Program-made: the position numbers and the translations under genes
The notes under the pieces: generated by a model
Told to the model about the DNA's origin: nothing
What the model saw: only the letters and a program-made list of their open reading frames with translations
The model's database searches: none
Part shown: positions 1 to 64,000 of the stretch, piece after piece
How the letters are laid out: the number at the start of each line of letters is the position of its first letter
Numbering within the stretch: position 1 is the first letter of the stretch
Assembly: GCF_000142905.1 (NCBI RefSeq)
Contig: NW_013657630.1
Location: 187,753-251,752 of the forward strand
Direction of reading: 5' to 3'
DNA from: Thecamonas trahens ATCC 50062
Lineage: Eukaryota > Protista > Apusomonadida
Length of the DNA: 64,000 nucleotides

Positions 1-480
1 GGGTTTGGTTTGGCGTGGCGTGGGGTGGGAAAGGGACTGTGGGGGGGGGGGTGGGGGGGTGGGGGGTTGGGGGGGGTTGGGGGGGTTGGGGGGGGTTGGG
101 GGGGGGGGGTTGGGGGAACAGGTCATGGAAGCTCGTTCCGTACCAGGTCCGCTAATCATGGCACGGATGGTGCCCGAGACGAGGGCCACACGCTTGTTGC
201 AGTAGAACTCGTGGTTGTCGGAGGAGACCAGCTTGACGTATTCGACTTCGTCACCCATGGTGAGAGAGAGTGTGTGTCTGCGGGGGAAAGGGGAGGGGTG
301 TGGGCAGGTGCTGTGGTGGCGGTGGTGTGTGTGGGGTGTGCCATCGGTTGTCGGTTCGTCGGTTCGTCGGTTCGTCGGTCGATCGGTTCGTCGTCGGTCC
401 GTCGGTCGTTCATTGGTTGTTGGTTAATGGCTGCTGTTGGTGGTGGTTGGCGCGCCACTTGTATTCAAATATTTCATATC

Positions 481-1814
481 ATGGCGTTCGACTGGGGCAC
501 CCTTGACCCGGAGGCGCTCAACACTGCTAAGGTCGTCGAGCTGCGCGAGGTGCTGAAGAAGAATGGCGTACGTGGCAAGTAATGTGTGAGGATGGACAGG
601 GGGGAGGGGGAAGGGGGCTGGTGGGACGTAGGAGTGGGGGTGGGTGCCGGCGAAGAGGCCAGGGTGCTGGGGTGCGGGTGGCGGGTGCCAGTGCGCGCCA
701 AAGTAACTTGCGCGCCAGCCGACTCACCCATGGCCGGCCATGGCGGACGGTGCGACAGATCTCTGCTCCGTCGCGGGCGCGCAAGGCCGAGTACATCGAG
801 ATTCTGGTGAATGCGGCAGGGACCGGCAGCGCAGGGCCCAAGCCGAGCAAGAAGAAGTCGAAGAAGAAGTCTGTCAAGAAGCCCGTTGTCAAGTCACAGC
901 CCAAGGACGAGGCCGCTCCGGCCAAGAAGGCCTCGACCAAAAAGAAGGCCTCGACCAAGACCGCTGCTAAGAAGAAGGCTTCGACCAAGGGCGAGCCCAA
1001 GCGGGCGGCCAAGGGTGGAAAGTCGGCGCTCATCGCCCAGACTCCGTCGTCGCCGCCGTCCAAGCCGCTGCCCGCGCCGGCGGGGCTGACCTCGCCGAGC
1101 AAGCCGGCAGCTTCGCCGGCCTCCGACGGCTCGACGCCGGCAGCTGTGCCTGTGCCCACTATCACGCCCTTCCTCTACGTGCCGAACTTGATCGGCTACG
1201 CGCGGGTCGCCCTCCTCGTCTACGCCGGGTGGACATGCCTCGACCAGCCGCTGGTCTCGATCTGCGCCTACATGCTCTCGATGTTCCTGGACGCATTTGA
1301 CGGTATGGCGGCCCGGCACTTTGGCCAGGCGTCGCAGTTTGGCGCGGTGCTGGACATGGTCTCGGACCGCGTCACCACCATGTACCTCTGCGGCGTCCTC
1401 GCCCATCTCTATGACAGCCACATGCTCATCTTTGTCTTCCTCATCGGCCTCGACTTTGCCTCGCACTGGATCCATATGTACGCCTCGATGCTCAAGCAGA
1501 AGACCTCGCACAAGGCTGTCTCTCGCGACTCGAACCTCATCCTGCACGCCTACTACAACGTGCCGTACCTCATGTTCTTTGTCTGCTTCTTTGCCGAGTC
1601 GTTTTACGTCCAGCTCTTTGTCCTTGCCAACGAGAACAACGGCAACATCAACCTTAACTGGACTGTGCCGTACAACGGCAAGTCGTACTCGTTCTTCTAC
1701 GTCTGCCTCCTCGTCTCCGCCCCGTTCTTTGTCTTTAAGCAGATCGCAAACGTGGTCCAGCTCCTCGAGGCCTCGTGCGACATTGTTGCACTCGATGTTG
1801 CCAAGCGTGGCTAA
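481..1814 (+). CDS. PIS1: Phosphatidylinositol synthase (CDP-alcohol phosphatidyltransferase) with N-terminal HeH/LEM-like module and Lys-rich linker; exons 481-567 and 759-1814
   Basis: FLYVPNLIGYARV and the CDP-alcohol motif DAFDGMAARHFGQASQFGAVLDMVSDR; phase-0 intron GTACGT(568)..GACAG(758) with CTCAC branch site joins KKNG to ISAPSRARK. Confidence 0.9.
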
Positions 1815-2006
1815 TGATGTAAACTCGCGCATAAGTGAACCAATCGGCTGAGCGCCCCGTGTCCGAGTCGGTGTCTGGGTCCGTGCCCGAGCACACCGAG
1901 GCGAGTCCGGCGAGTCGTTGTGCAGTTTGCACTCGACTCAACTCGACACGCCCCCCTTCCACCAACCCGACCTCCTCTCCCCATACACACACCCACCTGC
2001 CACAAC

Positions 2007-2432
2007 ATGTGCAAGGACTGCCTCAGGAGCGTTTGTCCGGACCGCGGGTCAATGGCTCTGGACACCGGGGCGTACTTTGCCAACTACACAGGCTGCGCCG
2101 AGTGCTCGGTCTTCCGCCTCGCCGTCCGCGACAAGACGGCCGATGAGGACGACGAGGGCAACGAGACCGTCTCGTTCACGCGTACGCCACGGGTAGGGGG
2201 GGGGGGGTCAGAGAAGGTGGGAACAGAGGCGAGGCGATGGCGACTCACAGTGCAGCGACTCTCCACAGACGTGTGCGGCGCGTGCGAGCACGTCATTGCC
2301 CTCCACGAGTTCTCCTGCATCGTCGACGACGGCCGCCACGAGTACTCGATGAGCTGTCTGCTGTGCGGGATGGCCGAAGACTCGCGCGCCATTGGCGTGT
2401 ACGACGCTGGCGCCGCCAGCGCGCTGACCTAG
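2007..2432 (+). CDS. CHURC1: Churchill-family zinc-binding protein; exons 2007-2181 and 2269-2432
   Basis: MCKDC...PDRG..LDTGAYFANYTGCAEC...HVCGACEHVIALHEF...EYSMSCLLCGMAED follows the Churchill pattern; removing intron 2182-2268 restores the conserved His in H-V-C. Confidence 0.88.
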   Translation: MCKDCLRSVCPDRGSMALDTGAYFANYTGCAECSVFRLAVRDKTADEDDEGNETVSFTRTPRVGGGGSEKVGTEARRWRLTVQRLSTDVCGACEHVIALHEFSCIVDDGRHEYSMSCLLCGMAEDSRAIGVYDAGAASALT

Positions 2433-2482
2433 CACCTGAAGCCAAAAGCTCGGGGAAGCGCGCACGCGAGAGTAAACGTGTT

Positions 2483-4652
2483 TCATGTCCGCCGCACCAC
2501 AATGTCCTCCAGATCGGTCAGACGCGAGTCCATGCCCGCCAGTGTGGCGGACCACTGCGCGGTCGACGCCGCGATGCGCTTCTCCATCGCTCGCAGCGAG
2601 CGCTGGTGGTCAAGCTGCAGCTGCGCCGTCGCCTTGCTCACCTGCTCGTTCATCAGGCCAACAAGTGAGCCGAGGAGCTGGTCGAGCTGCACAGGCGTGA
2701 GCTCGACGAGAGCGGCCGGCGCCGGCGCAGCAGCCGCATCGGCGGCGGCGGCCTCGAGCGCGACCACACGCGCTACCGCGCCGTCGACTGACGCCGCCAG
2801 CGGCTCCCACCCTCCCTCAAGCAGCTGGATCCTGTGCGCGAGCTTGCTCACCAGCTTGTTGTCGCCGTTGTCGGCGAGTGCCTCATTGGTCTTGGCCACT
2901 GCGGACTCGAGCCGCGAGAGCCGCGGGACAACCGCTGCAAGCCCTGCCTCGGCCTGCCGCCACGGCTCGGTCATTGATCGCTCGGTCAGCGCCGAGACGA
3001 CACCGTTCATGGCGTCCAGCCGCGACTGAATCGAAGCAATGGCGGCCTCCAGCGGCGCAGACGCAAAGATTGCATGTGGCGTACGCGCACCCGCCGTCGC
3101 ATGCTCCCTCTCACCCTCGGCGCCTGAGCTGGTGCCGGCATCGGCCGCGGTAGATGCGGCGGCAAGCGCCTCATCAATGCGACTTTCGACCACCGCAAGA
3201 CGCGAGCGGATGCCGGCCACCGCACCGTCGAGCTGCTCGATAGAAGCAGCCTGTTTGCCAGCGGCAGCGGTGGCGGCAGCGGCGGACGACTGCGCGGCGT
3301 CAACAGCGGCACGATCGTCCACGCTCAGCGATGCTGCTACCGCCGGGGTCACTGGTCCGCTACGCGCCATGCTTCCCAGCTGGCTCTCGAGCGAGTCAAT
3401 TCGGCTTCCAAGCGCGTCGGCCGTACGCGCTAGCTGCGTTTTGAGGGCTCCCATGAGAGCATGTAGCTCTGGGACCGCAGCATCGGCTAGCGACGGCTCA
3501 GCAGCCTGTGCGTCCGAAAGCGCCTCCAGCGTCAGTGCAGGAGAGAGTGAGGACGACGACAGCTCGAGCGCCGGCGCCGGCGATCGCAGCTCGTCGCGGA
3601 CAGTTGGCTGCGCGCTCTGGCCTAGCGAGGCCGCGAGCGCTGCCAGCGTGGGTGTCGCCGGCGGGAGAGAGGCGGTAAACATCGATGAAGGCGACGGCTG
3701 GGCGCGGATTGGCGACGGCGATGGCGACAGTGAGGAAGGCCGAGGCGGGGACGTGTGCAGCAGCGGCGGATCGATGGCCAGCTCATCGAGGTCTCCGCCG
3801 TCTAGAAGCGCTTCGAGCGCCGACGCCACCCGAGTCCGTGCTGCTGCATCCACGGCCGCAGGGGAGGGTGTGAGGCGGAGGGTGGCAAGTGAACGGAGCC
3901 GTGGCAAGAGCCGCGCCACAGCATCAAGCGTCTCAGCGCGCAGCTCAATGCCCTCAAGGTCAAGCGCAACGAGCGTCGATGGCGATAGTGCGCCAAGGAG
4001 CGGAAGCAGCGCATTGGGCGCCACATCGGGGTTGCCGCCGAGCCGGATCGCACGCAGCGTGCGGCAGCCGGCAAGCGCGGCGGCCGTCGCCGAGCCGGCA
4101 CACGTCCTGCAGAGGTTGAGCTCGGTGAGCGGACGCGCCGGGTTGTTGGCGGCGGAGAGTGCCAGGGATGCGGCAGCGTCATCGCCGAGTGGATTGCCCG
4201 ACACGTCCAGCGCTGTGAGCGCGCGGTTGGTGGCGAGGGCCGGGGCGAGGGCCGCAGCGCCTCGAGCAGCAAAGGCGTTGTGAGCCAGCGAGAGCGCTGT
4301 CAGCGAAACGTTGACTTTGAGCGAGGTGGCGAGCGCCGCGAGGCCGGCGTCCTTGATCTCGTTGCCGTCGAGGACGAGGCGTGCGAGAGCGACGGCCGGC
4401 GAAGCAAGAAGCGCCGCCAGCGCAGCTGCGCCGTGGTTGCCAACACGGGCATTGGCAAGCGAGAGCACCCGCAGCGGCCAGCCTTTGTGCGGCGCAAGGC
4501 GCGGCTTGCCCAGCGGCCCGCACAGTGCGGCGACGCCGGCCGAGCCGACCATGGTCCCGTCCAAGACCAGCGCATCGAGGGTCGGAAAGGCAGCCAGCGC
4601 CGCGGCCAGCTGCCCGACTCCCGCAGGCGTCATCCCCGCCGCGCCAGAGCAG
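2483..4652 (-). CDS. RNI-like leucine-rich repeat protein with C-terminal coiled coil (5' end lost in gap)
   Basis: 28-aa repeats such as LVLDGNEIKDAGLAALATSLKVNVSLTALSLAHNAF; heptad-rich C-terminus; ORF runs into the N-gap. Confidence 0.8.
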
Positions 4653-5208
4653 NNNNNNNNNNNNNNNNNNNNNNNNNNNNNNNNNNNNNNNNNNNNNNNN
4701 NNNNNNNNNNNNNNNNNNNNNNNNNNNNNNNNNNNNNNNNNNNNNNNNNNNNNNNNNNNNNNNNNNNNNNNNNNNNNNNNNNNNNNNNNNNNNNNNNNNN
4801 NNNNNNNNNNNNNNNNNNNNNNNNNNNNNNNNNNNNNNNNNNNNNNNNNNNNNNNNNNNNNNNNNNNNNNNNNNNNNNNNNNNNNNNNNNNNNNNNNNNN
4901 NNNNNNNNNNNNNNNNNNNNNNNNNNNNNNNNNNNNNNNNNNNNNNNNNNNNNNNNNNNNNNNNNNNNNNNNNNNNNNNNNNNNNNNNNNNNNNNNNNNN
5001 NNNNNNNNNNNNNNNNNNNNNNNNNNNNNNNNNNNNNNNNNNNNNNNNNNNNNNNNNNNNNNNNNNNNNNNNNNNNNNNNNNNNNNNNNNNNNNNNNNNN
5101 NNNNNNNNNNNNNNNNNNNNNNNNNNNNNNNNNNNNNNNNNNNNNNNNNNNNNNNNNNNNNNNNNNNNNNNNNNNNNNNNNNNNNNNNNNNNNNNNNNNN
5201 NNNNNNNN
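4653..5208. other. Assembly gap (N run)
   Basis: run of n. Confidence 0.99.
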
Positions 5209-5512
5209 AGGGGGGGGGGGGGAATCCAGGGATCGGGCGGCGTGGGTAGGTGCGGGCAGTGTGGAATGGCGGGGTCAGGTTGTGGGGAGGAGATACCTAT
5301 GATGTTTCTCTCTCTGTGTGTGCGTGTGTGTGTGCGTGTGTTTAGGGTGGGATCGGGGCTCTTCGGCCCAGACCGAGCAACCAGTCTCCGGTACCCCCCC
5401 CCCTCCCCTCCGCCGCTCGGCCGCCGGCTGTCCGTTGCCGTCGAGCTGCCTGCTCCTCCAGCTAGCTCGACGTCGGCTCGAGGCCGGCACTCCACGCCAC
5501 ATCCACCCACCG

Positions 5513-7564
5513 ATGGCCAACGGCGCGGACGAAAGCGCCTGGCTGGCCTTTACAGTCTCTGACGCACCGGGCGGCCCGCGCTCGCCGTTGACGGTCTACG
5601 CGCCGGCGGGGCGGGCAGGCGGCGGGAGCCCGCACTCGGCACCGCCTGGGTCGGCGCTGTCGGCGGCGGTGGCCGACCTGCCGTTCCTGGCGTACAACAC
5701 GGCCGAGCCGCTGCCGCAGACGCCTGCGCCGAGGCCTGCACTAACGTCAGACTCGCCGCCGCCTCCAACGGCGCCTGAAGGGACGCCTGACGGCGGCGGA
5801 CGGTCGCTGGCGCCGACTCACGCGTCGCGGTCGACGCTGCTCCTCGAGCCGGTGGCGCTTGATCCGGACGCGCCGGCGTACGTCTCACCGTACCCGACGC
5901 GGGCGTCGCCGATGCAGACTGGTGACATGCGCGCTATTCTGCTCTCGGGCGTTCCGCCGCCGCGTATCCTGGATCCGGTCGAGCCGCCCGTCTTTGCCGA
6001 GTCAATCGCCGCGTATGTGGCGCCGGCGCCGCGGGCGGGACTGGCCCGCTCCGGCGCGTTGGCTGATGCAGATGCGCCCATCTCGGTCGGCCACATTCCT
6101 GCCCGCCGCCCGCCGCTTGGCGCGTCGCTCGGCCCTGCCGCCGACGTCGAATCAGCCCCGTTTCTCCGACCGAACCGCTACCTCGACCCGGCTGCAGACG
6201 ATGCCCGCCCACGGTCTGCCTCGATCTTCCCGGACCGAAACCCGATGCTGCCGACCTCGTCCAACACCTACACTCGCTCGCCATGGGCCGCCTCTTCCGC
6301 CGAGGTCTTTACCCCGCGACGCCAGGACTCTGCCGTTGGCCACCAGGTCCGCCGCGCCGCGGTCGCCTCGGTCGTCGGCTCGCCGACCCCGTTCCGCGAT
6401 CCGGCTCGCCCACGCGAGTGGCGGTGGACCGAGCGCTCCGCGCTAGGCAACGGCGGTGCTGCCCACACCGTCCACACCTCACCTGGCTCTTCGACCGCAC
6501 TCTCCTACGCCGGTGCCCGAACCGAACCGCAGCCGCAGCCGCCGGCCGCAGCAACGACCCGCCCGGTGCCACTCCGCGACCCGTTCTCTATCGACGGTGT
6601 GCTGCGACTGGTGCACGAGTGTGAGCAACACACTCGTGCCATTGGGCTGCGTGCCGGCGGGAGCACACGCTCTCCGCCGCCCGCGGCCGAGACCACCACC
6701 AGCTCGCCCGGCACGCCGCCGCGCCCGTCACCGCACCCGTCACCAAACCTGTCGCCGCGCGCAGCCGACCCCGCCACCCGCGCTCGCTACGAAGCCTTGC
6801 GCCAGCACTCGGTCGAAGCCTACGTAGCCATGGCTCATCAGCCACGGGGAGATGCGCAGGAAGAGCAGGTCGAGCGTGATGTCGAGCCAGCCGAGTCAGC
6901 CGAGTCGGTCAAGCCAGCCGAGTCAGCCGAGCCAGCTGAAGAGGATGTGCAGGCCGCCGTTGCAGCCATGGAGACCGAGCAGCTGATTGCTCTGCTTCAG
7001 GCTAGGGCCGAGCCCGCTCATGTTCTGGCCGCTGCTGGCGCCGAGCTGGCGCAGCGAGTGGCAGCCCCCCGTAAGATCGACGAGACGGAGGAGACGGAGA
7101 AGCGAGCCCCAGCCCCTGTCTCTGCGCCGCCATCGCCACTCTCGCCCTTGGAGTCATCGCTGCGCTTGCCATCCGAACCATCGCTGTTTGGAGACGAAGA
7201 GAACTGGACGCCACTCTCGCTCCGCGGTGCGTTTGACTACTATCCTCTCCACCGCGAGGAGCGCGAGTATGCTCACGCCGCAACCACGTTCCGCCTCGAC
7301 ACGCCGGAGCTCTCGATAATCAGCGCGGAACCTATGCAGATCGCCGACGCCGGCTCAATTGACTCTGAGATCAATCGCCTCGACTCGCTTCTTGACTCGT
7401 TCTACCACATTGCCAACGAGGCCGTCACGCCTGTGCCTCAGCGAGGCGGCGGCGGCAGCGCCGGGTGGGACGCGCTCACGCCGCGACCGGCCCAAGCACG
7501 AGGGAGAGGGGATGGCCGACGCAACTTGGTACAGCAGGGGCTAGAGCACCACGGAATGATGTAG
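5513..7564 (+). CDS. Hypothetical Pro/Ala/Ser-rich, largely disordered protein
   Basis: long GC3-biased ORF from ATG 5513; no recognisable domain. Confidence 0.65.
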   Translation: MANGADESAWLAFTVSDAPGGPRSPLTVYAPAGRAGGGSPHSAPPGSALSAAVADLPFLAYNTAEPLPQTPAPRPALTSDSPPPPTAPEGTPDGGGRSLAPTHASRSTLLLEPVALDPDAPAYVSPYPTRASPMQTGDMRAILLSGVPPPRILDPVEPPVFAESIAAYVAPAPRAGLARSGALADADAPISVGHIPARRPPLGASLGPAADVESAPFLRPNRYLDPAADDARPRSASIFPDRNPMLPTSSNTYTRSPWAASSAEVFTPRRQDSAVGHQVRRAAVASVVGSPTPFRDPARPREWRWTERSALGNGGAAHTVHTSPGSSTALSYAGARTEPQPQPPAAATTRPVPLRDPFSIDGVLRLVHECEQHTRAIGLRAGGSTRSPPPAAETTTSSPGTPPRPSPHPSPNLSPRAADPATRARYEALRQHSVEAYVAMAHQPRGDAQEEQVERDVEPAESAESVKPAESAEPAEEDVQAAVAAMETEQLIALLQARAEPAHVLAAAGAELAQRVAAPRKIDETEETEKRAPAPVSAPPSPLSPLESSLRLPSEPSLFGDEENWTPLSLRGAFDYYPLHREEREYAHAATTFRLDTPELSIISAEPMQIADAGSIDSEINRLDSLLDSFYHIANEAVTPVPQRGGGGSAGWDALTPRPAQARGRGDGRRNLVQQGLEHHGMM

Positions 7565-7659
7565 GGCAGATTGGTAAAGGGCCCACTGATGATGATCCAC
7601 AGCGAAGGGAGACCCGGACGTCCCGATTTTGCGCGGCCACGGACCGCAACACTCAAAAG

Positions 7660-7820
7660 TGCAAAAAAAAACGTCAGTTGATGACTTTTGGTGTGATTTT
7701 ATATATTTTATTGTATTTGTGATGATTCAATATAAAATATCCAGCTTCAATTATATACTCATATTATTTACAGGATTCATGTACAATTATATAATTATTT
7801 GGCTCAGAGATTAAGGTTTT
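7660..7820. other. AT-rich island between genes (candidate terminator/promoter region)
   Basis: sharp drop in GC compared with flanking CDS. Confidence 0.4.
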
Positions 7821-8254
7821 GCCACATCTTGGTGGAAATCACCTTTTTGCCCCTTTTCCCCAGCTGGCAACCTCTCTCACATCTGGAAGCACGCGTCGTA
7901 GTATCGACACATTCTGCACTAACTATCTAGCTGGCTCTCTCGCGCTATTTCTCTTGGGTCTGAGCTCACATGCCCATGCGCATACTCAACCACCCCCTTT
8001 ATCGTATGATCGTTTCGATCCCAAGTTTTCACGCTTGTCGCCTCCCTCGCCTCAGCGATCTCTTTCTTCATCGCTTGCCATCGCGCGCGTCTCTCCTCAT
8101 CACCTATTCCCCTTCCTTCCCGCCCCTCTATCCGTTTTACCGCCTCTGTTTAGCTCTGCTAAGCTTTTCCCCCTCTCCTCGCCCAACCCGCTCGCGACGG
8201 TACCATCGACCATCTCTCTCGCTGCACCCCCCCACACGCAGTGGACCCGCGCGT

Positions 8255-11200
8255 ATGCCCGCAAGCAAGAAGAAGGTCAAGGGTGCGCCCAGCACGGGCA
8301 AGAGCGGTGGGTCCAAGGCCAAGGGCACTGGCAAGAAGAGCGGCAAGAAGGGCAAGGGTGGGCGCAAGGGCAAGTCGGTCCACAACGACGGGTTCCCCAC
8401 GCTCAAGCTCGAGTCGGTCTACATTGAGGGCCGCAAGGTCTCGGCCGGGCTCAACAAGCTCCGCGGCGAGCACCCGCAGCTGCCGAACCACTACTACTGG
8501 TCGGTCACGCGCGCGCGGTCGACGCTCTTCTCCGGCTGGTTCTGCCGTGAGGACCTCGTGCTCAAGGTTCGCGACTACATCCTGCAGGTCCAGGCCGAGG
8601 GCCGCGAGGCCTCGTTCGACTTTGACACCGAGGACAAGGTTCGCATGGGCATCCTCGCCCGTGACGCTGTCGGCGAGCTCAACGAGGCCAACGCGCCAAC
8701 CCGCCCGGATGCGTTTCTCCGCAACTCGGACGGCACGTACTCGCTCAACATTGTGCCGGTCGTCCCGGCGCCGCGTGCAAACCACAAGAAGAAGAAGGGC
8801 TCCGCGAGCTCGGGAACCTCGCCCACCTCGCGTGGGCGCGGGCGTGGCCTACGTGGGCGCGGGCGTGGCGCGGGCGGGCGCGGGCGCGGGCGTGGGCGCG
8901 GGCGCGGCTCGCACTCGTCGGCCTCGTCCGTCCCCTTTGTCCCGCCGGTCGGCGCTGGCGGTATTGGCATCGGCCTCGGCGTCGCGCCCATCGTCGACCT
9001 CGCGACCATGCCGGCGCTCACGCTAGCGACACGCGGTACGGCCGACGATCCAGCGGTGGACATGGACACTGCGCCCATCGCGCCCGGAGGCGCTGCAGAC
9101 TCGGGCGGCCCGCCGAAGGCTGCCGAGCCCGACCCGTCGGAGCCTGCCATTTTGCGGAATCCCGAGGTTCGCGAGCTGCTTGACCTCATCAACGGGCGGG
9201 TCGAGACGCTCGGGCTTGATCCGAGCAACCCAAAGATCCAGGAGCTTGCCACGCTCGCGCTCGGCTCGTCTGCCGCCCTCTCCGATTCGGCGCGCCGCAA
9301 GCGTAAGCGGCAGCTTCGGCGCGGCTCGTCGCGGCCATCGAAGCGCTCGACATCGTCCAAGCGCTCCGAAGCGTCGTCGTCGGACGACGCTTCGTCTGAT
9401 TACTCGTCGACCGAAGAGGATGCCCGCATCGCCGTCTCCGAGTTCCGCGACCGGCTTGCGGCGCTGCAGGACGTGGCCCGCCGCCAGCGGGCAGCTACGG
9501 TCGCTGCGGCAAGCAAGGCCGCCGGTGCGGCTGGGGGCTCGGGGCTTGGCGGAGGGTCTGCGGGTGCCGCACCGCGGCCGCCGTCACCGGCCACTGCGGC
9601 GCAGCAGGCCCAGTGGGCCGGTGAGCTGGGTGGCGGGCCGTCGTCGCACCTCCTTCACTTTGCAACGCCGTTCGAGGCGCCTGGCGTTGCGCCGCTCCCG
9701 CTCCCACTCCCGCTCTCTCTGGGCGATGGACGGAGCGCTTTGCCGCGCGGCTCTCGTGCGCTGCGTGCTTTTGCCGCTGCTCTGGACAAGCCGACGCTCG
9801 CGGCGGTGCTTGACGCACAAGAGGCATCGGTGGAGAAGACCAAGTTTAGCATTGCCGATACGCTCGTCTCGCCTGTCACGCTCGTCAACACGGTTGTTCT
9901 CGAGGACGAGTGCGACGAAGCGCGGACGAGGGCTGACGTCGACGACGACGGCGCAAGCGGCTCGGAGCGGCTCGGGTACTGCTATCACTGCGAAGAGTCG
10001 TCGACGAGCGCCGAGAACGAGGTCCGCAAGTGCGCGTACTGCATCCGCGAGTTCCACGTCAACTGCGCAGGGTACGTCGAGTCGGAGACCGGGGCGTTCA
10101 TTTGCCCAGCCTTCCATCCCAGCCGGCTCGTTACTGTTCCGCACGCGACCGAGGCCGACGTCGTCCCGTTTGCCTCTCAGCCGTCGCTCAGCTTTGGCAC
10201 CGCCGCATCGCCGTCGCGGGTCGAGGCGACGCCGATCCGCGACCCGGCGACGGCGTACAAGCTCAAGTCAGACGGCTTGCTTGTGCGAGCCGTGGCCGAT
10301 CCAGGCCTGCCGCCGTTTCTGGTCGCCGGCGTTGTGGACGCCCACGTGGCGCGGTCAGTTGGCGACTTTTTCCTGCCGGCCTTTGTCGACGCCGTTGTCG
10401 CCGCCGTCCGGGTTGAGCAGTCGGCGTGCGCGTCGGCGCAGTTCTCGCTTGCGCCACCGCAGGTCCAGGCCCGGCTCCGCGCCGCGCTCCACACCGCCGC
10501 CAGCAACCTAGACAAGGCGTACGCGGCGCGATTTGCGCAGCGGGTGGCTGCGGCGCGGACGGCCGGCGTGGCGCCTCCGCCGGACGGCGGTTGCGGCCTT
10601 GCCGTTGCAGTTGTCTGTGACGGGTGGCTCATGTCGGTCTCCATTGGCTCGCCGCGTGTCGTCCACTTTGTGGTCAAGCCCGACGCCTTTGTCATTGCCT
10701 CGCAGTCGGCGGCGACCAACGTGGCCATTGACACAGCGACGTCGGCGACGACGACGCTCAAGCTTCCGCAGTGGCAGGTGGCGAGCGCGACCGCTGACGA
10801 CTCGCCAGGCAACGCGCTCCGGTCGCTCCAGGCCTACGCCGCCGGCTGCTCTTTTGTGGCGCTGCCGAGCTACGAGATCCGTGAGCTCCCGCTCGACCGG
10901 ACCGAGGTCAAGGCTGCGCTCGCTGCTGAGGCTCACCCGTGGCCATCGGCCAACGATTCGCTGCGGGCGATGATCCCATCACTGAGGCGGACGTTTGTGG
11001 CGCCACCGGCAGCACTTTTCAGAACAAGCTTGGCATCCCATACCGCATCATGTCTGTCGGTGCCTCGCTGGGTGACGTGCTGTTCAAGCCTGACGATGCG
11101 CCGCCGCTTGTCGACAACACGCCGCAAGTTCACTTTACCGAGCTCTCGTCGCTTCCGGCCGCCATCCTGGTCGCCACCGACGGCCTCTTCTACCAGACCG

Positions 11201-11490
11201 ACGTGCTCGACTCGGAGCCGGCGACCGAGGTCAACGCATGGCTCGCTGAGCAGATCTCGCTCTCACTCGGCGCTGGCATCTCGCTCTCGCGGCTGGCTGC
11301 CCGACTGGCGTACCGCCCGTGGCTCGACCCATCCGAGGCCCGCGACGACTGCACTGCCATTCTCATTCGCGTCAGCCCGCCAAACATTATGGACGCGACC
11401 CCGGTCGCTCCGCTCGATGCCGGCGCCCGTAAGCATCCCGTCTTCCGCACCCGGACCGGGTCGCTTGTCCCGGGCGTGGAGGTTATCTAG
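8255..11490 (+). CDS. Basic/RG-rich N-terminus + PHD-type zinc finger + PP2C-like phosphatase domain; apparent -1 frameshift near 10965
   Basis: PHD-like YCYHC..KCAYCIREFHVNC..FICP; PP2C-like GVVDAH, VSIGSPR, SLGDVLFK, ILVATDGLF, RDDCTAILIR; the last motifs lie in the 10939..11490 frame. Confidence 0.75.
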
Positions 11491-11555
11491 GCAGCAAGCA
11501 AAAGCGCACACATAGACACACACACAGACTCACACGCAACTCCATGCGGAGTTGG

Positions 11556-13709
11556 TCATTCAATGCTGCCGGCGACTACCTCGGCAAACGACTTTTTGCC
11601 ACCCCAACCGGTCGGCGTGCCAGCGGCTTGCGCCTGCGCCTTGGGTGCATCGGCGGAGGTCACGCCGACGTGCATCGAGTCAAACTCGGCGCGCATCTGG
11701 TCGACGCGGTCGAGGTCAGCTTGCGATGGTGAAGCCGAGATAAGGCCGTCATGGGCGTCGTCGCCCGAGGCGGACTCAGAGTGGGCATCCGAGTCGAGGT
11801 CGGGCATGAGGCCCGGCTCGCGGTGCTGGGCAGAGGCGGGTGACGACGGACCAGCGCGCAGGACGGCTGGCTGGCCAACCGGCGGCGGAGCAAGGACAAG
11901 GCCGGCTTGCGGTCCACCGTGGTAGTGATTCTGCTGTTGAGGAGTACAGGCAGCGGCGAGGGCGGCGGCAACGGCCATGCGATGCGAGTGGGCAGCGTAG
12001 TACGCGTTAGGGTCAATGATGGACGATAGGAGCGACGGGGCGTTGCCGAGCGAGCGGCCTGAGGAGGAGCAGCGGAGCAGCGTGTGGTACGCCTTTTTGA
12101 ACTCGTGCTGGATGACGGGAAAGTTTGTGCAGTTGGCGGTGACGTTGGAGGAGGCGTGCGGGTCCTCGATGGCAATGTCGTGGGCGCGGAAGACGTCAAA
12201 CCAGCCAAAGTCGGCCTTTTTGGGCAGGTCGAGCGAGAGGACTCCGGCCTTGGGGCGGATGGAGACCACATCGCGGACAGTGTTGAACTCGCAGCCGTAT
12301 AGCTTGAAAAACTGGAGGAGGCGGGCGCCGAGCTCGCCGTCTTCGACTGACTCAAACTCCTCGTCGAGCGGGTAGTACTTGAGCATGTGGATGATGAGGA
12401 GGACGAGGGCGTGTGAGGAGAGGCCGCCCCAGAACGGCACGTTGAGCTGACGCTCAAAGAGAAAATACTTGAGGGTGACGGTGAGCGGACGGAGCTGCGG
12501 ATAGGCGGCCATATATGAGCGGATGATGGCGGCGTTCTCGGGGCCGCCGCGGACGTCAAAGCAGAGGTCGATGCGGCAGTAGGTGTGCATCTCGGCAATC
12601 TTGATGACAGGGATCTTGGCGGTGGGAATGACTTGGCAGTAGGAGCAAAAGCCTGCAGCGTAGAGCCGCTTGGCGAGCATGTTGAGCTTGTCGGGGTGCC
12701 GAACGCCATAGACGACAATGTCAATGTCCGAGTCCGGGAGGAAGAGGTCTGTGGAGAATGAGCCAAAGACCACGGTGGTGGCCTTGGGCCAGAGCTCGTT
12801 GACATACTTGCGAATCTTGGCAACGTGCGCTTCGCGCATGGCGCGCTCGGGCGGCGACGGCGAGACGTGGCGCACAAAGTCCTTCATCTCCTCGTCGAGC
12901 GACTGCATGGCCGACGCCGTGGACGAGTACGGGTAGTACGCGCGCCGACGGTACGGCAGGATGCGACGCGACGTCGCCTCCATCCACACCGGCGGCTCGG
13001 CCATGTCCGGCGGCGGCTGGACCCGGGCCTTTAGCTCTGCGAGCGAGTGAAACGGACGGGCGGCAGCAAACGGTGGCGGCGGCGGTGAGGCGGTGTCTCT
13101 TCCCCGCGGGCTGCACTGAGCGCCAGCACCACCGCCGCCCAGCTCGCCGAGGCTTGTGTTGAGCCGCCGGGCCGCCCGGGATACGCTCCCGGTCGACGCC
13201 GTCCCGGTTCCGGTCTCGGTTGTTGTCCCGGTCCCCGACGAGCTGCAGGCCGACGAGCTCGACGACGACGAGCCGGACGAGCTCGACGAGCCGGACGAGC
13301 CCGACGACGAGCCTGACGAGCTGCTTTCCGACGAGCTCCCTGTGGCGGTCGACGAGCCCGAGGATCCCGAGACTGAGCCGGTGTCAGACTGCCGCGACCT
13401 GGGCGCCTTGCCCATCTGCAGGCCACGGCTGCGCTTGTCACCATGGGCCAGCTCCTGCGGCGGCGGCGGGAGCTCTTCGCCCGGCGGGCTCTCAGCCAGG
13501 GGCGAGGCGGGTCTGCGGCCTGCGGCCTCACCAGGGTCTGCGCCTGCGGCGGAAGTTGCGGCGGTAGTTGCTGCTACTTCGGTGGCTGCTGCTGCGGCTG
13601 GTTCTGTGGCTGCTGCCGGTGGGCTCTCGCCCGGCTGTTCGTCGGTTGCCGGCGGGCGCTTGTCGGCCTCTGCCGCCTTGGCGCGGGCAGGCTGAGCAGC
13701 GAGGGCCAT
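11556..13709 (-). CDS. TRF4: Non-canonical poly(A) polymerase, Trf4/PAPD5 (TENT4) family
   Basis: VFGSFSTDLFLPDSDIDIVV, AKIPVIKI, LKYFLFERQLNVPFWGGLSS, FFKLYG, IEDP. Confidence 0.9.
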   Translation of the reverse strand: MALAAQPARAKAAEADKRPPATDEQPGESPPAAATEPAAAAATEVAATTAATSAAGADPGEAAGRRPASPLAESPPGEELPPPPQELAHGDKRSRGLQMGKAPRSRQSDTGSVSGSSGSSTATGSSSESSSSGSSSGSSGSSSSSGSSSSSSSACSSSGTGTTTETGTGTASTGSVSRAARRLNTSLGELGGGGAGAQCSPRGRDTASPPPPPFAAARPFHSLAELKARVQPPPDMAEPPVWMEATSRRILPYRRRAYYPYSSTASAMQSLDEEMKDFVRHVSPSPPERAMREAHVAKIRKYVNELWPKATTVVFGSFSTDLFLPDSDIDIVVYGVRHPDKLNMLAKRLYAAGFCSYCQVIPTAKIPVIKIAEMHTYCRIDLCFDVRGGPENAAIIRSYMAAYPQLRPLTVTLKYFLFERQLNVPFWGGLSSHALVLLIIHMLKYYPLDEEFESVEDGELGARLLQFFKLYGCEFNTVRDVVSIRPKAGVLSLDLPKKADFGWFDVFRAHDIAIEDPHASSNVTANCTNFPVIQHEFKKAYHTLLRCSSSGRSLGNAPSLLSSIIDPNAYYAAHSHRMAVAAALAAACTPQQQNHYHGGPQAGLVLAPPPVGQPAVLRAGPSSPASAQHREPGLMPDLDSDAHSESASGDDAHDGLISASPSQADLDRVDQMRAEFDSMHVGVTSADAPKAQAQAAGTPTGWGGKKSFAEVVAGSIE

Positions 13710-14177
13710 GGCGCACGGGAGGATGTGCGAGGAAAGAGGGGAGGGAGGGTGCGGGGGTGGGGGTGAGGGTGGGGGTGGTGGTCTGTGTGCTCGGCCCTGT
13801 CGGCTGTGTAGTCTGCAAGGGGGGTGCCCTGGGAGTCCCCGCCCCTGTGGACGCTCTGATGGGCTCGGCCGAGGAGCGGGCGCAAGGGAGGGGGGAGGGG
13901 GGGGGAGGGGTGAGGGCGGAGAGAGTGTTTGGAGATGGAGTGTGGTGGGTATGTGTGTGTGTGTGGTGGTGGGTGGGGGGAGGGAGGGAGGGAGAGAGTG
14001 TGTGTGAGAGAGAGAGCCGGTGGTTTGCTTGCGTTGTTTCGGTTTGGCGTGCGCTGTGGCGGAGGATCGGGTGCGGGGGAGAGACGGGCGTGTGCGGGCG
14101 TGTGCGGGGGGGGGGGTTGTGTATTGTACTGCGATGTGATGTGGTTGCAGGGAGGGAGACAAGAGGGAGAGGGGAGT

Positions 14178-15312
14178 TTAAGCCTGAGAGGTGGCAGCGA
14201 CAACTGCATCGACGACAGAGGCGATGGCGAGGGCAGCAGGCGAGGAGGCAAAGGGCACAGACTCAGTGTCTTGGGCCCCTGCGGATGCATCTTCGCCAGC
14301 GGCCAGCTCGACAGCCGGCTCGGTGGTCGACTCAGCAGCGCCCAGGACCGCACCGGCTTCGGCGGAGAGGCCAAGGCGCGGATCGATGGGGATGGAGCCG
14401 AGGAAGGGGATCTTGCGCATGCCGGCAAGCGCTTTGCCACCGTCCTTGCCGTAAACGTAGGTAACCTCGTTGCAGCACGGGCAGACAAAGCCCGACATGT
14501 TCTCCACAAGACCCAGGACAGGGATCTTGGTAGTCTCACAAAAGGTGATCTCGCGGCGGACGTCTGCCAGGGCCACCATCTGTCGACATCGATTCGATCG
14601 CGTGATAGGAGGGGGGGGGGGGGAGAAGAGGTGAGTGGGTGCACGGGTTGGCGTGGGAGGGCTCGGTGGAGCACAGCAGCGCATCTCAGTTCTTGGAAAT
14701 GATTTCATGGATGAAGAGGTCTTAAGTCTTCTCAATAACACGGACCAAGTAGTGATCATCGTCGAGGCGTCCGGATGGGGGGGGGGGGGGAGGAGGGGGA
14801 AGCAAGGAAGTTCGTACCTGGGGAGTGGTGACCACCACAGCGCCATCGATGGCGAGGTTGGACAGAGCCTTGACGGCGGCAAGGTGCTCGTCCGAGGTGC
14901 CGGGCGGGGTGTCGATGATGAGGTAGTCCAGCTCGCCCCAAACAACGTCGCGGAGGAACTGGGTAACCATGGCCGACTTGCGCGGGCCACGCCAGACGAC
15001 CGGGTCGTCGCGCGAGGCAAGCAGAAAGGCAATCGACATGACGCACAGCTGGGTGTGGCCCGGCGGGAAGACCGGAACCCAGCCAGCGGTGGCCTGGTGG
15101 GCCGACGCGTCATCAAGACCAAACATCTGCGCCATTGACGGCCCGCACAAGTCGAGGTCGAGGAGGCCGACCTTGAAGCCGCGGGCGACCAAGCCGACGG
15201 CCAGCTGGGCCGCCACCGTCGACTTGCCCACGCCGCCCTTGCCCGACACCACCATCACCGTATGCCGCACGCCCGCCATGCTCTCGGCCACCGTCCGCTG
15301 TGCAGCAGCCAT
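14178..15312 (-). CDS. NUBP2: Cytosolic Fe-S cluster assembly P-loop NTPase Cfd1/NUBP2; exons 15312-14818 and 14579-14178
   Basis: SGKGGVGKST, DLDLCGPS, VVWRGP, DTPPGTSDEH, TPQ|MVALADVRREI, ENMSGFVCPCC; no N-terminal Fe-S motif; intron 14580-14817. Confidence 0.9.
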
Positions 15313-15737
15313 ACCAAAACAAAAAGAAGGGGGGGGGGAGTGTTTGGGTCAAGTGTGTGTGTGTGTGAGGGTAGGGGAGGGGGGCAGGGGAGGGGGGAAG
15401 GGGGATGGGAGGAACGGATGGACAAAGGTCGCGTTCGCAAAATAATATATTTGTCCGTCAAAGTCAAACACAATCTCTCCCTCCCTCCCTCCCTCCACGA
15501 CAGCGGTGGCTGCGGAGGGGAAGGGGAAGGGGAAGGGGGAAGGGGGAGGGAGGACGGGAATGGGATAGGGGGGAGGGGGGGAGGGGAGGGGGGGGAGGGG
15601 GGGGGGGGGGAATGCATCTCCTGGGGGAGGGTGACTCTGACTGGGGAGAGTAGTGCGTGTGGTTGTTTGTGGCTGTGGCTGTGGCTGTGGCTGTGGGTCC
15701 ACTTGCGCGCGCAATTGACCACAAACTGCGATGGGGA

Positions 15738-16815
15738 AGGTGTGCCGTGTGCGCAGGGCAGGGTATCCCCTTTTGGCCTGTGAGTACCCCACATGTGCGA
15801 TATGTCGCGGAACTGAGGTTATCGTGAGGCTTCTTGGTTCTGCAATCCTCTCGACTCCATCATGGCTGGCGACGTGCTGCGCAACTTGCGCGTTTGTAGC
15901 CCAAGCAAGTTAAGCGTGTACTGGTCGCTGGTTTACGAAGATCAAGGTGGTGAGGATGGCAAGTTTCGATGCATGCTGTGTGGGGTGCAGGTCACTGCCT
16001 CGCATGGGCAAGCCCTCCAACATTGCCAACCACATGAAGCACCACCTTGATCCAGCACGTTCGCCGCGATGTGTGAGGCCGTTTTACGAGCAAAGTCGTG
16101 GTTGCGTTCCATGACTAGCTTGCGCATAACGAGAACGAGCCTGGCCCAGAGGTGGTGGAGATCGTGTTTGCCCTAGATGATGCTCCTCCGGGCCCGTGCG
16201 CATCTGCGAACAACATCAGTGCCGGTCCGTCAGCTACGACCGGATGCTATACTGATCTGTTGCAGTATCGTGATGCTTCAACGTTTGTTTGCGCAAGCTC
16301 AAGCGCCGGCTTGCGAGCGAGTCGGGCAGTGTTGTCGGATCGAAGAAGCAGCGCACGGCCCTCGCCCAGCAGGCGAGCAACCGCCCTTCCGCCACTCTGC
16401 TGATCGAGGAGTACACCAAGTCACTTTCTGAGGCCATCTTCGACAACAAATCCATCGGCGAAACGCTGTCGCCTGACGCGCGCTTTCAGCTGATCCTTGC
16501 CTTTGCGCGTACCAAGTGTCGATTCGGTGACGATCCGCACATCCTCGGTCTTATGTAGGCAGCAACGGCGTTTCTCCGATTGCTGCAGCTGCGAGCGTGG
16601 AACGGCTCAACTCGGTGGCCACAGACATGCTCACCCGTAAGCGCTACCGTCTTGGCTTGGAAAGGTTTGAGAAGATGGTGCTTATCCGCAGCTGGATCGC
16701 CGCCCTCTCGGAGCTCGGCATCGAGATGTAACGGAATATTCATTCCGTAGGCCGAGGTAGTCGTCATTCCCGGCTGATATTCCGCGCAACTGCGCCCACC
16801 TCAGGTGTGCCGTGT
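15738..16815 (+). mobile_element. Degraded DNA-transposon relic with broken BED zinc finger
   Basis: SVYWSLV..KFRCMLC..[shift]..GKPSNIANHMKHHL matches the BED pattern; fragmented ORFs with stops; 13-bp direct repeat AGGTGTGCCGTGT at 15738-15750 and 16803-16815. Confidence 0.5.
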
Positions 16816-17115
16816 CGGGTGCGACGGCGCGAGTGAAGAGAATGTGTGCGATTGGCGCAGGGCAAAGTATTGGTGGAGACCAGTGACGCGATTTGGAGGG
16901 AAAGTGTCCAGCAGGCGAGCCGTGTCATGTCGTCTGCTGGCTCGGAGGGGGGAGGGGGGAGGGGGGAGGGGGGGAGGGGGGAGGGGGGGGGGACTTGGCC
17001 CACACTCACTCAGCCCGACCACGACCCTAACCCACTCCTCTCACCCGCCAGCCGGTCTTGGCGAACACCTTCCCTCCACACCTCCGTCCACACCCACCCG
17101 TGTACACACCACACC

Positions 17116-18975
17116 ATGTGGAACATGATAGGGTGGTGCACCCGTGACCCACGGACGTACACCACCGACAACGCCCCTGCCCGCCGCTCCCGCTCGGCCT
17201 CGTCCCCGTCGGCCAGTTGCGAGCAGTACGACGGCGTGGCGCCTGTGCCTGGACCTGGGCCCGGGTCTGCTGCCGAGGTGAGCCCGTTGGTTGTCGCCAC
17301 GGCCTCGACGTCCAACTCTTCGTTTGCTCCGCTGGTGAAGAGCGCGGCGGTCGAGGCCGAGCTGCTGGTCTCGCCGCTGGCGGCCGCGGCGGCTGGCGAG
17401 GGCGGCGACGGGCGGGCGGCGTTTGCTGACGTCCGCCCCGATGAGATGAACGTCCGCCGCGGGATGCCCGGGCGGGTGGCGTCGGCTGGCTTGCTGGGAG
17501 CGCTTCCGGCTGAGCTGGCCGGCACAGCGTCGGCCACGCCCGAGTCATCCGGTGGCGGGTGGTCTGCCGAGGCGCGGCTGCTGCGGCAGCCCGGGGCGCG
17601 GGCGGCGGCGGCGACCAACGATGCGGTCGACAAGCTGCTGGCGGTGCTGGAGGCCGAGTCGATGGCGCGGGCGCGGATAGGAGTTGGTGGCGAGGCTGGG
17701 CGCGGAAGTAGAAGCGGTAACTTGCGGCGTTCCGAGGCCGAGGGTGACGACGAGGCCGGCGGCTCGGGCGGCGAGTCGCGGTCCGACGCGTGGGCCGCAG
17801 TGTCGTCTGTTGAATGGGCGGCGAGGCCCGGTGGCGGGCACAGCTCGCGACGGAGCAGAATCTTGGGCCACGCGCGCGGTGAGTACGCCTTTGTCAACGA
17901 GGGCTGCATCGACGAGGACCGCTTCCACATCGACCTGACCTCGATCGCCTGGTCTGACTACGACTCGCTCTACCGGGTGTTCTGGAACAGGTGTCTCGGC
18001 GAGGGCTCGTACGGGCAAGTCTACCTCGCGCAGCACCGGCCGTCCAAGTCGCTGTGTGTGGTCAAGACCATCCGGCGCGAGAAGGAGGACACGCTCAAGC
18101 TCAAGAAGGAGATCAAGATGCTGCTACTCCTCGCCGGCCACCCGGCCATTGTCCAGCTGTTGGACATGGTTGAGCATCCGCGGCGCAAGCTCAAGATGCT
18201 GGTGTTTGAGTATGTGGCGTACGCCGACCCGCGCGAGCTCATGCTTCATATGAACCTCGACCAGCTGCGGTACTTTATGTACCACGCCCTCCTCGGCATC
18301 AACTACGCCCACTCCCAGGGCATCATTCACCGCGACGTCAAAGAGGCCAACGTGCTGTTTGATCCGGTCGAGTGGAAGGTCCGCCTCATCGACTGGGGCT
18401 TTGGCACCTTTTACTTTCCGCACGTCAAGCACTCGCGCTGGCCGGGCACCCGCTACTACAAGTCGCCAGACCTCTTCCTCCACTACCGGTACTATGACTA
18501 CTCGGTCGACATGTGGGCCTTTGCCTGCATGATGGGCGCTGCCGTCTTCCGGCGCCTGCCCATGTTTCGCTGCAAGACAGATCACAACTCGGCGCAGCTC
18601 ATTGCTATCGGCATGCTCCTCGGCTCGGACGACTACGCCGCATACCTCGACGCCTACGACTTTCCGCTCGGCGGCAAGTTTGACGCCCAATTCATGGCCG
18701 CCTCGGTCCCACGTAAGCGCGTCAAGTGGCGCCGCCTCGTCAACGAGTCCAACATCGACGTCGCCCACCCGGATGCCCTCGACCTGCTCGACAGGCTTCT
18801 GGTGTGGGACCACGAGGTCCGGCTCACCGCGTACGAGGCCCTCGCCCATCGGTTCTTCGACCCGGTTCGCCGGCCCGACCTCGAGAGCAGCGCCCAGCTC
18901 CCGCGCCACCCGCCGTTCCGCACCGCGCTCGTTGGCGGCCGCGCCGCTGAAGCTGCAAGCCTCGGCTACGCGTAG
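17116..18975 (+). CDS. Divergent CK2alpha-like Ser/Thr kinase with long disordered N-terminal extension (start uncertain)
   Basis: GEGSYG, VVK, HRDVKEANV, CK2-diagnostic RLIDWG, YDYSVDMW, ALDLLDRLL..DH..RLTAYEALAHRFF. Confidence 0.85.
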   Translation: MWNMIGWCTRDPRTYTTDNAPARRSRSASSPSASCEQYDGVAPVPGPGPGSAAEVSPLVVATASTSNSSFAPLVKSAAVEAELLVSPLAAAAAGEGGDGRAAFADVRPDEMNVRRGMPGRVASAGLLGALPAELAGTASATPESSGGGWSAEARLLRQPGARAAAATNDAVDKLLAVLEAESMARARIGVGGEAGRGSRSGNLRRSEAEGDDEAGGSGGESRSDAWAAVSSVEWAARPGGGHSSRRSRILGHARGEYAFVNEGCIDEDRFHIDLTSIAWSDYDSLYRVFWNRCLGEGSYGQVYLAQHRPSKSLCVVKTIRREKEDTLKLKKEIKMLLLLAGHPAIVQLLDMVEHPRRKLKMLVFEYVAYADPRELMLHMNLDQLRYFMYHALLGINYAHSQGIIHRDVKEANVLFDPVEWKVRLIDWGFGTFYFPHVKHSRWPGTRYYKSPDLFLHYRYYDYSVDMWAFACMMGAAVFRRLPMFRCKTDHNSAQLIAIGMLLGSDDYAAYLDAYDFPLGGKFDAQFMAASVPRKRVKWRRLVNESNIDVAHPDALDLLDRLLVWDHEVRLTAYEALAHRFFDPVRRPDLESSAQLPRHPPFRTALVGGRAAEAASLGYA

Positions 18976-21190
18976 CCGCCTCCGCCGCCACCGCCACTGT
19001 GGCGGAGGACACGGGCACGCGGCTTGGGCGCGCTCGCGCTTGCCCGCATCCCACTGGCAGCAGGGCGGCCGCGCTCCCGCTCAGGACGGCGCTTGCGGCG
19101 GGCGCTGGACTGCGCCGAGTGCGGGTGCGGGTGTGGCGCTGGCGGGCCGCGGAGCGCGCGCGGGCCGAGGGCGCGACGGGCCGACACCGGGGCGGCTTGC
19201 GGGCCGCGGGAAGCCACGCCGCGGCGGACAACACGCGGCGAGGCCGGAGTCTCGAAGCGGACCGATGACGTCGGCCGCGGGCCGAGGCCGGACATGTCGC
19301 CGGCTGGTGAGAGAGTGTCGGCAAAGATGGCGGTGCTCGAGGCGCGCGGCGGCGAAGCCGGCGCGTCGACCGAGCCCCGCTCGCCGTCGTATGACGGCAC
19401 GTCGGCCATAAACGAGCCATACTCCTCGGGCTTGCCGCCAAACAGCTCGATGGCCTCGATGTTGAGCGCCGAGACGCCGCGCATAAACGCGGACTTCATG
19501 TGGTCCTCAAAGTGCTTCTTGTTAAACTGCGCTGCCGCCAGCGCCTCCTCCAGCTCGGCAATCCGCGCCTCTGCCGTCTCCAGCCGCTCCGAGTACTCGT
19601 CGACCACGATCCGCGTCGCCTCCTCCACTCGCATGGCGCACACGCGCTCGACTGACGCCACCTTTTTCTTCGCCGCGTGCCGATGCCATGCCAGAAGCAC
19701 TCGCCGCATTACGGAGTGGGCATACTTGTGCCGCACCATATGCATCGACTTGGCCACACCCACCCGCCGCTCTTCACCCAGCCGCCGCGCAGCCTCGCGG
19801 TCGGCCTCGATCGCCTGCTCGTCGAGCTTGATAATGTGCGCGTCGAGGACCCGGACGTTGGCTTCCGACTCGTCCAGCGCGCTCTCGAGCACACCGACGC
19901 GCTCGTTGAGCATGGCAATGCGCTCACACAGCTCGGCCTCGGCCGCCGCATGCCGTGCCTCGGTCTCGGCCAGAATGCTGTCGAACCGCGCCTGCAGCAC
20001 GCTCCGCGCGTAGCCAAACTTTTCCATGAACACCGCCTTCATGTCAGCAGCCCAAGCATCAAAGTGCTCTGCCACGTCTTCGGCATCGTCATCGAGCCCC
20101 GCGAGCGCCTCGACCACCGCTTCCGAGTCGGTGACCTGAGCGGCCCCCACTCGCCGCGACGGCGACGGCGCCGGAGCCGTCCGGGCGTCGGGCGACGCCA
20201 GCCGCTCCAGAAACTGGCCGTGCGGCGCCGTGTCGTCTGGCTCGCCGGCGGACTGCGACTGTGATTCGGCCTTGCGCGCGCCTGCCGATGGCAGCACAAT
20301 CGGCTTGCGGGCGCGGGCAAGGAGCTTGGCGTAGGCATCGCCCTGCTCGTCGACAGTGTTGAGAACGTGCTCAAACACCATCGAGCCCGACTCGACCACC
20401 GCTACCGTGTCCGAAAGCATGCGGTCGAGCGAGCCACCAGCAATGTCTGCGCCGATCGCCTCCTTGCGGGCCGCCACCGCCGCTGCCGCGTCCTCCATCG
20501 CAGCCCGCTCATCCTCGGAGAGATTGAGAAAGTCGAGCGGTCGCTCGCCATCGTTGGTCGCGGCATCCAGCGGCGCGCCAGCATCCACCAGCACCCGCAC
20601 CACATCCATCGCTCCGGCGATGGCCGCAAAGTGCAGCGGTGTCCATCCCTTGCCGTTGCAAGCCTTGACGTCGGCGCCTGCACCCAAGTCGCCGCCCGCC
20701 CCAGTTTTGGGTCGTAAGTGGCTTGCGCTTCCCCTGACCCTCTCCGGCGCCCCCCCTCCCCCCCCTCCCCCCCCCCCCCCCCCCCCCCCCCCAACCTCCT
20801 CCCACACAGCAGACCCGGCACGGGCCACCTTCCCCACAACATCTTCCCACATCCTGGCGGAGCGCACTGCAGTCAGCCGCCCCGCCACGCTAGCGGCCGG
20901 ACAAGCGCAGCGGGTGCAGGCGCCAAAAGGGCTCTTTGGTGGCTGGCGGGAGGAGGAGGGCCGGCGGCAGCAGCGGGCAGAGGTGCGCAGGGAGGCAGGT
21001 TAGACGTACCAAAGGAGAGGAGGATGCGGACGTTTGCCAGGCGGTGTGCGTATGCGGCTAGGTGTAGCGGGCTGTTGCCCTCTGCGTCTGTGGCTGCCAC
21101 AGAGGCCCCGCTGACCAGTGCCTCGGTCAGTGGCACTGCGTCACCCTGCGACGCCGCCTCGAAGATGCTCGGCCCGGACGACAACGACAT
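18966..21190 (-). CDS. POC5: Ankyrin-repeat + POC5-like centriolar (centrin-binding) protein; exons 21190-21010 and 20677-18966
   Basis: ankyrin motifs GNSPLHLAA and GWTPLHFAA; POC5 box HFEDHMKSAFMRGVSALNIEAIELF; phase-1 intron 20678-21009. Confidence 0.75.
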
Positions 21191-21501
21191 GGAGAGGAGT
21201 GATGGAGGTGGGGGCGGAGGTGGAGGTGATGTTGCCCGTCATCATTGTTGCCGCCAACATGAGTATCTGACGCGAGATCAGCACACGTGAGGGATTAGGT
21301 CGCGAGCTGGGCGCTCTATGGGTGTGGTGTGGTGGTGGTGGTTGGTTCGGCTGCGGGTGTTGGCTACAGATGGGCGTGCTAGATGGTTAGATGGTGGCCA
21401 TGCCCAGGCCTTGCCGTTTCTGTTCTGCTTTCACTTTACTGCAGGAAATACACTCGCGGGAGGGTACATTCCGTCCATGGCCGCGGTCGGCTGCAGGTGA
21501 G

Positions 21502-22164
21502 CTAGAGGCACGGACCGCATCGCGAGTTTGAGCCGTTTTGGCAGCACGCCGGCTGCGGGCAGGACCACGAGTTGGACGAGATGTCGAACTTGTTCGAGCC
21601 CATGGAGCAAATCCAATCCGGGATGGTGCCGTCGAGCTCGTTGCGGTAGGCATCAAAGGTGCCCTGCGAGATCAGGCTCGTCGAGATGTTGTGAGCAGGG
21701 AGGGAGCCGGAGAGAAAGTTGGTGTCGAGCGCCAGCCGCTCGAGGCTCGGCAGTGAGAGCAGACTCGCCGGAATGGTCCCAGTCAGCGCGTTTGACGAGA
21801 GCTCGAGGACGTTGAGCTTGAGCAGGTTGGCAAACGAGGCCGGAATGGGCCCATCGAGGGCGTTGAAAGCCATGCCGAGGCCCTCCAGATGCGAGAGCCC
21901 GCCCATGGCCGCCGGCAGCGAGCCCGAGAGCGAGTAACCGCCGAGATAGATGTTGACCACATGCCCCGAGTAGCACAGCAGGCCGCGCCATGCCCCATCT
22001 GTGGCACACGCATCCTCAGGCGAGCCCGTCCAACCGAGCGCCTTGCCCCACTGCGCCTGCATGGCGCCAAGGGCCGTCACCTCGGACGCATCCAGCGCAG
22101 ACGTCCCCACGCACCCGCACACCAGCACCACAGCAGCAAGCCCAAACAGGTACGTCTTCCACAT
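21502..22164 (-). CDS. Small secreted LRR protein with plant-type LRRs (LxxNxLxGxIP)
   Basis: signal peptide, N-cap C..W.G..C, about 5 LRRs (FNALDGPIPASFANL), Cys-rich C-terminus, no TM segment. Confidence 0.85.
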   Translation of the reverse strand: MWKTYLFGLAAVVLVCGCVGTSALDASEVTALGAMQAQWGKALGWTGSPEDACATDGAWRGLLCYSGHVVNIYLGGYSLSGSLPAAMGGLSHLEGLGMAFNALDGPIPASFANLLKLNVLELSSNALTGTIPASLLSLPSLERLALDTNFLSGSLPAHNISTSLISQGTFDAYRNELDGTIPDWICSMGSNKFDISSNSWSCPQPACCQNGSNSRCGPCL

Positions 22165-23072
22165 ACTTTACCACACAAAGACAAGTCTTCCACACGCCCA
22201 CCATCACCACCGCCGCTCGCGTCCCCCTGTCTTGCCACCCCCCCCCCCCCCCCCCTCCCCTCCTCTGCCGCCCCTCTGTGCTGAGTGCTCTTTTTTTTCT
22301 TCGAAGGAACAGAAGAATGAATGTCCCCCAAGCCAAGCCATGTCATGTCATGCCTCTGCGGCACGCCTTGCACGGACCGAGGTCTGGAGACGGTACAGCA
22401 TGGGGCGTGTTGTTGCGACTGCTGCATGTATGTATGTATGTGTGTTTGTGGTGTGGTTTCTAGCCGGTTGACTGTGGCTGAGGCACTCGCTAGGCGGCTC
22501 GTGCACGCTGTACGGTGTTGGCCATGGTGGTATTGCACGCACCCATGCACGTGCCCGTGCAGAAGACGGAGAATATGACTACTCTACAAGACCATCCTGC
22601 TCCATGCCACGACCGCCATGGCCCGTCATGGATGAACCCACCACCTCCCATCACCGCCACCGCTCTCCTCCAGCCCCGCGACTCGCTGCTCTGTATCCGT
22701 TTCCCCCATCCCCATCCCGATCACGATCACGAGCCCATCCTCATCCCCCATCCCATCACATCTCCACACCCACCACCCTCCCCCCCTCCCCCTCCCCCCT
22801 CCTCGCCTCCTCCTTCACGCCCCTTTACTCCACACTACCTCTGTATCGCCCCTCCCTCCCGCCCTTTGACCAAACCCGATTAAACGCCGTGTCGCAGTAC
22901 GTCGTCTCACTTTGCTTCTCGCAAACGTTCGGTGACAATGGGAGCGAATGGGCGAAAAGGCGGCTGACCCGGACGGACGGACCAGGTTCGGCTTTTCCGG
23001 GGAGGGGTGCCCCCTCCCCCACCGCCCCACCCACCACCCCACCCTACCCCAGCTACCCACCTTTTGCACACT

Positions 23073-24830
23073 ATGCAGTCTGCTTTGACGCCGACAGCGT
23101 CCGACTTGGCAGAGCTCATGGCATTGGTGGGCGGACCGACGGACAGCGCCATGCTCGACTTCTTTGCCGAGAGCATGATGAGTCCTCTGGCAGGACCGAC
23201 ACCGACACCGACTCGTCCTGCACCACAGCTGGAGACAACAACGGCGGGGACTGCGGGGATGACGACAACGGCGATGACGGCGGCGAGTAATGGCGGCGAG
23301 CCTGTGCCATCTCCGCCGTATGCCTTTCATGGCGCATCGTATCGGGCACCGGCGGCCATTGCCCACTTTGACGACACCGTCCCGGTTACCACTCTCCCGC
23401 CCATGTTCTCCGACAATCCCTCGGCTGCCGTCCCTGTCCGCGATCCCACGGTTGCGCTCAACTATCAGCACTCGTCCAGCGGCTCTGCGCCATCGCTCGT
23501 CTCGGCTGCGCTCCGCGCTCCGCAGACCCATCATCTGGCACATCCTCTGGCCACTCCGCCGCTGCCCGGCCACCCCGTCGGTAGCAATGACCTCACCCTC
23601 CAGCTCGACCTGCCGAGCCCACACGCGTCGGGGGGGCTCTTTGCCTCTGAGCCGTCAACGCACCCGCACCGGGGAGAGGTGAAGCCTGCGACGAGCGGGC
23701 GGAAGCGCGCACGCGACGCGAGCAATGGACCGGCCGGCGGCAAGTCGGCCTCTGACGCGCCCGCCGTTCCGGTTGCGAAGAAGCAGCGCCGCGCTGCCAA
23801 AAACCGCATCGCGTCCAAGAACTACCGCCAGCGTCGTCGTGAGTATGTGCAGCGGATCGAGCAGCAGCTGGAGGAGTTGCGCGCCGAGAATGAGCGACTC
23901 AAGGCGGCGGCGGGCTCGGGCAGCGCGGCTGTCGACGTTGTGCTGCTGCAGGAGGAGAACGAGGCGCTCAAGAGCCAGATTGAGGCACTGCAGGCCCACG
24001 CCAACGACGTCTCGGACAGCGGGACACCCGGTGACGAGCCGTCGCCGTCGACACTCTCGGTTGAGGACCAGCAAGTCCGACTGGTGGAGCTACTCCACCG
24101 CAACATTGTCAACGGCGACGATGAGGCTGTTGTTGCCGCCAACCTCAAGAAGCTCCGGGCGCTCCGGGCACCGCGCAAGATCTCACAGGCCGATGTCCTC
24201 CGCCAGATCGAGGCCGAGGCCCTTGCTGGCTCGCCGGCAAAGGACGAGTACTCAGCCATCACCCAGGCGATAGGCGAGCTGTCCAAGGGCGGAAGCGAGG
24301 CAGCGGGAGCATCACCGCCGTCGCTGTCGCCCAACCCTTCGCCGTCACCCGAGCCCACCTCGCCCGTCGCTCAGGCGCGCAAGTTCTCGACCGCCAACTA
24401 CCTCGCACTCTCGCCGGCGCAGCAGGCCGTCATTGACCAGCTTCGCTCCGAGCACGAGGAGACCATGACGGCCATCATCCGCCAGCGGCATGACACCACC
24501 GCCAAGGTCAAGGCGTTGCTCCACTCCAACTTTGGCCTCTACACCTCGCTCAAAGCACAGGGCATCGACTTTAACGACGCTGTCAAGGACATTCCCGACA
24601 TTGCCGACATTGCAAACGCACTCAACGAGCTCAAGGCCAGCATTCAGGCCGAAGCCGATGCCACCGAGTCGCTCATGTCGCGATTCCTCAGCCAGCTCAC
24701 TCCGCGCCAAGAGGCCGTCTGGGAGCTGCGCGTCTGCCAGTTCTCCCACTGCCGCTCGCGGGTCATTCAGGCCTTCTGGTCCGTCGCCGAGCGGGCATCG
24801 CTCGACATCGAGGTGTACAAGTGCGAGTGA
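23073..24830 (+). CDS. bZIP transcription factor with C-terminal helical (DOG1-like) domain
   Basis: basic region KKQRRAAKNRIASKNYRQRRREYV followed by leucine heptads. Confidence 0.88.
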   Translation: MQSALTPTASDLAELMALVGGPTDSAMLDFFAESMMSPLAGPTPTPTRPAPQLETTTAGTAGMTTTAMTAASNGGEPVPSPPYAFHGASYRAPAAIAHFDDTVPVTTLPPMFSDNPSAAVPVRDPTVALNYQHSSSGSAPSLVSAALRAPQTHHLAHPLATPPLPGHPVGSNDLTLQLDLPSPHASGGLFASEPSTHPHRGEVKPATSGRKRARDASNGPAGGKSASDAPAVPVAKKQRRAAKNRIASKNYRQRRREYVQRIEQQLEELRAENERLKAAAGSGSAAVDVVLLQEENEALKSQIEALQAHANDVSDSGTPGDEPSPSTLSVEDQQVRLVELLHRNIVNGDDEAVVAANLKKLRALRAPRKISQADVLRQIEAEALAGSPAKDEYSAITQAIGELSKGGSEAAGASPPSLSPNPSPSPEPTSPVAQARKFSTANYLALSPAQQAVIDQLRSEHEETMTAIIRQRHDTTAKVKALLHSNFGLYTSLKAQGIDFNDAVKDIPDIADIANALNELKASIQAEADATESLMSRFLSQLTPRQEAVWELRVCQFSHCRSRVIQAFWSVAERASLDIEVYKCE

Positions 24831-24907
24831 TGACAGCCACACCTCGCAGCCGGGCGCCTGCGCCCTAACTTGTAAACCATGCTGCGAGACGCCGACGGGC
24901 CCCGGCA

Positions 24908-26446
24908 TCACGGCGCCGGCGGGCGCCACGTCGCCAGCACCTCGCACGACATGTAGATGGCCTCGACCATGAGCCGCGACATCTCTGACGCCTCGCCGTC
25001 CTCCGAGTGGATCGAGTCGAGCGTAGTCTGGAACTCGGCAATCTTGTACGGCTCCTCGGCGCCGCTGCCATAGTCCGAGTTGCTAAAGTAGGCCTCAAGG
25101 ATGCGCAGCATGTACATGCGCTTCGGTGACTCGGGGTCGAGGTTGTTGAGCTCGCGGACAATGACGTTGAGCACAACATGGACGTCATTGGGGTAGAGCA
25201 GGCTGAGCGAGGCCGGCGAGGCAAAGATGTCCAGCAGCATCTTGAGCACAGGCTCGCCGGCTACCATGCTGTGGTACCCAGTCGGCCCGCCGTTGAACAG
25301 CCGCGGCACGTACTCGACCACAGCCTTGACGTCGCTCGCCCGTAGCAGTGCCTGAACCACCAGCGAGAGCTTGCCCGGGCCCTCATCGCCCGCCGCCGCC
25401 ACGTTGACGAGCAGGACCAGCCGCAGCAGCGCGTCTAGCAAGGTCTCGTCCGGATCGGTCTCGTGCGCCACCACTGCTAGCAGCAGCGCATCGAGCACCT
25501 GAGGTGAAAACGCCGTGGCGACCACCTCGACAGGAAGCTGGGTCTCCTGGTGGAGGAGGAGACCGACCAGCGATGCTTCGGCGAACGCCATCGACGCCGG
25601 CGCCGCAGGCGCCGTCAGTGACACCATCGCCCGCGCCACCAGCCCCTTGCATGCCACCAGCCTTTCCGCCGTCTCTGGAAAAGTCTCCACCAGCCGGGCC
25701 AGGATCTTGGCCTCGGCCGTCCGGAACGGCACGGCGGTCTCGGCCACGTACTGCGTCGCGAGCTTGCCCACGTTGGCGTACCCATCCGCCGTCACAAACT
25801 CGAGCATCTTGACCGGCACCACATGATCAGCGTCACCCGCTGGTCCGAGCATCCGGTACATCTTGGAGAGGTGCGCCTGCGAAAACGCCCGCGCCGGACC
25901 GCCATCACCCGCAGCCGCCGGCGCCGGCTTGAGCTGCTTCAGCAGCGGAGCCACGGCCTCCAGCGCAGCCGCTCGCTTCTCCTCTTCCACCAACTCGGCC
26001 TCCAGCGCCGCCATTTTCTTCCGATGTGCCTCACGCTCGGCCTCGACCGCCACCTTGATCTCCGCCACCCGCGAGCCAGCCTCGACCGCCGCCCTCAGCG
26101 CCTCGAGTGTCATACCCTCCAGCGACGCGACGCCTTCCACCGCCGCCACCAGCGCCTTCTTCACCGCCTCCTCGTCACCTGCACCCGCCGTCTGCACACC
26201 ACCACTCCCCGCAGCATTTCCTCCACCTGCACCCGCCTCGGCCTTGCCACCCCGTGTCGCCACCGATCCACTCCTCCGGCGATGGCCATGCGAGCCATGC
26301 GGTCCAGCATGTGACCCAGCCCGTGCCCGCGACGCCTTCCCGTCCCTGCCACCGCCACCACCGCCACCACCACCACCAGCTTGGTCCTCTACACCCACGG
26401 TCACCTCGTACTCGTCGTAGTAGTACTCGTACTCGCCGTCTGCCAT
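24908..26446 (-). CDS. SPIN90/Dip1/Ldb17 (WDS) family Arp2/3 activator-like protein
   Basis: C-terminal leucine-rich region with LKMLLDIF..LLYPNDVHVVLNVIVRELNNL, similar to the WDS FYxNDxxVLIDI motif. Confidence 0.65.
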   Translation of the reverse strand: MADGEYEYYYDEYEVTVGVEDQAGGGGGGGGGGRDGKASRARAGSHAGPHGSHGHRRRSGSVATRGGKAEAGAGGGNAAGSGGVQTAGAGDEEAVKKALVAAVEGVASLEGMTLEALRAAVEAGSRVAEIKVAVEAEREAHRKKMAALEAELVEEEKRAAALEAVAPLLKQLKPAPAAAGDGGPARAFSQAHLSKMYRMLGPAGDADHVVPVKMLEFVTADGYANVGKLATQYVAETAVPFRTAEAKILARLVETFPETAERLVACKGLVARAMVSLTAPAAPASMAFAEASLVGLLLHQETQLPVEVVATAFSPQVLDALLLAVVAHETDPDETLLDALLRLVLLVNVAAAGDEGPGKLSLVVQALLRASDVKAVVEYVPRLFNGGPTGYHSMVAGEPVLKMLLDIFASPASLSLLYPNDVHVVLNVIVRELNNLDPESPKRMYMLRILEAYFSNSDYGSGAEEPYKIAEFQTTLDSIHSEDGEASEMSRLMVEAIYMSCEVLATWRPPAP

Positions 26447-26552
26447 CCTCGCACCCTTTGCCACAAGAGATGCGTCTGCCTGATTGCTATGCCGCCCGCC
26501 TGTCGTCCCTGTCCAACCGACTCACGCGACCGACGGAATCACTTGGCGGAGT

Positions 26553-26952
26553 GGTCTGGCCGACCGAGTCATGGATGGCCTGGCCGACCGAGTGTTCGAT
26601 GGTCTGGCCGACCGAGTCATGGATGGCCTGGCCGACCGAGTGTTCGATGGTCTGACCGACCGAATCATGGATGGTCTGGCCGACCGATGGCCTGGCCGAC
26701 CGAGTCATGGATGGCCTGGCCGACCGAATCATGGATGGCCTGGCCGACCGAGTCATGGATGGCCTGACCGACCGAGTCATGGATGGCCTGACCGACCGAG
26801 TCATGGATGGCCTGACCGACCGAGTCATGGATGGCCTGGCCGACCGAGTCATGGATGGCCTGACCGACCGAGTCATGGATGGCCTGACCGACCGAGTCAT
26901 GGATGGCCTGGCCGACCGAGTCATGGATGGCCTGGCCGACCTGGCCGACCGA
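26553..26952. repeat. 24-bp minisatellite (CCGACCGAGTCATGGATGGCCTGG/A), about 16 copies
   Basis: directly visible tandem array with no spacers. Confidence 0.95.
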
Positions 26953-27010
26953 CCGACGCCCGACGGTGCTGGTGCTGGCACTACACTCTACCAACCTGGT
27001 GAGGCCAGGA

Positions 27011-30000
27011 ATGGCGAGGGGACCGATGACGAGGTGTACATACAGAGGAAGGAGAGTGGGCCTGGCTGCGGTTGCAACTGCGGTTGCGGCGGTGGTGGTG
27101 GTGGTGGTGGTGGGTATGGTGCCAGGCGCGGTGGCCGTCCGGCGACATGTCGCCTTTGCGCCTTTGGCGGTGGGACCTGGCTCATGCACGAGTGATGATG
27201 AATGTGATCTGGGATATGTTTGTGATGGCGTCACTTTTTCCTGCATGCAACGCAATTCTGGTCGTTTTCCAGACTTGCCACTCTTGCCGCCCTTTGCTAC
27301 CGCTGCTCTCGCCGTTCTCATTGCTGTCATCGTCACCGTCTTTGCTGCTACTGTGGTATGGGCTTGCTCTGGCTCCAGACGTCCGGAATCGTTGTGGAAT
27401 CCGATGGGGATGTGTTCGATCGCTAGCGTGTTGACCATCGCGCTCATTAGTGTGGTCACGATGGTTGTGGCTGCGGTCATCCTGGCATTGGCAAGGAGGA
27501 GCGTACCGCTGCCCGACGCGGCTGGATCGGGCGAGATGTGCACGGGCAGGGATGCGCTGGCCTGCGAGCCGTTCTACTGCGATGTCCGTGTTGGACAGTG
27601 CTTCACCGAGTGCCGCAGCGATGGGGAGTGTCGATCGGGCGCGCTTTGCAAGAGCGGCGCGTGTGAGACGCAGCCCCCGCCCGAGCTCTATCTCTCGAGC
27701 AACTACGTGGCGCTAGTCTCGCTCCTCGTGCCTGTGGCGTTCTGCCTTTGCTGTGGGCTGTGCTTTGTTGGAGTGTGGCCGTCGGCTGGATCGTCGTTTC
27801 TGGCGGTACTGGGTTGCGTGGCGGTGCTGACGGTGACCGGCTTTGTGGCCATTCCGATCACGCTCACGCAGGTGAAGCGAGACATTCCACAGGCGCCGAT
27901 GCCGCCGACCAACGCCAGCGTGTGTGCCGGGAACGGCGTGTGCGCGCCGTTCCGGTGCGACGTCGGCCGGTCTGGGAAGTGCCTTGCGGCGTGCTCGTCC
28001 AACTGGCACTGTGTCCCTGGCGCGGTGTGCTCGCAAAGCGGAGTGTGCGTACCAGACGTGCCGTTGCGGGCGACACCGCTATCGATCGGCGGCGGCATCG
28101 GAGTGGCACTGGCGGCTGCGGTGGTTGTCTCGGCCGGATGCGCGTGCCTGGCACGAGCGGCACCCGAAATGGACGACCCGGAGGTGTACAGTGCCGAGTG
28201 CTGCTGTTGGGCTTTTGTGGCGGTGGCGGTCGGACTGGGCCTCGGACTCTGCCTCTTCTACACCCCATTTGTACCGTCTACGCCTGGGAGTGGGCCGCGG
28301 TGTGCGATGCCAAAGGCGCGAGTTTGCACGCCGTACTATTGCGACGTGCGGCAGCAGAGTTGCTTTACGACCTGCGAGCACAACGACCAATGTGTCGACG
28401 GGGCCGATTGCATCAAGGGGAGATGTCGGGCACCGGCGTCCACCAGCCAGCCGCAAGTGCAGGCTGTGGCGTGGTGGATGGTAGCGGCGGTGGCGTGCAG
28501 CGGCGGAGTTCTCGCCGCGGCATGTACCTGCTGCGCGTACGGACTCTTTGCGGCCGAGGTTTACACCGACAACGTGGGTCGGTTCCGTCGCTCGCACCGG
28601 TGGTGGCAGTTTGACGTCAACGGACCGATGGTGGGCATGCTGGTGACGGCGGCCTTTGTGGTTGCAACAGGACTGCTGCTGTTTATTGCGGTACCGAGAC
28701 GCAACCTGTCCGGTCTGGCACATACTGCTGTGATGAGCAATGTCAGCTGTGCCGTGCCGCACGACGGGAGATGTGCCGGGTACCTGTGCAACGCTGCGGC
28801 AGGGCGGTGCTATGCATCATGCGAGCGCGATGTCGAGTGCGGCGCCGGGTACGGGTGCACAACGGATGGGCAATGCGCGCCTGGGATCCGGCGGGAGGTG
28901 CTCGAGCCGGGATATGTTGCGGTGGTACTTGTTGCGGCGAGCATAGGAGTGGCGGGCGTGTGCGGGGCTGGCTTTGCCTGGCTCATAGGCATGGTGCCGC
29001 ACTCGCGGCGCGGAGTGGGCATCTCGGACGACGACTACGATGAGGGCTGCTGCGACCGGATGCCGGTGTTTGTGGCGACAGTGATGATGCTTGTTGTGGC
29101 AGTGGTTCTGCCGACGGGGCTATACCTCGGGTACGGGGGCGAGACGAGGGTGCCACAGGTCGACGGAAGCCACGGGGACGGCGGCATGTGCAGTGTGATC
29201 GACGACGTGCGCTGCGGCGGCTTTGTGTGTGACACTGGACTCGGTGCATGCTACACAAGGTGCAAGAGCTCGTGGCAGTGCCAGAGCAACGCACGATGCG
29301 GACGCAATGGGGTCTGCCACGAGGCCAAGGCAGCGATGGCCTGGTCTGTGATGGGCGGCTTGAGCATGGCGGTGATGGCGGGTGTGGTGGTGTGGCTATT
29401 TGTTGTGCCGCTGCTGAAGGCGTGGCAGGCCCGGCGAAGGCGTGCCAGGACTGCACGGAAGCACGCGCGAGAGCAGGCGCTGCTGCAGGCACACCGCGAC
29501 CATCTGGCGGCGGTGGAAGAGGCCGAGTTGGATCTGTCGATTCCGCGGGAGGACGTGTGGGATCCGACGGCACCGACGCCGCTGGGCGGTGGCAGCGGCG
29601 GGCGCGGAGCCTTTGCTTTCCCCGAAAGCGACGACGTGGTTGCACTGGACGAGGTCGGCGAGGGCGAGGTGGCGGCGCACACCGATCCGGTGTGCTCGGT
29701 GTGCATGTTTGAGGCGTCGACGGTCCGGCTTGTGGGCCGCGAGTGCCGACATGGGTTCTGTGCGACATGTGCAGCGTACTCGTTACAGGCGATCCTGGAC
29801 TCAAACCAGTTCCCTGCCCGGTGTCCCGGGTGCCGGGCAGACGGCGTGGAGGAGCGGTCGTACGTTGCGTCTGGGGCGATCGAGTTTCTCGTGCGGCGAA
29901 TGGTGGTGCCTGTTGAGCTCGGGCGGAGGTTTATCCGGCAGCAGATTCTGCAGGCGTTCTCGCCAGGCGAGGTGGTGACGTGCCCGGCGTGTTCGATGGT

Positions 30001-31252
30001 GTCGATGCTGCCGGGTGACCGGGCGAGTGCGGAGACGCAGAAGCGGCGAAAGGTGCACAAGAGCGGGCGGGCACTCGCGGTTGAGTGCACCGGATGCGAG
30101 ACGGCGTTCTGCGTCTCGTGCGAAATGCTCTGGTTTGATCACGACGGGCTGGACTGCGCAGGCGCGGCGGCGCGGCACGAGGCTGGAGCCGACTTTGCGT
30201 CTGTGATGGCGACGGAGGAGTACATCCGCGAGAATACCAAGGCGTGTCCACAGTGCGGAACGCGAATCAATCACTCGCGCGGACACGCATGTCACCACAT
30301 CATGCCTGGCGGTGGATGCCCGGGCCTGCGCGACGACGGGACACGATGCGGATTCCACTTTTGCTACACCTCGCTGCTCCCGTACGGCGAGTGCCACCAC
30401 GAGTCACACGGCCACCAGCTGTTCTGCGATGATCGGTGCGACTGCCCGATCTGCCCAGTGTGCGAGCCCGGGCGACCGTGCCACCAGTGCTCCGGCCAGG
30501 GTAACTGCTGGGCGTGCTTCCCGGAGAACCATCCCGATGCACGGGCGGCGCGGGAGGCAGCGGAAGCAGCTGCACGGGCAGCCGAGGCCGAGGCCCAGGC
30601 AGCAGCAGCAGCAGCTGCGGCCGCGGCGGCTGCCGCAGCCGCGCCATCACCACAGACACCACAGACGCCGCAGTTTGTGGTTGTTCCGCGGGCATCACTT
30701 TTGCAAGAGATTCGCGAGCGGGCGGCGATGGTTGCACCGTCGGCGATGTATGACGGGGTGGTGGTACCGGAGCCCGGTGATCGAGGCGTGATGCTCGACG
30801 GATCTTGCAGCGACAGCGGCGACGACGTAGTGGTGGCCGGGCCGTCGGGCGGCAGCCGGCCGGAGGGCCAGCTGGCTGGCCGGCGTGGGCTGCGGACAAG
30901 ATTCCAGCTGCAGATGGGCGGGCCGAGCACGCGCGGGCCCGCGAGCGCCAGCGGTGAGCAGCGCGTACTCGAGCTGTACTCACCCATGGCGAGCGGAGAC
31001 AACAGCGCGCGAGCAATGTCCGCAGTGGCGATGACCGGTTTCCGCGTGGAGGCACGGACGCCAGCGTCTGCTCATGGCGAGCGGCTGGCAGAGTTTGTGG
31101 CGGCCACGGGCGAGGGCCGCGAGACTGCGCAGTACTACCTCGCGCTCTTCAACTGGAACGTGGCGGATGCGATTGCCTTTCATGCGGACGAGCAATCAGC
31201 GCAGTCTGCTGCTGCACAGTCTGCCGGGGCGAGTATCCGGATGTGGGAGTGA
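27011..31252 (+). CDS. Multipass membrane protein with repeated extracellular 8-Cys modules + RBR (RING1-IBR-RING2) E3 ligase + UBA-like domain
   Basis: five full C..C.P/GY.C...C...C..D.C..G..C...G.C modules each separated by two hydrophobic helices; CSVC..CRHGFCATC..CPGC; CPAC..CTGC..FCVSC; KACPQC..GHACHHI..CGFHFCY; ERLAEFVAATG..AQYYLALFNWNVADAI. Confidence 0.85.
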   Translation: MARGPMTRCTYRGRRVGLAAVATAVAAVVVVVVVGMVPGAVAVRRHVAFAPLAVGPGSCTSDDECDLGYVCDGVTFSCMQRNSGRFPDLPLLPPFATAALAVLIAVIVTVFAATVVWACSGSRRPESLWNPMGMCSIASVLTIALISVVTMVVAAVILALARRSVPLPDAAGSGEMCTGRDALACEPFYCDVRVGQCFTECRSDGECRSGALCKSGACETQPPPELYLSSNYVALVSLLVPVAFCLCCGLCFVGVWPSAGSSFLAVLGCVAVLTVTGFVAIPITLTQVKRDIPQAPMPPTNASVCAGNGVCAPFRCDVGRSGKCLAACSSNWHCVPGAVCSQSGVCVPDVPLRATPLSIGGGIGVALAAAVVVSAGCACLARAAPEMDDPEVYSAECCCWAFVAVAVGLGLGLCLFYTPFVPSTPGSGPRCAMPKARVCTPYYCDVRQQSCFTTCEHNDQCVDGADCIKGRCRAPASTSQPQVQAVAWWMVAAVACSGGVLAAACTCCAYGLFAAEVYTDNVGRFRRSHRWWQFDVNGPMVGMLVTAAFVVATGLLLFIAVPRRNLSGLAHTAVMSNVSCAVPHDGRCAGYLCNAAAGRCYASCERDVECGAGYGCTTDGQCAPGIRREVLEPGYVAVVLVAASIGVAGVCGAGFAWLIGMVPHSRRGVGISDDDYDEGCCDRMPVFVATVMMLVVAVVLPTGLYLGYGGETRVPQVDGSHGDGGMCSVIDDVRCGGFVCDTGLGACYTRCKSSWQCQSNARCGRNGVCHEAKAAMAWSVMGGLSMAVMAGVVVWLFVVPLLKAWQARRRRARTARKHAREQALLQAHRDHLAAVEEAELDLSIPREDVWDPTAPTPLGGGSGGRGAFAFPESDDVVALDEVGEGEVAAHTDPVCSVCMFEASTVRLVGRECRHGFCATCAAYSLQAILDSNQFPARCPGCRADGVEERSYVASGAIEFLVRRMVVPVELGRRFIRQQILQAFSPGEVVTCPACSMVSMLPGDRASAETQKRRKVHKSGRALAVECTGCETAFCVSCEMLWFDHDGLDCAGAAARHEAGADFASVMATEEYIRENTKACPQCGTRINHSRGHACHHIMPGGGCPGLRDDGTRCGFHFCYTSLLPYGECHHESHGHQLFCDDRCDCPICPVCEPGRPCHQCSGQGNCWACFPENHPDARAAREAAEAAARAAEAEAQAAAAAAAAAAAAAAAPSPQTPQTPQFVVVPRASLLQEIRERAAMVAPSAMYDGVVVPEPGDRGVMLDGSCSDSGDDVVVAGPSGGSRPEGQLAGRRGLRTRFQLQMGGPSTRGPASASGEQRVLELYSPMASGDNSARAMSAVAMTGFRVEARTPASAHGERLAEFVAATGEGRETAQYYLALFNWNVADAIAFHADEQSAQSAAAQSAGASIRMWE

Positions 31253-31400
31253 CGGCGATCTCTCCTTCCCTGCCTAATTCCTTCTGAGTAGTAAACGGCT
31301 TGCTACCCAGATGCGCTTGTGCATGTCGGCGTAGTCGAAACGGGCGATGCAGCAGTGGCAGTGCCAGTCAGGGTGAGTGCCAACAGTACGGGTGTCAACC

Positions 31401-31487
31401 AGTGCCAGCCAGCGCCAGTAGCATGAGTGCCAGCCAGCGCCAGTAGCATGAGTGCCAGCCAGCGCCAGTAGCATGAGTGCCAGCCAG
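31401..31487. repeat. 25-bp tandem repeat AGTGCCAGCCAGCGCCAGTAGCATG, about 3.5 copies
   Basis: directly visible. Confidence 0.9.
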
Positions 31488-31541
31488 TGGCCAGTGACAG
31501 CCCCCCCCCCCCCCCCCCCACCCCCCCCCCCCCCCCCCCCC

Positions 31542-33508
31542 ATGGCCTACCCCCGCCTCACCCGCTTACGGGTCATAGGTGCCATCCTTCTTGTCATATG
31601 GGCCCTCTCCACCGTCCTTGCCTTTGTCTCGGTCCAGCAGCCCATGCCAGGGCCACGGACCTCGTCGCACCCGCTGCCGTCGTCGACTGCCGGCGGGTCG
31701 AGGGGTGATGGGGAGGAAGGGGAGGGGATCAGCGACACAATACCGACAACAACGCCGACCAGTACACCGAGCAATTTACCGGAAAACCCACACATTTTAT
31801 CGCCCGCGCCGCAGCACATCCAGCGTCCCTCCTCGCCGCCTCCGCCTGTAGCGTCATCGCCGCCGTCACCGTCGTCGTCATCGTCGGCGTCACCGTCGGC
31901 GTCGCCATTGCCAACCTCGAGTCGACCAGATGACGGGCGAGTGCTGCGTGATGTGCACGTGGGCGGCAAAACGCTCAAGGCGCCGGCGGCAGTGGTGCTC
32001 GGCTACAATCGGCCGGCGTTTCTGGAGCGGACGTTGCGATCGCTGGTGAAAGTTGAGGGAGCGGAGCAGATGGACTTGTTCGTCTCGCTCGACGGGAAGG
32101 ACCCGGCGACGACGGCTGTGGCGAAGGGGAACGAGTTTGCGGCGGCAGGCATCGAGGTGGTTCACCATCCGCGGCTGGCGCTAGCGGCGGCTGGGACTGT
32201 CCATCTCGCAGCGCACTACAAGTGGATTCTGGACAAGCTCTTCTTCGAGCGCGGGTATGCGCACGTCATCCTGCTGGAGGACGACATGGAGTTTGCGCCG
32301 GATCTCTTTGCCTACTTTGCGGCGACGGCCGAGCTACTTGCCCGCGACGAGACCATCTGGTGCATCTCATCGTGGAACGACAACGGGTTCAAGGAGCTCG
32401 CCACCGACCCGAGAGTCCTCTTCCGGTCCTCACACTTTCCGGCCTCGGCTGGATGCTCTCGGCCGATCTGTGGCGCGAGCTCTCGCCCAAGTGGCCGGCC
32501 AATCATTGGGACCACTGGATGCGACTGTACTCGACCTCGCGCGGCCGCGAGTGCGTCTGCCCGCTTGTCGCGCGCAACTTCAACTTTGGCGACGTCGGCG
32601 CCAACATGGACCGTGCCTCGTACAACAAGTACCTCAAGAACATCGCCTTCCACGACGGCTCGCCCGTCGACCTCGGCCCTCTCGACTACCTCCTCCTCCC
32701 CAACTACGCCGCGCTCATCAACGCCTGGGTCGCCGCCGCCGCAGATCCGACCTCCGCCGCGCTGGCCACCGGCAATCTCGTCGTGCCGGCTTGGCTCCCG
32801 CCGCCGCTGGATCCCCGTAAGGTGGCAGACGCAAGGCGTGGGCGAGTGTACGGCCTCGTCGGCCCGGGCAGCAACCCGTACTCGGGCTCGACGTTTTCGC
32901 GGACAGTGCTTGACAAGCTCAAGTCGGATGCTGTAGCCGTGACCGGGGTGGAGGGCGGCAGTGGGCTAGCGCTGACATCGTTTGATCCGCGGGCGGCAGC
33001 CAGCGACAAGCTCCCGCTCGTGCACGTCATTGTTTCGACCCGCGAGGCCTTCCCGTCCCTCTCGGCTGTGTTTGGTATCTGGCACGAGGCGCGGGCGCAG
33101 CATCGGCGGGCGTGGCTCCTCTTTGCGCACGGCTACCTGTTCATCATTGTGGATGCGCGGCGATCGCCGTACGTGCCCGAGGCACACGCGCTCCATCCGC
33201 CTCCGGGCATGGTGGTTGTCGCCGGCGGCCGCGGCGAGTCGTGCACCACAGTGTGCGCGACAGCGGCGGCGGCGATGGAGGCCAACGCCACCCGCTGCGA
33301 TGGCCTCGCCTTTGACTTTATCAACCAGATCCCCGCGCTCGACGCAGCCTTCCCGTGCGCCGACTTTGGCATGGAGATCGGTGACGAGATCCCGTGCATG
33401 GTGTCGGACCGTGCCCACGAGAGCTACGGCCGGTGTCTCATCACGCCCAAGCTCCCGCTCTGTACAGCCTTTCATCCATCGACCTCACGGCTCTGTCCGT
33501 GCATCTAG
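31542..33508 (+). CDS. MGAT1: Alpha-1,3-mannosyl-glycoprotein GlcNAc-transferase I (GT13) with Cys-rich C-terminal domain; apparent -1 frameshift near 32440
   Basis: type II TM, YNRP, AAHYKW.L, ILLEDDMEFAPD, WCISSWNDNG, FP[G]LGWML, WDHWMR. Confidence 0.85.
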
Positions 33509-33509
33509 T

Positions 33510-35264
33510 TCACTCGACCAGATGGGCGACGACGCCGTCCGGCCGGACTCGTGCGGAGCGGCCGCGCCACGCCAGCACCTTGTCGCCCAGCTCACCCGCG
33601 CGATGAGTTGGTTGCTGCGGGAAGCGGCGGCCGGGCGCAAGTTCATCCGGATGCCACGGCGGGAGCTTGCTGTGGTCGCCGCTCGCCGACGGATAGGTAA
33701 AGCCGAGGTCGAGGTGCGGAAAGAGGAGCGGGATGGAGCTGCCCGACTCGACGAGGTTCCTGACGGCGGCGGCGCGCGAGGGCGAGATGGAGCTAAGCGC
33801 AGCGTACTTGGCGGCACGGACGCTCGAGTCGAAGATGACATTCTTGAGCAGGCCTGGGAGCGGGAGGGCAGTCGCGGCCGACTGAGCCATGCTCGCCGCG
33901 CCAGGGCTGAGTCCGACGGCGCTCGTCACCGCCAGCACTCGCTCGTAGTTGGCCATCGACTGGTTGGCGGCAGCCTGGGCGGCACTCCGGCGCTCGGCGG
34001 TGTAGCTTGCCAGCGACGGCGCCAACTGAGTGCAGTCAGCTTCTGCCGATGCCCAGCGTGCGAGGCGCCAAGCGAGGTTGCTGGCATCGGCGATGCCAGT
34101 GTTGAGGCCAAAGCCACCGGCAGGTGGAAACTGATGGGCGGCGTCGCCGGCAAGGGCGAGGCCGGGCATCGGGGCGTAGTTGCCGGCGACGCCGACCCGC
34201 ATGCTCCACGGGGCAGCCGAACGCACATCGATGTGGGCGCGGGTGAGGCGGCCGGAGGCGCGGGCGGCCGGAAAGGCAGCAAGGACAGCATCGGTGACGG
34301 CGCGAGTGGTGGAGAGTGCGGAAAGGTCCTGCCACTCGGGAAAGAACGGGATCTGGGCGACCCACTCGCCGCGGGCGAGCGAGTGGGCGACGAGGACGCC
34401 GACAAACTCGGGATTGTACACAAAGTACAGCATGGCTGGGTGTGCCAGCTCAACAGCGTGCGGCGGGATGAAGAAGTGCACGTTGATCAGCGACTGGAGT
34501 GCCTTGCCGGCTGGAAACCGCGGATCCGGTGAGACAAGGACCGAGCCAGCCTCGTCGGCGAGCGTCGAGTGGGCGCCGTCTGCAGCGACAACGACGACGT
34601 CATCGCCGAGCGCCGACGCACCAACGCTCTGTACAGCATCATCAATAGAGGCGACTTCTGACCCTAGCCGGAGATCGACGAACTTTGCCACGTCGGGCGA
34701 GCGCAGCCGCTCCAGCAGCATCGGCATCAGCGCCGACGACGGAAAATGGACTGGATGGGCGATTTGGAGCGATCCCGACGAGAGAAACGAGGCATCGGGG
34801 CCGACCAGAGTGTCATGAATACCATGGTGAGAGTGATCGCAAGAGTCAAGAGTTGGCGCGGTGGCCTCGAGGTGGTCGGTGGGCGGAGCGATGGGCGAGA
34901 GCGGGTAGACGGACGAAGCGATGTGATCGTAGCGAGCGATGGGATCGAGATCATCAACACCACGAGCATACACAAAGTCCTTCCAACACGCAACCGGCTC
35001 AATGGCACGATATACGGCATCAGCTATGCCGAGCGAAGAGAATATTTCCAAAGTGCGCGAAGATAGAAAATGAGCCTGCGGATGAGCCGAGAGCTCTGCC
35101 TCACTCCGTCGCTCCGTCACAGTCACTCGCACGCCATACGAGCCGAGGAGGTTGGCCAGGACCAGTCCCACAGGTCCTCCCCCCACAATATGCACTCTCC
35201 GTCCGAGCATCACCCCAAACCCCACGCTCGACCTTCTTCTCTCCGCTTTGAGTCGCGTAGCCAT
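33510..35264 (-). CDS. FAD-dependent aromatic monooxygenase (2,4-dichlorophenol 6-monooxygenase-like)
   Basis: IVGGGPVG, HPQAHFL..RTLEIF, AADGAHS, LAGDAAHQFPPAGGFGLNTGIADASNLAWRL. Confidence 0.88.
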   Translation of the reverse strand: MATRLKAERRRSSVGFGVMLGRRVHIVGGGPVGLVLANLLGSYGVRVTVTERRSEAELSAHPQAHFLSSRTLEIFSSLGIADAVYRAIEPVACWKDFVYARGVDDLDPIARYDHIASSVYPLSPIAPPTDHLEATAPTLDSCDHSHHGIHDTLVGPDASFLSSGSLQIAHPVHFPSSALMPMLLERLRSPDVAKFVDLRLGSEVASIDDAVQSVGASALGDDVVVVAADGAHSTLADEAGSVLVSPDPRFPAGKALQSLINVHFFIPPHAVELAHPAMLYFVYNPEFVGVLVAHSLARGEWVAQIPFFPEWQDLSALSTTRAVTDAVLAAFPAARASGRLTRAHIDVRSAAPWSMRVGVAGNYAPMPGLALAGDAAHQFPPAGGFGLNTGIADASNLAWRLARWASAEADCTQLAPSLASYTAERRSAAQAAANQSMANYERVLAVTSAVGLSPGAASMAQSAATALPLPGLLKNVIFDSSVRAAKYAALSSISPSRAAAVRNLVESGSSIPLLFPHLDLGFTYPSASGDHSKLPPWHPDELAPGRRFPQQPTHRAGELGDKVLAWRGRSARVRPDGVVAHLVE

Positions 35265-36019
35265 CCGTCCTACGCAGACGCCGGCCGCCTTTGGCTGACG
35301 CGTTGGTCCCGCCGGACGAGGCCGATCGACTACGGGATGTGGATGATGCCAGCCCAGCGGATTGGATGCTGAGCTTGGTAAAGTGGGTGGGGAAGGGGAG
35401 GGACGGGGGGGGGGGAGGTCATCATTCATGCTCGGGGGTCGTTGGATGGGGTGTGGATGGGGGGAGGGGGTGATCAGCTTGTGTAGCCTTGCGCGGGGCG
35501 GTGTAGGGCTATCGGCCGGGCACGTCTCCGGCAGATGTAGGCGATGGAAGGTCAGGTGCGATGTTGGTGGCTTCAGCTGTGGATATGTATCCCGTTTGGG
35601 GACAGGGATAGCGCTGCAGATGGATGCGGTGCTTCGAGATGAAGAGCCGTTCACGTAGGTGCACATCGATTATTGATGTAGACCAGAGTGTCCACGACAC
35701 GGATCGGAGTCCACGCTGTGCTGCTGCTAGACGGAAAATGCGATTGCGATGACACAGCGATCTGTGATCAAATGCACTAGGTGGGTTACAGCCGCGCCCC
35801 AGACCTATCCACAAATAGTTCTCCTCCCCCTCTTCAAGCTACAGCATCCAACACTGTTTCCCGACACTTCTTTCCACGACCAACGTTGTCATTCCCCTAT
35901 ATCCACCATCAGCGACGTGGACCATCAGCTATGCCCGCCCGTATCCAAAAGCGACAAAAAAACCGTAGGCGCAAAGGTGCGGAACGATTTTCGTGACGCT
36001 TCCTTCTTTGACGAGCGAA

Positions 36020-37819
<1,800 letters not shown>

Positions 37820-37828
37820 GGCATCGCA

Positions 37829-40800
37829 CTACGAGATGACACAGCAGCAGCCGCGTGAGCGCGAGTTCTGCGGCGGCGGGTGGGCCGCGTTTCGCGCCGC
37901 CGCCACCGCGACAGTCGTTGCGTCAGCCGGGTGGACAGCCGCCGCCGACGAGTGGCGGGTGAGCTGCGACGAGTCGGTCGTCGAGACAACCGGTTCGGTG
38001 TTCCACGGCGTCGACCGCGAGTCTGCACCTTGGATGCTGACGAGGTGAAGTGGACGCCTGACTCTGTGGTGGGCAGCGCGTGGTTGGAGAGCGTCATGGA
38101 TATATCCATGACGATGGACGACTCGGGCGCCCGCGACATCGACTCATCCGACGACATACCGAGCGACTTGGGCGACGATTCACGTGGCACCCGAATGACT
38201 GCTGGCGGGCGAGTGTCGGCAGGGAGGAGCGAGCCCGAGACAGAGACCCTGCGGCCCATGCGGTTCTCTACTAGGACGGCGGCAGCCTCGGTCGAGAGCT
38301 CGCCCGAGCCTCCGGCCCGCGACGGCGACGACCACGGGTTGGTCGGCACCACGCCGGCGAGCACCAGCGCCGCCATAAACTTGGACTGATCGCGGCGGCC
38401 AATGCTGCGGCGCTGTGACGACTTGGTCCCGTCGACGGCGTTGAGGAGAAGACCGGCATTGAACCAGCACTGCAGCCGGCGGACGTGCTCGCGCAGCTTG
38501 GCAACGTGCGTCGGCGGCGCCATTCGCCCGGCAAATAAATGAAGGCTGTTGGAGGTATCGTGGATGAGCAGGCACTGAGCCGAGGTCTCGACGTCAAGCG
38601 AGAAGAGAGAGGCATGCTTGGCAACGTCCAGCTCGCGTGCGACAGGAAGCGAAGCCGACGCACCCGGGCACAGCTCCTGGATGGCATACACCCGGGTCCG
38701 CCGCTCGCTGACTATCTGTGCCGTCCGCGGCGCAGAGTATCCGGTTAGCTCGTCCGGTCCGGCCGCCGCCGACGAGTCGGAGCGCTCCGACGAGGAGCCC
38801 ACCGTCCCAGACTTGAACGAGCGGGTCGCCGACATGGCAATTGGTAGCCGCAGGTCGGCCTGGGTGTCGTTTGGCGAGTCCGAAGTCATGTCGGTCAGTT
38901 GCGCCACAGCGTAGTCGCCGGTGGACGAGGTCGTCACTGTCGAGTGCTCGCGCCGAAGCCGTGCCGAGTTGGGCGAGCTCTCGCTCATCGACGCCGCCAG
39001 GATCGACCGGGCGTGCGCCACATCGAGCGAATGACCAAACGCCGCCAGCCGCGCCTCGTGCCAGGCCCGGGCCTGGCTCTGAAAGTGCGGCGAGACGGCC
39101 GACGCCGCCCCGGACCCACCGATCAGCGCCCCTCGCTTGAGCATGACCAGGGCCAGGGCGTCGTGATACGAGATGTTGAGCAAGGTAGCGACCCACCAGA
39201 CGGCGAGCGCAAGCGCCTGCGTCTCCCCAGACGAGGCATAGACGGCAACCTTGCCGCCGTGCGAGGCGACCGACGCCACAAACTCCATAAAGTCAATCGC
39301 CACCAGAGCGAGGTCTGTCGACACCTCGTCGACGAGCGGGAGCTGCAAGAGCGTCGGCGTGTCGACACCGTCGCGTGGCGTGTTGAGCAGGTCCGGGCCG
39401 GGCTGGGTCGACGCGGCACGCGAGGCGCGGACAACGCCACGCACCCCGTGGGCATCGCGCCATTCGGCCGAGAGCGCCTGCTCCGTCGACGTCACATGCA
39501 GGTGGGCGAGGATGCTGGTCGGCTCCGAACCCATGACGAGGTCGAGCATCGAGGCAACAGCCGCTTTCGGCCGGTCTGAGCGGAACCGCTGGACGAGGAG
39601 GAACTGGACCGCGAGGCGGAGCTCCGACGTTGGCGGCGGCATGCGGAGAGGGACCGGGAGGACCGTCTGATGACTGGCCTCAAGATGGTCGGAGGTCAGC
39701 GCCCGCCGCACAACCGCTTTGGTCTTCACCGTCGCGTTCGGGGCCGGGACGGCGAGCGAGACGTTGGCCAGCCGTCCGGGGTTCCACGCCAGCGGCGCCG
39801 AAAACGGCGCATGGACCGAGGATAGCGACGAGGTGGCGATCGAGGCCTTGCGCGGCTTGCTCAGCATATGAACGTCGATGACATGGGCCTCCGGCAGCGC
39901 CGCGAGTGCCTTAGCATCCGTCGACGAGTACATGCCAGGGCTTGGCGTTGGCGAGGTGCGACCCGAGCCCGACTCACTCGACGCACAGGAGCTCCCCGAG
40001 TTGGTTACGGCCCCGTCTGCTCGGCGCGACGGCGAGAGCAGCCACGCGGCGGTGCTGACCACTGGGTTGGCGGCGAGGTTATCGGTCGAAGCGGCCGAGG
40101 TTCCGGCCGAGACGGCAAACGAGTGCGACGACGAGTTGGACTCGTGGAGGTCGCTGCTCGTGTTAGCGCCCGCCGAGGCGACCGAGCCACCCGAGGCGAG
40201 GGTGAGAAGGTGCGACTCGCGGGTCGACGGCTCGTCAAACTTGGCCCATGGAGTCTGCGGCTTGACGCCCGAGTCGACAAGGAGGTTGGCAAAGATGTGT
40301 GGGGCATTGGCTGGTACCTTGACGCGGTCCCCGGCGCCCTCGTAGAGCTGCAGACGGAGGACGGCCTTGCGGATGGCGGCGCGGTAGTCGGACGGCGTCT
40401 CGTGGCCGCAGTAGGTGTAGAGCTTGTTGTCGGCTCCGTGGAGGATAAATGCCGACGAGGCATTGACGGCAAAAAGGCGCGGGTCGGTGTGCGGGACGAT
40501 GCGGGCGACGAGGAACGGCGAGGCACCGGGCTTGGTCGACTGTGGCTCGATGGCGTAGACAAGGACCTGTGTGTTGCGCGGGCCGGCATCGGCGAGCGCC
40601 TTCTTTGGCCGGTGGCATCGTTCGTACCAGTCCTGCAGAACAAAGGTGAAGCCGACGTTGGGCCTTGCGATGGGCCGCTTGGTCTGGACCCATGCAAGAG
40701 CTTTGGCATAGTCCCAGTCGTTGAGGAGCATAACCCAGGCGACAGAGAGGGCGACTGAGCGCGAGATGCCCAGCCGGCAGTGGATAAAGACTGCGCCGCC

Positions 40801-42083
40801 GGCCCGCCGCACCGAGTCAATGATCTCCATGATTTCGTAGAGGACAGCGAGAATGTCGGCGTGAAGGATGTCTGCGAGGACTACGTTCGTGTAGGTAAAC
40901 GTCTCTGGGAAAACGACGGGACAACCATGAGCCGCGACACGGCTTCAAGCTTGGCTTTGGTCTCTTGCGAGGCAAAGTTCGGCGCCGAGACGGCCATTGG
41001 CGTAGTGACCGGTGACACGTCGGGCACGTCGCCAGGTGGCGGCGCGGTTTCGGGCGGCGGAGCGTACGCGCAATTGATGACGTGCGTGATGCCGGCGTGG
41101 ACCAAGGCCTGCTTGTTTGACGCCGATGAGAGGCCACCAATGTAGAGATACGGGAAGAGCTGGGTCAGGTTCGACGCCGCCGTCTCAATTGACTTGCGCG
41201 CTTGCGCTGTGGCGGTCATCGACGACCGCGTTTTGCCCACTGCCGAGAGGTCTAGTCCCAGCGCGGGCGGAAGCTTGGTCATTCGCGGAGGTTTGCGGGC
41301 CGAGACCGGGAGCTCCATCAGCGATTTGGAGGTGTAGTGGCCCAGCCGCGGGGTCTGCCGTCGATTTGTACCTGGCGAGCGTGAGCGTGAGCGCGAGTCC
41401 GAGGTCGGCGGTGGCGACGACGATGACGACGAGGTCCGCGACCGGAGCCCGCTGCCAGTCCGCGACGTCCGCAACTGCGAGGCGCCCGAATACCCGAGCG
41501 AGCTCTCCGAGTCGGACGCCGAGCCCGAGTAGGTGCGTGAAGAACGCGACGGCTGCGCCGATGACAGCATCGACGTCGACGAGTCGGGGGTATCGCTCGA
41601 GCGCCGAGTCGACGCGCGTGACGAAACCGACCCTCCAGAGCTTGACCCGACTCGAGCCCGAGGCGTCTTTGGGCTTGGCAACGAGAGGGTACCCAGCGGA
41701 ATGTCTGAAGCTGTGGCACGGACCGACGGTTGCGATGGGACTGACTGCTTCGCAGACTGGAGTGACGAGAGCGGCGACGAGGTTGAGAGCGGAGTCGAGC
41801 TGGACGACGAGTCCAAACCCGAGCCCGACTCTTCCTCTTCTTGCTCTTCGGGCGTGCCCACAACCGCGACTGCCAGCGGTGCTTCGTGGGCGAGTGCCCA
41901 GTCATTGGCAGCTGCTGTCTGAGCGCGCGTCGGCAGCAGTAAGCTCTGCCCGCGGGCAAGTTCAACCACAAGTGGAGGATCAACTGCGAGCAGCGGTCTG
42001 TCGTAATGCAGCGGAGCTGTAGCCTGCGGCCATGCCTCTCGCCGCAATGAGCATGACGCCAGGTGGCGAGAGGACGGGATCAT
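37829..42083 (-). CDS. MAP-kinase-phosphatase-like dual-specificity phosphatase with gelsolin-like region, duplicated degenerate copy and probable CaaX end; -1 shifts near 40911 and 38030
   Basis: QLFPYLYIGG..GITHVINCA, VFIHCRLGISRS..A, KRPIARPNVGF; second degenerate module VAVYASSGETQA; alternative C-terminal frame ends GCCCVIS*. Confidence 0.8.
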
Positions 42084-42288
42084 CTTGCGCGTGTTTGGGC
42101 GAGTAGCAGGCGACGCGAGGCTTGATCACAGCGAAGGAGAGTAGAGCGAGCGAGAACGTGAGTGTAGGATGTGCAGCTCGGCGAGGCTTGGCAGCTCGAG
42201 TCTGAGTCAGTTGCCAACACAAGGGGGGGGGGGGGGAGCACTTGTGCCAAACAAGACCACCAACGTCAGATCTTTCAAAGGTGAAGAG

Positions 42289-42346
42289 TACCACCGAATA
42301 CCGCCGAATACCACCGAATACCGCCGAATACCACCGAATACCACCT
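42289..42346. repeat. 10-bp tandem repeat CC(A/G)CCGAATA, about 5 copies
   Basis: directly visible. Confidence 0.85.
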
Positions 42347-42541
42347 AATGCAGCCAACAAAGGTACAACTCCACGTAGCAGCCAGGGATCTCCTGTGCCT
42401 GCCTTCGTGCGTGTCCGTGACCGTGTCCGTGTCCGTGTGGGTACACCTCGCGGGCGTTGATGTTCGTTATCTATCACGCCTTGACAACCTTCTTCAAGTC
42501 GTCGATCTCCAGATGCGGGTCCGTCCGTCCGTCCGTCCGTC

Positions 42542-42970
<429 letters not shown>

Positions 42971-43804
42971 GTAATGTGCGGGTGTGACGAGCTGCCGTGT
43001 CAGGACCAAGCGACAGACGTTTGCAGCAAGGGCGGGTGGGGGCGGTGGTGGGGAGAGGGGGAAGGTGGAAGGGGGTGGGGATGTACACCTCCTTTTTGTA
43101 TGATACAGGAAGGAGGGACCCCCTAGGAGAGGTTGGTGGAAGGGGTGGAGGGAGTGGGGAGGTGGTGGGCTGGTGTGGTGGTGGGAGGTGGGGAGGTGGG
43201 TGGAAGACGTCGTCTGTCGGTGGGTGAAAGTTGCCCCGCAGACTATCGTTTGGTAATGGGTGTTTTCGCGCCGACAATGGTTGGCAAATTTTGGGGTCAT
43301 TTTTTTGGGTGGGGATACCGGACAGGCTCTCATATTTTTCCTCGTATGCTGAATGGTCATTGTGAAGCCACTCTCCTTATCTGCCAATGTGTAGGCGGCT
43401 GTGGGAGTTGAGATGCATTCCAGAGTACAGCAATGTTTGCGCTATTGCCAGTTCGTGGCAATGGTAGGGAGACTGCGAGCACATGCCTTGGCTGTGAGAG
43501 AGGGCAGCGAGGTGTGGCCTGTTTGTGGCGGATGTGTGAGATGTGACAGGTGGGATGTGAGCATGTAGGGGGGGGGACTGGGGAACCAAAATATATTAAC
43601 TTCCACCGTGACTCTCCCGCAACTTCACCAAAGTTGCGGCCCAGCCGTCGTCGGTCGTCCAGTCCAGCGACCGTGGGCGATCGGGTGAGCGGAAGCAGGG
43701 CGGGGCGAGGAGGGCGTCAGGGCAGGGAGGTACGGAGAAGGAGCATTGTTGAGGAGCACACGTCGCCGTTTGAGTGAGAGTAGAGCGAGTAAGAGGGTTT
43801 GAGT

Positions 43805-46800
43805 ATGCTGGGGTGGATAGCTGTGTATGACGCAGTGTTCATTGTCTCTGCCGTCTTGGGCACCTCCTCGGAGAGCACCTTTGCATCTCATACATGTTTG
43901 GCTTTGGTGGTCTCTTGGACACTCTCTTGGCTCATTGGTCTGTGTGATGGTAATGGCAATGATCATGTGGCCGATTATCAACTCAATCATCTTCATCGCT
44001 ATCATCATCATCATCATCATCATCATCGTTACCAAACGACTTCTTCTGCTGCTTCTTCGTCTTCTTCTCTTCATGCTCATTCTTCTTTGGTCTCGCCTCT
44101 CTCTCGCACTGCCGCAACAACGACAGCAGCAGCAGCAGCTGTACCTTTGGCATCATCGTCATCATCGGCCACAAAGACAAGTCTATCCCCGGCGTGGCAA
44201 GTGACTCGCATGCTTGTGAGCACCGTCGAGGGGTTGGGCTGCTCGGGCAAAGGACGCCACGCCGATCGACGAGCAACAGCCATGTCAATGGTCGCTTCCT
44301 CGGTAACTCGGGGCGGCTGAGCGAGCACAATCTCGACAACGAGGATGATGGCGAAGCGAGCGGCGGCGGGAGCGGCGGATGGCGGAGCGATTCGCCGCTG
44401 GCACAGCTTGCAGTCAACGTCATTATTCTGGCGACAGTACCGGGCGCGTGGGCGTGCGGGCAGCTGCCGGGGCACATCCGTGGGCCGCTGATGCCGTTTC
44501 TCGCGGTCGGCTTTGTGATGGCGCTCTCGCTCCGAGTGCCACGGGCGTATTTGTTGACGTACAAGTGCGTGACGGGAGCGGGCGGGCTTGTGGTGACTGG
44601 GCTTGCTGGCTCGCCGCCACTTCTTGCGGCCGCGGCGCTTGTTGCGTCTGGACTGTTGCACGCGGCGGCAGTGCCGACGTTCCCACTCCATCCCGTGACG
44701 CCGGCGACGACTGCCGCGCTGATGATGCTTCTGGGTGTGTTTTTGGGCGCGACAGCGGCGCTGGGACAGATCGGCATGGCGATTGGAGTGTTGGCCGGAG
44801 CCGGAGCCGGGCTTGCCACGTTTATCTACCTGGTGCAGCTCTCGTGGTACATGCAGGCGGTGCGGAAGTTGAGGAGTCTCGTCCTGCGTGTGCCGCGACT
44901 GCCTGCCGCACATCCCGAGCTGAATGCCGTTTTCAGTGGGCTGGACAACGCGTACCAGGCGCTGTGCGTGGCGGCTGTGGCGGTGGACGATAGTTTGCCA
45001 CGGACTGCGGCGCTATCGATCGCACGGGCGCCGCTGGCGGTCTGGCCAGACGATGTGGCGCTTCAGATACTCGCGTTGGGTATCGAGTGCTCGCGCTCGC
45101 CACCGCCACTGACGCAGGCGACTAAGAGCGCACTGGGGCGACTGCGGTCTGCAGCAGCCTTATCGTCTGACGCGCAGCTGGCCATGCTGGCAGAAAAGGT
45201 GCTACCGACGTTCAAGGCGGACCACTTGCTGCGTATGGCGACCCGAGCGGTGATGTCTGAGCCCGAAGATGTGCTCGCGGCGGCTGAGTCGACGTTTTGG
45301 CTGGCGATTTTTGACGAGCGGCCAGCAACCGAGGTAGTCTCGGCGGCGCTTGAGTTTGCGGCGGCGCGTGAACTGAGCCATGTTGCGCGGCCGCGGACGG
45401 ACCTTGTGCGGCACACGTCACCGCGGCCAAAATCGTCTCCTTCGCTGCTCTCGCCGCAGCAGCAGCCGTCGGTGATGTCCCTGGAGACCACGTCTGCACA
45501 CATGGTAAGTGGACAGACACCGGCAGAGCGGCCACGGGCGGCGCTAACAGTTGCTTTGGCGTGGTGGGCGCTGGCGGTGTTTGGCCTTGTTCTGGCGACG
45601 GCATTGGTGTTTGGCCACGGCCTGTTTGCGCGGTCTGCGCGGGTGGCGGTCGAGGTGAGCGACGCGACGCACATGCACGAGTGGGCAGCGCTCCACACGA
45701 CGTTGCACGCACTAAGCCATGCTAAAAGGCCTGCATGGTTGAGCGAAGACGGACAAGAGCTTGTGGCGAGCATCGCAGATCAAGTCCGTGCAGTCGCAGC
45801 GGCGCTCGACCGCAAGCACGATGCCGAGTGGGAGGCCTTGCGGATGACGGAGCACATTTCGTTGGGGCGGTTGGCGGCTGCGGTGGGCAAGGCAAGCAGC
45901 GGGAATGTAAGCGTGATGGCGGACGCGCTCCGTGTGTCAGGCGTGGGTGATCTGCTGGCGTCGATTCAGGATGCACGTGTTCTCGAGGCCGACGAGCCGG
46001 AACTCGGACCTGTGGTTGGTGTCGGCTCTGTGGTTGCACTGAGCGCGGTGCTCTCGCTGCTGGCGCTTGTCATTTCGACGGTGCCTGACGTGATTGTGGT
46101 GCCTGCGTTGAGCCAAGGCGCGGCGCTGATGCGCAAGTACATGACGCAGCTGCGGGAGCTGGCACCGAGCGAAGTTGCGCGGCGGATCAGACGGAGCCGG
46201 GCCAAGTGCTCGGCCTCGCATGCGTGGGATGTGCCGGGCAAGCTGCCGATGGCGCTAGACGCTGCTGCACTGGATGATGACGAAGCGGCGCTGCGGACCA
46301 AGGCGCTCGGGGTTGTGGTCATGCTCTGCTGCTCGGCGGCAGTGTTTGGCATGCTCATGGTGTGGACGTGGTCGGTGCATGGCATGGCTGCGCGTCGGTG
46401 CGAGGCATACGCATCGACACTGCACACGGTGTCGTCGACGTACGCGATGGCGTTGACGGCAGGGGCAACGAGCAGAGTGCGGCGCGGGGTGTACAAGGCG
46501 TATGAGCTTGCGCTGGAGCCTGCAACGGCAAACCTGTCGTCACGGTGGGAGATGCTCGCGGCGGTGCCTTACGGGATCATAGCACAGCACGAGCAGGTGA
46601 CGGTGCTGGAGACGCTGCGGCCTGTGGCGGTGTATGTGGCGGCACTCGAGGCGCTAGGGCGCGCGTCTTCTGTGGCACCGGACGAGGGGACGCTGTCGAG
46701 TCTGGCGGATGCGGCGCGCACAGCGGTGCTCGAAGGACTGAAGGCGGAGCTGGCGATAGAGGCTCGTGTGCGGTGGGGAGCGCTCACGCTGCCGGCGATA

Positions 46801-49800
46801 GCGCTTGTTCTGACAGGCGTCGCGGTGTGGCTCCAGCCGCTGCTTGCAGCGCACTACTGGTGGCTGAGGCGCCTGGAGGAGTGCAACAAAGCGCTGCAGG
46901 CGCTGGTGCCGAGCTCGAGCGGTGGTGCCAAGCGCAGCAGCGACATAAGCGCCGAGCTGGCGCTGAATGCTTTCGGTGATGCAGCGCTGGTGTGCGAGTA
47001 CTCGAGCGCGGTGGTGATGGCCAACGCAGAGGCCGGGCGACTGTTTGGGGCAAGCAGTCCGGAGGAGCTACATGGTTTGCTCCTCTCCGAGCTGGTGTCT
47101 GACCCGAGTACGCCGCTGGATCTAGTGTCCAGCTCGTCGTCGCTGGCGTGTCGCGCACGGCGGCTGGACGGCACAACGTTTGACTGCCAGCTCTCGTGTG
47201 AGACGGGCGGCGCGGCTGGGTCGCAGCGTGAGTCGAACGGGTTCCTCTTTGTGACTGCGCGGGATGTGAGCTCGCAACGGGCGGCGTCTGTGCGCGCGTG
47301 CGAGTTTCTGCTTCGGTCGACGCCGTACGGGCTGTTTATGTGGGATCCGATGGAGGAGGAGGGCTGGTACTCGGAGGCTGTGTCTGACATCTTGGGCGTG
47401 CCAACATCGACGGATGCCTCGCCCGAGGCGCTGCTACAGCGGGCGCTGATGCCTGCGGACTGGATTGTGATCCAAGGCGCGCTGGAGGATCTCGCACGGC
47501 GGATGCAGGGCCGCGGGCGGCGGCGGCGGTCAACCAAGGGCGAATCGTGGCCGGTGTATGTGCACCCAAACTTGTCGGCGCGGTTTGGCAACAAGCTCAC
47601 TATGGACAGTGTGCTTTCTGCGCATCCTGAGCTCCGCGAGCGGTCTATGGCACAGTCGCCGTGCTTTTCTGCGCTTGTGCGGATTAGCGCTGGGCGTGCT
47701 GTGCGGTACGTTGAGCTGTGCGTGACGTACCGGAACGTGGTGCTTGCAGGCTCGCTCCACGACGTGACGGCGAGTGTGACACGGGCGCTGTCGATGGGCA
47801 GCGGCGAGGCTGAGCCGTCGTCGGGCGTTGTGCTCTCGCACCACTTTCTGGCCGAGGCCTCGCACGAGATTGTGATGCCGCTGCACGCGATCATCTCAGC
47901 GTCGACAGCACTTGCGGCTGCGGATGACGGCAACGAGCAGCAGATGCGATTTGCACAGTCTGTGGCGTCATGCGCGCGGCAGCTGCAGAGTCTGCTGTGG
48001 GACGTGACGGTGTACTCGCGAATGGGCGAGGGCAAGCTTGTGTTCCAGTCGCATGCATTCGAGGTGCGGCCGCGGCTGGCGCACACTCTCGCGTTTGCGG
48101 TGGAGGCGTGCGCGGAGAAGGACGTGGAGCTTGCGGTTGTGGTCGACCCGCGGCTGCCGCAGACGCTCAAGGGCGACGGGTCGGCTCTGGCCAAGGTTGT
48201 GGAGAACGTGGTGCGGGCAGCGGTGCGGCGGACGAGTCAAGGTGTGGTTGTGGTGGAGGCGATGGCACAGGACCAGCTCGAGGCCGGGTCCGAGCTTGCC
48301 GCGTCGCTCCCTGCCACCGCGCAGGAGACAGACAGTGACGAGATCATGCTTGTGGTGCGCGTGGCCGAGACGTCGCCGGGCCTGTCCACGGCCGAGTCAC
48401 AGGCGCTGCTGGGCCACATGCAGTCTGTGGGCGGCGGCGACACGCTTGCGCTCACCATCTGCCACCAGGTGGTGACGATGATGGGCGGGAAGCTTGGGGT
48501 GGCGAAGGAGGCCGAGACAAGCTCTGTGTGGTTCACGCTTCCGATGGAGGTTGTGGAGTCGTCGCTGACGTCGTCGGATTTGATGACAGTCTCGATGTCG
48601 CGGCAGGCCGAGCTCGATGGCGAGGGCGAGCGAAAGGGGCAGCGGGGCGGCGCAGCACTGGAGCTCGAGCCGTCGCTGGAGCGGGTGCTCCTCTTCCACC
48701 CTATCCCGGCGATGGTTTCTGCCCTCACGACGGTCTTCCGGGCACTTTCACTCGACTCGGTGGTGGCAACGTCGCGGGTGGAGTTTCTCTTCAAAGCGTC
48801 GACGGTGGGACGGCGAGGAACGGTATTTGTCATCGACGAAGGCTCGACGTCGCTCAACATGGCATGGGCGCTGTCCAAAGTGGCGGCAACGTACCCGGAC
48901 GTGCCGATGGTGCTGATGTGCTCGGAGAGCTCTGTGTACCGGTTCGAGGCGATGCTTGGACCGCTGGCGGCGACGGTGACCAAGCCGCTTACCTCGTTTG
49001 CGCTGCTTGAGGCGCTCCACGCAGTGAGTCGTGCGGTGGGCAAGGGCGGGGCGACGTCGCTGGCGGAAACACCAGGGACAAACGCCGTCTCTGAGTCGGA
49101 CTTGATGAACATGCTGCAGGCGGCGACGACCGAGTCGCTGTCGAATGACGGGTCGGACGTTCCAAACGGGTCACGGAAGCAGTCCAGAGGCTCCAATCGG
49201 CGGAAGAAGAAGCGGCGGCGGCGGCGGCGGACGTCCAAGGGTCTCGACGCCATGTCTGGCAAGAGCACGACCGAGGCTGCGGCAGGCGACTCGTCGCTCG
49301 CGCGCGACATGGTGGAGAACGGCAACCGCAGCGCGGGTGGAGCGAGCAAGGGCCACGTTCTGCTTGTGGAGGACGACACGGTGAACCAGATCATGGCGAC
49401 GGTAATGATTCAGGAAGTTGGGTTTACGGTCGACACTGCCGAGAACGGGCTGCAGTGCGTGGACAAGGTCCGGGCAGACAGCGAGGGCAAGATCGACATC
49501 ATTCTTATGGACTGCGTCATGCCCGAGATGGACGGGTACGAGGCGACCGAACTCATCCGCAAGATCGAGTCCGAATCGCATCCGCGGCGAGTCCCAGTCA
49601 CCATCATTGCCTGCACCGCCCTCTCGCCGTCCGAGGTGCGATCGCGGTGCTTCCTCGCCGGAATGGATGACTTTGTGAGCAAGCCGATCCAGCACACGGC
49701 ACTTGCAGACAAACTCCACCTCCACATGCAGAAGCGGAAGAATCGCCTTCAGCCTGCTGTCATCAACGATGCGTCGTCGTCATCGACATCGGCCGTCGTG

Positions 49801-49806
49801 TCGTAA
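43805..49806 (+). CDS. Membrane-bound hybrid histidine kinase (multi-TM, two PAS, HisKA, degenerate HATPase, degenerate REC, intact REC); probable -1 shift near 44188
   Basis: PAS MANAEAGRLFG..ARRLDGTTFDCQLS; H-box FLAEASHEIVMPL; GDGSALAKVVEN; REC VLLVEDD..IILMDCVMPEMDGYEAT..CTA..GMDDFVSKP. Confidence 0.85.
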
Positions 49807-50240
49807 ACGAATCCACCGACGCTTATGCGCACTTGCTGCGTGTTTTTAGCCAGCGCTAGATGTGGTCATCATCAACAACCAGTCGTGTCTCCTCTGCAGC
49901 TGTTGTGGGAAGCTAGATCGAGTCGGCAGAGTCAGAAGCGGGACGAGAGTGTGTGCGAGTCGGCCAGCAGAGACAGTGTCGGTGTTTTTCTTTTCTCATT
50001 TTTTTCTCTATTTTTCCTTCCTCCCTCCCCGCATTGGCGAAAAGGGCACACAAATGCTATTATGGCGACTCTCCGGCGGCGGTGGCATTCATTTTGTGGC
50101 CAGGTGGCGAGGAGAGCGAGAGCGACAACGGGCACGGAAGGGGAGGGAGGGGAGGGGGGGGGGGGGGGACGGGGCAACACTTGACTCGAGCCAAAGCAAG
50201 AAGAGACAGAGAAAGGGTTCAGGGGAAAGTCTAGCTGGTC

Positions 50241-53200
50241 ATGCCCAAGCGTCGTGTCGATGACGTTGCGGAGGAAGAGCGCAGGTATGCCTCGGTGACC
50301 GCCGAGGTACAAATGGCGGCTGAGAACAAAACGGGCCAAAGTGCCGGCGACGGCATTGGCGGTGCTGGCGGTAGTGCTGGCGGCGACGGCGGTGGTGGAG
50401 ACGGTCGACGTGTGCGACGGAAAACATTGGCAAAATCATCGACGGATCCATCGACGGACCCATCGACGGACCCATCGACGGACCCATCGACGGACCCATC
50501 GACTTCTGTGGCGCCGATGGATGTTGCCGCTGCTGGCGGTGGTCCTGCATCGTCGTCAAGCACGAGTACGAGGACGAGAGCAAGGACAGGGGCACGGTCT
50601 GGGGCTAGGCAAGGTGGGGGAGATGATGGCTTGGTGATGGCAAGTGGTGGGCAGGATCAGCAGGATCAGCATGTTGATCTTGATGATTTGGTCAAGGAGC
50701 GAATTGCCCACGCTGAGTTGGAGCGTGCGAAGCAGAAGCAAGCTCTGGCCCAGGCTCTTGCCAAGGACGGTACGGTTGTGTGTGTGTGTGTGTGTGTGTG
50801 TGTGTCTGTGTGTGTGTGTGTGTGTGTCTGTGTCTGTCTGTGTGTGTGCGGTCCGCATGGATCATGGCTTTGATGAAAGGGGATGGGAGTTGGGTGCGGG
50901 TGGAGGGTAGGCACTCGTACAGCACTAACTTGGATGATGAACTGTGTTGGGAACGTGTGGCGCGCACGCATCAGATGCCGAAGCTGCGGACGATGGCGAT
51001 CCAAAAGCAGGCACTTATCCGCTTGACGCGCCCAAGGCCGGAGTGGTCGAGAACGTGACGATGTACAACTTTATGGCGTTCGACAAGCTGGAGGTGGACC
51101 TGGGGCCTAAAGTCAACTTTATCGCGGGCTCGAACGGGTCGGGCAAGTCAACGATTGTGACGGCGCTGATGGTGGGCCTGGGTGCGTCGGCGGCACGGAC
51201 CGGGCGCGGGGCGTCGCTGACGGCACTGGTGGGCGAGTCTGACGAGACGGCGATTGTGCGCGTCCGGCTCAACAACCGTGGGCACGGGGCGTACCGGTTC
51301 GGAACGTACGGTGAGAGCGTAACCGTGGAACGGATGCTGATCAAGGCGAACGGCGGGTCGCGGTACCGGCTGATGGGCGCGGATGGCAAGGCGAAGAGCA
51401 GGGAAGCCAAAGAGCTGCGGGCGATGCTCGACCACTTTTGCATCGACATCGAAAACCCGTACTGCGTCCTCGACCAGACGACGTCGGTCGAGTTTATGTC
51501 CAAGCACACGCCAGTGGATCTGTACAAGCTGTTCTTTACCGGAAGTGGTCTCCAGAAGCTGGAGAGCAACGTGGAGTCTGCACGGCGCGATGTGACGCAG
51601 ATGCGGCAGACGTACGACCACAAGGTTGCGCACGAGCGGCCAGAGATTCTGAAGAAGCGTGACGAGGCACGAGTCAAGTTTAATGCAATCAGGAGCCAGC
51701 GCGAACAGTTGCTCGCGCTCAACCAAGCCAAGAGAGGGTACGCGTGGGCTAGCGTGCGCGAGTTCGAGGTGTCGTGCGCCAAGCGGGCGACGAAGATGGA
51801 ATCCATCACCTTGAGCAAGTCTCGGCTCATGGCCAAGCTGAAAAAGTGCCAGGAGCGGCTGGAAGCGGCCCAGGCGGCCAATGGGAAGGCCGTGGCCAAC
51901 ATCGAGCGCATTGGCCAGGAGGTCAGGGCAACGACCGAGGCCGTCAAGCAGGCGCGAGATGACCTGCGGGTGGCGGAGCGTAGGAAGATGATGGTGAGCA
52001 GCAATCTGAGAGGGCACGAGGCGACTCTCAAGGACCTGTCGCTCGCAAAGGTGTCGTTTGAGCAGCAGATTGCCGCAATCGAGAACAAGATCTGCGCCAA
52101 GTCAGGCTCGCTTGCTGTGTACATGCAGCAGCAGGAGCGCGACAGCGTCTTGCTCGGCGAGGAACTGAGAGGAGCAAGCGCGGAGCTCGAGGCGACCAAC
52201 GCGAGGTACCAGAGCGTTTTGGCCGAGAAGCACGCTGTCAGTGCACTGATGGAGGAGGCCAAGAATGAGCACGCGTCTGCGAGGCGCGAGCTGTTGCACA
52301 TCAAGGACGAGAGGGCGCAGCTGGAGGCATCAGCCAACAAGCGACTGGCACGGTTTGCGCCGCGGCGCGGTGACGTGGTCCAGCTGGTGGCGATGATTGA
52401 CAAGGCTGCGTCACGCGGCGAGTTTACCCAACATCCGCTGGGCCCGATCGGGCACATCATCAAGATACAGGGTGGGAGCAAGTGGCTGAAACCTGTGGAG
52501 CATCACTTGAGCAAGGAGCTCATGGCGTTTGTAGTGGCAACGCGGGAAGACGAGGGGCTGGTGTGGAAGCTGTCGCGCGCGTGTGGGTACATGGCCAAGG
52601 TAACGACGATCCGGACGGCGTTCCGCGACGAGGTCTACGACACGCGCAGCCGGCGGCCAGGCCAGGGCATCCTCACCATGCTCGACGTGATCCGCGGCCC
52701 GGCTGTGATTCTCAACGTGCTCATCGACATGTGCAGCATCGAAGCGCACGCGCTGGTCGAGACGTCCAGCGACGGCAAGGCATTGATGCACACCGGGAGC
52801 GCGAGCCGGCGAGCGAATGTCCGCGCTGCGTGGACGCCCAAAGGCAACAGGTTCGAAAATCGGAACGGTAGTAAGATACATTACCGGGCCCACAACCGAA
52901 CGCTGCTGCTCGGCTCGATGTCGTCGTCGCTCGAGGGACTCAAGAAGCGGGCGGCCGAGGCTAGCGCGGCCAGGGAGCAGGCGGCCGAGAGCTTGCGGAG
53001 CATGCAGGCCAGAAGCGACGCCCTGGGGCACATGTTGACGAACGCCAAGCGTGAGCGGGATCAGGCCACCACTAAGGTGACTTCGCTCGAGAAACAGCTG
53101 GAGAAGTTGACCGAGACCGACGACTCGCTGCTCGGCGACGACCTTGCCTCGGAAAAGTCGCATCTTGAGCTCGTGCTGTTGCGTTTGGCAAAGGTCCAGG

Positions 53201-54155
53201 CGGCGGTTGAGGAGCAGCGGGCAAAGCTGGATGAGGCCGAGGCTGAGGCGGTGAGTGCGAAGAAGCAAATCAAGGAGCTTTCGGCGCATCGGACGGAGAT
53301 GGCCAACGAGACGCGTGCGGCCAATGAGGAGGTCTACAAGGCGACGGAGGCTCTGGTCTCTGCAGACCACAAGTTGAAGAGCTACCAGGCGAAGCTAGAG
53401 AAGAACAACCAGAAGCACAGTGTTACAAAGGCCTCTCTCTTGGAGTTGGAACGCAAGGTGAAGGACATGATCAAGGCTGCGCAGAAAATGGGCGAGCGCG
53501 TCGAGACGAAGCTCAGCCAGAGCGAGGCACGAGACGAGGTGGTGCGGCTTAAGGAACACCTCAAGCGGCATCGCGACAGCTACGGCGACACGGCGACGAT
53601 TTTGGCCAACTATCGCAGCTGGCGTGCTCGGGTGACGTCCATCGACAAGCACCTCGCCGAGGTCATGGCCGACATGGATGCGCTGGAGGCAACGATCAAA
53701 GAGCTCGAGAAGCGCAGAGACAAGTACAAGCGTCAGGCCAAGGGCAAGATCCATCGGCTTTTGGCCGTCTGCTCCAAGTCTCGGCGTTTGTGGGTGAGCT
53801 CGACTTTGACGACGACAGGCGCAAGCTCAACCTGCTGGTCGCGGTCAACAACTCGCGTGACGGGACGAAGCGGCCGGTCAAAGACCTCTCTGGAGGTGAG
53901 CGGTCGATGGTCATGGTCGCGTACCTCCTTTCGCTCTGGCATGTCATCGGTGGGCCGTTTGGCGTCATGGACGAGGCCGACGTCTTTATGGACGTCGCCA
54001 ACCGAGCGGTATCCATGGAGATCATGGTCAAGATGACCCGCAAGCAAGTCGGCATGCAGACCATCTTTCTCGTGCCTGACGCCACAAACGTGCCAACCGG
54101 CGAGGGCAACGACGACGTCACCATGTTTGTCATGCCTGGCCAGGCGCAGCGGTAA
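50241..54155 (+). CDS. SMC6: Structural maintenance of chromosomes protein 6; intron 50770-50974; -1 shift near 53760
   Basis: NFM, NFIAGSNGSGKS, IENP..VLDQ, hinge PLGPIG, LSGGERS, MDEADVFMD; CACTAAC branch point. Confidence 0.9.
50438..50502 (+). repeat. 12-bp coding repeat (STDP)x5 in the SMC6 N-terminal tail
   Basis: TCGACGGACCCA tandem. Confidence 0.9.
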
Positions 54156-54265
54156 ATATGTGGCCGATGCGTGGGTGGAGAGAGGCCCAATCGCCCTCGT
54201 TTCCTGAGCTGATCTGGCGGCAGCTGCTGTGGCCGATGCGAGCGTGCTGATGCCAAGGTGGACGC

Positions 54266-54718
54266 CTACTGAATGGCCATAATGCGACCCCATGACATAA
54301 AGAGGTAGACCGCAGCTGTTGCAGTCCCCCAGATAGCGGCACTCCAGCCAGGCATGGGGAACTCGCCCGATGTGTATGAGGCCGAGAGGACAACACCAAA
54401 GAGTGAGCCGAGGGCCAAACCAGTAAATGCACCGACGATAGCAAAGCCAAAGGGAAAGAGTAGTGCAGAAAGATGCTCACGAAACGTATATAACGCCACA
54501 CATCCAGCCATAAAGTAGATCTGTCCCGATGGCATTCCATAATTTCCATAATGAGTATACCCATGCCCATCATGCATGACATGACGTAGTGCCTCTCCCC
54601 CGACTCTCTCTCTCTCTCTAACACATACTGTTGTGCACACCACAAGCACCCACACCATGACATGGACCCAGATGTCAGTGAACGACACCAGAGTTCGGGA
54701 GAAGATGTCGTCGAGCAT
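54266..54718 (-). CDS. TMEM170: TMEM170-family ER membrane protein; exons 54718-54629 and 54520-54266
   Basis: SFTDIW..VW...|IYFMAGCVALYTFREH...Y....PM....IWG....SWGRIMAI follows the TMEM170 pattern; GTATGT..ACAG intron. Confidence 0.75.
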   Translation of the reverse strand: MLDDIFSRTLVSFTDIWVHVMVWVLVVCTTVCVRERERVGGEALRHVMHDGHGYTHYGNYGMPSGQIYFMAGCVALYTFREHLSALLFPFGFAIVGAFTGLALGSLFGVVLSASYTSGEFPMPGWSAAIWGTATAAVYLFMSWGRIMAIQ

Positions 54719-54923
54719 GTGGCTCTCTCTCCCGCCACCGCTACCGCCTCTTCTGCCTGCGAGCTAGCGGCTCTGTTGGGGGGGGGCGGCAGTAGAGGGC
54801 TTGTCGTCGCTGCCACTATGAACACTACGAGAAACAATCGAGAGTTGATGAGTGCAACAAGAGACAATCGATGAGGCTGTGAACGATAACCTTAACGTGT
54901 CACAATCGATGGACGATCGCGAT

Positions 54924-55043
54924 CGATAAGACCAACGTGCTACAATCGATAAACGATAAAACTGACGTGCTACAATCGATATACGATAAAACCAACGTGC
55001 TACAATCGATGTACGATAAAACCAACGTGCTACAATCGATAAA
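54924..55043. repeat. 30-bp tandem repeat (GATAAAACCAACGTGCTACAATCGATATAC-like), about 4 copies
   Basis: directly visible, between divergent genes. Confidence 0.9.
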
Positions 55044-55254
55044 ACGCTGTCTCAGGTCAGTTGCAACGCTGGCGAAGCGACGGCAGTCGACTCCCCCCCT
55101 CACCTCTCCCCCCCCCNNNNNNNNNNNNNNNNNNNNNNNNNNNNNNNNNNNNNNNNNNNNNNNNNNNNNNNNNNNNNNNNNNNNNNNNNNNNNNNNNNNN
55201 NNNNNNNNNNNNNNNNCCCCCCCCCCCCCCCCCCCCCCTTCCACCGCCCAAACC

Positions 55255-58200
55255 ATGGGGAAACAAGCAGAATACCTTCTGGTGTTCTTCTTTCTCGTAA
55301 CCACCCTCCAGCAACATGTGTGGGCAGGCTCTGCTTCCTTCTCATGCACACCATACACAGACAACGTCCTCACAACAGCCACAGGTACCATTGCTTTTGT
55401 ACGTGCTTGCTGTCCGGTCGATGCGTCGAACAACAGCCTTTCTCCCCGCCCCACCCGCAGCCCCCACCCCCTGTCCTCCTACGCTCGGTATACCTGTTAC
55501 ACCCCCTTCAAACTACCCTATGAGGTATATACCATGCCGATATTCCTCGATGATACCTTTTTTTAGACTCTGACAATGGCTATCCCACACCGTAGCGTGT
55601 CCAAGCCATGGCCGTCCCTCGCGACTCGGTGTCGGTTCCGAGCGGATGAACCATTCGTTTGGTGGACGAAAGGCTTTTTTTTGTCTTCTTTGCCGGTGCG
55701 AAACCATCAAGGAATTTGCTGGTGCCAGGTGCTCGTGTTCCACACACCACCAAAGTCATATAACATCGGTGAGGGGTGGGGGGGGGGGATATATGGTGGT
55801 GGCAAAGAGTGATGGCGGGAATATCAAAATATTTCCGAGTTCTGGGCTCTCTGTCTTGCTCGCCAGACGATGCGTGGCCGTTGGTGGTTTTTTTTTTTTT
55901 GCACACGGCGCGTTCCGCACACAGCACGCCGTCGTTGTTGACTCGACCTCGCGTTCTGTATCGACCTCCCTGGCGCATTCCACTCGCCATTGCTTTGCGC
56001 CATATCGCCCCTGCCACAGCAAGCTCCAGTCGAAGCGATTTGGCTCATCGATCGAGCGCATCCACGTGGTTTGATGCCGTTTTTTTATTCCCTCCCTCCA
56101 TTCTCATCTTCTCACTCACCATCTAACAGGGCACGTATGCGGCCGAGTCTCGTTGTTTCTGGCGTGTCCAACCATCCACTGCAGGTGCGACGGACAAGAT
56201 TCAGCTCACCATCAACTCGTTCGACCTCGAGTCCCTCTTTGACTACATCATGATCTACGATGGCGACAACGCGGCCGCACCGGTCATCGGCATGCTCTCC
56301 GGCACTACGCCGTCGACAACTGTGTTTGTTAGTTCGGGCCCGTCGATGTATGTCGGCCTGTATGCCGACTCGGGGACCTTTGGCGCCGGCGTCGACTTTG
56401 ACTACGTCGTGGTCAGCTCGGCCGCAACAACGACACTCGGCCCATTCCGCCACTGCGGGACCGAGATCACCGCCGCCAGTGGAACCATCGGCGTTCCTGC
56501 GGTCGGCCACGAGTACTATCCGCCGTTTCTCGAGTGCATCGTCACACTCACTGTCCCCAGCGGCGCTGTCGAGCTCTCGTTCCCTTTATTCTCCATTGAG
56601 GCCGACTTTGACCTGCTACGCGTCTTTGACGGACCGACCATCCAGTCCGACATGATCGGCGCGTGGTCAGCAACGCCGCCACCAGCGAGTGTCAAGGCCT
56701 CGCAAGCTTCGGTAACCCTCTATTTCATGTCCGACTACGAGACCTTTGACCTCGGGTTCCAAGTATCCTGGAGCTCAGGCGCTGGCGCCGCAGCGCCCAC
56801 GCCGGCCTGCGCCGGCCTCACCACTGTCACCTCGACTGGAGTCTCCATCGAGTCGCACACGCCGTACACCGGCAACTACGCACCGTACTCGCACTGCGCC
56901 TGGCACCTCACCTCGGTCGATGCCACCAAGCTCGTCTCGATCACCTTCTCTACCTTTGTCACCTTGGACGACACTGACTACGTCTACTTTTATGATGGGC
57001 CGGACGACAAATCGCCGCTCGTCACCGCCTGGTCGGGCACTCACTCGGGGAGACCATTCGCTCGCTCTCTGGACCGTACCTTTACATTGTTTTTGACGCT
57101 GATGACTTTGGCCAGTTTGCAGGCTTTACCGGCTCATGGTCGCTGGTCCCTGCCTCGCCTGCCCCGCCCGCGCCGCCTCCAGACGGGCCCAACTGCGTTG
57201 GCCACCAACGAATCACCGTCCCGCCTGGCGGGTCAGGCACGATCTCAATGCCCGACCCTATCACCTCGGCCAACTACGCCCTTAATCTGCTCTGCTCCTG
57301 GACGCTTGTCGCCGCCTCGGGCACCATCCGCATCACCTACACCATCCACGACCTCGGCGGGGGTGACTACTGCAGCATCAAGGACGGCGAGCGGCTCAAC
57401 TCGGTCCCGCAGGTAACCACTATCTCCTCCTCGGTCCCCTTTGTCTTTGAAACGACAGGCAGCACGGCGACCATTGACTTTGTCTCGGACTCGGGCGGCA
57501 GCTCCGATGGCTTTGTCTTCAACTACGACAACATCCTTCCCCCGGCGCCGCCTCCACCACCCAACCCACCGCCACCGAGTCCGCCACCGCCGCCCTCTCC
57601 GCCACCGCCACCCTCTCCACCGCCGCCACCCTCTCCACCGCCGCCGCCGAGCCCACCGCCACCGCCCTCTCCGCCACCGCCACCCTCTCCGCCGCCACCG
57701 CCCTCTCCGCCGCCGCCACCCTCTCCACCGCCGCCGCCGAGCCCACCGCCACCACCCTCTCCGCCACTTTTCACCCTCTCCGTCGCCGCCGCCGCCGCCT
57801 CTTTTGTCCACCGCCACCACCCTCCCCGCCGCCGCCGCCCTCTCCACCGCCGCCGCCGTCTCCGCCGCCGCCGCCGTCTCCGCCGCCGCCGTCTCCGCCG
57901 CCATCGCCTTCCCCGCCGCCGCCACCTTCTCCGCCGCCGCCGCCCTCTCCTTCTCCGCCGCCACCGCCCTCGCCGCCGCCGCCACCACCATCGCCGCCGC
58001 CACCGCCCTCGCCGCCACCAGCGATCCCGTCCCCACCACCACCACCCTCCCCTCCTCCGCCTCCTTCTCCACCACCTTCCCCACCGCCGCCGCCCTCGCC
58101 GCCGCCGCTACCACCACCGTCCCCGCCTCCCCCACCCCCTCCATCGCCATCGCCGCCACCCCCCTCTCCGCCGCCATCTCCGCCGCCGCCACCGTCACCG

Positions 58201-60603
58201 CCGCCACCACCATCACCACCACCGTCGCCGCCACCACCATCACCGCCTACTGTAGCTCCCAAGGTCATTACGCCCCGAGTGGTATCGGCAGCACCGTCGC
58301 TCTCGCCACTGGCGGGCGGTGTCGTCTTTACCCTCACCGGCACAGGCTTTGACGCTGGTCTCACTGCTGTGCTGGCGACAGCCACTTCGCCCACACTGGC
58401 GGTCAACGTCTCGGACGATGGGCAGCAGCTGACCTTTCTGGCGCCGCCACATCCGGTAGCCGAGTACGTGGCGCTGGAGATGGTGCACCCGACAGGCGGC
58501 AAGGGCGTGACGGACGTCTTCTATACCGACGACTGCCCCGAGCCTGGGTGGTTCGGCGTGGGTGCGTCGTGCCGGCCATGCCCAGCGGGCGGCATCTGCC
58601 CCGGCGGCAACCGCGTCTGGCCACAGCCGGGCTTCTGGACGCCTGACGAGGGCGCAGGCTACGTTATCGAGTGCAAGCCGCCGTCGGAGAGGTGTGCCGG
58701 CGGGCGGCAGTCCAGCTGCGGGCCCGAGTACGCCGGGCGGGAGTGTGCGCAGTGCGCGCCGGAGCACTACCGCGACGGCACACTCTGCGTCTCCTGCCCG
58801 CCGTCGAAGGCCGTCTTGGTGGCGCTCATCATGGCCAACGTCATTTTCTACTCGCTCGTCCTCCTCGCCATGCTCACTCTCTCGGACAAGCACCTCGGCG
58901 TGGCGGTGTCTGTCCTCGAAGTAGCGCAGTTTGTCCGCGGCTCACAGCAGGTGGCATCGGTGGCGACCGCTGAACCGCTGGCTACCGTCTACCGGCTCCT
59001 GGCGCTCTCGGCCATGGACGCCGAGTCGTTCCTCCAGCCCGGCTGCTCCATCGCGTCGTCGTTTGTGGTCCGCTTTTGGGCCTCAGTCTCGATCGGATAC
59101 GGAACCATGGTTGCCATGCTAGTCGCCATTCTCGCTCTCCGACTCGCGCTCGCGATGTGGGGCTTTACCGGCCTGGCCGAGTTTTACAAGCATCGCATCT
59201 TCCGGGCCGCCACCATTCTCTTCTCGCTTCTCTACCTCGTGGCGGCCTCGTCGTCGTTTGCCGGCGTCTTTTGCACCGCCGACAACGAGGGCGTGTGGCG
59301 GCTGGTAGCCGAGCCGGAGCTCGTCTGCTGGTCCGCCGACCACATGCCGATCTTCCTCGTCTCGCTCGTCATCATGCTCGTCCACACACTTGTCGGCGTC
59401 GTCGCCGTCTTTGTCTGGCTCGGTAGGTTCTCGTCGGCCTTGGACGCCGCGTACCTGCCTGCCACATCGGCACTAGTCAAGGCCTCGTGGACCCGAACCG
59501 ACTTTGTCATCCGCTACGGCCAGTTCTTCGAGGCCTACGTCGTCTGGTGGGGCGGCGCCCTGCACTACCTCTTTCTCCTCTCGCTCGCCTCCACCTCAGT
59601 CTTCGCCCAGAAGCACAACCTGGCCCAGCTCGGCGTCTCGCTCGGTGCCTCCGTCATCTACCTCGCCGCCATCATCATCTGGCACCCGTTCCGCCAACGC
59701 TGGCGCGAGGCTCTTGTTGTCGCCTTTCTCGTTCTCGCCTCGGCCATCCAGGTCTCGTCCTACCTCATCAGCGAGAAGCCGTCGCTCCGTCCGCCCGTCT
59801 CGTACTCGCTGATGGGCATATTTGCCATGGCCGTCATCCTCCTTGGCGCCTTTTTCTACACGCTCCGGCGCAAGGCTCGCGCGCGTGTCGGGCCCACCAA
59901 GGACGACCCGTCGGTTCTGGCCTCGGCCACCACCAGCAACGCCTCGAACACCTTCACTACCGTCGTCGAGGTCTTTGATCCGCCCTCGTCGTCGGCATCG
60001 GCTTCCACAACGTTGTCGTCATCGTCGTCCACGTCATCTACCCGCACCTCGTGTCGCGGCAACACGGTCACTTCCACCACAGAAGTCACCCCGGTTGTCC
60101 GGTTTGAGCTCGACGGCGGCCTGGCGGTGTCGAGCGACGATGACGAGCTTGTTGATGTGGGCGTTGTCTCTGCGGCGCGGCTGGCATTGCCAGCCGCCGC
60201 ACGGACCAAGGCCTCACTCAAGACCATGCGCCACTCTCAGTCAGCGGTCTCGCCGCGAGAGATAGGCGGTCTCAGGAACCTCAACAACTTCCGCAACATG
60301 CGGCATGTCGAGTCGATGAAGGTGCCGCCGTCGCGCCAGGCCACGCGCTCGGTCTCGGTCTCGATCCCCTCCGCCAGCCCCTTGGCAGGCTCCAGACCGC
60401 GACGGAAGAGGACGTCAAACAAGCGCATCTCGCGACAGAGCGGCCCGATGACCACAGAATCGACTGCACCCCTCACGTCCACCCCCGGCTCCCCCGCCAT
60501 CCGACGCGGAGCTCACCGCCGGGGCCGCCGTCGCACGCGGACGACCGAGTCGTCGCATACGGACATCTGCACCAGTGCTACCAGCGAGGACTTTTTCACC
60601 TAA
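55255..60603 (+). CDS. Cell-surface protein: signal peptide, 4 CUB domains, (SPPPP)n stalk, IPT/TIG domain, Cys-rich region, about 9 TM helices, disordered tail; 5' exon structure uncertain; frameshifts near 57082 and 57770-57810
   Basis: FDLESLFDYIMIYDG, FSIEADFDLLRVFDG, YAPYSHCAW, YALNLLCSW; PSLSPLAGGVVFTLTGTGF; CPGG.RVWPQPGFW; YGQFFEAY..WW..HPF. Confidence 0.8.
57550..58250 (+). repeat. Coding Ser-Pro4/5 (extensin-like) repeat
   Basis: CCG/CCA-rich tandem encoding SPPPPP. Confidence 0.9.
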
Positions 60604-60827
60604 GCCGCTGCATCTACCTGACCTTGCGTCCGGAGGGTGTTGGACCAGGGGCACTCGGGAGCGCGGCATGCCCATCGCCTCGATATCGAGAGCCCCCCCC
60701 CCCCCCCCCCCCCCTCCCCCATCTCTTGGACTGTACTGTTCATGTTGAGGCTCGCGCGCACAGTTGCGAACGAGTGTACCATCAAAAGCCAGTACTGGTG
60801 TCCTGTAGCGGTGGCTAGTAGTAGTAG

Positions 60828-63800
60828 CTAGTAGTGGCGGTACATGTTCTGCTGCTGGGTGAGGCGGACGTGAGCCTGAACCCGAGAGCGCTCGAGGACT
60901 AGCCGCGACATCTCGTCCTGGTGGGCCTGGACGATGGCGGCGTGGCGGGCTTCGAGCTCTGCTCGTTGCGCTGCCAGCCGTGCCATCTCTACCCGGGCCG
61001 AGTAAGCGTCGTAGACGGCAGAGGCCGGCGGGATGGTAACTTGCGGGCTTGAGGCGGGGATCGGCGCAGGGGCTGGGCTTGGGGCGGGGCCGGTGCAGGA
61101 GCTGGGCTCGGGGCCGGGGCATTAGTAGCAGCGCCAAGTGCAGGATTCAGAGTCTGGGTTGTACCCTGAGTCGGTGCTGGGCCTGGGGCGCCCGGCTGTA
61201 GCTCCGGTGACGGCTCTGGCAACGGCGACGACGATGTCGAATGTGAACCAACAAAGACTCGTAGGTGCTCATCGTCAAACGAGGAGGCACGCGGAGGCAG
61301 CTTGCCAGAGGGCATGCGCAGATGGTCGAGCGCGTGCACCGGTGCCGACACTGCCAGGTGGGCAAGCGGCCGGGAACCTGCTGCGGGTGACGGCGAGAGT
61401 TGCAGCGGTGCGGGGGTGAGCGGCGTGATGAGCGGCGAGCCAAGCGCCGACGGCATCGGCTTGTAGTAGAGCGATGAGTTGAGCGACGGCGGGGTATCGG
61501 TGACCCGGCGCGGCGACATGCGCACGGCCGAGGACGGGCGTGAGCCAGTACTAGTGGGCGACTGTGCAGCCGACTGCGACAACGGCGAGCTGCCGGTTGA
61601 GGCAGCACCCATCGGCGATCGTGTCACTGAACCCACGCCCATGCTCATGGCCATACCCATGCTTGTACCCATGCTGGTCATCATAGCGCGCTGCGCGTCG
61701 AGCACGCCTTGGTTGTACGCCATCTCCTCGCGTTGCGCTTGTAGCATGGCCTCGATACGCACAGCTTCAGCTGTGGCGGCAGAGGCGGGGCGAGGCACTG
61801 CTTCGGGTACAGTGTAGGAGGCGGCTGCAGGCGACACAGTCCGCCGGCGAGGCGACGGGGGCTTTGCCTGACTCGGGGCTGTTCGCGGGGAGCCACGCGA
61901 CGCATGCGATTTGGCCGGGGTCGAGGCAGGTCGGTTCGGGGGCGACTCGCGGTGCACTTGCTGCATGTGTGCTTGCGGCTGCTGGGCATGGGCGTGGGCG
62001 CGGGCGTGGGCGTTGGCGTGAGAAACCGGCGGCGTCGATGCGGCGGGCGTGTAGGTGACGGGCGAGCCGTTGTTGGACTTGTTGACAAACGAGGCAAAGG
62101 CCTCGACTGCGTCGGCGTGCGGCTGGGCGCCCTTTCGCAGCGAGCGGAGCGACTCGGTGACGAGCTTGTCGAGTGGGGCAGGCGCTGTTGCGGTGTGCTG
62201 GCTCCGCGGCGCAATGTCAGGCGTAGTTGGCGTCACCGAGTACGACGCCGGCGACTTGCCGATGCACGACGACGACGACGACGCTGAGCCATACGACGAT
62301 GATGACGACGACGACGAGGACGACGAGCTGCCGCCCTGGGTACGCATGACAGTGGTGTGTCGGGTGGAGCGGAGCGTCGGGGCTGCTTGTTTTGCCGACT
62401 CACCTTTGCCTCTTGTACGGATGGTGGGCGGCGAAATGCTGAGCTGCCGCTGGGAAAGCATTGGCGACGAGTTGGCGGCGTGTGCGGCGCGGAGACTGTT
62501 GCGTAGATTCGGGTGCAAGCGCGGCGACGACGAGACTGAGGAGATGTCTGATGCCGAGCCGCTATCTGGGCCAGACGAGGAGACGACAAGCGAGTGCGTG
62601 GACGAGGCGATACCCCGCGGCCGGATGGCGTCCCATATATCGACCGAGGCGCCTTTGGGCGAGAACGACGACGAGTTGGAGAAAGAGTCTGACGAGATCT
62701 CATCAAGGAGGACATCAATGAGCTCCAGAGGAAGTTCGTTCTCGGTCCGCGGCTGCTGGCGGACGGTGCGTTCGTTGTCAGCACGTGGCGATATTTTGGG
62801 TCGACTGCGGCCTGCGAGCGAGAAGCTGATGCTTGCGGCGTTACGTGGAGCGGCGGCTATGGCGCGGACCACAAGATCTGCATCGCCAGGGCCCTCGTCG
62901 GAGAGTACACGTTTTCCATCAGCGCGTCGGCCAAAGCGATCCTCGGGCGAGGCTGAAGCGTTGCGGGTACTGGAGCCCGAGGTCTGGGCGGTGACCGACC
63001 GGGAGCGCGGACGGTCATCTGAGACGTCGAGGTGGCCGCCCGGGGGCTTCGGAGCGTGGCCCTTTGTTTCGCGCGAGATCGGGCCACGTGAGACAGCTCG
63101 AGCCCTGGACTTGACTTTGGAGTTGACAGAGATGCGGAGGCCCGAGTGGCGCTCGTGAGAGAGCCCGCGGTCTGAGCAGTGTGAACTGCTTCCGGACGAG
63201 GCCGACGACGACTTGGAATGGGAGGCCAGTTGGTGGCGGGCGTAGTTAGGCCGCTTGCCCCGCGCCCGGGCCCGGCGGCGGACGGGCGCTTGCCTTGACC
63301 AAGGTCATGCTGAAAGGCGGCGCGCGAGGCTGCACACTCATCGTCGCACGAATCAGAGTGGGTGCCGGAGACCGCTGATGATGACGAGGCCGTGAGCGGG
63401 TCTTGGGTGATGGTGATAGTAGTTGGAGACGAAGGGGCGGCGCTGCTGTCGAGGCTCAAGGGCTCAGACGCTGACTTGGGCAGGGCGATGACGTCTCGGA
63501 GCGGTTGTGGGAGCGGGAGCGGGGCAAGCCTACGTTGGCGAGTGGGCGACTTGGGCTCGTCGACGGCTTCGACACCGCGTGACGAGGTGAGGCCGACCAT
63601 CTGGGCAGGCGTCCGCGACGACGAGCGGCCATGGGTAGTAGCGTTGGAGACCGAGGTGTCCGCCAGTGAGGAGCGCGAGCCCGAGTTGGTCATAGTGGGG
63701 AGGACACTCGAGTCGTCCATGACCGACTCGGAGAAGGAGACAAAGCCCTGGTCATTGGTAGGCGCAGTGGCAAAGTGCGATGGGGCACGGGCTTCGCGGC

Positions 63801-64000
63801 GCTGGGCAAGGTCGGGGATAAAAGGCGTGACCGGAGTGAGCAGCGAGGACGAAGACGACGATTCCGGCGAGGGCGAGCGGTGGCGCGAGCGCGAGGACGA
63901 GGCAAAGAGCTTGGACGGACCCTGCGAGCGCGAGCGCTTGATCTTGGAGCGGCGAGCAAAGGGGGACGAGTTGCGGTGACCCGAGATGTGGTGGGACAGA
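60828..64000 (-). CDS. Large Ser/Pro-rich low-complexity protein with C-terminal coiled coil (5' end outside window); -1 shifts near 63260 and 61088
   Basis: long GC3-biased frames that join with single-base insertions; corrected end ..EMARLAAQRAELEARHAAIVQAHQDEMSRL..MYRHY*. Confidence 0.6.

What the first reader, a model, noticed from the sequence alone, without database searches (positions are those of the whole stretch)
27011..31252. Serpentine receptor-E3 ligase: repeated [8-Cys extracellular loop + TM hairpin] units fused to an RBR ligase and UBA-like domain
Seen: an N-terminal hydrophobic anchor and half Cys module, then five repeats of two TM helices plus a ~45-aa 8-Cys module, a final TM with a basic stop-transfer (KAWQARRRR), RING1-IBR-RING2 with an intact candidate catalytic Cys (GHACHHI) and a C-terminal UBA-like domain. 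The ~12-TM topology puts all Cys modules on one face and the ligase on the other. Established: membrane RBRs such as RNF19, RNF144 and RNF217 have only 1-2 C-terminal TMs and no ectodomain. Inference: a one-component surface sensor that turns extracellular binding (prey, ligand or a partner membrane protein) directly into ubiquitylation. I do not recognise this architecture.
Basis: partly seen in the sequence, partly recalled or inferred. Interest (0 to 1): 0.85.

Follow-up and report, generated by a model that had tools for sequence, protein, structure and literature searches.

The report
Many-pass membrane RBR ubiquitin ligase
One unbroken gene of the marine flagellate Thecamonas trahens joins eleven or twelve membrane helices, five and a half outward-facing cysteine-knot modules of a bacterial type, and a cytosolic RBR ubiquitin ligase; no searchable paper describes this layout, and it may let binding outside the cell direct ubiquitin tagging inside.

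Summary
Window 27011-31252 (+) is one uninterrupted 1413-codon frame. It encodes 12 hydrophobic segments, a 4-Cys half module, five 8-Cys modules, a basic stop-transfer, RING1-IBR-RING2, a Cys/His-rich tail and a Pfam UBA_4 domain.

It is a conserved family, not a chance ORF or a gene-model artefact:
- Four paralogues in the same genome (Thecamonas trahens ATCC 50062) have the same layout.
- So do three environmental proteins, two of them from one Tara Oceans sample.
- All eight frames are continuous across the membrane/ligase junction.

The ligase profile aligns to human ARIH1 across all three zinc domains, with GHAC*HHI on the catalytic cysteine.

Topology is well supported:
- 32 of 33 inter-module intervals hold an even number of helices.
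- Exactly one helix precedes the ligase in 8 of 8 proteins.
- 22 of 40 modules have an N-glycosylation sequon just before their first Cys, against 2.6% expected.

The 8-Cys module is not curated in Pfam or NCBIfam. Its closest relatives are tandem arrays in bacterial secreted proteins.

I found no paper on this layout. The sensor function remains inference, and no RNA evidence was available. The scan's earlier notes concern this same stretch only, not other DNA.

The parts
27011..31252 (+). Whole coding frame, 1413 codons plus stop.
   Evidence: full-length orthologue P0001 covers 96% at 38% identity
27047..27157 (+). N-terminal hydrophobic segment (aa 13-49): signal anchor or signal peptide
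   Evidence: orthologues start with short signal-peptide-like segments
27185..27244 (+). 4-Cys half module (aa 59-78)
   Evidence: four Cys invariant in 5 proteins
27284..27505 (+). Helix pair TM2-TM3 (aa 92-165)
27539..27664 (+). 8-Cys module 1 (aa 177-218)
27698..27868 (+). Helix pair TM4-TM5 (aa 230-286), with a Cys cluster at its cytosolic end
27923..28048 (+). 8-Cys module 2 (aa 305-346), preceded by the sequon NAS
28085..28258 (+). Helix pair TM6-TM7 (aa 359-416)
28301..28426 (+). 8-Cys module 3 (aa 431-472); AlphaFold model of aa 425-476 has pLDDT 89
28463..28696 (+). Helix pair TM8-TM9 (aa 485-562)
28748..28876 (+). 8-Cys module 4 (aa 580-622), preceded by the sequon NVS
28907..29137 (+). 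Helix pair TM10-TM11 (aa 633-709)
29189..29317 (+). 8-Cys module 5 (aa 727-769)
29342..29470 (+). Last helix TM12 plus the basic stop-transfer KAWQARRRRARTARKHAR (aa 778-820)
   Evidence: exactly one helix before the RBR in 8 of 8 proteins
29693..29833 (+). RING1, C3HC4 (aa 895-941)
29981..30157 (+). IBR, C6HC (aa 991-1049)
   Evidence: Pfam IBR 27.1 bits
30245..30415 (+). RING2/Rcat (aa 1079-1135). Catalytic Cys1094 is at 30290-30292. This lineage has a 9-residue insertion and a Ser where the paralogues have the second Cys of CxxC.
30425..30517 (+). Cys/His-rich tail FCDDRCDCPICPVCEPGRPCHQC..C..C (aa 1139-1169), the hallmark of this RBR subfamily
30527..31060 (+). Low-complexity linker with a poly-Ala run (aa 1173-1350)
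31079..31195 (+). UBA-like domain, Pfam UBA_4 (aa 1357-1395)
   Evidence: the same domain is recorded for P0001, P0002 and P0024

Best explanation
This is one real gene for a polytopic, receptor-like RBR ubiquitin ligase. It belongs to a small family specific to apusomonad-type flagellates.

Proposed layout:
- A signal sequence puts the N-terminus outside.
- A half module and five N-glycosylated, disulfide-bonded 8-Cys knots lie on the extracytoplasmic face. Each is stapled to the membrane by a helix on either side.
- A single last helix with a basic stop-transfer puts RING1-IBR-RING2, a zinc-rich tail and a UBA-like domain in the cytosol.

Proposed mechanism (inferred):
- RING1 recruits an E2~ubiquitin.
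- Ubiquitin passes to Cys1094 of RING2 as a thioester.
- It then goes to lysines of the protein itself or of membrane proteins that the array of outer modules holds next to it.
- What the outer face binds therefore decides what is tagged, and probably endocytosed, inside.

Shown here: the anatomy, the family, the homology of the parts and the topology logic. Inferred: ligase activity, location at the cell surface and coupling between the two faces.
For: Single gene:
- The frame has no stop.
- The same order of parts sits in one frame in paralogues on C19 and C46, and across the junction in C21 and C12.
- It also holds in environmental P0001, P0024 and P0003.
- The RBR tree pairs W with P0001 (91/95) and C46 with P0024 (99/99), so the paralogues predate the species split.

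Ligase:
- Pfam IBR scores above its cut-off.
- The family profile matches ARIH1 positions 179-382 at E 3e-11, with the catalytic Cys aligned.
- 60 columns are invariant, including all zinc ligands of RING1 and the IBR.
- The RBR is the best-conserved part: RING1 is 75% identical to the orthologue.

Topology:
- 32 of 33 inter-module intervals have an even number of helices, and one helix precedes the RBR in 8 of 8 proteins.
- A sequon lies within 14 residues before Cys1 in 22 of 40 modules, against 2.6% expected.
- 15 of the 20 non-module Cys of the membrane region after the N-terminal segment lie at the cytosolic membrane interface.

Module:
- It gives a confident small fold, pLDDT 89.
- It shares its exact Cys spacing with tandem arrays in bacterial secreted proteins and lipoproteins.

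UBA_4 scores above its cut-off.
Against: - No RNA evidence. The four runs that hold the stretch are of unknown kind and low depth.
- There is no experimental datum on activity, localisation or ligand.
- In the window's lineage, RING2 has Ser where the paralogues have a zinc-binding Cys, plus a 9-residue insertion. Its activity is therefore less certain than that of the paralogues.
- The helices are weakly conserved (29%) and lack charged residues. This gives no sign of a dedicated transmission device.
- The whole membrane-region model is unreliable, with pLDDT 46.
- The compartment (plasma membrane or an internal membrane) cannot be told from sequence.
Confidence: 0.6

Rival explanations
1. 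Cell-coat or adhesion protein with a built-in turnover tag. The outer modules are structural parts of the flagellate's surface layer or substrate-adhesion apparatus, and the ligase only controls the protein's own endocytosis and degradation. No ligand is sensed.
For: - The bacterial relatives of the module are tandem arrays in secreted or surface proteins, often with Kelch propellers.
- The modules carry conserved glycosylation sequons.
- The helices look like plain anchors.
- Five paralogues suggest a structural repertoire.
Against: Module surfaces are fairly well conserved between orthologues (37% identity even without the Cys, against 28% for the helices). The RBR plus UBA-like end is the most conserved part, which is a lot of machinery for self-turnover alone. 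The present data do not separate this reading from the main one.
Confidence: 0.2
2. Internal-membrane ligase of the ER, Golgi or endolysosome. The Cys modules face the lumen and the enzyme acts in quality control or sorting, like Hrd1/Doa10-type polytopic RING ligases, rather than at the cell surface.
For: The topology arguments show only extracytoplasmic exposure, which fits lumen and outside equally. Known polytopic E3s are mostly organellar (PMC4021871).
Against: I saw no ER-retention motif by eye at the C-terminus. Disulfide-knot arrays with glycans are typical of surface or secreted proteins, as are the bacterial relatives. This is weak evidence only.
Confidence: 0.12
3. The window's copy is a catalytically weakened or dead ligase (a pseudo-enzyme or scaffold), because its RING2 lost one zinc ligand and gained an insertion.
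For: In the alignment the window, P0001 and P0004 have C-[FY]-x-S where the other members have CxxC. The window alone has the insertion PGLRDDGTR.
Against: The catalytic Cys and the GHACHH motif are intact. The Ser variant is conserved in the orthologue at 38% overall identity, together with extra His/Cys residues just downstream (ECHHESHGH) that could replace the ligand. RING2 is 54% identical to the orthologue, above the 38% overall identity.
Confidence: 0.06
4. Two adjacent genes (a membrane protein and a soluble RBR) read through by chance in a GC-rich genome.
For: GC-rich DNA gives long open frames on all strands. No RNA evidence is at hand.
Against: Eight homologues from at least three sources keep one frame across the same junction. 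The juxtamembrane linker itself is 48-52% identical between orthologues. An assembled contig of one run spans 28418-29821 without a joint.
Confidence: 0.02

Closest known systems
Ariadne-type RBR ligases (ARIH1/HHARI, ARIH2)
   Same: RING1-IBR-RING2 in the same order. These are the best solved-structure match (E 3e-11 over HHARI 179-382), with the catalytic Cys aligned. A UBA-like domain is present in the same protein.
   Different: - There is no Ariadne domain.
- The UBA-like domain is of the UBA_4 type and sits at the far C-terminus, not before RING1.
- An extra zinc-rich tail follows RING2.
- The ligase hangs on an 11-12-helix membrane region with ectodomains.
Membrane-anchored animal RBRs: RNF19A/B, RNF144A/B, RNF217
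   Same: RBR ligases that are integral or anchored membrane proteins (PMC4021871, PMC7658342).
   Different: They have one or two helices C-terminal to the RBR and no extracytoplasmic domain. Here the helices are N-terminal, number 11-12, and carry five and a half Cys modules. No specific sequence kinship was seen: the PDB hits listed at E <= 0.01 are ARIH1/2, parkin, RNF216, RNF31 and non-RBR RING fingers, not RNF144A.
Receptor-like RING ligases (PA-TM-RING family such as RNF43/ZNRF3, RNF13) and polytopic RING ligases (Hrd1, MARCH6/Doa10)
   Same: The working principle: an extracytoplasmic or membrane part selects the partner, and a cytosolic ligase tags it (own knowledge; PMC4021871).
   Different: Those use RING-H2 or RING-CH domains that act without a thioester. 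Here the ligase is an RBR with a catalytic Cys. Their ectodomain is one PA domain on one helix, or none. The resemblance is analogy, not membership.
Bacterial tandem 8-Cys repeat proteins (uncurated; weak overlap with Pfam DUF7107 and Dickkopf_N)
   Same: - Same module: C-x7-C-xP[YF]x-C-x6-C-x3-C-x5-C-x5-C-x4-C.
- The module profile finds 2025 proteins at E <= 1e-3.
- The closest non-apusomonad hits traced sit on contigs with bacterial-type gene content.
   Different: In bacteria the modules follow each other directly, or with fixed spacers, in soluble or lipid-anchored proteins. Only in the apusomonad family (plus two short proteins, P0093 and P0144) are they separated by helix pairs. Only there are they joined to an RBR.
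Other members of the same RBR subfamily (GHACHH motif plus FCDxxCDCxxCxxCxPGxPC tail)
   Same: Same RING2 motif and tail in P0004, P0006 and P0007, and related RBRs in 16 metagenome loci. P0004 even shares the Ser variant of RING2.
   Different: P0004 has two faint CUB-like ectodomains and one helix. P0006 and P0007 have the RBR at the N-terminus and hydrophobic repeats at the C-terminus. None of the 16 loci has Cys modules or helix arrays.

Membership tests
RBR (RING-between-RING) E3 ligases | N-terminal RING1 with C3HC4 cross-brace ligands | tested here: met
   C895-x2-C-x13-C-x-H-x2-C-x2-C-x17-C-x2-C. All are invariant in 6 proteins. Pfam zf-C3HC4 scores weakly (16.7 bits, below cut-off). 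It aligns to ARIH1 RING1.
RBR (RING-between-RING) E3 ligases | Central IBR (C6HC) | tested here: met
   Pfam PF01485 scores 27.1 bits against a cut-off of 24.3. The ligands are invariant.
RBR (RING-between-RING) E3 ligases | RING2/Rcat with a catalytic Cys in the G-C-x-H context | tested here: met
   GHAC*HHI aligns with GGC*NHM of ARIH1. It is invariant in 6 proteins. Codon checked.
RBR (RING-between-RING) E3 ligases | Full set of zinc ligands in RING2 | tested here: inconclusive
   The window and its orthologue have Ser where the paralogues have the second Cys of CxxC. His and Cys residues downstream may substitute.
RBR (RING-between-RING) E3 ligases | E2-dependent thioester on RING2 and ubiquitin transfer | not testable with these tools
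   Needs a biochemical assay.
Animal membrane RBRs (RNF19/RNF144/RNF217) | One or two helices C-terminal to the RBR, and no ectodomain | tested here: not met
   All helices lie N-terminal to the RBR and there are five and a half ectodomain modules. No helix follows the RBR.
UBA_4 (Pfam PF14555) | Score above the Pfam gathering cut-off | tested here: met
   23.8 bits for the whole protein and 27.1 bits for the cut-out, against 21.8.
Pfam DUF7107 / Dickkopf_N | Score above the Pfam gathering cut-off on the 8-Cys modules | tested here: not met
   No Pfam hit at E <= 10 on aa 171-803. Only some bacterial relatives score weakly, mostly below cut-off. The fold search shows Dkk4 and draxin only at E > 1.
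Bacterial tandem 8-Cys repeat (uncurated) | Eight Cys with the same spacing and the xP[YF]xC[DN] core | tested here: met
   A profile of 28 apusomonad modules finds nine modules in bacterial P0018 at 17-35 bits each, with identical spacing.
PA-TM-RING receptor ligases | PA ectodomain, one helix, RING-H2 | tested here: not met
   No PA domain and no RING-H2 in the Pfam scans. There are 11-12 helices.

The most novel reading that the evidence does not exclude
A one-component transmembrane receptor-ligase. Binding of a ligand, prey surface or partner ectodomain to the row of membrane-stapled cysteine knots rearranges the helix pairs and releases an autoinhibited RBR, so an outside event is turned directly into ubiquitylation inside. 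This would be a signalling principle not known for any RBR, built partly from a module of bacterial type.
Probability: 0.25. Interest if true: 0.8.

Novelty: new variant of a known kind. Interest (0 to 1): 0.62.

Why it matters
- RBR ligases are known as soluble, autoinhibited enzymes or as tail-anchored ones. An RBR placed behind a large, glycosylated, many-pass ectodomain array would extend the 'receptor-like E3' idea to the thioester-forming class.
- It offers a natural system to ask how an RBR is switched on from across a membrane.
- The repeated unit itself (a small disulfide knot held by a helix on each side, five times over) is an unusual way to build an ectodomain.
- The module's nearest relatives are bacterial. 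That raises a question of gene transfer into apusomonads, a lineage close to the root of animals plus fungi.

Tried and rejected
- **RNA evidence.** The run search returned five runs of unrecorded kind and none recorded as RNA. I laid four of them. Their low-depth contigs cover genic and intergenic DNA alike, so they say nothing about transcription. They show only that there is no joint inside the ORF and that one contig spans 28418-29821.
- **AlphaFold of the whole membrane region.** With five sequences the model has pLDDT 46. I used only its secondary structure and drew no packing conclusions.
- **Fold searches with the module model.** Foldseek against the PDB gave nothing below E 1 (draxin, knottins and Dkk4 as weak rows). 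VIA-align wide gave nothing at Z >= 2.
- **Module profile against PDB sequences.** Only weak scorpion and spider toxin rows appeared, at E > 0.04.
- **NCBIfam.** Nothing on the protein or on the bacterial relatives, apart from a sub-threshold Myxo_Cys_RPT row and unrelated sub-cut-off TonB rows on P0025.
- **Protein atlas.** Only generic IBR clusters appeared, at 0.81, below the level that counts.
- **First word-based homologue search.** It found only P0001, missing the paralogues. That is a sensitivity limit, not absence.
- **Bacterial promoter/terminator scan of the junction.** It found nothing and is irrelevant in a eukaryote.
- **Paper PMC1868946** is not held.
- **Paralogues on C21 and C12.** Each needs a change of frame (intron or frameshift) between two open frames. 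I used the two pieces apart, by reference, and did not join them.
- **Positive-inside rule.** It does not discriminate here, because the outer loops are long.


Full report
**1. What is in the sequence**

Window 27011-31252 (+) is one open frame of 1413 codons. The frame is technically open from an ATG at 26903, inside a 24-base minisatellite.

A hydropathy scan finds 12 hydrophobic segments. The cysteine positions fall into these groups:
- a 4-Cys half module at aa 59-78;
- five 8-Cys modules at aa 177-218, 305-346, 431-472, 580-622 and 727-769;
- a dense Cys/His region at aa 895-1169.

The last helix is followed by KAWQARRRRARTARKHAR.

Pfam results:
- UBA_4 at aa 1357-1395, 23.8 to 27.1 bits against a cut-off of 21.8;
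- IBR, once the ligase part is cut out, 27.1 bits against a cut-off of 24.3;
- C3HC4 RING scores only weakly for RING1.

Nothing in Pfam or NCBIfam matches the membrane region.

**2. The organism and the family**

Earlier notes of this scan name the genome Thecamonas trahens. I confirmed this: a paralogue is recorded as AMSG_04901 of T. trahens ATCC 50062.

The genome holds four more genes with the same order of parts, on contigs C19, C46, C21 and C12. In C19 and C46 everything lies in one frame. In C21 and C12 a change of frame separates an upstream membrane piece from a downstream piece, and that downstream piece still holds modules, the last helix and the RBR in one frame. I used those pieces apart and did not join them.

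Three environmental proteins share the layout:
- P0001 (1489 aa, 38% identity over 96% of the query) and P0024 (1333 aa), both from one Tara Oceans protist-fraction sample (ERZ908065, PRJEB4352), each an unbroken gene on its contig;
- P0003, from a Logan assembly.

An alignment of five membrane regions puts the half module and modules 1-5 in one-to-one register. A tree of the ligase domains pairs the window with P0001 (91/95) and C46 with P0024 (99/99), so the paralogues are older than the split between these organisms.

This settles the 'two genes' worry as far as sequence can. Eight frames are continuous across the same junction. The juxtamembrane linker is itself 48-52% identical between orthologues.

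RNA evidence is missing. The only runs holding the stretch are of unrecorded kind and low depth. They show no joint inside the ORF and one contig spanning 28418-29821, but they cannot prove transcription.

**3. The ligase**

A profile of six family RBR regions has 60 invariant columns, including every zinc ligand of RING1 and the IBR. It matches human ARIH1 from RING1 to RING2 (residues 179-382) at E 3e-11. GHAC*HHI lies on the catalytic GGC*NHM. ARIH2, parkin and RNF216 follow. The codon for Cys1094 is at 30290-30292.

Two points are unusual.
- All members carry a further Cys-rich tail after RING2 (FCDxxCDCxxCxxCxPGxPC..C..C).
- The window, its orthologue P0001 and P0004 have Ser where the other members have the second Cys of a CxxC pair in RING2. 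The window also has a 9-residue insertion. The variant is conserved and is flanked by extra His/Cys residues, so I take the enzyme as probably active, with less certainty than for the paralogues.

The same RBR subfamily occurs with other partners:
- P0004 has two faint CUB-like ectodomains and one helix.
- P0006 and P0007 have the RBR first and hydrophobic repeats last.
- 16 metagenome loci have neither modules nor helix arrays.

**4. The module**

All eight Cys are invariant in 28 modules. The core reads C-x(6-8)-C-xP[YF]xC[DN]-x5-C-x3-C-x5-C-x(4-5)-C-x(4-6)-C.

An exhaustive profile search of 1.84 billion representatives finds 2025 proteins at E <= 1e-3. The best hits outside the family are tandem arrays of the same module in proteins with signal or lipoprotein-type leaders. 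The two I could place (P0018, P0019) lie on contigs with bacterial-type gene content. Many carry Kelch propellers. Pfam sees them only faintly as DUF7107 or Dickkopf_N.

Among the top 150 hits, only the apusomonad-type proteins also have an RBR or many helices. Two short proteins (P0093, P0144) have modules and helices but no RBR.

In T. trahens itself, 25 of 27 module matches lie in the five family genes. One more lies in a single-pass protein with CGDG..ECDDGN repeats.

An AlphaFold model of one module, made with 37 aligned modules, is confident (pLDDT 89). It is a small, mostly irregular knot with a terminal hairpin. It has no significant structural neighbour.

**5. Topology**

Three independent lines agree.
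- *Parity.* Across ten frames from eight proteins, 32 of 33 intervals between modules hold an even number of predicted helices (30 with two, 2 with four). The one exception is a long hydrophobic stretch in C12, where a crude scan counts seven. Exactly one helix separates the last module from the RBR in 8 of 8 proteins.
- *Glycosylation.* 22 of 40 modules have an N-x-S/T sequon within 14 residues before their first Cys, against 2.6% expected from the rest of the same proteins. Homology inflates the nominal p-value. Even so, the sequons differ in position and sequence, so the enrichment is real.
- *Chemistry.* Disulfide knots need the oxidising lumen or the outside. Zinc fingers that use E2~ubiquitin need the cytosol (established knowledge).

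In addition, 15 of the 20 non-module Cys of the membrane region after the N-terminal segment lie at the cytosolic ends of helices. They often come in clusters (CLCC, CCC, CTCC, CC), as expected for S-acylation sites (inference).

In the orthologues the first hydrophobic segment looks like a signal peptide, so the mature protein probably has 11 helices.

**6. How it probably works**

Conservation between the window and P0001 runs as follows:

| Region | Identity |
|---|---|
| RING1 | 75% |
| Modules | 49% (37% without Cys) |
| Helices | 29% |
| Whole protein | 38% |

The helices have no charged residues. I therefore read the helix pairs as staples that hold a row of small knots flat against the membrane, not as a transport path.

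The most likely working is a membrane-bound E3 whose outer array selects a partner: a ligand, a prey surface or the ectodomain of a neighbouring membrane protein. Its cytosolic RBR then tags itself or that neighbour through the Cys1094 thioester. The UBA-like end would bind ubiquitin or a ubiquitin-like protein, or keep the RBR closed.

Whether binding outside actually switches the ligase is untested. Rival readings are a coat or adhesion protein with self-turnover, an organellar ligase, and a weakened enzyme. The present data do not exclude any of them.

**7. Comparison with what is known, and novelty**

Human membrane RBRs (RNF19A/B, RNF144A/B, RNF217) have hydrophobic regions, and RNF19B has two helices after the RBR (PMC4021871, PMC7658342). 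Receptor-like and polytopic E3s known so far use RING-H2 or RING-CH domains (PMC4021871; own knowledge).

Full-text searches for Thecamonas or apusomonads together with RBR or ubiquitin terms, for transmembrane RBRs, and for DUF7107 gave no description of this layout. The one named family member in public data is labelled 'uncharacterized protein / RING-type domain-containing protein'.

I class it as a new variant of a known kind: a true RBR ligase in a new membrane and ectodomain context.

**8. Housekeeping**

Earlier notes of this scan on the module (s1-753901) and on RING2 (s1-754140) concern this same stretch, and I checked both here.

Noticed in passing
window 26552-26941: A minisatellite of 16.6 copies of a 24-base unit lies directly upstream. 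It overlaps the first ATG (26903) of the long open frame, so the true start codon (26903 or 27011) is uncertain.
   Followed up: partly
L034 2408-3997 (G000 contig C22): A single-pass membrane protein with repeated CGDG..ECDDGN units (Myxococcus-type Cys-rich repeat by eye, not scanned), then one 8-Cys module and one helix. It is the clearest use of the module in T. trahens outside the five ligase genes; one further weak match (27 bits) lies on contig C12.
   Followed up: partly
protein P0004 (assembly GCA_041443025.1): Two faint CUB-like ectodomains, one helix, then an RBR of the same subfamily with the same Ser variant of RING2. It groups with the window's ligase in the tree, on a long branch. 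This is a second receptor-like design on the same ligase.
   Followed up: partly
proteins P0006 and P0007: An RBR of the same subfamily at the N-terminus, followed by a long middle region and a C-terminal array of repeated hydrophobic segments. The arrangement is the inverse of the window's gene.
   Followed up: no
window aa 119, 135, 245-251, 377-379, 397-399, 505-508, 680-681 (about 27365-29053): Nearly all non-module cysteines of the membrane region sit at the cytosolic ends of helices, often in clusters. They are candidate S-acylation sites, and similar clusters occur in the paralogues.
   Followed up: partly
L011 2411-6756 and L010 4154-8705: The paralogues on C21 and C12 each need a change of frame between two overlapping open frames. 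The public models differ: P0022 splices C21, P0033 ends C12 at the first frame, and P0042 removes parts of modules from C46, which looks over-spliced.
   Followed up: partly
window 31452-33508: Just downstream of the ligase gene, on the same strand, two overlapping open frames (31452-32936 and 32222-33508) probably form one gene that needs a frame change or an intron.
   Followed up: no
proteins P0093 and P0144: Short GC-rich proteins with two or three 8-Cys modules and six to eight hydrophobic segments but no RBR. They are either fragments or a ligase-free relative of the family.
   Followed up: no
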